Positions 1 through 64,000 of a stretch of DNA of 64,000 nucleotides are shown here, in pieces. Both the position numbers and the translations under genes were made by a program. Under the pieces are notes generated by a model. The model saw only the letters and a list, made by a program, of their open reading frames with translations, searched no databases and was not told the origin of the DNA. Positions within the stretch are counted from its first letter, which is position 1. Every line of letters begins with the position of its first letter. The DNA is taken from NCBI RefSeq assembly GCF_009914755.1, contig NC_060926.1, one strand, 5' to 3'. The DNA is from the human T2T-CHM13v2.0 reference genome, Homo sapiens.

Positions 1-49
1 ACATTGTGCACATGTACCCTAAAACTTCAAGTATAATTTAAAAAAAAAG
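1..49 (+). mobile_element. 3' terminus and poly(A) of a primate L1PA element, truncated by the window edge
   Basis: ACATTGTGCACATGTACCCTAAAACTTcAAGTATAAT followed by an A-tail is the canonical L1PA 3' end. Confidence 0.92.
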
Positions 50-249
50 ATTTTTCTTCCTTATAAGAAAACCCTTAAAAAAGTAGTTTTCCCCACATCT
101 GACACAATCATTTAATTCTATGTTGAGCCTTTTAGGTTTCTAACCAGCTAAAGGCATCTGATGAGCATGACAGCAGGAAGAACAGTCAACACAGGAGCAA
201 CAGCCACAAGACAAGAAATGCATTATAGTGCTTCAATTCTTAATCTAAC

Positions 250-410
250 AGTGGTTCTCAAACTTGAGGGTGCATCATAATCTCCTGCAGAGCTTGTTAA
301 AGGGCAGGTTGCTGGACCTCACCCCCAGAGCTTCTAATTCAGTTATGTCAGGAATGGGGTCCAAGAATGTGCATGTATGTTACTTTCCCTGGCAATGCAC
401 TCTGAGAACC
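250..410. mobile_element. MER5A hAT-Charlie non-autonomous DNA transposon
   Basis: Terminal inverted repeats CAGTGGTTCTCAAACTT ... CTCTGAGAACCAC and a MER5A-like core. Confidence 0.8.
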
Positions 411-754
411 ACATCTATGCTTAGTTTTGGAAGTGAAACTCTATGTGCAACTTGTGACCAATAAATAGCCTCATTGTTTATAAAGGACTATCCTTCCTGT
501 GTGGAGTTAACAGTTCAAAACAGGCCTATTTAGTTATTTGCTAAATATAGGTCTAATCAAACATTAACTGATGATAAGATTAATTGGTAGGGCTATGCTT
601 ACTCAGAATTATAAATTTGAATTTTTGCTACATATAATTTTTAAAATTATAGCATTTATTGAGAAACTGCTATATGGCAAGAACTGTGTTACGTATTTTT
701 TTATATACAGCATTTCATTTAATTTTCATGAAAAAATCTATGATATAAATGCCA

Positions 755-895
755 CTATTACTGTATTTCCCAGTTTATAATAATAAAACATGCTTAGGAA
801 GATTAATCCACTTGCCCAAGTTCACACTTTTAATAAATGATGGAGGCAAGCTTCAGTTCAGGCAGTCTGACCCCAGAATTGGAGCTCTATTGCTT
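755..895 (-). mobile_element. MIR SINE fragment
   Basis: MIR core-like ACTTGCCCAAGTTCACAC ... CAGGCAGTCTGACCCCAGA. Confidence 0.7.
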
Positions 896-1547
896 TATAC
901 GCTATGACCTCCCGAGTAAAAAACACTGTGACTGTCAGAAATGAAAACTATAATCGCAAACTCCAGATCCAAAATGTGGATAAACAATTTATGAGATGAG
1001 CATTGGTATAGGACCACACAGGACACCAGGGCTTCTGTACCACAAGAATGTGTTATAGTTAGGTCACTACAAATTTTTAAAAAGAGAGCTTGGTATACAG
1101 AAAATCAATAGAATTGATTTGGCTATCTCTAGGTTAGGTTTCTTTGCAAAGTTTTCTCCATTTTCCTGAAATATAAAATTCAATGTTGGATGAAATTCAA
1201 TGGTGAGAGTAAAATGTGCCTGGAAATGAGAGTTAGGAAATGTTCAAAGGGCATAAATAGCTCACTCGTTTTCAAGATAACATAGAACCTGCAGTATTTC
1301 AAAGGAAAAGGCAGGGTCCCAGCAGGTGGATATAGTACACAGACATGGCATCCAGGGATAGACAAAATCAGGAGTTAATGCACCAGATGGATATCGTCAG
1401 GGAGATGTATCCACACCCATCATGTCTGGGTTTTGGCTAGAGAAAAACAGAGTAGCAGGTCTAAAACTAGAACTCTTGTCTTAGGAAACAAAACGCATAG
1501 AGATGGGATAAACCTCAACTCAGGAACAAGGGATGGAAATATAAATC

Positions 1548-2638
1548 TATCCGAGGAACCCTCCCCCAATAATTCAATGTTATTTCATATAGGTTCTTTT
1601 CTATTTCCCTAAGTGTCAGCCGGTCTGAGAAATAAAGGGAAAGAGCACAAAAGAGAGAAATTTTAAAGCTGGGTGTCCGGGGGAGACATCACATGACGGC
1701 AGGTTCCATGATGCCCCCCAAGCTGCAAAACCAGCAAGTTTTTATGAGTGATTTTCAAAGGGGAGGGAGTGTACGAATAGGGTGTGGGTCACAGAGATCA
1801 CATGCCTCACAAGGTAATACAATATTACAAAGCAAATGGAGGCAGGGCGAGATCACAGGACCACAGGACCGAGGAGAAATTAAAATTGCTAATGAAGTTT
1901 CGGGCATGCATTGTCATTGATAACATCTTATCAGGAGACAGGGTTTGAGAGCAGACAACTGGTCTGACCAAAATTTATTAGGCGGGAATTTCCTCGTCCT
2001 AATAAGCCTGGGAGTGGTATGGGAGACCGGGACTTATTTCATCCCTTATCTACAATCATAAAAGACAGACTTTCCTACAGTGGCCATTTTAGAGACCTCC
2101 CCCTAGGAACGCATTCTCTTTCTCAGGGCTGTTCCTTGCTGAGAAAAATAATTCAGCGATATTTCTCCTATTTGCTTTTGAAAGAAGAGAAATATGGCTC
2201 TGTTCCGCCAGGCTCACAGGCAGCCAGACCTAATGGTTATCTCCCTTATTCCCTGAACATCGCTGTTATCCTGTTCTTTTTTCAAGGTGCCCAGATTTCA
2301 TATTGTTTAAACACACATGCTTACGAACAATTTGTGCAGTTAACGCAATCATCACAGGGTTCTGAGGCGACATACATCCTCAGTTTATGAAGATGATGGG
2401 ATTAAGAGATTAAAGTAAAGACAGGCATAGGAAATCACAAGACTTGATTGGGGAAGTGATAAATGTCCATGAAATCTTCACAATTTATGTTCAGAGATTG
2501 CAGTAAAGACAGGTGTAAGAAATTATAAAAGTATTAATTTGGGGAACTAATAAATGTCCATGACATCTTCACAATTTATGTTCTTCTGCCATGGCTTCAG
2601 CCGGTCCCTCCATTTGGGGTCCCTGACTTCCCGCAACA
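1548..2638 (-). mobile_element. MER11 solo LTR (HERVK11/HML-8 family), full length ~1.09 kb
   Basis: Minus strand starts TGTTGCGGGAAGTCAGGGACCCC and ends GGTTCCTCGGATA; perfect 6-bp TSD TAAATC (1542-1547 / 2639-2644), typical of betaretrovirus-like ERVK. Confidence 0.93.
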
Positions 2639-5406
2639 TAAATCGTAACAAGAGGGACTGAATGAAAATAAATTAAGATTCATAGATATCTACCTGGGAA
2701 CTTATTGGCCAGCGCTAAAGTTTTTAACTGGGGTTAGGGGAAACAAGTTAGAGTTGAAATTTGCCAGAATAGAAAGACAAAACAAAATAATTAAATACTA
2801 TCAACTTGCAAGAGAACTGTAGGACTGAACTTTCAGGCTTATCTGTGGAAATTCAGAAGTTGGCAGATGATGCAGAGATGATGCAGGTGCTGACACTGTA
2901 AGCTTCCAAGAAAAACGGTAATAAGAATCACAAATAATCCAGAACCTTCTATGGAATTGGAGTACAAAACGATTGCTGGGGCAATAAGTGTATTTGAAGG
3001 TTATGAGACACTAAACTGAATTCACCTTCCAAATCTCCCAAATTTGAGATGAAATCTTCTCCAAACCCCACTGAATTGAGAGAGCAATATATCAAAGGCG
3101 GCAATTACAAAAAAAAAAAAAAAAAACGGCCTTTCAAGGATTTTGAATTCTTAGAAGTAAACTCCCTATCTTGGCTTTGGAATTAGAATGAAAGTGGGCT
3201 CCTTTATAATTTCTAGAGATAAAGCTATGGAAACACATTTTTTTAAAAAAGCATTTCAATGATTTCTATGATTCAACGATTTGAATGAGCTCATTCAAAA
3301 ACCCTGTCATGTCAAAATGATTGAGACTCACAAATCCACGTTTCTAGCCAGAGCCAGCTTTGTAGTTTGTAGTAAACAGAAATAAATCACCCAGGTTTTT
3401 TAATACTTCAATTTATATAGTAGTTCCTAATTTAAAATAAATAAATAAAAGAAATTTGGTCTTTAAAGAGTATAAGAATTTCAATCCAATGATCTTTGTC
3501 ATAGTTAAGAGCATATATGAATAGTCTATACATGTGATTTAAAGTGTGACAAAATCTTTTGGTAGAATTACATAAAGCTGCTGACCAACTCGAGATTTTC
3601 TGACATCAGGAGATGTAAGATGATTCTGTAAAAAGCCTGATCAATATGCAACCATCAATGATGGAGTATGTCATCTAATTGTTCCTGTAAGATTTGAGAA
3701 ACCAGAAGCTTAAATGGCCTCAAGAGCCCAATTTATAAGTTACATTATTGAGACTCAGGCAGATTATCTACCTCGCTTATTAGGAGACCATACAAGTTTA
3801 ATTGGAGCTATTTATATTGGGTTATTCAGAGTCTTAAGGCATTAAACAATATAACACTATTCTCATATAATATCCACATAAATGACTAGACCTAGGAAAG
3901 TCTAAGCATAGTAATTAGGATAAACAGCTGGATAGCACAACCTGAGATTCTAAACAGTGCTTCTCCGGAATCACCTAGAGGTCTTTTTCTTCTGGGAAGA
4001 TAGAATAGACATACTTTTCCCTATTTCTTCTGCCATGTGCAGGTAAAATTCCAGATATTATACATCAAACACAGGTAAACTCTGAAAAGTAAAGAGAAAA
4101 AGGGAAGAAGCTCAGGACCCAAACAACATACCAGAAAGTTTCCTGGTATTTCACTTTTTCTCATATTTCACAGACCTGGAACTGACAACCCAGAAATATT
4201 GATAGGCACAAACCAAAAAATACATATAAACATATAAACAAGCAAAAACCCACAACAAAAGCCTACTCTATTAACCAAAGAATCAAGAGAAAGAGAGACA
4301 ATCTAGGGAGATTTTTTTTTTAATTCTAGAAAATAACCACTCTACTACAGCCAAATACAACAGAAATAAACTATGGCCCTAATCCCGACCACATCAGCAA
4401 AGACCAAGTGGAGAGAGCCTAGACTTCAATCCTCATGAGGGTATGATGTGGGACCCTCCAACATTACAACTGGGATAATGAAAGTGAAGGCCAAGCAGGA
4501 AGCCTAGACGTTCACCCTCACCAGGCTCTAACAGGGTGCCCCAACCACCACCAAACCTTCCTGTTTCCCAGGGTACAATCAAAGAAAACCAAGGAGAAGG
4601 TCAAGACTTTCATCCCCTCCAGGTAGTAGGAAGCACTCTCCTCCTGCAATGTTGGTGGTAATCACATAGAATCCCACTCACACCCAAAAAGAACAGAGTT
4701 CCCTCAAGTGAGTGCCAGTGGAGGCCAAATGGAATGGCTGGCTGGATGACTTCTTCACTCAACAATAATAAGACAGTGCCCTCCTTCCCCGTTGGAACAA
4801 TGTTAGACACCAGCTGAAACAGATTATTTAAATAAAATCCAGAATCTCATAACAAATACCCAAAATGTACAAGATTAAATTGAATATCACTCATTATACC
4901 AACAACCAAGAAGATCTTAAATCAAATTTTTTTTAAAAAAGAATCCTAACACCAATATGAAAGAAAAGTTAGAATTATCTGAAAAAGATTTTAAAGCAAC
5001 CATCATAAAAATGCTTCAATGAGCAATTATAAACATATTTGAAACAAATGAAAGTCTCAGCAAGCAAACAGAACAAAGAAACAAGCTTTAAAAAACACCT
5101 GAAAATTTTAGAACTGAAAAATACAATAAAAAATAAAAAATATCAATGGATAGGCTCAATAGCAAATGGTGAGGGCAAAAGAAAGTATCAATAAGCTAGA
5201 AGATAGATTAATAAAGATTACTTAATTTGAACAGAGAGAAAATAGACTTAAAAAGTGAACAAAGCCTCAGAAACCTGTGAGACTATACCGAAATATGTAG
5301 CATTCATTTTTATCAGAGTTCCAGAAGAAGAGGAGAAGTAAGGCAGGATTGAAAAAGTACTTGAAGAAATGAAACTTCTCAAATTTGGCAAACAACATAA
5401 GCCTAA

Positions 5407-5889
5407 TGGAACAGAAATTTAAAAAAATTAAAGACTGTATAAGCAAAAACTCAGTTGTATATAAGAAAAGCCAATTCCCCCTAAACAAGAGAAAGGGCTG
5501 GAGTCCTTTAAAATTAACTGCCTGTTTTTCTGTGGCTACTGAGCCTTATCTCTCCCTTTCCCAGGCATTGTAAAGACCCTGTTTCTCTAGCTGTGCAGCT
5601 GTAAGGTCACTAGATAGATAAACTCAAGTCATAAAACATATTTCCTTAAAAAGTAAAAAATAATGTAATGCATGTCTCAATTAAATAACTGTTTTTGTTT
5701 CTCACTTCTGTAATACGCTTCCCCCTGCACAGATCTCCCCCAGCCCACAAAATGCTTAAAAAGTAGTTTGACTCTTTGTTCGGGGCTCAGTCCTTTGGAT
5801 GTTAACCTGACTGGGTTGGTGCACCTAAATGATTAAATAATTCCTCCTCAACTCCTCGGTCTCTCTGATTCCTTCATTATCCCACAGCA
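5407..5889 (+). mobile_element. ERV1-class solo LTR (LTR15-like) inserted in the old L1 ORF1
   Basis: TG...CA termini (TGGAACAGAAATTT ... ATTATCCCACAGCA); flanks CTAA/CTAC form a 4-bp TSD with one mismatch; L1 sequence resumes (CTACAGATTCAAGAAG). Confidence 0.78.
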
Positions 5890-6318
5890 CTACAGATTCA
5901 AGAAGATTAATTCAAGAAATTGAACTTCAAACAGGATAAAGTTAAAGAAATCCACACCAGGACACATCTTGGTGAAGCTTTTGAAAACTAAAGACAAAAA
6001 AAAAAAAAAGCTTTAAAAGAAGTGAGAGAGAAACAAAAATTTACCTAAAAGAGAAAAACAATGAAATTAATAGTATATTTCTCACAGAAATCATGTAGGC
6101 CAGAGGAAATGGTAGATTTTCCAAGTACTGAAAGAAAATAACTGCCAAGTCAGAATTCCATACACAGCAAAAATTTCCTTTGGAAATGAAGGGTAAATTA
6201 AGACATTCTCAGATGAAGGAAGACTAAGAATTTGTTGGTAGCAGACCTATCCTAAAAGAATGACTAAAGGAAGTTCTCTAAACAGGTAGAAAACCAGAAG
6301 GGAATCTTTGAGTATCAG

Positions 6319-6780
6319 TGTGTAGAGAGAATAATGGCCCACAGAGTTGAGAGACACAGATGATTATTGCCAGGCCTTGAAACCAAATGGTGTTTGTCCT
6401 TCTGGATTTCAACATTGCTTGTGGCTCTGGTTCCTTTTCCCCTTCCATTTTCTCCCGTTTTTAACAGGAATTTCTATAATTGGTATCAAATGCATGCCCC
6501 ACCTTTGTATTTTGGAGGCAGATAACTTGTTTCCTAGTTTCACAGGTCCACATATAGAGAGAAATTTCTACAAAATGAATCACACTTAGAGTCTCATTCA
6601 CACCTGATTGAAATGATTTAGATGGTGAGGATTGGGGCTTCTGAGCTGATGAGATTTAGATGACAATTTGAACTTTGGATAGATTATTCGATAGGTTGAG
6701 ACTTTGGGGGATGCTAGGGTGGGATCAATATATTTTGGATATGGATAGACATAAATCATCATGGGGGCCAGAGAAGGAAC
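6319..6780 (+). mobile_element. MaLR MLT1-int 3' internal segment, preceded by a ~25 nt LTR-start remnant
   Basis: MLT-int-like text ending in the purine tract GGGGGCCAGAGAAGGAAC directly before the LTR TG. Confidence 0.7.
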
Positions 6781-7296
6781 TGTGGCAGATAGAATAATGA
6801 CCCCTTCCCCAAAAAAAGATATCCACATGCTAATCCCTGAAACCAGTAAATATGTTACCTTATATGACAGCAAGGACTTTGTATACATGATTAAGTTAAG
6901 AATTTTGAAACAGGGAGATTATCTTGGATTAGTGAGTTGTGCTGGTTATAATCACAGCATATTAATAAGAGGAAAGCATCAAGGTCAGAGTCATATAAGA
7001 AGATGTGACAATGGAAGTAAAGCGTTAGAGAAAGAGGTTTAAAGATGTTATGATTCTCGCTTTGAAGACTAAGAAATGGTCATAAGACAAGAAATGCAAG
7101 TGGCCTCTAAAAGCTGAGAAACATAACATATTCTTCCCAGGAGCCTTCAGAAAAAAACACAGCCCTGCCAATACCTCAGTTTTCAACCGAATAAATTTAT
7201 TTCAGACTTTTGGCCTGTAGAGCTATAAGATAATAAAATTGTGCTATTTTATTCCAGTAAGTTTGTGAAGATTTATTACGATAGAAAATTAAAGCA
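6781..7296 (+). mobile_element. MLT1D-like MaLR LTR
   Basis: TGTGGCAGATAGAATAATGACCCC...ATCCACATGCTAATCCCTGAAACC...ATAAGATAATAAAATTGTG. Confidence 0.82.
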
Positions 7297-7592
7297 ATGG
7301 TAAGCAAAATTCTGTGTAAACACAATTAAATTTCCTTCTCTTCTTGAGTGCTAAATTATGTTTGATGGTTGAAACAAAATTTATAACACTATCTGCTGTG
7401 CTCCTAAATATCTGAAAGGAAATATTTAGAATACAATTAAATTCTAAACAAGGGGAAATTATGTAAAGGGCAGTAAAGGCAGTACAGCTTCTGTACGAAC
7501 TGATAAAATGGTGGCACCGGTAGACTCTGATAAATTTATATTAATTTTATATAAATATAAAATTATAAAAACACAAACTACCACAACTATCA

Positions 7593-7595
<3 letters not shown>

Positions 7596-7643
<48 letters not shown>
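7596..7643. repeat. (TA)n microsatellite, ~24 units
   Basis: Directly visible perfect dinucleotide run. Confidence 0.98.
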
Positions 7644-7648
<5 letters not shown>

Positions 7649-10600
7649 GCCCAGAGCAAACACAAAAATAGTTATATAAAGAGATATATAACTCAAAAAC
7701 TCTATAAATAAACCAAAGTGAAATTCTAAAAAAAAATGTTCAAGCAACCACATGAAGACATGTAAAGGAAAAGAGAGAAGCCAAAAATAAAGAATAGTCT
7801 GAAAACAAAAATTAAAACAGCATAATTAAATCCTAATGTATCAATAATTACATTAAATGTAAACAGTCTAAATATACCAATTAATAGGGATTGACAAAGT
7901 AGGTAAAACAAAAATAAAACCACTATATGCTATGGATTTCTGTGGAAATTCACTTCAAATTTAATTATATACACAGGTCAAAAGTGAAAGAATGGAAAAA
8001 GATGTACCATTAACCAAAGGTAAGCATGAATGGCTATATTAATATAAGATAAAGTAGACCTTAAAGCACAGAAAATTACCTAAGACAGAGTGAGATATTA
8101 CATAATAAAAATGTCAAGCCATCAAGAAAACATAGCAATCTTAAATTTAAGTATGTATCAAACAAGACAGCTGTAAAACACGTGAAATAAAAACTGACAG
8201 AACCAAAAGGAAAAGCACACAAATCCACAGTTTTAGTTGGAGATAACATCCGTCTCTCAGCATCTGAAAGAACAGCTAGACAGAAAATTAGCAAGGATAT
8301 AGAAGATCTCAACAACACCATCAACCAATGGTATCTAATCAATATTTATAGATCACTCCACCCAACAAAAGCAGAAAACACATTATTTTCTAATGACCAT
8401 GGCCCGTAAGCCATATACTGGGCCATAAAACAAACTTTAACATATTTTTAAAAATTAAAATTATGCAAATTGTGTTGACTGGTGCAATAAAATCAAATGA
8501 AAAATGAACAAAAGAAAGATAACAGAAAAAGTTTGAAACACGTGAAAACTAAACAGCACATTTATAAATAATTCATAAGTAAAAAAGAAGTCTCAAAGAA
8601 ACTGAAAAAATACATTGAACTGAATGAAAATGAAAATATAACATATCAAAGTTTGTTAAAGCAGTACTGACAGCCAAATTAATAAACTAAGTGCATATAG
8701 TAGAAAACAAAAAAGTCTCAAATCCATAACTTAAGAGCCTGAAAACAGAAAAGTAAAATAAACCCAAAGTAAACAGGAAGGAAAATATAATAAAGATAAA
8801 GATAAGGGCAGAAATCAATTAAATTGGAAACAGAATATCAATAGAAAAAGAAAAATAGTTTATTTCTTGAAAAGAACAGTAAAATTGGTAAACCTCTAGC
8901 AATAACGACAAAGAAAAAAAAGAGAAAACACAAATTTCCAGTATCAGAAATGAAATAGGATATCACTACAGACCCTGCAGACATCCAGACATCAAAAAGA
9001 ATCTCTAAGGGAACTAAGGGAACACTACAAACAACAATATGTGCATAAATTTTGCAACTTAGATGAAATGAACGAATTCCTTTAAAAACACAACCTACCA
9101 CGACATACCCAATATGAAAGAGACCGTTTGAATAACCCTGTAACTTTTGAGGAAATTGAATTCATAATCCAAATATTTACAAAAAAGGAATCTCCATGCC
9201 CAGATGTTTTCACCAGAAAATTCTACCAAATGTTTAAGAAAGATTCTACACAATCTCTTTCAGAACCTAGAAGAGATATTAACACTTCCCAATTTATCTT
9301 AGGAAGTTAGCATTACCCTTTTATCAAAATCAAACGAGGACAATACCCAAAAAAGAAAACTTCAGACCAATATCCCTCATAGATTTAGATGCCAAAACTC
9401 TTAACATAACACTGGCAAATAGAATGTAGCAAAATATAAAAAGAATTAGATATTATAACCAAGTGGAGTTTATAGCAGGGATGCAAGGCTGACTCAATAT
9501 GTGAAAACTAATCGATATAATCTGCCATATAAACAAGCTAAAGACAAAAAAATCACAATGATCATATCAACCAGTGAAGAAAAATTATTGCACAAAATTC
9601 ACTATCCATTTATAATAAAAACTAAAAAATAGGAGTAGAGGGGAACCTCATTTCCCTAGGAGAGAGGAAGAGCATTTACAACAAACATTATCCTTAATGG
9701 TGCAAGACTGACTGCTTTCTTCCCAAGATGAAGAACAATGTAAGAATGTCTGCTCTCACCACTCTTCTTCACTGTAGTATTGGAAGTTCTAACCATTATA
9801 TTAAGTCAAAGAAAAGGAAATAAAAGGTGTACAGATTGGAAATAAATAAAATTGTTCACATTTGCAAATGACATGATTGTCTATACAGAGAATTCCAAGG
9901 AATCTACTAAACGTTAAAAATGCCCTGACATTAATGAGTTCAGGAAGATCACAGGATACAGAATAATCATACAAAACTCAATTGCTTGTATACATACTAG
10001 CAATGAACACATGGAAAAGGAAATTTAAAATATAATGCCACTCACAGTCACTAAAAATAATAAATACTTAGGTATAAATCTAAATAAATATGTACAGGAC
10101 TTGTATGCTGGAAAGTACTAAACGCTGATGAAAGAACTAAAATAAATGTAAATAAATAGAAAGATATAATATATTCATGGACGGAGAGACTGAGCATCAT
10201 AAAGATGTCCATTTTCCCAAAATTGAGGTGTAGATATAAGGCAATTCCTCTAAAAATCTCAGCAAGATTTTTTTTGTAAATATAGATAATATTATTCTAA
10301 AATTTATATGGAAAGGCAAAGGAACTAGAATGGCTAAAACAATTTGGAAAAGGAGATTAAAGTGGGAGGAATCCATTTACCAGCAAGATTTATTATATAG
10401 CTACAGTAATCATGACTGTGAGGTATTGTCAGAGAGTTAGACACATAGATCAATGGAGCAAAATAGAAAACCCAGAGACAGACCCATACAAATATATTCA
10501 ACTGATTGTTGACAAAGGTGCAAAAGCAATTCAGCTGAGGAAATATATCCTTTTCAATAAATGGAGCTGGAGCAATTGGACATCTAGAAGAAGAAAAAAA

Positions 10601-11270
10601 ATTAATCTAAGTTTCATCCTATATATAAAAATTAATTCAAAGGGATCACAGGCTTAATGAAAAAAGTACAACTATAAAACTTTTAGTAAAAACATACGAG
10701 AAAATGTTCAGGATCTAGTGCTAAGCAAAAGTTCTTAAATCTAACACCAAATGCAAAAGCTATTTTTAGAAAAGTTAATAGATTGAATTTCATCAAAATG
10801 GACAACATTTGTTCATAAAAGACACTGGAAAGAGAATGAATGGACAAGGTACAGTGTAGGAGAAAATACGTGCAAGCTACATATCTAAGAAAAGGCTGCT
10901 ATTTACAATACATAAAGAACATTCAAAACATCCAATTAGAAAATGGGCAAAAGACAAGAAGAGGTATTTCACCAAAGGGGATATACAGTTGACAAACACA
11001 TGACAAGAAACTCAACATCTACCCTAAGAGAAATGCAAACTAAAACCACAATGAAATGTCACTACATACTTCAGAATGGCTAAAATTAAAAGTTAGTAAT
11101 AGCACCTTATGCTAGTAAGGATGGGAAGAACTGGATCACTTACACATTGCTGGTGAGAATGTAAAGCAGTACAAGCACTCTGGAAAAGTTTAGTAGTTTA
11201 TTTTTTAAAACTAAACTTGCGACTACCATACTACCTAGCAACTGCACTCCTGAGCATTCATATCAAAGAA

Positions 11271-11975
11271 CACAGAGACCACCTCACACTCATTAGGACA
11301 GCTACTGTCAAAAAAACAGAAAATTACAAGCGTTGGCAAGGATGTGGGGAGATTTGAACTCTTGTGAACTATCAGAAGAAATGTAACACAGTGGAAAAAA
11401 CATAATGGTGGTTTCTCAAAAAACGTTCAAATGGAATTATATGATTTATCAATTCTACTTCTGGGTATATAACCAAAACAAATGAAAATAGTATCTCAAA
11501 GAAATATTTTACACCTATATTCATAATAACATTATTCATAATAGCCAAAAGGTGAAAGCCAACCAAGTGTCCATTGACAGACAATGGATAAATATGTGGT
11601 GTATACATACCACAGAACATTATTCAGACTTTAAAGGAAGGAAATTCTGACACATGCTACAACATGAATGAACCTTAAGGACATTGTGCTAAGTGAAATC
11701 AGCCAGTCACAAAAGACAAATGCTGTATTATTCCACTCATATGAAATACTTAGAAGAGTCAAATTCATAGAGACAAAAAGTAAAATGGTGGTTTCCAGGG
11801 GCTGGGGTAAGGGGAGAATCAGGAATTGTTTAATGGATATAGTTTCAGTTTTGCAAGATGAAAAGAGTTCCAGAAACGGGTTATACAACTATGTGAATGT
11901 ACTGAGCACTACCGAAATGTATATTTAAAAATGGATAAGATGGTAAATTTTATGTTATGTGCATCTCACCATAAT
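11271..11975 (+). mobile_element. L1MB-type 3' end (5'-truncated), abutting the L1MC-like element
   Basis: ORF2 C-terminal region restarts (CACCTCACACTCATTAGG) and ends with the L1MB 3' UTR AAAATGGATAAGATGGTAAATTTTATGTTATGTG. Confidence 0.8.
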
Positions 11976-11999
11976 TGTTTGAAATAAAAGAACATAGAC

Positions 12000-12535
12000 C
12001 TCTACTGCTGTTTCCTCAGCTTTGGGAGTCCCCAGTGGCTCCACCACAACCTCTGTTGCCCTATGACCTGAAGATACTGGGAGATCTGCAGGGAAGAGAC
12101 TGGGACACCCCACAAGCCAGGAAACGATATGGGACAGACAGGATCAAAAGTCATCCCTCCACCCACCTAAAATAAATGCATATTTGACTGCTTCGTCTAC
12201 TCTGTGTTTACTTTATCTTAAGTAAAAATGCAGATTCACTGAATGTGAGACAAATCAGTAATTGACTATTACTCTACACTTTCTGTTTACATGTAAAATG
12301 TAGATTTAGTGAACACAGCTCAAAACCTCAAAAGAATGCAACTGCTTGCCCTTTTTTTCTACTCTCCCACTTTTTTTTCTGTCCTCTTTCCCCTACTGCC
12401 CACTATTTCCCCTCTAAATACTGAAGTCCCCAGACCCTCTTCGGAAAAAGCATTAATCACAGATGTTCCTGTGGTTTGTTTCTTTTTCCTGGGCACCTCC
12501 TCAACCTCAGCAAAATAAACCTCTAAGTTGATTGT
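12000..12535 (+). mobile_element. MER34-like ERV1 LTR (degraded)
   Basis: AAAATGCAGATTCACTGA repeats, TAAATACTGAAGTCC, GGAAAAAGCA..ACAGAT, AAAATAAACCTCTAA. Confidence 0.65.
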
Positions 12536-12923
12536 GGGGGGGATGGGAGAACATACAAAAAATATAATATTTGTACAAGAGCCAGAAGTAAACCTAAAGG
12601 GACCGAGGGACCTCTATCTGGTACTTTATTAAAAAGTCATTACCATTTCCTTGCACAATTATAAGAAAAATAAAATGCGAAGAGTTAGGGAAGGTGTTAA
12701 ATAGAGAATTTTTATAAAACTTCTCTTAAAATCTTTCAACATTTTTTAATGAAGCCATTTAGCCATTAAAAAAAAGTGATATAAAAAAGTTGTATCCATG
12801 GTTAGAGTTAAGACGGTTTTATTAAATTCCTGTTCAAGACATTTTAATGGTGATCTCTATAAATTCTTGATGGACACCATCAATGAGAAACTGTTCTTAC
12901 TGTTCTTACTAGTAGGTGATTTA

Positions 12924-14824
<1,901 letters not shown>

Positions 14825-16154
14825 CACATATACACCATGGAATACTATGCAGCCATAAAAAATGATGAGTTCATATCCTTTGTAGGGACATGGATGAAAT
14901 TGGAAACCATCATTCTCAGTAAACTATCACAAGAACAAAAAACCAAACACCGCATATTCTCACTCATAGGTGGGAATTGAACAATGAGATCACATGGACA
15001 CAGGAAGGGGAATATCACACTCTGGGGACTGTGGTGGGGTCGGGGGGAGGGGGGAGGGATAGCATTGGGAGATATACCTAATGCTAGATGACACATTAGT
15101 GGGTGCAGTGCACCAGCATGGCACATGTATACATATGTAACTAACCTGCACAATGTGCACATGTACCCTAAAACTTAGAGTATAATAAAAAAAAAAAAAG
15201 AAAGAAAAAAAAAAAAAAAGAAATTATATTTAAGGAATTTGAGAGCTCTTCCATTGACAAATATAACTATTCAATTTCTTGTAATAACATGAAGACATTT
15301 TAAATCCAATTGAAATTTTCATATCAAGTATTTCAAAATAATGAGGAAGCCTTGATTTTTAGAATACATATATTTTAGAACAAAACCCTATAGCTAGCCT
15401 GGACATAAGTAAAACGGCCCATCCATGGATGGACAGAAGTATCTGATATTTGACAAGAAAGAGCTTCTTGATTCCCATCTGGGGGTGCAGTCACAAGGAA
15501 CCTCCATCTAGCCTGCCAGCCCCACCACCATCCCACTGGCATCACCTTAACCTACACCCTTGGCTGGTGCTCTTAAGACACCTAGAACATGAGATCATTC
15601 AGTAGTGCCCAGACTTCTTATGCATACTGAGCAGCAGAATGCCCTGCAACAGGCTGCTGGAGGAGATGAGGAGGGAGGCATGCCCTGGTACCGAAGCTAG
15701 GCCGGATAAGTACCTTTGCCATCCCCAGCACACATGGGGAGTGTGCTACCAGACGCTGCTCCTGGCTACCCTCTAAGAAGCCTTAGATAAAACTGCTCCC
15801 TCCAGAGACAGCTACCTGGGAGTTCCAGTTACCCCAGCCTTCCTAAGGGCTTAGGGGACCATTATCTTAGCATGCCATGGCAAACCCTATAAGAAGCTCT
15901 AGGATAGGGAGAAAACACAATCATTTTAAATAAGTATGGCATGTAAGTTCATTTTTCTAGTAGATATTCAGATGTGCTAACATTCACTGCTTACAGAAGA
16001 ACTTTTCAGTGTCTCACCTTTCTTTTCTGAAATGTGACATGGCTCCAGACTTAAAGGACCCTTAGTTGCATGTTGTGAATATCAAATAAACTTCTGACCT
16101 GAAAAAGAAACACAGAAAGATCACCAAATAAAACTGTCATAACACAGCTGTCAC

Positions 16155-17190
16155 TGACTCATTCATTCAAGTACCCCTTATTAAGCACCCCTTATGTGAC
16201 AGGAAATATTTTAGACACTGAGAATAAACTACTAAACAAAACAGACAAAATGTCTTCCTTCAACGAACTTACTTTTCACAGGGGAGAGGAATACATGTTA
16301 AAAATATTAATGAAGAAGAAATTATATAGTATTATAAAGTATGTGCTACCAAAAAAAAAAAAAAAAAAAAAGAGGGATAGAGAGTGCTGAAGTGGAAGAA
16401 AGTTCAGGAAGTTTGTGATTTTAAATACAACGGTCAGAAAACACCTTGCTGAGAAGGGGACGTTTGAGCAAAGATTTGAAACAGATGAGGAAACTGGCAA
16501 CATGGATGTCTGAAAGGGAATCACTGCAGAAAATGGAACTGCAAGGCCCTGGGGAGAGCATGAGCGTTTTCAGGGAACAGAAAGGAAGCTGGTGAGACTG
16601 AGCAGAGTGGAAAAAGGGGAAGGCTGTGAGCAGAATGTTACATCTTCACTTGGGGTATGAGGGGTAGATTCTGTAGAGCCCGATAGGCCACTGGCTTCTA
16701 CTCTACATGAAATGGGGAGCCACTGGAAGGTGTTAAGCAAAGGAGGAACATGAGTTAAGTTTCAACAAGATTACTCTTGTTAAAAGAGTGATCTTGTGTT
16801 GAGCATAGCCATAAGGAGGTGTGGTAGCATCAGGGAGTGAATTCAAAGGTGGCTGCAATAATACAGGTGAGTGGTAACAGTAGCTTGGACCAGGAAAGCA
16901 GTGTGGATGGCAAGAAGTGATCAGATTTTGGAAGTGTTTCTTATCAAGAATTTCCTGTTGGATTGCATGTAGGACATGAGAGAAAAGAAAAGTCATGGGC
17001 AATTCCAAGGTATTTGACTTGAACAATTGAAAAGGAGTCATCATTTATTGAGATGTGGAACAGCTTTAGGATAAGAGAAAATCTGCAGATCAGTTTGGGA
17101 ATGCTAAATTTTAGATACGTATTATTATCCAAATGGAGTTGTTGAGGAGGCACACAGATATATGTGTCTGGAGTTCAAGGGAGAGAAAGC
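16155..17190 (-). mobile_element. L2 (L2a-like) 3' region
   Basis: CATTCATTCAA...TTATTAAGCACC..ATGTGACAGG is the L2 3' end in antisense, followed by L2-like body. Confidence 0.8.
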
Positions 17191-17359
17191 AAAAAGAGAT
17201 CTCTTGAAACCAAGAGAATCTTGCAAATAAAAGTTCATGTTTAGGAAAATGACCAAAATAGTAAGACAAAATGTCTAAACCCGAAAGGCCCAAGAATGGG
17301 TCCTGAAGAGAGTGATGTGGTATGAGGGGCTTTCCAATAACCCACCCTACAGTCTGAGA

Positions 17360-18310
17360 AGTTTTTCTAAAATGGAGGCCTGATTATGCTATCCCTCTGC
17401 TCAGGACTCTTGTACAGCCCCCAGGCTCTAAGAATGCAGTGCAAACTCCTTAGCATGACTTGAACCCTCATCATCTATCCCCTGCTTAATGATTCATTCA
17501 GCCTCATTTTTTGCCACAACATTCCTCCCAATCCCTTGCCCCCACAAAAGCATTCTCCAAAGAGGCTGGCTGACTTTTTAAAACTCAACACTTACAGCTA
17601 TCTCTGATTTTTCCCTTCCCCACTCTCTTACCCAGACTAACCCCTATTGCTCTTTCAAGTTTCTGATAAGATATTGTCTCATTCCTTATTCTCATTGCCT
17701 TTTAACCCACTAGGTTAGAAGCTCTGTGAAAGGCAATGTATTAGTTTTTTGTAGCTGCTGTAACAAATCACTACAAAATTGGTGGCTTACAACAGTAGAA
17801 ATTTATTCTTTCTCAGTTTTGGAGACCAAAAGTTGGCTGTTTTGGTGGGCTGAAATAGAGCTGTGGGAAGGGCCCCACTCCAGATGGAGGCTCTGGGGGA
17901 GAATCCTTTTTGTGGCCTTTTCCTTCTTCTGGAAGCTGTCCTGCCTCCGAGGCCCACGGCTCTGCACCTCCCCTTGCTTTATCATATTGCCTTCTTCCTC
18001 TTCTCTCACATTCCCTCTGCATCCCTCTTAGAAGGACACTGTGATTTCATTCAGGGCCCACCCAGATAATCCAGAATATTCTCCCCACAACAAGATCCTT
18101 AATTTCATCACATCTGCAAAGTCTCTTTTATTATATAGGGTAACATATTCACCGGTTCTGTGGATTAGGACTTGGATCATTATTTGTGGTCATTATTCAG
18201 CCTACTACAGTCAAGACTGGCTGTTCTATTCATCACAATATCCCCAGCAGCTAGTGCTGCATCTGCCATATAAGAACCCAGTTAATAGTACTGAAGAATA
18301 CGTGAATGAA
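17360..18310 (+). mobile_element. L2 fragment split by an MLT1 LTR
   Basis: TGCAAACTCCTTAGCATG...CCACTAGGTTAGAAGCTCTGTGAAAGGCA [LTR] ...GTGAATGAAT 3' end. Confidence 0.65.
17737..18209 (-). mobile_element. MLT1C/MLT1D-like MaLR LTR
   Basis: TGTATTAGTTTT..GCTGCTGTAACAAAT ... ATTATTCAGCCTACTACA; 5-bp TSD GGCAA/GTCAA. Confidence 0.85.
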
Positions 18311-18380
18311 TTTAGTGAGTTTTTATCACCCGAATGCCTCATTAATCTTCCTCATAGACACAACAAGAGATAAGTCATTA

Positions 18381-18918
18381 CAGTAGTCACTCTTCTCCGT
18401 TTCACTTTCTGTGGTTTCAGCTACCCATGGACAACTTCAGTTTGAAAATATTAAATGGAAATTTTCAGAAATAAACAACTCACAAGTTTTAAACTGGGCA
18501 TTTTCCTGAATAGCATGATAAAATCTTGCACCATTCTACTCCATCCCACCCAGGATATGAATCATCTCTGCCCAGCATATCCATGCTGTATATGCTACCT
18601 GCCTGTTAGTCACTCAGCAGTCATCTGAGTTTCCTTGTGATCACTAGATTACAAGAAAAAGGAGGGTGAGTATGGTGCATGAGATATTTTGAGAGAGACC
18701 ACATTCACATAACTTTTATTACACTGTATTGTTACAATTGTTCTATTTTATTATTAGTTATTGTTGTTAGTCTCATACTGTGCCTAATTTCAAAGTAAAT
18801 TTTATCATACATATGTATATATAGGAAAAAACATAGTATAGGGTTTGGCAGTATCCATGGTTCCAGGCATCCACTGGCGTCTTGGAACATATCACTCACA
18901 AATAAGAGGGGGCTCCTG
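18381..18918. mobile_element. MER44 (Tigger7-derived; MER44B-like length) DNA transposon
   Basis: TA|CAGTAGTC left end, GGCATCCACTGG..TCTTGGAACATATC..ATAAGAGGGGGCTCCTG right end. Confidence 0.82.
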
Positions 18919-19409
18919 AATCTCTTATCAACTTATTTTTGATAAACAAAAAGAAGTTTTCATTTGATCAAACAGCTTTTTCTCCTAGTATCAGATTTGA
19001 CAAAGTTTATTAAGCTAGGGAAAAAAAAATCCTTCGTCAGGTTATTGAGATGAAATACAGAAAACGGCACTGGGGTTCTTATCAAACTTAAATCTTACTG
19101 TAAACTTCTAATTGCCTCCCCAAAATGCAAATAATAAATCCTTTTGGGAAGACTATAGCTTGCCGTGAGAATGGTTAATAAGGGTTGGTGTGGGGGATTC
19201 AGTTACCAGGAATGAATGAGGTCCTGGGAGTCCAGGTCCCAAGGACACATGTGAGGTTTAATTTTCTCATCTTTATCATCCCAAAATGCCCCCTTTCTGA
19301 TTAAGTCCCAGTAATGTTCCCTTGCATAACACAGTTCATTTAAAAGTTTAAATTCATGAGAAAATGATATAAAGAAAATATAAAACACAGCTAAGTAATT
19401 TTAAAGAAA

Positions 19410-21275
19410 ATGTGACTAAGGGCTACTCATGGTACATGACTATGGTACATGTCTACCCAGAATAAAAACATTTCCCATCTTCCCTTCCAGCTAAGTGCAG
19501 CCAGATGACGAGTTGCTGAAAAATGGAGTATAAATGGAAAGCTGTACGTAAAACTTCTAATAAGTGCCCTTAAAGGAAGAAGAATGATCTTTTTCTCCTA
19601 CCTTTTTCCTTACTCCTGGCTAGAGAGTAGGCATGATGATTAGAGTTCAAGCAGCTATCTTGGAACATAAGGCATCAAATTAAGAATAACAGAGCACTAA
19701 GAGAGAAGAAACTGAATCCTGATAATCATGCAACTACCATAAAAATCCTGGATTCCCTACCTCTGGAGTCCTCTGTGTTGAACAGAAATATACTTCTACC
19801 TTATGTAAGCCACTGTTATTTGTATTTATCTGTTATGTGTAGCTGAATCTAATCCAAAGTGATTCAGAATGTGGATACCTGGAAGTGGGCACCTAAAAAA
19901 TATCAAGTATTGGCTTCTAAGGTGTGGTGGGTAGTAGGTCACAACAAATTATTAGAGGGTGGAAATCTAGGAACCCTCTTTTCATGATGGCACAGTTCCC
20001 TCATAACATGGTGGCTTGTTTCTAAGAGAAAGCATCCTAGAAAGACAGGTAGAAGCTGCATCACCTTTTATGATGTTGCCTTGGAAGTCACTTGGTGCCA
20101 TTCTGCCATACTCTTTTGTTGAGGCAGTCAAAAGGTGCAAGTTTCAAGGAGAGGAAACAGAGACTCTACTTCTTGATGGGGAAATAACTGCTTATTTTGT
20201 AAGAAGAACTCGTAGGATGGAAGATATTGTTACATCCATCTTTAGCCAGGGGAAGGTCTATAACTGTCTATACTTCAGAATACAATTCCTGCCCTACTCC
20301 CCCCAACAAAACAGCAAAAATAATAAGTGATGTGAAAGATTCCATGGGGCTTACTAACCATTGTCCTCAGAGATGTCCTTGCATGGAAATAGAAAAGAAA
20401 AAACTTTCCAGGAGCAAATCCAGAGCAACACAGGACAATGGATGAGGGAGTTCCTTCCAAAGAACAGAATCAGAGGTTTTTGGGTGGCTAATCAAGGAAC
20501 TTATCCCTCACATTCCTGCCTGCAGGGAATTTATAATTACTAAGGACCAGTGAATGATGGTTGTTTCCATTCTATCCATTTCTAAATGGGAGTTTTTATT
20601 GCAATTATCGTATTCCTTCTCCCCAATATAGTATGTTAGTTGTGTTTATGGCAATTTGTCTTTTAATTTATGCACTACCAGAACTTAAAAAGTCATACCC
20701 AAGCTTCATGGACAGGTTTGCCTAACTCTCAGAGATCCTGGACTTTGAAGTACAATTAGTAAATTAATGGGATTCAGGGTTGCCTCCCTAAAAAGGAAGA
20801 GGGTGGCCAAAAATCCAAATTTGCCCCAAATGTTCATGTTCTCCTTTTTCCATAAGAATAGAGCCTTGCATTTTTAGCTAGGCACTTGACCCCACAGAAA
20901 ACTAACCATACCCCAGCATTCACTGGAGCTGGGAGTTGGCATGTAATTAAGTTCTGGAACATGGAAACATCATATGTAACTTCCAGGAAGTGTCCTTAAA
21001 TAAAGAAGACATGCCCTTCCTCAATCCCTTCTCCTTGTTGCTAACTGGAAGACCAAAGTGAATTCAAGTGACCATCTTGGGCCATGAAGCAGACACACTA
21101 TGCTGCTAGAGTAACAAAAAAATGAGGATTGCAGCTCCTTGATGACTGCTAAGCTTCCATACTAATCCTGGAATGTTTACTTCAAGATTCCTTTATATAA
21201 GATAAAAACAAACTTCTATTTGTTTAAGCTGTTATTTGGGATTCTTCTGTTTGCACACCAAATCCTAATTGATAT
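19410..21275 (+). mobile_element. Relic MLT1J-like MaLR provirus: LTR (~19410-19866), internal (~19867-20800), LTR (~20800-21275)
   Basis: Two same-orientation LTRs share AAGTG(C/T)CCTTAAA.GAAGA and CTTCTA..TT.T.TAAGC..TGTTATTTG; MLT-int start GAATGTGGATACCTGGAAGTGGG follows the first LTR. Confidence 0.68.
19995..20245 (-). mobile_element. MLT1G/H-like LTR fragment inserted in the MLT1J internal region
   Basis: CCTCATAACATGGTGGCT...CTTGGAAGTCAC...CTCTACTTCTTGATGGG. Confidence 0.6.
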
Positions 21276-21686
21276 AGCATATAGCTGAATGGAGGAAGAT
21301 GCTATAATGTCAAGTAGATTAAAATAAACGTTAGTCATATAACAACATCCTGCTTCACAAAAAAATTGAGTGACAAAAAGTGATTCAGAGATGTCCTCTG
21401 TCACCACATGGCAGCCAAAGATAGCTTTCAAAATTTGAATTAGATCTCATTAACGCTCTAGTTTAAAATTAAAATCTCTATCTTATAATCCTTAAAATTA
21501 AAAATCTCTATCCTATAATTTCCCCTGGGATAAATCTCCTTAACCTAATATGATATTCCCTGTGTAATCTGGTCCCTTCTACCACTCCAATCTGACTTAC
21601 TCCCAGAATCCTATCCCACTTTGAGATCTGCCCACACTGGCTTTTCAGCTCCTATTACTCAGAACCATAGCCGGGGGTATTAAATT

Positions 21687-21746
21687 ATACAACTGGTCCC
21701 CTGAATACATTCTCCAATACAACTGGTCCCCTGAATACATTCTCCA
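21687..21746. repeat. Perfect 30-bp tandem duplication
   Basis: ATACAACTGGTCCCCTGAATACATTCTCCA x2. Confidence 0.97.
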
Positions 21747-22139
21747 AAATAGGTACCTATTTTAAAGTAAAATTTAGCATGACAACTATTAATATTATGG
21801 AGAATTAATGCAAGATCATGATATATGTAAACAGAAACCGAAAAGGTGGCTTTTCACGTTACCTCCCACACTACTGGCCTGGTTCATCCCTGACTCACTC
21901 CAAAAATTTTAAAACCTAGCTCTGCCCTGAATCTTATTCACCATGTTCCCTCTCACATCATACTCTTCCATTATCTCTTCATCCAGATAATTTTTATTAT
22001 TTTTCGTATATCAAATATCCCTACCAAATTTCCCCATTATAGTTGCTCATCATGCCCATACATTGCTATTATTTCTTGATGATATATCAGTTTCCTCATG
22101 GAAACATGTGCACTTGTTTCTGTGAATATTTACAAATAC

Positions 22140-22272
22140 CAGTTTTCTCCCACTAGACTGTGAGTTCCATGAGTCAGAAAATATGTTGGTCTTAGTTCAT
22201 CAATGTATCCCTGGAGTACAATAATGTACCTAACATATTGTAGACTCTTAATAAATACCTGTTGAATGAATC
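22140..22272 (+). mobile_element. L2 3' end
   Basis: CCCACTAGACTGTGAGTTCCATGAG...AATAAATACCTGTTGAATGAAT. Confidence 0.8.
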
Positions 22273-22509
22273 ATTGAGAAACCTACGGCTGAGACCAAAA
22301 GAATTACAAAATTCGTACATCAAAAGTAAAAGAAAGAGCTGGGGGAAAAGCAAGAAGTAATGATGGCATGAACATGGATGGTAAGTTTAGAGAAGGGCGG
22401 GTAATAAATGTGCTACAAAGCACTTATTCTAGGTGATGAGAGAAACAGAAAAGAGTACAAAGCATAGTGCCTACCCGTTGGAGGCACAGAGGCATAATAA
22501 GGCTTATGC

Positions 22510-22534
22510 AAAAAAAAAAAAAAAAAAAAAAAAA
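22510..22534. repeat. Poly(A) run of ~25 nt
   Basis: Directly visible. Confidence 0.95.
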
Positions 22535-22639
22535 GTCAATTAACAATGAAAGGTAGAAAAAAATGTGAGACCAAGGAACAATATGTCATAGTATTTCAAT
22601 GTCAAGAAAAGTTAAAACAGACTGGAAAAAAATGAAGGA

Positions 22640-22830
22640 CAATAATGATTTTTGAGAACTTGCTGTGTACCAAGGACTGTGTTAAGCACTTGACAATAAT
22701 TATTTTATGTAACTCTTATAATAACCCACAAGCAAGGTATTAATACCCTTAAAGATGAGACTGAAAAAGTTTAAACATGCCTAAGTAATAAAGCTTACCT
22801 GTGCAATGTCAAAATTTGAAACTTAGTGTT
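22640..22830 (-). mobile_element. MIR fragment
   Basis: TTTTTGAGAACTTGCTGTGTACCAAGGACTGTGTTAAGCACTT...AGATGAGACTGA. Confidence 0.65.
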
Positions 22831-23568
22831 TCCAAATTTGAAATCGGTATACTAATCATCTATGTAGTAAAGATGAAAGTTTCGGTTTATCGCTAAAGAA
22901 TGCACAGAAGTTACACAGGCAGAGGGAATGTATGAATGATAATCAGGGAGAAAGCAGAGTTGACACAAGCCATAGAGGCAAGTCAAGGTATAATGAATAG
23001 CTTAGTCTAGTCATAGCTAGAGGGTTCCTATATTAGTAGAATCCAAGATGAAGTTGGGGACAGAATTTGGGTTAGACAGGAGAGCCAATTAACAGCAGAC
23101 TAAGGTAAAATTGGCTTTTATCCTATAGGCAATAGGGAAGTTACTATAGGCCCCTGAGTTAGCAAGTGGCAAAATGAAAATGATAGTCTATTTGGATTGG
23201 AGAAGGAAAAGGAAAGAAACAGATTTACACAGGAAAATTCAGCGTACTTGAGATCAAAAACTATTAGGACTGAATATAGTTATAGATTACTTAATGCCAG
23301 ATCTCATTTGCAGATGAAACTGCAGCCCAATTTAGTAACTTCTCCAAAGGTGGTAGAATTGCTAGGACTGCAACTTGGTTTTCTGACTACTCTTTTCAAT
23401 ATGACATAGAAACAGATGAAAAAATTGAAGTCAAATAGAGGGAAACTAGAATCAAGACTAACTCCAAGATTTTAGGCCAGGATAACTGACCCAAAATATA
23501 ATAAAGACATGACTGTCAGATAAAACATGATATTATTGTCAGCTACAAAGTATTTGAGAATTAATCTT

Positions 23569-24124
23569 TGTGGCAGAGACTCTAAGAAGGCCCCCAGTGA
23601 TTTTCACCACTTTTTATTCATACCCTTAAATAATCCCCTTCCCTGGAGTGTAGGCTGGCCTATCAACTTAGTTTTCACCAAAAGAATACAGCAGCATTTT
23701 CATAATTAGATTACAAGAGACTATGACTTCTAACTTACTAGCAGAAGTTCTCTCTTGCTTGCTGTGATGAAATCAAGCTGCCATATTGTGAGATGCACTA
23801 TGGAGAGGTTTTCATGGCAAGTAATTGAAAGAAACCTTTGGCTGACAGTCAAACAATTGCAAAGCCCTCAGCTCAAAACCCTCAAGTACCTAACTCATGA
23901 CAATACCATGTGAGCTCAGAAGCAAATCCTTCCCAGTCAAAACTTCAAATGAGACCCCAGCCCTGGCCAATAACTTGATTGCAGCCTTTTCAAGAGACCC
24001 CAAGGACAAGAACCCAGCTAAATGTTGCCCAAATTTCTGACCCACAAAAATGAGATAATAATTTTGTGTTGTTTTAAACGGCTAAGTTTATAATAATTTG
24101 TTATACAGCAATAGACAATAAGTA
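23569..24124 (+). mobile_element. MLT1E/F-like MaLR LTR
   Basis: TGTGGCAGAGACTCTAAGAAGGCCCCC...AATCCCCTTCCCTGGAGTGT...TTGTTATACAGCAATAGA. Confidence 0.8.
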
Positions 24125-24513
24125 GAAGACTATTTGAAAGAAAAGGCTGTTTGGTTTGAGGTGACAGAAGAATCATATGAAGTTTCTGTAGAGCACCAGG
24201 GATGGAATAAAAGTTTTTGAAGACAATAAATTGGTAAGAAGTAGAAAACAGAGAGTAAGCTTAAGAACTTCAACCAAAACATATGGCAGTGAAAAAATAA
24301 AAATATGCATAATGGAAAGGAAGAGGAAAAGTCTTTAGAAGAAGTTTAGGTAACAAAAATAGGATATTGTTTGGAAATAGGGTTTCTTTAAAGAAACTAA
24401 AATTTGTTCAAACATAAAAATTGCCATTAAGTGGGGAAAAAAGAGAATACATGATTAAAACCATTGTGCTGTGTGCAAAACCGGAAGCTTCAGTAAAAAT
24501 TCAGCAGCCCAGG

Positions 24514-24858
<345 letters not shown>

Positions 24859-25530
24859 TCACTTGCAGAACTATCTAATCAATAAACAGCACAACTCCAT
24901 GGTCAAAGTACCCCTTGAAAATAATAAACTATGAGGGCATTATTTTATTTTAAAATGTTAACATCAGGAATTTGGCATAATATAACTAGGAACTTCCAAG
25001 ATATTTTAAAGGGACTTTTTCATTTTACCTTCAATTTTTGTAATCTTGCTTTTAAAAACTTAAGTTGAATTTTCATTGAAATACTCCTTTCTTCATAAGA
25101 ATAAATTTTAATATTCTGGAGGTTGCATATGAAATTGTATTTTCTCTTAAAGGAGAGAATTTCATTTAACTATTCTACTCTTATTCCACCTGGTAATTTT
25201 GATTTCAGCACAAAGGAAAATGACAAAATATAATTGACATCCTAAGACATAGTATTTTAAAAAAGCCATTTTCAGGCTTGGGTTCCAAGATGGCCAAATA
25301 GGAACAGCTCCAGTCTATAGTTCCCAGCACAAGCAACGCAGAAGACGGATGATTTCTGCATTTCCAACTGAGGTACAGGGTTCATCTCACTGGGGACTGT
25401 TGGACAGTGGGTGCAGCGCACCAAGCGTGAGCTGAAGCAGGGCGAGGCATCGCCTCACCCAGGAAGCACAAGGGGTCAGGGAATTCCCTTTCCTAGCCAA
25501 GGAAAGGGGTGACAGACGGCACCTGGAAAA

Positions 25531-25713
25531 TCAGGTAACTCCCACCCTAATACTGCGCTTTTCCGACAGTCTTAGCAAACAGCACACCAGGAGATTATAT
25601 CCTGTGCCTGGCTCAGAGGGTCCTACGCCCACGGAGCCTCGCTCATTGCTAGCACAGCAGTCTGAGATCAAACTGCAAGGCGGCAGTGAAGCTGGGGGAG
25701 GGGCGGCCACCAT
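25531..25713 (-). CDS. LINE-1 ORF0 homolog (antisense 5' UTR ORF), 60 aa with early stop
   Basis: MVAAPPPASLPPCSLISDCCASNERGSVGVGPSEPG... matches the primate L1 ORF0 peptide; ATG in GCAATGG context; TGA after RVGVT. Confidence 0.75.
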   Translation of the reverse strand: MVAAPPPASLPPCSLISDCCASNERGSVGVGPSEPGTGYNLLVCCLLRLSEKRSIRVGVT

Positions 25714-26288
25714 TGCTGAGGCTTGAGCAGAAAAACAAAGCGGCCAGGAGGCTCAAACTAGCTGGAGCCCACCGCAGCTCAAGGAGGCCTGCCTGCCTCT
25801 GTAGACTCCACCTCTGGGGGCAGGGTATAGCCAAACAAAAGGCAGCAGAAACCTCTGCAGACTTAAATGTCCCTGTCTGACAGCTTGGAAGAGAGTAGTG
25901 GTTCTCCCAGCATGCAGCTTGAGATCTGAGAATGGACAGACTGCCTCATCAAGTGACTCCCTGACCCCCAAGTAGCCTAACTGGTAGGCACCCCCCAGCA
26001 GGGGCAGACTGACACCTCACACGGCCAGGTACCCCTCTGAGACAAAACTTCCAGAGGAACGATCAGGCAGCAGCATTTGCTATTCAACAATATTTGCTGT
26101 TCTGCAGCCTCTGCTGATGATACCCAGGCAAACAGGGTCTGGAGTGGACCTCTGGCAAACTCCAACAGACCTGCAGCTGAGGGTCCTGACTGTTAGAAGG
26201 AAAATTAACAAACAGAAAGGACATCCACACCAAAACCCCATCTGTACGTCACCATCATCAAAGACCAAAGGTAGATAAAACCACAAAG

Positions 26289-27299
26289 ATGGGGAAAAAA
26301 CAGAGCAGAAAAACTGAAAATTCTAAAAATCAAGAACGCCTCTCCTCCTCCAAAGGAACACAGCTCCTCACCAGCAAAGGAACAAAGCTGGACAGAAAAT
26401 GATGAGTTGAGAGAAGAAGGCTTCAGACGATCAAACTTCTCCGAGCTAAAGGAGGAAGTTTGAACCCATGCCAAAGAAGTTAAAAACCTTGAAAAAAGAT
26501 TAGATGAATGGCTAACTGGAATAACCAATGCAGAGAAGTCCTTAAAGGACCTGATGGAGCTGAAAACATGGCATGAGAACTACGTGACGAATGCACAAGT
26601 CTCAGTAGCCAATTTGATTAACTGGAAGAAAGGGTATCAGTGATGGAAGATGAAATGAATGAAATGAAGCGAGAAGAGAAGTATAGAGAAAAAGGAATAA
26701 AAAGAAACAAACAAAGCCTCCAAGAAATATGGGACTATGTGAAAAGACCAAATCTATGTCTGATTGGTGTAGCTGAAAGTGACGGGGAGAATGGAACCAA
26801 GTTGGAAAACACTCTGCAGGATATTATCCAGGAGAACTTCCCCAATCTAGCAAGGCAGGCCAACATTCAAATTCAGGAAATACAGAGAATGCCACAAAGG
26901 TACTCCTTGAGAAGAGCAACCCCAAGACACATAATTGTCAGATTCACCAAAGTTGAAATGAAGGAAAAAATGTTAAGGGCAGCCAGAGAGAAAGGTTGGG
27001 TTACCCACAAAGGGAAGCCCATCAGACTAACAGCGGATCTCTCGGCAGAAACTCTACAAGCCAGAAGAGAGTAGGGGACAATATTCAACATTTTTAATAA
27101 AACAATTTTCAACCCAGAATTTCATATCCAGCCAAACTAAGCTTCATAAGTGAAGAAGAAATAAAAATACTTTACAGACAAGCAAATGCTGAGAGATTTT
27201 GTCACCACCAGGCCTGCCCTAAAAGAGCTCCTGAAGGAAGCGCTAAACATGGAAAGGAACAACCGCTACCAGCCACTGCAAAATCATGCCAAATTGTAA
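26289..27299 (+). pseudogene. L1 ORF1p (disrupted)
   Basis: ATGGGGAAAAAACAGAGCAG start; ORF 26640..27074 EIWDYVKRPNL...RLTADLSAETLQARRE; in-frame stops and frameshifts. Confidence 0.93.
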
Positions 27300-27362
27300 A
27301 GACCATCAAGGCTAGGAAGAAACTGCATCAACTAACGAGCAAAATAACCAGCTAACATCATA

Positions 27363-28850
27363 ATGACAGGACCAAATTCACACATAACAATATTAACCTT
27401 AAATGTAAATGGGCTAAATGCTCCAATTAAAAGACACAGACCGGCAAATTGGATAAAGAGTCAAGACCCATCAGTGTGCTGTATTCAGGAAACCCATCTC
27501 ACGTGCAGAGACACACATAGGCTCAAAATAAAGGGATGGAGGAAGCTCTACTAAGCAAATGGAAAACAAAACTACTTTAAACTTCATACGGAACCAAAAA
27601 AGAGCCCGCATTGACAAGTCAATCCTAAGCCAAAAGAACAAAGCTGGAGGCATCACGCTACCTGACTCCAAACTATACTCCAAGCCTACAGTAACCAAAA
27701 CAACATGGTACTGGAACCAAAATAGAGATATAGACCAATGGAACAGAACAGAGCCCTCAGAAATAATGCCATACATCTACAATTATCTGATCTTTGACAA
27801 ATCTGACAAAAACAAGAAATGGGAAAACGATCCCCTATTTAATAAATGGTACTGGGAAAACTGGCTAGTCATATGTAGAAAGCTGAAACTGGATCCCTTC
27901 CTTACACCTTACACGGGATGGATTAAAGACTTAAATCTTAGACCTAAAACCATAAAAACCCTAGAAGAAAACCTAGGCAATACCATTCAGGACATAGGCA
28001 TGGGCAAGGTCTTCATGTCTAAAACACCAAAAGCAATGGCAACAAAAGCCAAAATTGACAAATGGGATCTAATTAAACTAAAGAGCTTCTGCACAGCAAA
28101 AGAAACTACCATCAGAGTGAACAGGCAACCTACAGAATGGGAGAAAATTTTTGCAATCTACACATCTGACAAAGGGCTAATATCCAGAATCTACAATGAA
28201 CTCAAACAAATTTACAAGAAAAAAACAACCCCATCAATAAGTGGGTGAAGGATATGAACAAACACTTCTCAAAAGAAGACATTTATGCAGCCAAAAGACA
28301 CATGAAAAAATGCTCATCATCACTGGCCATCAGAGAAATGCAAATCAAAACCACAATGAGATACCATCTCACATCAGTTAGAATGGCGATCATTAAAAAG
28401 TCAGGAAACAACAGGTGCTGGAGAGGATGTCGAGAGATAGGAACACTTTTACACTGATGGTGGGACTGTAAACTAGTTCAACCCTTGTGGAAGTCAGTGT
28501 GGCGATTCCTCAGGGATCTAGAACTAGAAATACCATTTGACCCAGCCATCCCATTACTGGGTATATACCCAAAGGATTATAAATCATGCTGCTATAAAGA
28601 CACATGCACACATATGTTTATTGCGGCACTATTCACAATAGCAAAGACTTGGAACCAGCCCAAATGTCCAACAATGATAGACTGGATTAAGAAAATGTGG
28701 CACATATACACCATGGAATACTATGGAGCCATAAAAAAGATGAGTTCATGTCCTTTGTAGGGACATGGATGAACCTGGAAACCACCATTCTCAGCAAACT
28801 ATCGCAAGGACAAAAAACCAAATACTGCATGTTCTCACTCATAGGTGGGA
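27363..28850 (+). pseudogene. L1 ORF2p: endonuclease N-terminus fused out of frame to the C-terminal third; RT domain deleted
   Basis: MTGPNSHITILTLNVNGLN... then jump to [14 protein letters not shown]; junction ~27560-27572. Confidence 0.92.
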
Positions 28851-29076
28851 ATTGAACAGTGAGAACAGTTGGACACAGGAAGGGGAACATCACACACTGG
28901 GGCCTGTTGTGGGGTGGGGAGAGGGAGAAGGGATAGCATTAGGAGATATACCTAATGTAAATGACGAGTTAATGGGTGCAGCACACCAACATGGCACATG
29001 TATACATATGTAACAAACCTGAAAGTTGTGCACATGTATCCTAAAACTTAAAGTATAATTAAAAAAAAAAAAAAAA

Positions 29077-29227
29077 CGGGAGTTTCTTTGCACAGGCTCT
29101 CTCTTTGCCTGCTGCCATCCATGTAAGACGTGACTTGCTCCTCCTTGCCTTCTGCCATGATTGTAAGGCCTCCCCAGCCACACGGAACTGTAAGTCCACT
29201 AAACCTCTTTGGTTAAAAAAAAAAAAA
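29077..29227 (+). other. 3'-transduced THE1 (THE1A/B-like) LTR fragment plus second poly(A)
   Basis: CGGGAGTTTCTTTGCACAGGCTCTCTCTTTGCCTGCTGCCATCCATGTAAG...GGAACTGTAAGTCCACTAAACCTCTTT lies between two A-tails and inside the L1 TSD. Confidence 0.9.
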
Positions 29228-29391
29228 GAAGCCATTTTCATTCCAATATAAGGGTTTACAAGGTTTCTAGAGAGTCAGTCCACTTATTAACAGTATTTTA
29301 GTTCAGAGAAAGTAGAATTCTGTTCTACACAGGCAGGCATGAAATAAACTGTGAACAACCACTTCCCGCAAAACAACAAAAGGAATCTTGT

Positions 29392-30358
29392 TTATTTTTT
29401 CAGCTTCATTGAGGTATGATTGACAAATAAAAATTGTGTATATTCAAGGTGTGCAACATAATGATTTGACTTATGTATACATTGTGAGATGATTACCACA
29501 ATCATATTAATTGACACAGCCATCACCACACATAGCTATCGTTTTGTAGTGGGGAGGAGGGGATGAGGATACTAAAGATCTACTCCCTTAGCAAATTTCA
29601 AGTAAATGATACATTATTAACTTTAGTCACCATGTTGTATATTATACCCCCATTCATCTTATAAATGAAAGTTTGTACCCTTTGACTAACCATATGAACT
29701 CTATTTCCCTGATCCCCCAGCCCTTGGCAACCAACAGTCTACTCTTTTTTCAGTGAGTTCAACTTTTTTAGATTTCACTTGTAAGTAAGATCATGTGGTA
29801 TTGTCTTTCTGTGCCTGGCTTATTTCACTTAATGACATCACAAATGGCAGGACTTACCTTTGTATGTCTGAATAATATTCCATTGTTATATAACACATTT
29901 TCTTTATCCATTTATTGGTCAGCAGACACTTAGGTTATTTCTATATCTTGACTTTTATGAAGAATGCTGCAATAAAATGGAAATACAGATCTCTTCAAGA
30001 TCCTGATTTTATTTCCTTTGGGTATATACCCATAATTAAGATTACTATATCATACAGTAGCTCTATTTTTAAATTTTTGAGGAACAACAATAGTTTGCCA
30101 TAATGCTGTACCATTTTACATTCCCATCAACAGTGTGTAAAGGGTTCCCTTTTCTCCACGTGCTTGCCAATATTTGCTGTCTCTAGTCTTTTTTATAATA
30201 GCCATTTTAACAGATGGAAGGTGATAGCTTTTTGTGGTATTGATTTGCATTTCCTTGGTAATTACTGACATTGAGCACCTGTTGCAATTGTATGTCTTCT
30301 TTCGAAATGTCTTTTCAGATCCTTTGCCCCAGGTCGTTTTATTTGCTATTGAGTTGTG
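29392..30358 (-). mobile_element. L1MA9-like 3' end
   Basis: ATTGAGGTATGATTGACAAATAAAAATTG...AAGATCTACTCCCTTAGCAAATTTCAAGTA. Confidence 0.82.
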
Positions 30359-30546
30359 AGGAATATTTCCGCATTACAACCCCTTAGCAAAGGAGACAAG
30401 GGACACAACGCACAGAGAGATTATTTCCTAAATAATTTGCAGACATTTAGAAGAAGACATATTGAAGAAGACCAGCATGCTTCAGTTCCAGCAGGGCCTC
30501 TATACAGACAGGAGTTATGAACATGACCAGTACAATGACTACATCA

Positions 30547-30926
30547 GTTATGGACTGAATTGTGTTTCCCAAAAATTCTATGTTGAAACCCTTATTCCTA
30601 ATGAGATTATATTTATAGAAAGGGCCTTTAAAGGGGTAATGAAGGTTAAATCAGGTCATAACGGTGAGGCCCTAATTCCAAAGGACTTGTGTCCTTATAC
30701 AAAGAGGAAGACACCAGGGATGCATACGCAGAGGGAAAGCCATGTGAAGACACATTGAGAAGGCAGCTATCTGCAAGGCAAGGAGAGACAGACCTCAGGA
30801 GAAACCAAACTTATTGACACCCTGAACTTGGATTTCCAACCTCCATAACTGTAAGAAAATAAATTTCTGTTGTTTAAGCTACCCAGTTTGTGGTATTTTG
30901 TTATGGAGCCCTAACAAACTAATACG
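30547..30926 (+). mobile_element. MLT1A0-like MaLR LTR
   Basis: GTTATGGACTGAATTGTGT..CCAAAAATTC...AATAAATTTCTGTTGTTTAAGC...AAACTAATAC. Confidence 0.85.
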
Positions 30927-33900
30927 ACATCTATTTTGTTCATCTATTATCTCTCATAGTATCCAGCACAGGCATTCAGGAAAAATTTCAGTATAAAGGA
31001 ATGAATCCCAATCAGGGGTAGCTACAGAGAGAGAGAAAGAAAACAGCTGGTGTAAACTCTCTATTAAAGATGTTACTTCAGAAACTACAGAGATGTTAAG
31101 AATTATCTACATTTATGGTAAGAAACTTAATGTATAAGGAAGCAACCTGGCCAATGCAGAAAATAAATGCTATGAAATGTCATAAGATTCAAACACTGAT
31201 TTGTCCACACACAAAACCAGGACAAGGAAAGGTGATAGGCTAAACAAGACCAGAACTGAGACAACTCCCACTTTGTGGGGCTTTGTCAGTTTATGACATT
31301 ACAAGGTTGCAATGTAGACATTAGAACCACAAAATATCGTTTTTGTCATTTATTATACATGAGATCACATGTATTTTTATGTAGCAGTAATATACATGGA
31401 TGTATTTTATGTGTACTTTGTATGTAATCATATGTCAGAGTATTGTTTTTCTCTATTTATCCTTTTGTTGACTTTAGAAATCCCAAAATTAACAAGCTTT
31501 TTAAATGTCGTAGAAGAGAAGACAGCTGAACCAAGAGGATAGGACTGATAATGGTCTTCACGATTCTGGTGCTACTTAAAAAAAGGATACTCAAACAATC
31601 TTGCTCCTTCCTGGGACTCAGCACTCCATACACTGTCTTACAATGGATACAGGGTTAGAGTAGCTATTGTGATATTTTCAATCCTACCATAATTTTAGAA
31701 ACATTATTAAACTTCAAGTCTGAAGATGCTTAAATGTATTAAAAAGCAACTGTTATCAGTCAGGGTTCTCCAGACACATAGAACAAATAGGATATATTTG
31801 GCAAATGTCAAATTTGTAGGACAGGCCGGCAGACTGGAATGCAGACAGGATTTTGTATATTATAGTCTTGAGGCAGAATTCCTTTTTTTTTTTTTTTTAA
31901 GGAAATCTTAGTTTTTGCTCTTAAAGCTTTCAACTGATTAGGTGAGGCCCACCCACATTACAGAGGATAACCTCTTCCACTTTTTTTGTTTTGTTTTTGT
32001 TCTCTTTTCAACTTTTATTTTGAGCTCAAGGGGTACATGTGCAAGTTTGTTACAAAGGCAAATTGTGTTTCACGGGGATTTGGGGTACAGATAATTTTGT
32101 CACCCAGGTAATCTGCATAATACCTAATAAATATTATAGTTTCTCAAACCTTACCTACTCTCACTCTCTACCCTCAAATAGGCTCCAGTGTCTGTTGTTC
32201 CCTTCTTTGTGTCCATGTGTAATCAACAGAATTTAGTTCACACTTACAAGCGAGAACATGCAGTATTTGATTTTCTGTTCCTGCATTAATTTGCTTTGGA
32301 TAATGGCCTCCAGGTCCATCCATGTTGCTGCAAAGGCCATAATATTTTTTTAATAGCTGCATAGTATTTCATGGTATATATGTACCACACTCTCCTTATC
32401 CAGTCCATCACTGGTAGGCATCTAGACATGATTCTATGTCTTTGCTATTGTGAATAGTGTACATGTATCTTATGGTAGAATGATTTACATTCCTTTGAGT
32501 ATATACCCAGTAATGAGATTGCTGGGTCAAATGCTAGTTCTGCTTTTGGCTATTTGAGGAGTCACCGTACTGCTTTCCGCAATGGCTGAACTAATTTACA
32601 GTCACACCAACAGTGTATAAGTGTTCCCTTTTCTCTGCAACTTTACCAGCATCTTTTATTTTTTGACTTTTTATTAATATCCATTCTGATTGTTATGAGA
32701 TGGTATCTCATTGTGGTTTTGATTTGCATGTCCCTAATGATAAGTCATATTGAGAATTCTTTCATATGTTTGTTGGCCACATCCATGTCTTCTTTTGAGA
32801 AGTGTTCACATCCTTTGCCCATTTTTAATGGGTTTTTTGCATATTGATTTCTGAGTTTCTTATAGGTTATCAATATTAGACCTTTATCAAACGCATGGTT
32901 TGCAAATATTTTCTCATATTCTGTAGGTTGTCTGTTTATTATTTGTTTTGGGGGTTTTTTTGTTTGCTTTTTTTTGTTTTGGGTTTTTTTGTTTGTTTTT
33001 TGCTGTGCAGAATCTCTTTAGTTTAATTAGGTCCCATTTGTCAATTGTTGCAATTGTTTTTTGTGACTTCATCATGAAATCTTTGCCAGTTCCTATTTCC
33101 AGAATGGTATTTCCTAAGTTTTCTTATAGTTTTAGGTTTTACGTTTAAGTCTTCAATCCATCTTGGGTAAATTTTTATATATGGTAAAATTCAGGGATCC
33201 AGTTTCAATCTTCTGCATATGACTAGTCAGTTATCCCAGTACCATTTATTGAATAGGGAATCCTTTCCCCATTGCTTGTTTTGTCAGATTTTTTGAAGAT
33301 CAGATGGTTGTAGGTGTGCAACTTTATTTCTAGGTTATCTAACCTGTTCCATTGGTCTACATGTCTGTTTTTGTATCAGTACTATGCTGTTTCAGTTACT
33401 GTAGCCTTGCAGTATAGCTTGAAATCAGGTAGTGATACCTGCAGCTTTTTTCTTTTTGTTTAGGATTGCTCTGACTGTATGGGCTCCTTTTCTGGTTCCA
33501 AATAAATTTTAGAATAATTTTTTTAATTCTGTGAAAAGTATCATTGGTAGATAGGAACAGCATTGAATCTATAAATTGCTTTGGTCAGTATGGCCAGTTA
33601 AACAGTAGTGATTCTTCCTATCCATGAGCATGGAATATTTTTCCATTTGTTTGTGTTGCCTCTGATGCCTTTCAGCAGTGTTTTGTAATTCTCATTGCAG
33701 ATATCTTTCACCTTCCTGGTTAACTGTATTCCTAGGTATTTTATTCCTTTGGTGGCTATTGAGAATGGAATTTCATTCTTGATTTAGCTCTCAGCTTGGA
33801 CATTGTTAGTGTATAGAAATGCTACTCATTTTTGTACATCGATTTTGTATCCTGAAACCTTGCTGAACTTGTTCATAAGATCTAAGAGCCTTTGAGCAAA

Positions 33901-33990
33901 GATTATGGGGTTTTCTAGGTATAGTATCATATCATCTGCAAAGAAATAATTTGACTTTCTCTCTTCTTATTTGGATAGGATTTTTTTTTA

Positions 33991-34101
33991 ATTTTGTGGT
34001 AACACATTTCCTTACCAATTGCTTCTCTGAAAGAGATCTTTTTCTTCTGCGTTTATGAAGCTTAGTTTGGCTGGATATGAAATTCTTGGTTGGAATTTCT
34101 T
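33991..34101. repeat. Dispersed direct duplication of 36271-36382 (L1 ORF1 3' segment placed in ORF2)
   Basis: 111/112 bp alignment with 3 substitutions and one 1-bp indel. Confidence 0.95.
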
Positions 34102-36786
34102 CTCTTGCCTGATTGCTCTGGCTAGGACTTCCAGCACTATGTTGAATAGGAGTGGTGACAGTGGGAATACTTTTCTTGTTCTGGTTCTCAAGTGGAATGC
34201 TTCTAGCTTTTGCCCATTTAGTATGATGTTAGCTGTGGGTTTGTAATAGATGGCTCTTATTATTTTATGATACGTACCTTTGATTCCAAGTTTTTTTAGA
34301 GTTTTAACATGAAAGGATATTGAATTTTATTGAAAGCCTTTTCTGTGTCTATTGAGATGATCATGTGGGTTTTGGTTTTGGTTCTGTTTATGAAATGGAT
34401 CACATTTATTGATTTGTGTAAGATGAGCCAACCTTGCATCCCAGATAAAGTCTACTTGATCATAGTGAATTAGCTTTTTGCTATGTTGCTAGATTTAGTT
34501 TGTTAGTATTTTGTTAAAGATTTTTATATGTCTGTTCATCAGGGATATTGACCTGAAGTTTTCTTTTTTCACTTGGCTCTGCCAGGTTCTGTTATCAGAA
34601 TTATTCTGGCCTCATAGAATGAGTTAGAGAGGAGACCCTCCTCAATGATTTTTTTGAAATAGTTTCAGTAGGATTGGTACCAGCTCGTCTTTATACATGT
34701 AGTAAAATTCGGTAGTGAATCTGTCTGCTACAGGGATTTTTCTGATTGGTAGGTTTTTTTGTTATTCATTCAGTTTCAGAACTCGTTGTTGACCTGTTCA
34801 GGGTTTCAATTTCTTCCTGGTTCGATCTTGGGAGGTTGTATGTTTCCAGAAATGTATCTATTTCTTTTAGGTTTTCTAGTTTGTGTGCATAGAGGTGCTC
34901 ATAATAGTTTCTGAGGGTTTTTGTACTTCCGTGGGGTCAGTGGTAATGCACCCTTTGTCACTTCTGATTGTGTTTATTTGGATCTTCTCTTTTTCTGTAT
35001 TATTAGCCTAGCAAGCAGTCTGTCAATCGTACTTATTCTTTTGAAAAACCAACTTTTGGTTTCCTTGATGTTTTATACGGTTTTTCTCATTTCCATTTAA
35101 TTCAGTTCAGCTCTAATTTTTGTTATTTTCTTCTGCTACTTTTGATATTGGTTTCCTCTTCTTTTTCAAGTTCCTCTAGGTGTGATGTTAGGTTGTTAAC
35201 TTGAGATCTTTCTAACTTTTTGATGTGGGTGTTTAGAGCTACAAACTTTCCTCTTAACACTGTTTTAGCTGTGTCCCAGAGATTCTGTTACATTGTATCT
35301 TTGTTTTCATTAATTTCAAAGATTTTCTTGATTCCTGCCTTAATTTCATTGTTTACCCAAAAGTCATTCAGGAACAGATTAATTTCCATTTTATTGTATG
35401 GTTTTGAGAAATGTTCTTGGTATTGATTTCTATTTTTATTGTGCTCCAGTCTGACAGTGTGGTTGGTATTATTTCCATTTTTTAATTTGTTGAGAATTGC
35501 TTTATGGCTGAGCATGTGGTCAATTTTAGAGTGTGTTTCATGAGCAGATGAGAAGAATGTATACTCTGTTTTTGTTGGGTGGAGTGTTCGGTAAATGTCT
35601 GTTAGATCCATCTACAGATTCTTGGTCAAGAGTAAATTTAGGTCCTGAATATCTTCGTTAGCATTCTGCTTTGATCTGTCCAATATTGTTAGTGTGGTGT
35701 TGAAGTCTCCCACTACTATTGTGTTTATCGAAGTCTCTTCATAGGTCTCTAAGAGCTTATTTTATGAATCTGGGTGCTCCAGTGTTGGGTGCATACATAC
35801 TTAGGATAGTTAAGTCTTCTTGTTGAATTAAACCCTTTATCATTATGTAATGCCCTTCTTTTTCCTTTTTTATCATTATTGGTTTAAAGTTGGTTTTGTT
35901 TAAAATAAGAATAGCAACTCCTGCTCTTTTTTGTTTTCTATTTGCTTGATAGATCTTTCTCCCTCCCTTTACTTTGAACCTGTGGGTGTCCTTGCATGTG
36001 AGCTGGGTCCCTTGAAGACAACATACATGGGTCTTGCTTCTTAATCCAACTTGTTACTCTATGTCTTTTAAGTGAGGTGTTTAACCCATTTATGCTCAAG
36101 GTTAATACTGATATGTGCAGATTTGATCCTGCCATTATTTTGTTAGCTGGTTGTTATGTAGACTTGATTGTGTATTTGCTTTATGTTGTTGATGATCTAT
36201 GTACTTGAGTGTGTTTTCATGGTGGTCATTTCCATGTTTAGCACTCCCTTAAGGACCTCTTATAAGGTAGATCTTGTGGTAACACATTTCCTTACCAATT
36301 GCTTCTCTGAAAGAGATCTTATTTCTTCTGTGTTTATGAAGCTTAGTTTGGCTGGATATGAAATTCTTGGTCGGAATTTCTTTTCTTTAAGGTTGGTGAA
36401 TATAGGCCCTCAATCTCTTCGGGCTTGTAGTTTCTGCTGAAAGGTCTGCTGTTAGCCTGATGGGGTTCCCTTTGTAGGTGACCTGCCCCTCCTCTTGAGC
36501 TGCGTTTAATATTTTTTCTCTTTCACATTGACCTTGAAGAATCTGATGACTATTTGTCTTGGAGATGGTCCTCTTGTACTATATTTCACAGGGGTCCTCT
36601 AAATTTTTTGAATTTGTATGCTGACTCCTCTTGTGGGGTTGGGGAAATTTCTGTGAACAATATCCTCAAATACGTTTCCCAATTTTCTTGTTTTCTCTCC
36701 CTTTCAGATATGCCAATGAGTCATAGATTTGGACTCTTTACATAATACTATATTTTTCCAAGTTTTTTTTTTTCTTGTCTGAGTTA

Positions 36787-36863
36787 TCAGGTTGGTGCAA
36801 AAGTAACTGTGGTTTTTGCCATCAAATATGACAAAAGCCACAATCACTTTTGCATCAACCTGA
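36787..36863. mobile_element. MADE1 (Hsmar1-derived MITE), palindromic
   Basis: TA|TCAGGTTGGTGCAAAAGT ... ACTTTTGCATCAACCTGA|TA; TA TSD. Confidence 0.93.
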
Positions 36864-38292
36864 TAATTCAAAGAACTGGTCTTGAATCTCTGCCATTCTT
36901 TCCTCAGCTTGGTCTGTTCTGTTATTAATACTTCCTATTGTGTTATGAGATTCTTGTAGTCAGTTTTTCAGCTCTATCAGCTCAGTTTGGTTCTTTCTTA
37001 TAATGGCTATTTCATCTTTCATTTCCTGAATCATTTTACTGGATTCTTCAGGTTTTTTGGAATGGGTTTCCACTTTCTCCTGAATTTCAATGACCTTTGT
37101 TATCATCTAGATTTTGAATTCTGTCTGTCATTTCAGCCATTTCATTCTGGTTAAGAACAATGGCTTGGGAAATAATGTGGTCTTTTGGAGGTAAGGACGC
37201 ACTAACTTTTAGAGTTGCCAGAATTCTTGGGCTGGTTCTTTCTCATCCATGTGGGCTGATGTTCCTTTAACTGTGGTGTAATTTGAGTACCGTCAGTTGA
37301 CTTCCTTTCTGGATGTTTCCAAAAGGCCGAGGCTTTGTGCAGGGTCTTTATTTGTGGCTGAATTCTTGTCCTTGGTTTCACAGGGGCCTATAATAGCGAA
37401 CTATTTTTGCTGTCAAAGTTTGGCCTGGGATCCAGTAGATGGCGCCTATGTGTAACCGCCAGTATGTAGGCTCTTGCTCAGCCACATTAGCTCCTCTCCA
37501 TTTCCTCATGATTGCAGCAGTGTTCTCTCTCAGTACTCTGAGAGTGTAGGGCTCCTCTTCTATTCAATGCTGGCTGCAGATCCCAGCTTGGCACTCTCAG
37601 GCTGTGCACTGCAACCCTGGGGTGAACTCTGGCTTTTTGTTTTCTCCCCAACTTGGGAGCTGCAGGGTAAGGGACCTTGGCAGTGTAAATGGCAGAGGGC
37701 CTTTCACTTGTCTCTTGGGGCTTCACTTCACTTAATTTCTCTTAGAGAAATTAAGAGTTGCTGCCAATTGGAACAGTCAGCCCCAGGATGGGTAGCTGCA
37801 TTGAGGGCCCAAGCCAGGAGGCCCTGCCTGGTGATGAACACGGGGATGAGGGGCTTGCAGGGAAGACAGAATGGCCTCTTCTCCCTAGAGCAGCTGTGGC
37901 AGGCTGGAGGTATGAGTAAAGCACTTAGGGTCTTTGTTCCTTCTCCAGTCCAAAGGCAGCAAGGGCAGTACCTCTGCAGTTGCAAAGGCGGAGGGACTTT
38001 CAGTAGCATCTGGGAGCCTCACCCTGGAGAAACAGAGCCACTGCCAATGGAAATGTTCATGCAGGGGTGGGGCAGCTCTGTGGGGGGCAGGGCTGCTTGG
38101 TGAAGAGTGGGAGGTAGAGGCTCACAGGGAAGAGAGACTGAGAGGCTGGGCTCCTCTGTCTATGGTGACTGTGTCATGCTCGAGGTGCCAGCAAAACATT
38201 CAGGCTCTTTGTTTCTTCTCCAGCCCAAGGACAGCAAGTGGTACTTCTGCAGCTCCAGTGGCAGTAGGGTTTTGGGTTGTCTCTGGGATTTC

Positions 38293-38856
38293 TGTAAGAA
38301 TTAAAGAAAGAGGAAAGAAACATGAAATGCAGCTCACCAGTCAAGACAGTTTTATTTTAGAGAAAACAAACCCGAGAGGAGCTTCTGGCCAAGGTAGGTC
38401 AGAGGCACACTCTCTTACAGACTAAGAGTTTTTAAGGATTCAGGGTGGGAGAGTTTATCAGAGGCTTGGATTGCTTCTGTGTCTCTTTGTTGTGCTTATC
38501 TGGGAGGGAGAGTTGTGTGTCTGTTCCCAAACATCTTTCTGCAACTGCAGGCATACCCCCGAGTCTGCTTTTAGCTTCCCTATCTTAGTGCACCTGAAGG
38601 GAAAGGAATGTGCTTATTAAGGCCCACTGTTTTACTGGGGCCCATTTTATGAGTGTAAATTTTGGCAGTTACCAAAGGGACTTTCCCGCCATCCCCCTCT
38701 GTGCCCAAGCTGTCTTATCTATGTTTTACTGTCTCCTCTTTCTGGATGCTCATAGTTAGAAGAGAAGTGATTTCCTTGAAATGCATGAGGCTAGAAAGAG
38801 AGCTGGAACTTAAAGTGGCGGTGTTTGTCCAAGATGACAGTGCTCCTGCTCTGTCA
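38293..38856 (-). mobile_element. ERV1 solo LTR (LTR6A/B-like, HERVS71) inserted in the L1 5' UTR
   Basis: Minus strand TGACAGAGCAGGAGCACTGTCATCTTGGACAAACACCGCC ... TTCTTACA; TSD ATTTC/GTTTC. Confidence 0.82.
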
Positions 38857-40578
38857 GTTTCCTCCCCAGAGAAACAAAGAGCCGCCACTGACTGATGTGC
38901 TCAGGTGGGGTAGGGTGGCTGTGTTGGAAGCCCAGGCAGGGAGGCCCTGCCCAGTGAGGAGTAGTAGCGGCAGGGACCTGCATAGGAAAGTCTGGCCACT
39001 TTTCTGTAAGGTAGCTGCACTATGCTGGAGACCCATAATGGTCCTTAAATTCTTCACTCCCTCCCAAGCCTGAGGACAGTAGGAGCAGGGACTGCAGCAG
39101 CAAAGATGATAGGCCTGTCTGTTACCTCTGGTAGCGCCATCCCAGAGAAATGCAGAGCCGCTACCTGTCTGAGTGCTCAGGCAGGGGTGGGGTGGCTGTG
39201 CTGAGGTCCCAGGCCAGCAGGTGATGTGTAGCAGAGGTGTAGTGGAGGCAAGTCGGTCCACTCCTCAGCAGTCTGGATCCAGCCGCTATCCTCAGGAATG
39301 TGAGAGAGCCTAGCCTACCTTGTTGGTGGAGCTACTGCTGCTGGCCTGGAGTGCCCAGGGGTCCAAGGCCCTTGGGACTTTGCATGTGCCTCAGCTACGG
39401 CTCTGCCCAGAACCCACATAGCTCTCCATGTCAGTCAAGAGGCCCCAGGGGGAGGAGGTCAGGGGGATCTCCTGTGCCCAGGGTAGCAAAGGTCTGTGGC
39501 AGAAATGTGGGCCCCTGGGGACTCTCACTCACCATTTCCCCATAGTGGGGATCCTCCCTTGACTCAGCAGCAGTCCCAGGTGGGTGGCTTCCTGTCTTGC
39601 TCTTCTGTGTTCCCCATGGACCTTATTGCTTCCTTGATGAATCCCAGTGTGTCCTCCTGAACCATCTAGTTGAAGAGCTAGTGTCTACTGGCTGCTCTAT
39701 CTCCTCTCTGTGAGAGTGGTGCTCACTAGCTGCTTCTAGTCAGCCACATTGGTACTCACTCTCCTCTTTTACTTAAAGTCAACTGATTCTACATATTAAT
39801 CACATCTACAAAATATTTTCACCACAACATCTAGACCAGTGACTGATCAGGCAACTGGGCTCCATAGACAAGTTAACACATAAAATTTAACCATTACAGC
39901 AAACAAAATAAACCCATGGAGGGTAGAGTTGCCAAGCTAACACCTACCCATGAAACCCTTAAATTTCTAACAAGTCATTGTGCAAATGCTATAGTAACCT
40001 TATCATCAGTGTCTATTATTCTATGAATATACAGTGCAGGTAGATGAGGCTTTACAGAAAAGTCTGCCATTATAAATACACTGGTATTCTGAAACACCAC
40101 CATCTTCGAATGGACCAAGACTATAAGTGATAAAAGCATAGTAGTTCTTCAGATTAATGGATATGAAATAATTTCCCTTGCAGTTTACTTAAAATATTTT
40201 ATTGTTAATTAGGATACAGAGTGAAACTGCCTGCTAAACTCTGCTAAGAAATTTATGAACCTTTAAAAAGCATGTATGCATTTTTCACTAGGTTAAGTCA
40301 AACATTGGTAGCATTACAGCTTACATAAAATACAATCTGACACAGCTCTATGTCCTTATATCTACAGGTCTAAAAACCATATCCTTTGCCTATCAGTTTA
40401 TATACCTTATATGATAATATCTGTCTCCTAATCAATTACTTTAAAAGGAGGAATAGTCCAACCTGATAATTTCAAGGGTTTAAATATACTGATTCCACTC
40501 CTGATTAGCATGCTGCATGATCATTTGAATTTCTCTGTAACCCAGTTTATTGCCCTAGGCTTATTGTTTTATCTTTAT

Positions 40579-40907
<329 letters not shown>

Positions 40908-41145
40908 GGATATTTTCAGTTGCCATCTGAAAACAATGAAGAAAGTATGACTTTTGTGATCAGTTTGCCCTGTTTTCCCAAATTTGGTCTACAGATTTTC
41001 CATTGTTCTGAAATGATTTAGGACCTTATCCTTAGTTCTCCATTTAAAAAAACGTAAGCAATGATCAACTTCAGTTTATTACTGATCCATTGATAACACC
41101 TTGTCAACTGAGGAGATTGTCATCTTATCACTTCATTCTATTATA

Positions 41146-41592
41146 TGTCTATAATGAGTTGTTTTGTCTTCCAAAAAGATATGTTTAAGTCCTAAATTTT
41201 GGTACCTGTGAATGTAACCTTATTTGGAAAGAGAGTCTTTGCAAATGTAATGAACACGAGGACATATTGGATTAGATTGGAACTTAAGTCTAATAACTGA
41301 TATAAGAAAAATGAGATTTGGCAACACACAGACACACACACAGGGAAGAAAGGAAGACAGTGACAGAGATGATGCTGCTACAAGCCAAGGAACACCAAAG
41401 ATTGCCAGGAGCCATTATAAGCTAAGAAGAAACAAGGCAGGATTCTTCATCGGAGCCTTCAGAGAGAGCATGGCCCTGCTCAACCCTTGACTTTGGACAT
41501 CTAGCCTGTAGAACTGTGCTGGGATAAATTTCTGTTAGTTTAAGCCACCAAGATTGGGTTGATTTGTTACAGCAGCCCTAGGAAACAAACAT
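41146..41592 (+). mobile_element. MLT1C-like MaLR LTR
   Basis: GGTACCTGTGAATGTAACCTTATTTGGAAA...CTACAAGCCAAGGAACACC...GTTACAGCAGCCCTAGGAAAC. Confidence 0.85.
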
Positions 41593-42207
41593 GTCATAAA
41601 ATATTATTCCACATTCCTATGGATATACAGCTGTTCAAGTGGTCAGTTTGCCTCCATTTTGTTCAACCTACAACTGTGTGATGCCCATCATTTCTTCATA
41701 AGTCAATAGTAACATGCTAACACTAACAAAGCTCTTTTCTCTTTCAAAATATTTTATCTTTAGAGAAACACCATGTAGTGGTTTATTATGTTGTGCTGTT
41801 GTTGCTGTTATCATTGTTGTTATTGTTACTATTAATATTAGTGTTGTTATTTTCATTTTACAGGTTGAGACACAGGAACACACAACTAATTAGGGGAGAG
41901 GAGAGGTCACCCATACCACCCCAAGAGAGAAATGTACTTAAGACAGAATTCTGTGTGCTGTGACTGAAATTAAGTTTTGAGACTAGCCAGTATATAGAAT
42001 ATGCTCAGAAAGTATGTTTAAATAAATTATACTAGCACCTTCCAATCTCACATTCTGCCTACAGGCTGACAGTGCTGGACAAGATAGAGGCCACTGCAGG
42101 GCTCATAACATTTTATGAATTGCCTTCATATCATTTGTGGTCAGATAGTTAGTTCTATGTCTATATGCATAACCTAATAACTTTATATTTTAAATAAATT
42201 GATTTTA

Positions 42208-42496
42208 GGCCAGACACAGTTGTTCACACCTGTAATCCCAGCACTTTGGGAGGCAAAGAGGGAGGATAGCTTGAGGCCAGGAGTTCAAAACCAGCCTGGG
42301 CAACATAGTAAGACTCTGTCTCTGTGAAAAAAATTGAAAATTAGCTGGGCATGGGTGCATGCACCTGTATTTCCAGCTACTCGGGAGGCTGAGGCGGAAA
42401 TATCATGTAAGTCCAGGAGGTTGAGGCTGCAGTGAACTATGATCATGTCACTGTACTCCAGCCTGGGCGACAGAGCAGGATCCCGTCTCTAACAAA
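42208..42496 (+). mobile_element. AluJ
   Basis: GGAGGATAGCTTGAGGCCAGGAGTTC..CCAGCCTGGGCAACATAG; GAGGCTGCAGTGA. Confidence 0.92.
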
Positions 42497-43298
42497 TTTT
42501 TTTTTATTTTATTTGGAGTGTCTACACTTCAATTCTTGGGGATATGAAAGGATAACATGTTCCTTATTCATAAACGTATATAACACGTACACATTCTGTA
42601 AAAAGCTAACTTGCTTTCTTGGTTTTGCATACTTTGATCACCAGCATTTTGACCTTAATAATCAAGTAGTACCTACCCAGCTGTGGTATCTATTAATACA
42701 ACCAAGGGCTTTATTTTAAAAAATCAAGTGTCATTGCAAATGACTGATGAGACACCCTGAAAAACAAAAATATTAAATTTGGAAGATACTGGAGAAGATA
42801 TGGTCATGTGAGCACAGTTTTGCGTCAAAGATTTTTCAGTCTTCTGTAAGTATTTTTTATACAGGTTTATATGCAAACTACAGGATGTAAATAATTGGTC
42901 CTGAAACCAATCTTCAATTCCTTCTCACACAATGTGACCGACATCTGACCAGGATGGCCAAGAGGGTAGCCTCTATTCTCTTCAGGTGTGCTCTGGCCCC
43001 ACATGTCCATCCCATGCTGCTTAGGTGCTCTTTCATCTCTAAATGGTTTTCCATTTGGGCCTCCATTCTTGTTTTGCCGAGTACAGGTCCTTACTTAGGC
43101 ATTTGCTTTGTGTCTTCATAAAACAAAATTTAAACTGACCGATTCCTGTATAAAACTTTTTTTCCTTCTCCTACCATCAGCAATCACTACATCTGTGGTA
43201 CCTTCAGTTAATTCCCTTTCTAACCAGGACATTCAGCTGCCTGCTCTCTGCAGCAACCCATTGCAGCTGGAATGAAGGTAAGAAAAGATTTTAAGCCC

Positions 43299-43715
43299 TG
43301 TGGAAGATAGTATTATTTGTTTGCAATTTATCCTTCTTCTCTGACCTTGCTATGGCTTCCTCAACACTAGCCATGGTCACTTGACTTGCTCTGGCCATTG
43401 GAACATGGGCAGAAATGATACATGCCACTTGCTTCCAAGCTGAGGGTTTAAGAGGCCTGGCAAGTTTCACCAGCCCCTTACACTCCTGTACCCACCATTA
43501 GAAGAGCATGCCTTAAGGAATCACTGGTTCCAGAATAAGGATGCTTTTAGACCAAATGTAAATACAACCTGCAGCCTAGATCCAAGCTCAGCCAATCCCA
43601 GCTAAGCCCAACTGAGCACAGCAGGGTCCATCAGAACCACTAGACCTTTAGACCAGTGAGTGAGAAATAAGTGGGAGATGGAGGAAGTAACAGCATTATT
43701 ACAGCAAAGCCTGAA
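43299..43715 (+). mobile_element. Old MaLR LTR (MLT1H/I-like)
   Basis: TGACTTGCTCTGGCCATTGGAA..TTTAAGAGGCC..GAAGAGCATGCC..AACCTGCAGCCTAG..GTGAGAAATAA. Confidence 0.65.
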
Positions 43716-44229
43716 AAAAAATCCCTTAGGATAAGACTTTCTGAATAGGGATCAAGCTGAAAACAGATCCTCACCGAGAAGTAAAATAAAGAAAATATTC
43801 TAGAAAGGTAACAACATTAAAACTACTGAATGGTAGCTCTCAATCGCTGTTTAATAACATTCTGCCTAAGTTATTTAAAATACTATTTTCATTCACCTAC
43901 AGATACAGATTATCAGATGGAAACTATAAAGCTCCATCTAATTTCTGTCCACAATTTCATCACAGAACACACCAACAAAAAGTGAGCTAATTTTCTACCA
44001 GCACTCTGATACACTATGGAAGAAAGCATCAAGGAACTAGAGGTGTCCAAGATAAAATGTGAAGCACAGAGATTAAACTGCCTTGGCCACACGCAGGGGC
44101 ACAGCAGTTAACTTCCAGGGTTTCTTTTTTTTTTTTAACCTACGGTGGTTTTAGATATTGGCTGCTTTTTCACTGACCATGGTCTATTTTATGGTCTTTG
44201 ATTTTTTTGGTTTTTGTTTTGAGAGAATT

Positions 44230-44580
44230 ACCCCTCCCCAATGGATCAGATGTGTGGGAATATAAATTGGGGGCCCTATCTCCCCTTGGCCAACCTAGAC
44301 AAAATGGATATCCTTTCCTAGAATGTGAATCATGAGCCATGTGGTGCAAACACTAAAAATTGCTGGAGAAAACTAATTTCAGAGCTCAGCCTGGGCAAAA
44401 CTATGCAGACATTTCTGCCAGCAAGACCGTCTGGAGCTGCTTCATCCCTGATTGCTCCAAGCCTAATGCTCTATTTCTCTAATTCTGTGTGTTCACCCCC
44501 ACCTTCTAAGAAACTCCTCTTTATTGTAAATTAGCCAGAACTGACATCTGTTGCTTACAGCCAAAGAATCCTTAGCGGCA
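44230..44580 (+). mobile_element. LTR33-like ERVL LTR fragment
   Basis: 3' end TAAATTAGCCAGAACTG..TCTGTTGCTTACAGCCAAAGAATCCT. Confidence 0.55.
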
Positions 44581-45759
44581 CCAGAAGAAAACATGAGAAG
44601 AGCTTTAAGGCATGTAGAAGAGAAAACAGGAGAGATGAAAGGAGAGTAATACCTCCTCTAGCTTGGTGTTCACTAAGACTAGATCAAAAATTGAAGCATC
44701 ACTGAAAGTGATCAGCCCATGGGAAGATAAGTGTTATCACTCTTGAGAAGTTAGTTATCCAAACTCTCCTTGCAGAAAAAGAAGTCAGTGAATATATGTA
44801 AATATTATGCAGTTATTTGTGTTTTAGAATATAAAAGCCTTTAAATACATATAATATTGTTCAGCTCATCATTTGAACAGAACCTAATTAAGTCAAACAT
44901 TTGTCTCGTGGACTACAGACCACAGTTGCAGGTCTTTTCCTAGGACCTTGCAATGGCCATTTCAGGTTGGGTCCTGGTAACCCAGGGGCCTTCCCAGTGT
45001 GGAAAGTTGCACACTACCAGGAAGTCCATGAGCCAACTGGACCGTCTGAGGATGCAAGAGAGCCAACTGTCTTCTCCACAACTGGTTTATATCCTTTTAA
45101 AACTCTGCAATAAAATGTTGTAAGTTACACTTAGTTTTTCCTATATTTTAACATATCATTCAATCATGTTTAAGAATTTTAGTTATATCATGCTAAACTT
45201 TGTATTTTTCTCAAAAAGTATTTAATTTCAAATTTCCTAAATCTAGAATATTGATTTCTCTTCATTTTATCAACCCAGGTAGTTTCTCTGTTGTAATCCT
45301 TAATTTCTTTGCATTATAGAGACATTACAACAAAGCACTTTAAGAAGCCAAACTTACCTACCATTTACAACAACCCTTAGTATATGACAGACATCATTGT
45401 GCTCAGCTGAAATGAGCCACAGCCTGCCTGGTTTTCAAATGTGCTGCCGTCCCTCCAAACTGGCTCCCTTGTCATCAATCTCCACCTGCACAAACACTGC
45501 AAGCGCATCCTTAATTTTCTTGACTAACTTATCAGCAGCCCCATTAATATTCTAAATTATCCTATCTAGAAGACAAATTGCTTTACCATTTGTCTTCTTT
45601 AACTATTTTCTAGTCCCAAAACCTGGTCTCTAGTTTCCTGCTATCAAGTTTTAGGGTATAATCTTTTTTTTCACTTTTCCTCCAAAACTGCGCTCTCCCA
45701 AATTTTCAAGGCAAATGATCACATGAAATCTGTACCTTTAGGCCCCTCTGAGCCTATTT

Positions 45760-46130
45760 ATTTTCTCAACAAGTATTTTTAGAGCTCCTACTACATGCCA
45801 GGAAATCTAAGAGATCCCCAAAATACAAAGTAAACAAAAATCTTTTCCCTTATAGAGCTTGCAATTCCAATAAATAGAGACTGACATTAAACAACTCATT
45901 AAGTTGAACTGACAGTATGTGACATGGTGATAAGTGCTTAGAGAAATAATGCAGGGTAGAAAGTCAGGGAATGCTGAACAAAGGGGAGATTGCAGTTTTA
46001 AAAGGAATAGTCATTGAATGCTTCATTCAGAAAGTGACATTTTTGCCAAGTTCTGAAAAGGGTGAGGCAATCACCAACATAGTTTTATGGGGGAAGAACT
46101 TTTCCAGCAAATAGCACAAAATGTCCTAGA
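45760..46130 (-). mobile_element. L2a-like 3' region
   Basis: TCAACAAGTATTTTTAGAGCTCCTACTACATGCCAGG. Confidence 0.75.
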
Positions 46131-46344
46131 GCCCCAAAGTAGAAATATGCAGTTGTGTCAGCCAAGACTGCACCCCAATTTATCTGCTAGTACTATTTCC
46201 TCTTCTTCATTCTGTACCTCCCTCTGCTTAAAATCAGCTCTAATAAGAAAATCTCATTACACATCCTATTCCAATGTCCATCTCTTCTGCTAGGTCACCC
46301 CATCTTCACAAAGCTGGTGCATCCCAACCCCACACATTAACTAC

Positions 46345-46701
46345 TGTATTAGTCCATTCTCACACTGCTAATGAAGACATACCAGAGACTGGGTAATTTT
46401 TAAAGGAAAGATGTTTAATTGGCTCACAGGTCCACATGGCTAGAGAGGCTTCACAATCATGGCAGAAGGCAAAGGAGGAGCAAAGTCATGTCTTATGTGG
46501 TAGCAGGCAAAGAGAGTTTGTGCAGGGGAACTCCCATCTATAAACCCATCAGATCTTGTGAGACTTATTCACTACCATGAGAACAGTATGGGGTAAACTA
46601 CCCCCATGATTCAATTATCTCCACCTGAACCCACCCTTGACACATGGAGATTATTACAATGCAAGGTTAGATTTGGGTGGGGATACAGCCCAACCATATC
46701 A
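46345..46701 (-). mobile_element. THE1 (THE1C-like) solo LTR
   Basis: TGTATTAGTCCATTCTCACACTGCT ... CAGCCCAACCATATCA; TSD ACTAC/ACAAC. Confidence 0.92.
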
Positions 46702-46751
46702 ACAACAGATACTTCCCCCACCCTTGAGTTAAACATCTACTTCATAGAGCC

Positions 46752-47156
46752 TAATATAGTTTGGATCTGTGTCCCGGCCCAACTCTCATGTCAAATTGTA
46801 ATCCCTCCTGTTAGAGGTGGGACCTAGTGGGAGGTAACTAGATCATGGAGGCAGATTTCTCATGATGGTTTACTACCATCCCCTTGGTGCTGTTCTCATG
46901 AGCTCTGGTCATTTAAAAATGGGTAGCACCTCACCCCTCTCTCTCTTGCTCCTGCTCCAGCCATGTGAAGTGCCAACTCTCCCTTCACCTTCCACCATGA
47001 CTGTAAGTTTCCTGAGACTGCCCCAGAAACCAAGCAGATGCCAGCATCATGCTTTCTATGCATCCTGTGGAACTGTGAGCCAATTAAACTTCTTTCCTTT
47101 ATAAATTACCCAGTCTTAGGTATTTCTTTATACCAACGCAAGAATGGCCTAACACA
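46752..47156 (+). mobile_element. MSTA-like solo LTR
   Basis: TAATATAGTTTGGATCTGTGTCCC ... GGCCTAACACA; perfect TSD GAGCC (46747-46751 / 47157-47161). Confidence 0.9.
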
Positions 47157-48299
47157 GAGCCTATTATCATCCTCAGCTGGATATCTCACAACCACTTCAC
47201 AAACAAGATGTCCAAAAATGTTATCATCTTTCTTACCAAGCCTGTTTCTCTTCCTGTCCCCACTGTCTCAGTCACCCAAGTTGGAAACCTTTGATATATC
47301 CATGGCTCCTTCCACTTCCTTCCGTCCTACATCCAGTCTGTTACATAACATTAAGACAATCTTTCTTTTATAAACGTGGTACTTATAAATCTTGAGGACA
47401 AGCATGATTCTAACTCACACGGTCTTAGCAAATGTTGTTGGCCTCATTATGCCTGCCAGATGTCATGGAAGCAGGTTGGAATCTGCCTCCAGTCTGACTC
47501 AGAAAAGGTGACACTGCAGAGATATTATCAACAAAGCCCTGCCCATATCATTACACCTATCTCTTCCCAATTAAATGAAAACACACATACCACCACCTCT
47601 ACCACCATAACTCATCCATTATAAACACTTCATCTTTAATAATAACATCTTTGCATGGGTTCTTATCTCTTGAGATTTATGAAGTACATTACCAATAACT
47701 TAGGCTATAAAATTTAAGAAAACCTCAGCCATTCACAGATTTTCAAGAACACGTTTAGTCTTCCAGCATGGCTAAATCTAAAAACTCAATTTACATGGAT
47801 CATATATAACAGATAAGGGGAAAATGTGTATTTTCCTCATCAATAACCTAATCACAGGGGTAAGAACTCATCTGACACCTCAGTAAAAGCAACGCTTCAG
47901 ACGATCTCTCCTTTGACATTACAGAGGCCTATTATGAGAAGTAAAGAAGGAGTTATGGACATTTCCCCCTGATGGAAAGAATCCAAAGGAAAAAGGAAAA
48001 GAAGGTATGAACCTCTTCATCAGTATTCCTCCCGATTCAGTTTGAATTTTGGTCATTCCCACTATGTGCACAATACAGACCATCATCAGGAACATGGACC
48101 TTGATTGCACTGACTTGGTCTAAATTCTGTCTCCACCACTTACCAATTTTGGGGTAGGAAATTTCCCCCTTAGGATCCTATGCTGGACTGGATGTATGAT
48201 TTATAGACACTTTGGCAAAAATTTGGAATTTGTTTCAAGACCTGATGTTGACTTAACAATAAAAGTCTCACTTTGATTTCTAGGTCACCCTCTATAACT

Positions 48300-48660
48300 T
48301 TTAAAGCAATTATCTGTATGTAGTCTCATTTAATCATCATAAACACTCCATGAAACATGAAAAACGAACAGCAGGGCCAGAATATGAGATATAGGGAGGT
48401 AATTGAGAATTTGCTTACATAAAAACCAAAGTACCCTTGCTTAGATGTTCTCTAGAGTCATAAAATAGTCTCATTTTACAGATAAAAATCCTGAGACCCA
48501 GGGAAGTTAAAAGGTGTGCCAATTTCACACAGTGTGTTATTATAATCCTGATTAACAAATGAAGAAACTGAGGCATGAAAGGTAAAAAGAGTACTTAATG
48601 GCAAAGGCAGACATGGAGTCCTTAACTCTAAGTCTTGAACTTTTTCCATTTCTACATGCT
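48300..48660 (-). mobile_element. MIR fragments
   Basis: TCTCATTTAATCATCATAA, CATTTTACAGATAAAAATCCTGAGACCCAG, AAATGAAGAAACTGAGGCA. Confidence 0.65.
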
Positions 48661-51600
48661 ACCTTTAAGTCAAAGTTTGAACTGCCCATCTGAGAGCCAC
48701 CAGAGTGGCCTAAAACTCCTCTAGCCTGTCATAGAAATTTGATTTCCTTCCATAAAGCAGTTACTTAGGAAAGTCTTATTTAAAAACATCACCCAGCTAT
48801 AAATGAAAACCTTCCCAACAGGGACAAAATGGAACATCTGCCTTCCTTTTGCTTAATAGAACACTGCAGAGCTGCTCTCTGCTTGGATAAATGCTATTTG
48901 GGTTTTCTTGATTTCTGAATGAGTTCTTAGTATCGCTCTCTTGAGCTCTCTCTCTCTTAGTATTGTCATTGTCTTCTTCCCCAGAATTTTGTATGTAATC
49001 ATCTGTTCCACCATTGGCTTTTCTGAAACCAGTCTTCCTTGTCTTTTGTAATTATGTAAAGCTGTTCTCTTTGCAGGCCACACACTGTAGATATCTAAAA
49101 CCTGGAGAGAAAACACCCTAATTGTAATTATAATGGATTTCAAATTCCTATTATTCATGTTGGAGAGAAAACATGCAGTGAGGTTTCATTACTCATTTTC
49201 TTTAAAACTCAGGAAAAAATAAAACAAACTTATTTTTGTTAGAGCGTAGTCTTTAAAAAAAATCCTTAATTACTTCTATGGAATTTAAAAAAAGCACAAT
49301 TCTATTTTTATGTCTACCTATCTGAGTTAAAGAAAATTGAGGTCTTTTAGTCAGACCACGCAAATGTAAGTATAACCAACCATAGCTATACCCAAAATCA
49401 ACCAATTGACCTAATTCCCCTGGGTCAGACCAAACTTCAAAACCAGCAATCATTTTGAAATTCTCAACCCCAGGAGTAGCAGGACTGCTAACTGTTGATT
49501 ATTATGCAGATCTTGCACTAATCTAATTAAGTAAAATGGAAATCCAATTTCAAGCATTGTTGTACACATTTGCATATGACACAAGTAGTCAAAAATTTGT
49601 CTGAAGTTAAATGAAGCACATGTGCAGCCCCCTTCTCAATTTGAATTCAGCTTTTCCACACAGTCCCATTTTAAAATACTGCATTCTCAACTTCTGCAAG
49701 CCACTCATGGCCCAAATGCCATTGTTAATAACTGCTTGCATTAGTGTTGCCATCTCTCCTAGTGAGCATTAGCAACAAGGAGTGGGCACAATTCAAGCCT
49801 GTTTTTCTGAAAGGATCTTCTGGGAATTTCTCAGGAAAAGGAGAAGCAAATAGATGTGCTACTTGCTGCCAATTCAGTTCCTCTTAGACATTAGGAGGAT
49901 GTGGCCAGTAGAGGATTAAAAAAAAAATACTCGTAACTTACATACCAAAAAAATTCTAATCTGAATTGAACCCTCAAAAATACAAGACTTTTTTTCTTTG
50001 AAAAGAAAGGGATGTATTAAAAATGGAACAACAACAAGAAGCCTGAAAGAGCCAGCCTCAGAATACCCTTGTCCCCTGAAAATTCTCACAGAAGAATTAC
50101 CAACCAGTTGTCAATCATTCCAGTGCAATGGAAGAGTCAGTGTCGATGTAGTCAGTACCCTGTCTCCTCCATCTGATGCTTTAGCCCAGTGTGAACCCAG
50201 GCAGGACAGGTGGGAAAGCCAAGTCCCCACCGCAGCACCAGGTTTTCTCATACTCCTGGGGAATGACTCAGTGTTCCTTCTATTCCTCCCAATTTGATGA
50301 TAAAAATGTTCTTGTTAAAGAGCATGTGTCTAGAACAGAGTGGGAAAGTGTTACACTCATATTCTATCTGTATGTATTTTGTGATTTGGCAATAGCATCT
50401 AACAAAACAAAATAAAGTATAAGAGTGAATTAAATGTGGAAGGAGAGAGAATAATGGGAGCAGACACAATAAACAGCAAGCATTTATAAAGAGCCACCAC
50501 GCCAGGAAAAAAATTGATCGCTTTTATACTAGAAGAGAATTCCAAACGAAGGGCTGGAGATACACATTAGCACTGGAGGTTAAGCATTTGACACAGTACC
50601 TCAAATGATAATGAATTAATTCAGAGGAACTATGGGATAAGAACCACCAGCCAGGCTTAGTGGACATTTGACTGTGTTTTCAGCACTGGTCAAGGCGCAC
50701 GGTTTACAAATGAATGACATGGTCTCTTTGCCCTTGAATAATTCACAGCCAGTGGACCAGAAGAGTCCAGGAAACCAGAAAGACTCGGATGATCCCTTTG
50801 CCTCAGGGTCAAAATCTAGATTGCAAAGGTTGGTAAAAGCTCAAAAATTATCCTGCAAAGTGTCTTTTTTACCTTCTCTCTTGCTTATAAATCACGTTAA
50901 CTTGTAAACATCAGACATTGAGAGACCTCCTGTGGAGAAATCTTTACCAGATCACCCATTACCACAGACTGGACTTGGGGCTTAGGCATTTTAATACAAT
51001 TGACCTTTAATTTTGGGACACAATAGTTCAACAACCTTCTAGCAAATATTTTTGAAGACATCAGCTAACAACATAGAAATAGTTTTTAAAAATCCCAACT
51101 GATTCCATCCTTCATTTTAATATGTATGTGACTGTCTCTAGGATATTTTTCTCCCTACCCATAAAATAAGTGTAGTATGATACAGACCTGCCTTACTTAC
51201 CTCACAAAGCTTGAAAGGCTCAGATAATTATAATTTGTGAAAGATTTGTAAGCAGTAAGTTACCATGTTAATGTCAGCATCCATCATTATGTTCACGGAA
51301 GCCAAGGTTGCTGAACTACTGGACGCAGTTCTAATTTACAGGCCCACAGAGAGGATGTATGTGAGAAAGAACTACAGAAAGCTCAAACAAAAAGGATTAT
51401 CTGCATCACGCACTTAGCAGACCAATGGCACAAGACAGCACAGTGGACACAAATCAAGACCGCTGGGATGTTGTCCTACCTCTACAATCAGAAGTGCCAT
51501 TTGGAGAGAGGCAAATGATGTATGGTTCATGCCTTACTAAACATCTCTCATTGTGTTTTGAGTTCTTCCCATGATAAGCCTACTACATGTAAAAGATATA

Positions 51601-51962
51601 ATTTTCCTCAAATAGTCCACAATATTCAGCTTCAGAATGTGGATTTTTGCCATGAGATCAAAAGCATCCATGGGAGATTTCGTGGGCTTAAATAAATGAG
51701 TGTTCACTGTTTAGGATGTTGAGTAAATCATTTCAGATCCTTTTGAAAAGGCTCACTTCGCAATACAAGGTTTTTTCAACTCAAAGTTCTATAGTCTATA
51801 ATGTCCTATTTGCTATAATCCTTTGTACTGACCAACTGAATGCATTTGTGCTTGTTTGGAAGAATCCAGGAGCTCATTATGCCATCAGAGTGACTAAAGG
51901 AATATAAATGAATCCTTAGCGCTTTTCAACCCTTTGTAGTCCATCAGAAATTAGAAACTTAG

Positions 51963-52275
51963 GGCTGGGAGCAGTGACTCATGCCTGTAATCCCAGTACT
52001 TGGGGAGGCTTAGGCAGGAGAATCATTTGAGGTCAGGAGTTTAAGACCAGCCTGGGCAACACAGCAAAATGCTGTCTTTACAGAAAATTTTAAAAATTAG
52101 CCAGGCATGATGGGGCACACCTATAGCCCAGCTACTTAGAAGGCTGAGGCCAGAGGATCACTTGAGCCCAGGAGTTCAAGGCTGCAGTGACATATGATCA
52201 TGCCATGGCACTTCAGTCTGGGTGACAGAGAGAGACCTGTCTCCAAAAAAAAAAGAAAGAAAAGAAAAGAAAAAT
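51963..52275 (+). mobile_element. AluJ
   Basis: GAGGATCACTTGAGCCCAGGAGTTCAAGGCTGCAGTGA; TSD approx. AAATTAGAAAC(T/A)TA. Confidence 0.92.
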
Positions 52276-52399
52276 AAATTAGAAACATAAACATAAAATT
52301 AGAAACAAACAGAACTATAATGCAAAACTTTCTTGCATAACCTGAGATAGGCATAAAATATTTTTACTATGTCAACAAATAATGTAGAGCAACTATATA

Positions 52400-52870
52400 A
52401 CAGTCAGGGTTCAAGGCAAGAAACAAAAAACACTCAACATTTCAAAAGAAGGAAATCTAATAAGGAATTAGGTATTCTCTAAATCAGTGAAAAAGGCAGT
52501 CAGGGAGTTGCCACTGATTAGATTTTTTTGATCAAAGTTACACCCCCTTGGCTGTGCTCCAAAGGTTACTGAACTACTGCTCTGATCACCTGTTGTCCCA
52601 CACCCACAAGCTGGTGGCCAGAGATTGGAATTTGGCACAAGGATATGGAAAATACTTTCATTCTTAGGGGTTGGCTTGCAGCTGACACTCTTGAGGAAAG
52701 CTGTCCTCCACCTCCCTTCCAATCTCATGCATATACATCCTACTGGCCCAACGAAAAGCACATCATCACCCAAGCTTAAAAGCAGTTTGAGAAATGTAGT
52801 CTTTAGCCTCCCAGACCTTTTATGGTGATAAAAAGAAGGTAGAAGTGAATGCTGAGTGTAATCAACTATA
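52400..52870 (-). mobile_element. Very old MaLR LTR (MLT1K-N group)
   Basis: AGTCAGGGTTC..GCAAGAAACAAAAAACACTC start; GAGAAATGTAGTCTTTAGCCT. Confidence 0.5.
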
Positions 52871-54415
52871 TTTAGCCTAGCGTGTTATATGCAAAGCAGT
52901 ATTCTAAGCATTTTGAAAGATTAAAAGATAGATAAGACAGGAACTTTTCTCTTAGGGAACATTTATTCTAAGAAGACAAGAGATATATGTGAAGAGTTAA
53001 ACATCAGCAAAAGAGCATTATTAGTATTCAACCCAACATAAAAGTAGTTATGAGACTGAATATAAAGTTTCATGGATATGTCAAGTAGTAAGAAAGTTAG
53101 TTGGCTTTGTGCTAGGTAAGACACAAACTATTGGATGCTCTTTATTAACTCCTAAATCTTTTCAGTATATAAAGGATTGAATGGATATTTAAAACTCCTC
53201 CAGGGTCAAGGCAGACTCACAACTTCAACTATTAATAGCACTCACTACCTAACTCTCAAACTAGGTGAAAGTTTCAGCAGCAATTGATTGTGCAAGTACA
53301 TTCTATGATGGAGAATAGGAGAGTGGTCTCAAAGGCAGGAGGCAAGATAAAACATCTAACACAGGCCTTGGGAGACATAAACCATAGAAATGTAAGGGAC
53401 TAACACCAAGCCCATTGACCACGGTAGGCAACAGCTAGAGGGCCCATAAGCTAAGGCCCTATGAGCCTATAAAGTCCAAATATTTATCAAGGCTTTGCTT
53501 CTATATGGGAAATCACAGAGATGTTTTCCAATTGGTGATTTTCTCAGTTCTAGTTTGAGTCTGTGCTTTGTTCAAGATGTCTGTGGGCAGAGATTCCCCA
53601 GTGGCCTGTCTGCAAAGGTACTCAAGCCAACCCATAATTAAGTCTTAGCAGGTGGCACAAACGAAATAGGTAATGAAGAGACGGAAAAGAGGAATGATAC
53701 TATAAGCAGGAGGCTATGGCTGTTGTGCCACGACTTATTGTAAGCTCTAAGTGACACGTGACAATTCTATCATCTGTGTAAACAAAATTACATTATTTGG
53801 AGCACCATAAAATTTCCTCTAGTTCTAAGTAGTCATTCCTTGGTTGGAAGAAATCATCATAATTTCTGAATCAATATCCTGTAGTATGTATATTTCTATT
53901 TCAGAACCACACATATTAGAAGAAAAATTTTGACCTGTAGGCAAATCTTGGTTTTCAGAATTTCTTTCTTCCAGAACCATTCCTTTTAAATCTTGGCCCA
54001 TTTTTTAAAAATCAACCGGTATTAACAAATAAGAAATAAGTGTCCAGGATAATCCCATCAATGCTTTTGGTTGTATGACAAAGTAACTTTGAAGCAAAAC
54101 CAATATAAATAAAAGATCTTGAAAGGAGCTTGACTAATTTGGCGTATCTAAGTACAATTCAATTCCACAAATGTTTTCTGAGTTCCTACAGCGCACCAAG
54201 CAATGGGGACACAGAAATGTGCAACACACAGTTCCAACCTTTAAAGAGACCACTTCTGTAGGGAATACATGCAAAAAAAAAAAAAAAAGAAATTACATTT
54301 TGGTGACACAAGTGCTATATTGGGCAAATGCAGTCTACACTTTTAAGTAAAGAGAGAATTATAAATTTAGTGGATTCTTCCCAAAAGGAGAGAAGGCAGT
54401 AACACATTGAGGAGT

Positions 54416-54830
54416 TGTCACAGACTGTGCTTCCCTGGAAACTCATTCTGAGGTGGCCATATTTTAAATAAATGGCCTACTGAGAAACGCTCTTGGAGAG
54501 AGTGAAGGAAACAGAACTGGGAAAAAGGTAAAGTTGAAGTGTGAGACAATTGCAAGACAGACCTCAGCTTATCCCAGAAGGAGCTCTGAAGCTAGGGGTT
54601 CCTTCAGAGATGCCCTGTATTGAGGCAAGGGGACCAAGCCTTTGTTACTCTGACATCTATCAGTCACTGGAAGGAGGCATCCCCAAAGGAGGGGGCAATC
54701 CTGTAGTGAGGCAACCCCTCCAGCAGACGGCAATTCCTGCGGAGGGACACATTTGTGAGAGTCTAGCAGTGAACACTCACAGAAGCTGGGGAAGTGAGTG
54801 TCCAGGCAATATACCACAGCATTCACCGCA
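54416..54830 (-). mobile_element. LTR16-like ERVL LTR
   Basis: GTTGAAGTGTGAGACAATTGCAA..GAGCTCTGAAGCT..CCACAGCATTCACCGCA. Confidence 0.65.
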
Positions 54831-55339
54831 GGTATGAAAGCCCACTTCCAATACGGCATTTGTTGGGCTCATGAACAGGCACTCTCTATTTCTCCATGAT
54901 ACGCTTGGCAGCTGGATAAGCCACCATGTTGGCAAAAGTCCTGGATCCTCCATTAATAGAGCATTTATTTGGGCCCCACATTTCCAAGAGCCAACCTCAT
55001 TTCCACACTACAGGCCTTTCTACCAAATGGATGCTTTGGCCTGATGACAAGTTCAGAAAGGAGATTGGTCCAAGAGATTCACCATCCCTGAAGTGAAAAC
55101 AGCTCCTCCAAATGTGAAAGATCTGTCACTATTATGGACTTTATCAGAGAATTAGTAACAATAATGAGAAAATAGTGTGACTAATTTTGAAGATAAATAC
55201 ACCAGAAATGTTATATCCGAAGCAGTGCTACTCTGTTCAAAGTGGTCAGTTTTTGACAATTTGTACATGATACTGTTTTGAAAACTGCTCTTTGGGAAAT
55301 AATTTCAAAGCCAATGACACATTTATGGAAGACATATGA

Positions 55340-55560
55340 TAATGTAGTGGAGAGAATTTAGGGCCTAGGTAAAAATGGGTTTGAATTCTCACATTTACCA
55401 CATATTAGCTATTTTTTCCTTGGCCAATTTATTTAACCTTTGTATCTTTTTTTTATCCTACAAAATTGAAATAACTACTGGATGGGCCTATTGTGAGAAT
55501 TAAATAAGCATACATATATAAGATTCTGAAATATAATAGATGCCCAGAAAATGTTATTTA
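55340..55560 (+). mobile_element. MIR
   Basis: AATGTAGTGGAGAGA..GGGTTTGAATTCT..TTAACCTTTG..TTGTGAGAATTAAATAAG. Confidence 0.75.
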
Positions 55561-55654
55561 CTATTTTATTCCTCATTTCCTTTTCTTTTCTTTTCTTAGT
55601 CAATAAGAAGTATCAAAAAAAGGTAACATATCTTAAGCATGAGGTCTGTCCTTT

Positions 55655-55885
55655 TTTTAAAATATTTTTTAGTTTGGAATAGTTTTATATTTACAAAATA
55701 ATTGCAAAAATAGTACAGAGAATTTCCATATAACTCATACCCAATTTCCTCTATCATTAATATCTTACATTTGTATGATGCATTTGTTACATTAATGAAC
55801 CAAACGTTGTTATTGACTAAAGCTCATAGTTTATTCAGATTTTCTCATTTTTCTTCAATATCCTTTTTATGTTCCAAGTTTTTTT
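55655..55885 (-). mobile_element. L1MC-type 3' end fragment
   Basis: AATTGCAAAAATAGTACAGAGAATTTCCATATA...GCATTTGTTACATTAATGAACC. Confidence 0.7.
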
Positions 55886-57270
55886 AAATAGCCAAACATC
55901 ATTTGAAGTAAAATGTAGTAAATAAGGAAAATGACAGAATGTATTTTTTAAAAGGAGTTATCAACATAAATAAGTGAGGAAGTTCTGTATCGTTTATAAA
56001 CTGACATTTACAGCCATTTCTAAAGGAGGCTTCCAAAAATGCTTCCAGCCTCAGCAGCGCCTCTGGGATTGAAGTTGGTTCCCAAGCTAACAATCCTAGA
56101 GAATCGCATGTGTCAGGTATATAGGATTGCTTTACAAACAAGCTTAGCGTGTTAGATTCTAAGCAACCTTTGTAATCATTCTCACCTTCGCCCCCTACTA
56201 ATATAAATACCCTTTCAAATCCAAGCAAAAATTGCACTTGGACAAAAAAAGTCACCAAAACTTATTTTAGGAGATTAAAATCTCAAGAAATATCCTTTAT
56301 TTGGACTTGTGATATAAACCCTGGTATTTCACAGATAGAATACCCCAGGGAAGGGCATCTCTACTCTATAGTAAATGAATTTGTTTTATTTTTAATAGAA
56401 TAAATTCATTAAAAATAAATCCTAAAACTTATTCATAGTGATGGTTACATCCTGAGAGACTTATTCATGAGTATTTGGTCTGAGGTTATAGTAGCCTGTG
56501 GGTTTCATTGGAACTTTGTGGAGTTGTTTTGACTTAGTAACAACACATCCCTCATGCTGGGACCATGTTTTGAAAACCATTCTCACAGGTCTTCATTTGG
56601 CCCTTGCATAGTTAATGTGGCCTCAATACAGAATATGCATGCTACTGGCCTAGGGAAGAAGTATTCAAATCACTCAAGCATGTTATAGCTAGGGATTAAC
56701 AAAATCTCCCTCTATACTCCAGAGTAATTAAAATATGCAGCTGTGGACAGAGCTGAGAATTGGGAATGCACCTGAACTTTTATGAAGACTCATTAAACAA
56801 TTGAAGATAATCCTGAGCAAAACATACTTCTGTGTTTATTCCCTTGGTTTTTGCATGAAGACAGCAATGTTTGCTTGCCCCATGCAAAAGCGAATATGAC
56901 AGACTTCCGCCTTTTACTTTTATAGTCAAGAATGCATAACTTCTTTGGGATAGACACTGCCTTCAAATGACAAGTTCTGTGCTTCCATGTTCTAGAAATA
57001 CAATATCTCTCAGCCTACAGAGCTATTAAAATCTGCTAGCAAACCTCAGGGAAGCAGAAAACATACTACCTCTCTTGTTTTATTTTAAACAGAAGTTAAA
57101 TGATAATTCTGAATGCTTTCGTGAGAGGAAAAAACCTCCTAACATCTACACTCAAGCCTCTTAAGTTGTCTTTTATGGCATGTTGCAAACAAGGCTAATG
57201 CCACCTCTACAATATGCATGTTACATTGTTTTCTGACCAAAACTTCATGTTCAACCCAGATCACATAGCA

Positions 57271-57550
57271 CAGCGGTCCCCAACCGCCAGGCCACAGACT
57301 GGTCCAAGTCCTTGGCCTGTTAGGAACTGGGCTGCACGGCAGGAGATGAGCAGCAGGCAAGCCAGCACTGCCACCTGAGCTCCCCCTCCTGTCAGATCAG
57401 TGGCAGCATCAGATTCTCATAGGAGCAGGAACCCTATTGTGAACTGCACATGCAAGGGTTGCACACTCCTTATGAGAATCTAATGCCTGAGGGTCTGAGA
57501 TGAAACAGTTTCATCCGGGTCCCTGGTGCCAAAAAGGTTGGGGATTGCTG
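57271..57550. mobile_element. MER1B hAT-Charlie DNA transposon (internally shortened)
   Basis: CAGCGGTCCCCAACC ... GGTGCCAAAAAGGTTGGGGATTGCTG terminal inverted repeats; GATTCTCATAGGAGC core. Confidence 0.88.
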
Positions 57551-58464
57551 ATATAAACAGATGTGTTGATGTAGCCGACACTTATTTGAAGGAAAGAGAG
57601 GTGAGACACTGTTGTCTCTCTTAACCTTGATGCTCTGATCATTTCTTTCCAGCTCGTCTCAAGAATTATAAATCCAACAAGGGAAGAGACAGTAGTTAAA
57701 GAGAAATCACAGCGAAAAAGAGATGTAAATGGACAGATGCTATTAATCCAGAACACCACTGAGAGAACAATTTCCAAATTTCAACTATTTTTAGTAAGAA
57801 AGAAGCATTTCCCTTTGATACACTGGAATAGAGAATAGGGTGCACTTTACTTTTCCTCTGTTGCCACCTGCATGTATGGATACATCTCAATGGCCACACT
57901 CAGGAGGATAGAGTGTGTGCTTATGGGCCCTATTCACAGAGTCTGTAATTCTTTAAAAAGAGAAATAGTTACTTCACTTAGCACAGTGTCTTCAAGTTTC
58001 ATCCCTGTTGTCACATATTGCAGGATTTCCTTTTTATGGCTACATAATACACTGATATGTGTATAAGCCACATTTTCTTTATTCACTTACCCATTGATGG
58101 ATATTTATATCGTTTCTACATCTTGCCTATTGTGAATATTGCTGCAATGAATATGAGAGTGCTAGTATCTCCCCTAGATCCTAATTTCAATTCTTTTGGA
58201 TAAATACCCAGAAAGCAGGGTTGCTGAATCACAAGGTAGTCTAATTTTGATTTTTTGAGAATCTCCATGCTGTTTTCCATAATGACTGTACCACTTTGCA
58301 TTCCCACCCACAGTGTAAAGGGTTCCCTTTTCTCCACATCCTCCCCAACATTTGTTATCTTTTTTATATATAATAGCCATCCTAATAGATATGTGGTGAT
58401 ATCTCATTTTGGTTTTAATTTGCATTTCCCTGATGATTAATGACTTTTTCACATACTTGTTGGC

Positions 58465-59122
58465 TGCTGAGGCTCAGAAAATGATACTCCAAAGTGAAGA
58501 CCTCAGAAGCAGCTTCAGAAGCAAAATCCCTTTCTGACCTCCTCCTGTCTCTCAGCCTCATTCTCTCCCAAGGCTAGCCTTAAAAACTAGAATCCCTGTT
58601 CTCTCCAGGTGGGTCATAGACACCAGAACCCCTTTTCCCCAAAGCCAACATAAAACCTAAAAATACCACTCTAACTTTCTCCCCACCTTTCTCTGTAAGA
58701 ACAGACATAAATAAATAATCTGACCTACCTTGACTGTAGGTCATAAGACTCCCATTCCAGAGAGTGTCCTCCCTCAGACCTGGAAATTAAAAATGCTGCA
58801 TAGAGCAGCCAAGGAGAATCTGGACACAGGCCTCGCTTGGTTTTCCCCAGCCCCCCAAATCAGTCTATTACTATTAGATCATACTCCTTTTTGTCCAATC
58901 ACATTTCTACATGACAGTCTCTACTTCATCAAACCTAAGCCCAAAATCGGATAGCCTCCCCTGTATCTTTGGGTCTTCATTCTGAAAGATTCTGTGTCAC
59001 AAAGAAACTTGATCAAATAAACTTCTTACGCTTTTCTCTTGTTAACATGTCTTTTGATATGGGGTGTTGGCTGTGACCCTTATGATGGGGAGGCAATGGA
59101 TCATACTTTTTCTGTCGATACA
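58465..59122 (+). mobile_element. MER39 ERV1 solo LTR
   Basis: TGCTGAGGCTCAGAAAATGATAC..CAGAAGCAGCTTCAGAAGCAAAA..TGACTGTAGGTCATAAGAC..ends ACA. Confidence 0.85.
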
Positions 59123-59254
59123 TAATCATTTGTATGTCCTCTTTGGAGAAATGTCTATTCAAGTATGTAGCCCATTGTTTTATTATATTATTAGGTGTTT
59201 TTGTTGCTAAGTGAAATAAGCCAGTCACAGAAGAATAAATACTACATGCTTCTA

Positions 59255-59562
<308 letters not shown>

Positions 59563-60849
59563 AAGATTTGTGAAGTGGTCAAACTCATAAAATGGTGGCT
59601 GCCAGAGGCTGAGGACACAGGGAGGGAGAAATGGGAAACTGCCAATCAGTGGGTATATACCTTCAGTTATATGACATTAGTAAGTCCCAGAGATCTGCTG
59701 TAAAACATCGTGCCTATAGATAAAAATATTGTATTGCATATTTAAAATCTGTTAAGAGGAAAGATCTCATGTTTAAATGTTCTTATCACAATAAAATGGA
59801 AAATATATTTTTAAATATAAAATAAAAAACAAAAAACAGAGGAACAGAGTGAGTCTGCTTTACCACTACTGAATGAGAAAGATGATGAGCAGGGACAGTA
59901 GGGAGAGCTGACTAAGCAGCAGTGTGGGCAGGGCCCACGTAAGTTCTGCAGGCTGAGTCACATTTTCAGATCTTATTTAAAGATCTTATTTAAATAATTT
60001 GTAAGACTCTCCTGGTTGTTTCTGATGCCTATAACTAAGCCTTAAATGACTAGCATAAAAGCAGTATTTAGTAGAGCTGGTATCTCAGGGAGAAAAGTCA
60101 CCATCTGCCCAGAAAAAAAGGAAATAAGGAGACTCAGCTCACAAGGACAGATTTCTTTCAAAGGTCAGCTACAGCGTTGCAAGCAGAACTCGTTTGCCGT
60201 ACCCATTATCTATATTGAGGGAGTGTGGCTTTGGCCATATTTGTATGATTAAGGAGCTAATGAATCACCTTGCAATAGCTGACCTTCGAATTAGAACTGC
60301 TTGATAGTTCCTGTCAGAGTCAGTGGTTTGCAAAAAGCAGCTGCTTATAAGTAGTCAACGTAATAAGCTATGTTTACTAGGAGCTTGGACCAGAATGCAT
60401 TAAAAAAAAACAACAACAACTTTAGTTGTCGAATTCTCAAATAGTTATAATATTTGTAACTTATTTATAAGTGGAGATTTTAATTTATAGAGTATTTCCC
60501 CAACATATTTTCTTATAAGATTCCATACTTAATAGCAACTTCAATTATTTTTCAACTGCATCATCTTAAAGTTCTTTCCAGCATAAGAAACTTTGGCATC
60601 GTATTCATAATAGGAGAGACTTTAAAATATGATACTATAAACACTTTGGCACCATAGCTCCTTATTGACATAATTTAAATGGACTGTAAATATTTAAAAA
60701 TCCAATATTCATCTCTCAGTATTAAACTAAATTTAAAACTAGAAAGGAGAACAAGTTTCCAGTCAAAACTGGCCCCTTCATTTTTCATATTCATAAAAAT
60801 GAGAGATACAAGTTTTGCTCCATGGAAATGCAACAGTAGACTATTGTTC

Positions 60850-61010
60850 TGAGACTAGGCTCAAATCACCTCCAATTCTAGCCAGGCAATTTCCATAACA
60901 TCACACAGCTTCAGGTGCCTCATCAGTGAAATGAAGTTAACATCTTTCTTATAGAGTCGTTTCAAGGACTGGATGGCAAATTGTATGTGAAAGAATCTAG
61001 CAAATTAGTA
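60850..61010 (+). mobile_element. MIR fragment
   Basis: GCTTCAGGTGCCTCATCAGTGAAATG..GTATGTGAAAG. Confidence 0.6.
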
Positions 61011-64000
61011 TTCATTTGACAAATATTTTTAAATCTACATCTATCTACTCTTAACTTTTCAACATGCAAGAACAAATAGAAGCCACAAAATTTCTTTCAA
61101 CCTAGAGAAGGGCAGCCTCTTGATTTCAATACCTTTCATGTCTTGAATCTGTTCTTCACATCTTCTGAAACCCACACAACATCCACTGGCACAAATCACT
61201 TTATTAAACATTGCTGCTTTTTGTAGAGCTGAGATATCCACTTAATATCAAAGAAAGACAAAAGGTGTTTTAGGAGTTAAAACAGAAACTTCCAAGAACA
61301 GCAGATGTGACTTACTTGTCTTTAAAGCACTGACACACGTAGAAAGTGCTCTGAGACCTTTGGTGTGAAAAGAAATATCTAATCAGCCACTCTGAACCTC
61401 ATCTTGAAAGTTAATAATACCCCCTTCACAATGCTATTGGAAAGACCAAAAGAGAGAATATGAAAATGTCTGCAGCAGTAGCTGGCCTGTATGTGGCATG
61501 TTATTTGAATCACTGACTTGAATCTCAAGCATTCTCCATATAGCTGGCAAACTAATAAAAACAGCCTTCCTCAAAATTGTTTACAAATCAAAATGTGTCT
61601 ATTATGTATTAAAAGTATTAATATGGGTGATTTATACTATATTCAGGCTTTCATATATGTATATAATCATTACCTTAAGCAATCTATGTAGCTGACGTAT
61701 ATAAATTCTCTCTGAAAACTTCCTACCTGCCATGAATTTGACCTACCATTTTGCGACCAAGACAAGGCCTGATTCTGAATCACCAGCTACCTACACACAC
61801 CATTAAGAACCACTTTATTAAGACATAAACTGCTAATGCTTCATCATATTCTATATTCAGGACATAACCTTCACTGCTTTCATAGAGTGAAAAAGAATAA
61901 AAACAGACCTGACAATTGAGAACAGTCAGTTTTGGGCAGCCTCGTCTCTTTTAAACAAATGTCTCGGGATTCATTCCTCATTTTATGAAATTGCTGTGAT
62001 GTTTAATGTTACTCTCACATTGCTTCTTGGAATATGTCTAAGTCATATAACTTTCACTATTGTCTGGTCTTCAAATTATTTGTATCTGTCTACACTGATG
62101 CTTCATTGGCTCAGCCCAAAACCAATCCCACTTGAAGTTAGTTTCCTGTATGCAGGGTTAAAATTCAAAACAGTTAACACCCAGTATGGTGCAGGGCAGC
62201 AACCAGTTAGAGAGGACCTTGACCCAACCACCTGAGCTGGGTTTGGCGACCACCCTGCTCTGCTTCCTGTTGTTCAGCTCTGGGGAGGTGGACAGGGGAA
62301 AGGTCTCAATGGCTGATGAGTGACGGACATTCCTCAAGAAGCTCAAGACAGTAACTATTTACCAACAAATACTGACATCTTTTGATATCTAACAACCAAT
62401 AAGGCTATACCAGTGCCTCCTTCCAAATATGCACCCTAAAAATATGGAAAATCAGAGAAATAAAAGACCCCAGCATGTAAGAAGCTGCCTAAAATTCTCA
62501 TCATTAAAAGACAATTGTAAGGACAGAATTACGGGAGTCTTGAAATCTCTATCTAAATGCAAATTACCTGAGAGAGAAACCCCAGAAGGCATGATAAGAT
62601 CTATTATCAAATTGAAACCTATTAGTTGAAGATGCAACCAAGGGACACTGTGACAAGCAGGGCAGAACCCTGGGAGACTAGGGGAAAGGCTGGCCTAGAA
62701 GTTTGCGGAGCTGAAGGAAACAAGGAAGACTGGAGGATTCTGGGATAGCGCAGAGTTTAAGAGCACAGACAATATATTTGATATCACTCGCCTGACGCAC
62801 ATACTCCTTCTTGCCAAAGGGTTTGTGAAGGTTGAGCTATCAAAACTCAGCCACAGTCCACAGGCTGATGGCATGTCTGGTTTGGGTTTTCCCCCATTAT
62901 TCTGAGTAAAGATAAGTAAGCAAATTAATTCAATGCTGCCAAACTTTCTCTAACCCTTTTTAAAAGACATGTTGATCAACAGTTATTTAAAGGAAGGACT
63001 TTTAACAGCCAAAATCTCTTACAGAAATTTATATTTCCTTGTAAGCAATCCATCATGCCATCTGTTTTAAAGATGTTTAAAGAAGTGGCCCAACTGAACT
63101 CTTGTGAAATAACTACAAACAGATAGAAAAAAAAAGATGAATGGCCAATAGCCCAGCCTTTCAGAGCCATATAAATGAATCACTACTAACAAAAATTGGA
63201 CTAGATGGTTTCATAACTCACCTTCTGACTTGAACTTACTGCACATTCACACGGGGAACAGAAAAGTAAAAGGACCTCTGTAATTCAATAAAGCTTGTGA
63301 GCATTTTGATCTTTGCAAATATGTATCTGACAACCAAAATGATTTTATTGTAGAATCACTGAACAAGGTTTTGCATGCCAGTAGGACACTATGTAAGCTA
63401 ATTAAATTCCATCCTATTGGAAAATGTGTTCTCCATTGCCTTTCAATGCATTTGATTTTAACATTGTATTACAAATTATTTAATATTGATTATTTTTCTA
63501 ATGGAAGTATCAATCCTACTGTGTACGTGTCATTATTTTTCCCCAACTGAAAAATGTAAAATCTCAGAACTATATGTCACCTAACACCAATACATATGTG
63601 GATGTGAATATGGTCCCTCTCTTTAGAAGGCTCTGGAGGTATATGCATGTTGGGGGAATGAGATGTCAGAGCAACTACCAGAAAAAAATTAAGAAATCAA
63701 ACACAAAATCTTCTTTTAATACAGTTATAATGTGCTTTTTCTTCTATTTCAGTTCTATTTCAGTTTATTTCAGTTTATTTTCTCATGTCAATGACTTGTA
63801 AAAGGACCCAATTATATCATTTCAGAAAAAATGATTGCTGGTGAGTGGGGAAGAAAAGGTCAGAGAAGCCTAAGAATTAATATTCAAGAAGCAGAAAAAC
63901 AGTTTTTAAAAAGCAGCCGGGAATCTTCTGATCTTCTGATAATTCTGGACAGAACACACAGAAAAGCTGAATGCTGCAGAGATTTGGAGATCAGCACATG

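What the first reader, a model, noticed from the sequence alone, without database searches (positions are those of the whole stretch)
25259..29240. L1 3' transduction that captured a THE1 LTR fragment and appears to use the LTR's own poly(A) signal
Seen: after the L1 poly(A) (29061-29076) come ~138 bp of THE1 LTR U3/R-like sequence, a second A-tail (29215-29227), and only then the 3' TSD copy AAGCCATTTTCA (29229-29240, matching 25263-25274; endonuclease site TTTT/AA). The THE1 piece has neither LTR terminus and the rest of the LTR is not left of the L1, so it is not a resident THE1. The second tail starts 11 nt after ACTAAA (29198-29203), the position of the THE1 ATTAAA signal. Established: L1 transcripts read through their weak poly(A) signal and co-mobilise downstream flank. 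Inference: the source L1 sat inside a THE1 LTR at its TTTT/AAAAACGGG site and borrowed the LTR terminator, so this tag is a lineage barcode for finding the parent and sibling elements.
Basis: partly seen in the sequence, partly recalled or inferred. Interest (0 to 1): 0.8.

Follow-up and report, generated by a model that had tools for sequence, protein, structure and literature searches.

The report
L1 copy carrying an LTR-derived tag
A dead, internally deleted L1 retrotransposon carried along 138 bases of the neighbouring LTR from its source site, which is an ordinary example of the well-known process called 3' transduction.

Summary
An L1 starts at its true 5' end (25275) and ends in a 16-A tail (29061-29076). 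Then come 138 bp of a MaLR (THE1/MST-type) LTR (29077-29214) and a 13-A tail. The 12-mer AAGCCATTTTCA flanks the whole unit; it occurs twice in the window, against 0.01 expected.

The LTR piece matches positions about 171-303 of a 366-bp LTR. Its start is an L1-endonuclease hot spot, TTTT/AAAAA(Y)GGGAG. Of 56 other junctions found in this genome, 10 carry an L1 and 26 an Alu at that exact position, and three of the L1s are full length. Its end lies 11 nt after the LTR's poly(A) hexamer, where other LTR-derived retrocopies are also tailed.

3' transduction is the best reading (about 0.85). No parent or sibling was found in this genome, so the "barcode" leads nowhere here. A retrocopy nested in the L1's A-tail cannot be excluded without ape and monkey orthologues.

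The L1 also has a private 2,315-bp deletion. It keeps the 129-bp 5'UTR segment, so it is L1PA3 or older. This is a textbook mechanism and of low interest.

The parts
25259..25274 (+). 5' copy of the target-site duplication. The perfect 12-mer AAGCCATTTTCA is at 25263-25274. The 16-nt version AAAAAAGCCATTTTCA matches its partner at 15 of 16 positions. It is preceded by TTTT (25255-25258), so the endonuclease site is TTTT/AAAA.
25275..26288 (+). L1 5' UTR starting at L1 nucleotide 1. It aligns in register with the 5' ends of three full-length L1s. It includes the 129-bp segment at 26032-26160, which the L1 in L056 lacks.
   Evidence: passage on the 129-bp deletion in PMC5860796
26289..27299 (+). 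ORF1 remnant, broken by stop codons. The piece 26640-27074 matches Pfam Transposase_22 (1.5e-59) and Tnp_22_trimer (1e-17).
27363..27571 (+). ORF2 start and the N-terminal part of the endonuclease domain (Exo_endo_phos, E 1.2e-4, 22.3 bits, which is below the 24.5-bit curated cut-off).
27568..27571 (+). Junction of a 2,315-bp internal deletion that removes the rest of the endonuclease and the reverse transcriptase. It lies between the imperfect repeats TGGAAAACAAAA and TGGAAAAAA. There is no GT..AG. No other copy in the genome shares this junction.
27572..29060 (+). C-terminal ORF2 remnant and 3' UTR of the L1. The ORF2/3'UTR boundary near 28844 is placed from memory, not from a call.
29061..29076 (+). 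First A-tail, 16 A. On the transduction reading this is the parent L1's genomic tail, merged with the LTR's own AAAAA.
29077..29214 (+). 138-bp fragment of a MaLR (THE1/MST-type) LTR, equivalent to positions about 171-303 of a 366-bp LTR. It contains neither LTR terminus.
29198..29203 (+). ACTAAA, at the position of the LTR poly(A) hexamer. Among 78 LTR copies, 55 have ATTAAA and 22 have AATAAA here. It lies 11 nt before the second tail.
29215..29227 (+). Second A-tail, 13 A, followed by G at 29228.
29229..29240 (+). 3' copy of the target-site duplication, AAGCCATTTTCA.

Best explanation
This is an L1 3' transduction. A full-length L1PA element (L1PA3 or older) had inserted, in sense orientation, into a MaLR (THE1/MST-type) LTR at the LTR's A-rich TTTT/AAAAA(C)GGGAG site. 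One of its transcripts read through the weak L1 poly(A) signal. It was cleaved and polyadenylated about 130 nt downstream at the LTR's own poly(A) site (hexamer ATTAAA-type, now ACTAAA; cleavage 11 nt later). That RNA was reverse-transcribed at a TTTT/AAAAAAGCC site at this locus on chromosome 2, producing a 12-16 bp target-site duplication around the whole composite. What is shown: the composite layout, the duplication, the LTR identity and extent of the tag, the hot-spot nature of the start point, and the poly(A)-site nature of the end point. What is inferred: that the two parts travelled on one RNA, and the position of the parent. The parent is not present in this assembly within the limits of my searches. 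The likeliest reason is that it was a polymorphic insertion that was lost. The 2.3-kb ORF2 deletion is private to this copy. It arose by a microhomology event, either during reverse transcription or later in the genome. The copy is non-functional.
For: (1) The layout was read directly. The flanking 12-mer occurs only twice in 64 kb, against 0.01 expected.

(2) The tag is LTR sequence, 86-95% identical to the 39 non-self copies scored, and covers LTR positions 166-303 of 366. No other part of the LTR lies next to the L1.

(3) The start of the tag is a recurrent insertion site. A search for poly(A)+YGGGAGTTYCYYTGCACARGC gave 57 hits against 0 for the reversed control. Of the 56 non-self hits, 10 have an L1 3' end directly upstream, 26 have an Alu, and 20 are native LTRs with a longer A-run. 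In all 10 L1 cases the LTR runs on to its 3' terminus, so they are resident LTRs hit by L1. Three of the 10 are full-length L1s with duplications such as AAAAATGGGAGTTTCC. That is exactly the configuration inferred for the source.

(4) The end of the tag is the LTR poly(A) site. The hexamer position is ATTAAA or AATAAA in 77 of 78 copies. Other LTR fragments are A-tailed 13-19 nt after it, and three of those (L105, L106, L108) sit inside their own target-site duplications.

(5) There is an independent look-alike. L100 (chr4:38.50 Mb) has an older L1 3' end, an A-rich tail, a MaLR LTR fragment beginning at the homologous TTTAAAA site, an A14 tail at the LTR poly(A) site, and then non-LTR DNA.

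(6) Transduction is common. An abstract seen in a search listing states that about 25% of L1 insertions carry one (PMC13009371). The mechanism is summarised in the listing text of PMC9311842.
Against: I found no source locus (an L1 followed by this tag running on into the LTR's U5) and no sibling with the same tag.

The three full-length L1s at the hot spot are not the parent. The L1 in L056 lacks the 129-bp 5'UTR segment that this copy has, and its LTR is only 86.9% identical to the tag. L052 and L058 are much older L1s, 77-87% identical.

The LTR copies closest to the tag are uninterrupted. L003 (chr1:62.57 Mb) is 95% identical and shares 3 of the tag's 5 rare variants. L007 (chrX:62.82 Mb) is 91% identical and shares two rare variants plus the terminal CTCTTTGGT.

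The searches were limited. Only 40 of 2,625, 40 of 1,409 and 40 of 2,408 candidates were scored, and the patterns allowed at most 2-3 mismatches.

The same final structure would result if an LTR-terminated RNA had been retrocopied into the A-tail of an L1 already sitting here. Its own duplication would consist only of A's and would be invisible. Stand-alone retrocopies of that kind do exist (L105, L106, L108).

The target-site duplication of the look-alike L100 could not be confirmed: the 13-mer after its tail has no second copy nearby on that contig.
Confidence: 0.85

Rival explanations
1. Two separate events. The L1 inserted first, with the AAGCCATTTTCA duplication. Later a 5'-truncated, polyadenylated retrocopy of an RNA ending at a MaLR LTR poly(A) site (for example a MaLR element transcript) was inserted by L1 machinery into the L1's own A-tail. 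The second event's target-site duplication would be a run of A's and therefore invisible.
For: Stand-alone LTR 3' fragments with A-tails and their own target-site duplications exist in this genome (L105, L106, L108). So do 3' LTRs that run from their 5' terminus, with MaLR internal sequence upstream, to an A-tail at the poly(A) site (L098, L109). This shows such RNAs were retrocopied. That A-tails are good endonuclease targets, and that an A-run in the RNA could favour microhomology joining at exactly this start point, is established knowledge recalled from memory, not tested here.
Against: It needs two coincidences: landing exactly in the L1 tail, and 5' truncation exactly at the LTR's A-run. 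The three orphans start at other, scattered LTR positions. The start point is explained directly by the hot spot, where 10 L1s and 26 Alus sit. A second L1+LTR-fragment composite that starts at the homologous site (L100) would require the same double coincidence again. My rough estimate, which is inference and not a computation, favours transduction by more than 10 to 1.
Confidence: 0.09
2. A template-switch chimera. During one reverse-transcription event the L1 reverse transcriptase first copied a short polyadenylated LTR-derived RNA. On reaching its 5' end, it jumped to the poly(A) tail of an L1 RNA.
For: The layout (3' partner with tail, then an L1 with tail, within one duplication) is formally compatible. 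That L1-mediated chimeric retrocopies such as U6-L1 are known is recalled from memory; no paper was read for this.
Against: The RNA's 5' end would have to lie exactly at the A-run, which is where insertions cluster. It is not where an LTR-initiated transcript would be expected to start; that would be some 25-30 nt downstream of the TATA-like A-run, which is inference from general promoter geometry. Known chimeras usually begin on L1 or Alu RNA and switch to the other RNA, which is the opposite order (recalled).
Confidence: 0.03
3. A resident LTR fragment that was already at the site, with the L1 inserted beside it and the flanking repeat arising by chance.
For: None beyond the presence of LTR sequence next to an L1.
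Against: The fragment has neither LTR terminus, and no other LTR part lies within 17 kb. The fragment ends in a pure 13-A tail at the LTR poly(A) site. The 12-mer duplication brackets L1 plus fragment, and chance expectation for it is 0.01. There is no duplication around the L1 alone: the L1 tail runs straight into CGGGAG.
Confidence: 0.01

Closest known systems
L1 3' transduction (read-through of the weak L1 poly(A) signal and co-mobilisation of 3' flank). Original descriptions by Moran 1999, Goodier 2000 and Pickeral 2000 are recalled and were not read. PMC13009371 and PMC9311842 were seen as abstracts in the listing.
   Same: L1 with its own tail, then a unique 3' segment with a downstream poly(A) hexamer 11 nt before a second tail. 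One target-site duplication surrounds everything. The target is of the endonuclease type.
   Different: Nothing in kind. The transduced segment happens to be repeat DNA (a MaLR LTR piece), so it is a poor locus-specific tag. No source or sibling could be found in the same genome. The L1 body carries an extra private 2.3-kb deletion.
L1-mediated processed pseudogenes of endogenous retroviral RNAs (described for HERV-W; recalled, not read)
   Same: RNAs that end at an LTR's R/poly(A) site are copied by L1 machinery and end in an A-tail with target-site duplications. L098, L105, L106, L108 and L109 look like this.
   Different: Here the LTR piece is joined to a complete L1 5' end and L1 tail. It starts at an L1 insertion hot spot rather than at a transcript start or a random truncation point.
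Chimeric retrocopies made by reverse-transcriptase template switching (U6-L1 type; recalled, not read)
   Same: Two unrelated RNA-derived parts lie inside one target-site duplication.
   Different: The order of the parts and the presence of a full internal A-tail fit read-through better than switching. The junction coincides with a genomic insertion hot spot.

Membership tests
L1 3' transduction event | The L1 3' end with its own A-tail is followed by non-L1 sequence | tested here: met
   16 A at 29061-29076, then 138 bp of LTR sequence
L1 3' transduction event | The extra segment ends in a second A-tail, 10-30 nt after a poly(A) hexamer | tested here: met
   ACTAAA at 29198-29203, then 11 nt, then 13 A. 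The hexamer position is ATTAAA or AATAAA in 77 of 78 LTR copies
L1 3' transduction event | One target-site duplication brackets L1 plus extra segment, at an endonuclease-type site | tested here: met
   The 12-mer occurs only at 25263-25274 and 29229-29240, against 0.01 expected. The site reads TTTT/AAAAAAGCC
L1 3' transduction event | A source locus exists where a full-length L1 is followed by the same flank | tested here: inconclusive
   Not found in this assembly. The searches scored only 40 candidates each, or allowed at most 3 mismatches. A lost polymorphic parent would leave no trace
L1 3' transduction event | L1 and tag arrived together: orthologues show all or nothing | not testable with these tools
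   No primate genomes are held
LINE-1, L1PA lineage | L1 5' UTR start, ORF1 domains, ORF2 endonuclease and reverse transcriptase, 3' UTR, A-tail | tested here: met
   The 5' end is in register with three full-length L1s. Transposase_22 at 1.5e-59 and Tnp_22_trimer at 1e-17. The endonuclease N-terminus is only weak (22.3 bits against a 24.5-bit cut-off). The reverse-transcriptase region is absent because of the 2,315-bp deletion. Pairwise identity to other L1PA copies is 91-95%
   A 129-bp extra segment at 26032-26160 relative to the L1 in L056. The meaning of the segment is taken from passages of PMC5860796. An exact subfamily was not assignable without a repeat library
MaLR LTR (THE1/MST) | Sequence similarity to the interior of complete LTR copies of the family | tested here: met
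   86-95% identity to 39 scored non-self copies. Aligns to positions 166-303 of the 366-bp LTR in L003
MaLR LTR (THE1/MST) | Assignment to THE1 rather than MST | not testable with these tools
   No Dfam or Repbase library is available. The closest copies have ...TGTAAATTGCCCAG after the poly(A) site, which I recall as MST-like, but this is memory only

The most novel reading that the evidence does not exclude
MaLR LTRs may act as a recurrent 'landing pad plus terminator' for L1. The LTR's TATA-like TTTTAAAAA site attracts L1 and Alu insertions (36 of 56 junctions examined). The LTR poly(A) site about 130 nt downstream then ends L1 read-through transcripts. Together these would produce a small class of L1 progeny, and perhaps orphan fragments, that carry the same about 130-nt LTR tag from different sources. 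This copy and L100 would be two independent members. In this case the tag would be the only surviving record of a source insertion that was never fixed, possibly at or near the LTR at chr1:62.57 Mb, which shares 3 of the tag's 5 rare variants.
Probability: 0.3. Interest if true: 0.3.

Novelty: new member of a known kind. Interest (0 to 1): 0.12.

Why it matters
It matters little. L1 3' transduction is a textbook process, and reference-genome surveys have catalogued many cases. This copy is dead: its ORFs are broken and the reverse transcriptase is deleted. It lies in a region with no annotated gene, and the tag leads to no parent or sibling in this assembly. Two modest points of wider use came out of the work. 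First, a specific A-rich site in THE1/MST-type LTRs is hit again and again by L1 and Alu. Second, the LTR's poly(A) site is demonstrably used by RNAs that were later retrocopied. Tags taken from repeats are poor lineage barcodes, because thousands of LTR copies are 90-95% identical to them.

Tried and rejected
Parent search:
- Tag plus flanks as a DNA query. Of the 20 non-self loci checked (the 19 loci given plus L021, fetched), only L021 has an L1 upstream. It is a roughly 290-bp truncated L1 in a resident LTR. L002 has an Alu at the same site.
Only three other copies carry the tag's TTTCTTTGCACAGGCTC variant. L003 and L007 are uninterrupted. L052 holds a much older L1, with the tag only 82.6% identical.
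- A query spanning the junction. This gave two further L1-in-LTR loci (L092, L093), both resident LTRs with dissimilar tags.
- L056 was rejected as the parent. Its L1 lacks the 129-bp segment, is no closer to this L1 (92%) than unrelated copies are (93-95%), and its tag is 86.9% identical.

Sibling search:
- Tag end plus tail pattern. There were 16 non-self hits. The two I could fetch (L090, L091) are native LTRs with expanded A-runs. The other 14 were not fetched and look the same from the printed strings.
- Deletion junction as a query. Only the window's own copy spans it, 1 of 40 scored.

Other checks:
- Splicing as the cause of the internal deletion was rejected. There is no GT..AG, and the deletion is flanked by imperfect repeats.
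- A target-site duplication for the look-alike L100 was not found with a 13-mer.
- A literature search for MaLR LTR poly(A) usage gave only copy numbers and ages (MST 34k copies, THE1 37k copies; Table 1 of PMC1794541), and nothing on the poly(A) site itself.
- One paper search failed on term syntax and one returned nothing.
Full report
**What is there.** I read the region directly, and every coordinate in the finding holds.
- The L1 5' UTR starts at 25275, immediately after AAGCCATTTTCA (25263-25274).
- The L1 ends in a pure 16-A tail (29061-29076).
- It is followed by 138 bp that are not L1 (29077-29214), a pure 13-A tail (29215-29227), one G, and AAGCCATTTTCA again (29229-29240).
- The 12-mer occurs only at these two places in the 64-kb window. 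Expectation is 0.01, and 0 of 100 shuffles reached two matches.
- Counting the leading A's, the duplication is 16 nt with one mismatch.
- The pre-insertion site would read TATTTT/AAAAAAGCCATTTTCA, a typical L1-endonuclease target. The consensus TTTT/AA is recalled knowledge, not from a call.

**The L1.** It has a genuine 5' end, in register with the first bases of three full-length L1s fetched from the same genome. It is nevertheless only 3.8 kb long.
- Relative to the full-length L1 in locus L056, 2,315 bp are missing at window 27568-27571. This removes most of the endonuclease and all of the reverse transcriptase.
- The breakpoints lie in the imperfect repeats TGGAAAACAAAA and TGGAAAAAA and have no GT..AG. 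This is a microhomology deletion, not a spliced L1 RNA.
- No other copy shares the junction. Of 40 scored hits (1,409 candidates), only the window's own copy spans it.
- Pfam finds the ORF1 RNA-binding and trimerisation domains (1.5e-59 and 1e-17). It finds only a sub-threshold endonuclease N-terminus. All reading frames are broken.
- Pairwise identity to other L1PA copies is 91-95% over 0.6-1.6 kb.
- The element has 129 bp (26032-26160) that the L1 in L056 lacks. Passages of PMC5860796 state that a 129-bp 5'UTR segment bearing the ZNF93 site is present in L1PA3/L1PA4 and deleted in L1PA2/L1PA1. This copy is therefore L1PA3 or older.

**The 138-bp tag.**
- A search of the window's own genome gave 2,625 candidates. 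The 39 non-self hits that were scored are 86-95% identical.
- The tag aligns to positions 166-303 of the 366-bp LTR in locus L003. The only other LTR-like matches in the window are 17 kb away, at 46345-47144.
- I could not test whether it is THE1 or MST, because no repeat library was available. The closest copies continue with ...TGTAAATTGCCCAG, which I recall as MST-like.

**Why the tag starts where it does.** Native LTR copies read ...GGTTTTAAAAA[C/T]GGGAGTTTC... at this position.
- A pattern demanding nine A's in front of YGGGAGTTYCYYTGCACARGC, with at most 2 mismatches, found 57 places, against 0 for the reversed control.
- Of the 56 non-self places, 10 have an L1 3' end directly upstream, 26 have a sense Alu, and 20 are native LTRs with a somewhat longer A-run. 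L039 and L040 are an inverted duplicate of one Alu event.
- In all 10 L1 cases the LTR continues to its normal 3' terminus. They are therefore resident LTRs hit by L1, not siblings of this element.
- Three of the 10 (L056, L052, L058) are full-length L1s with the LTR's 5' half upstream and duplications such as AAAAATGGGAGTTTCC.

**Why the tag ends where it does.**
- At the second base of the hexamer, 55 of 78 aligned LTR copies have T (ATTAAA) and 22 have A (AATAAA). The tag's C (ACTAAA) is shared by one copy. The hexamer was thus probably canonical when used.
- I searched for YTAAACCTCTTT followed within 16 nt by ten or more A's. This gave 24 distinct places including this one. The reversed control also gave 25 raw matches, so the pattern alone proves little.
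- Five places looked native from the printed strings. I fetched the other 18. Their breakdown:
  - Three have no LTR similarity (L095, L097, L099).
  - L105, L106 and L108 are short LTR 3' fragments that end in A-tails 13-15 nt after the hexamer. They sit inside their own duplications (GACTAGAGGCAAATTA; GAAAGGATTTGCA; an imperfect 11-mer).
  - L098 and L109 are 3' LTRs with MaLR internal sequence upstream that stop in an A-tail at the same site.
  - L100 has an older L1 3' end, an A-rich tail, a MaLR LTR fragment beginning at the homologous TTTAAAA site, an A14 tail 19 nt after the hexamer, and then non-LTR DNA.
- The LTR poly(A) site is therefore used by RNAs that were retrocopied. L100 is an independent look-alike of the present structure, although I could not confirm its duplication.

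**Search for parent and siblings.** None was found.
- of the 20 non-self loci checked (the 19 given plus L021, fetched), only L021 has an L1 upstream. It is a roughly 290-bp truncated L1 in a resident LTR.
- Searches added L054-L058, L052, L067, L068, L075, L092 and L093. All are resident LTRs.
- L056 is excluded as the parent. Its L1 lacks the 129-bp segment. It is no closer to this L1 (92%) than unrelated copies are (93-95%). Its LTR is 86.9% identical to the tag.
- L052 and L058 hold much older L1s, 77-87% identical.
- The tag has five positions where its base is rare among the 78 LTR copies. These copies are a biased sample, because 19 of them were chosen for similarity to the tag. L003 (chr1:62.57 Mb, 95% identical) shares three of the five. 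L004 shares three. L007 (chrX:62.82 Mb, 91%) shares two plus the terminal CTCTTTGGT. L003 and L007 are uninterrupted at the site.
- These copies may simply belong to the same LTR sub-lineage. Alternatively, one could be the empty allele of a source insertion that was never fixed. 138 bp cannot decide between these.
- The tag-end pattern gave 16 non-self hits. The two I could fetch are native LTRs with expanded A-runs.
- All of these searches are lower bounds: 40 candidates were scored per DNA search, and patterns allowed at most 3 mismatches.

**Mechanism and rivals.** The best reading is a one-step 3' transduction (0.85): L1 read-through into the LTR flank, with cleavage at the LTR poly(A) site.
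- The main rival (0.09) is a nested event. In it, an LTR-terminated RNA is retrocopied into the A-tail of an L1 already here, and its duplication consists only of A's.
  - Retrocopies of that kind exist.
  - But the rival needs both a hit in the tail and a 5' truncation exactly at the A-run, and again in L100. The hot spot explains the start point directly.
- Template switching (0.03) and a resident fragment (0.01) fit worse. A resident fragment is contradicted.
- The outgroup test that would separate transduction from nesting cannot be run here, because no primate genomes are held.

**Comparison with what is known, and verdict.** This is an ordinary member of a textbook class.
- The abstract of PMC13009371 states that about 25% of L1 insertions carry a transduction. 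The summary of PMC9311842 describes the mechanism. I saw both only in the listing.
- The original papers (Moran 1999; Goodier 2000; Pickeral 2000) are recalled and were not read.
- Nothing about the element is new in kind. It is dead, it lies in a region with no annotated gene, and its repeat-derived tag does not work as a barcode in this genome.
- Interest is low. The only mildly general observations are the recurrent L1/Alu hot spot in MaLR LTRs and the evidence that the LTR poly(A) site was used by retrocopied RNAs.

Noticed in passing
loci L022-L083 (own genome); native site shown: The A-rich site TTTTAAAAA(Y)GGGAG in THE1/MST-type LTRs is a recurrent target of L1 endonuclease. Of 56 junctions with a long A-run at this position, 10 carry an L1 3' end and 26 a sense Alu. 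Three of the L1s are full length with clear duplications.
   Followed up: partly
L098, L109 (and possibly L094, L096, L103, L111), own genome: These LTR copies run from their 5' terminus to an A-tail at the LTR poly(A) site and lack U5. In L098 and L109, MaLR internal sequence lies upstream. They look like L1-mediated retrocopies of MaLR transcripts. Their target-site duplications were not checked.
   Followed up: no
L105, L106, L108 (own genome): Short stand-alone LTR 3' fragments (about 40-160 bp) end in A-tails at the LTR poly(A) site, inside their own target-site duplications. They are either orphan transductions or 5'-truncated retrocopies of LTR-terminated RNAs.
   Followed up: partly
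L100 (chr4:38,500,655-38,501,055 of the own genome): An older L1 3' end, an A-rich tail, a MaLR LTR fragment from the homologous TTTAAAA site to the poly(A) site, A14, then non-LTR DNA. This is a second composite of the same kind. Its target-site duplication was not found with a 13-mer.
   Followed up: partly
window 12992-15195: A young L1 fragment, 98% identical to the L1 in L056, has its 5' part inverted. L1 positions about 3860-4893 lie on the minus strand and abut positions 4879-6048 on the plus strand at 14025. This is the layout expected from twin priming.
   Followed up: no
window 24520-24788; 32185-36755 (minus strand); 46345-47144: There is an Alu 490 bp upstream of the element, old L1 pieces (66-79% identical to a young L1) downstream on the minus strand, and an unrelated, diverged MaLR LTR 17 kb downstream.
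   Followed up: no
L039 / L040 (chrX:104,711,050 minus strand and 104,722,883 plus strand): The same Alu-in-LTR junction is present twice in inverted orientation, 12 kb apart. This is an inverted duplication on the X chromosome.
   Followed up: no
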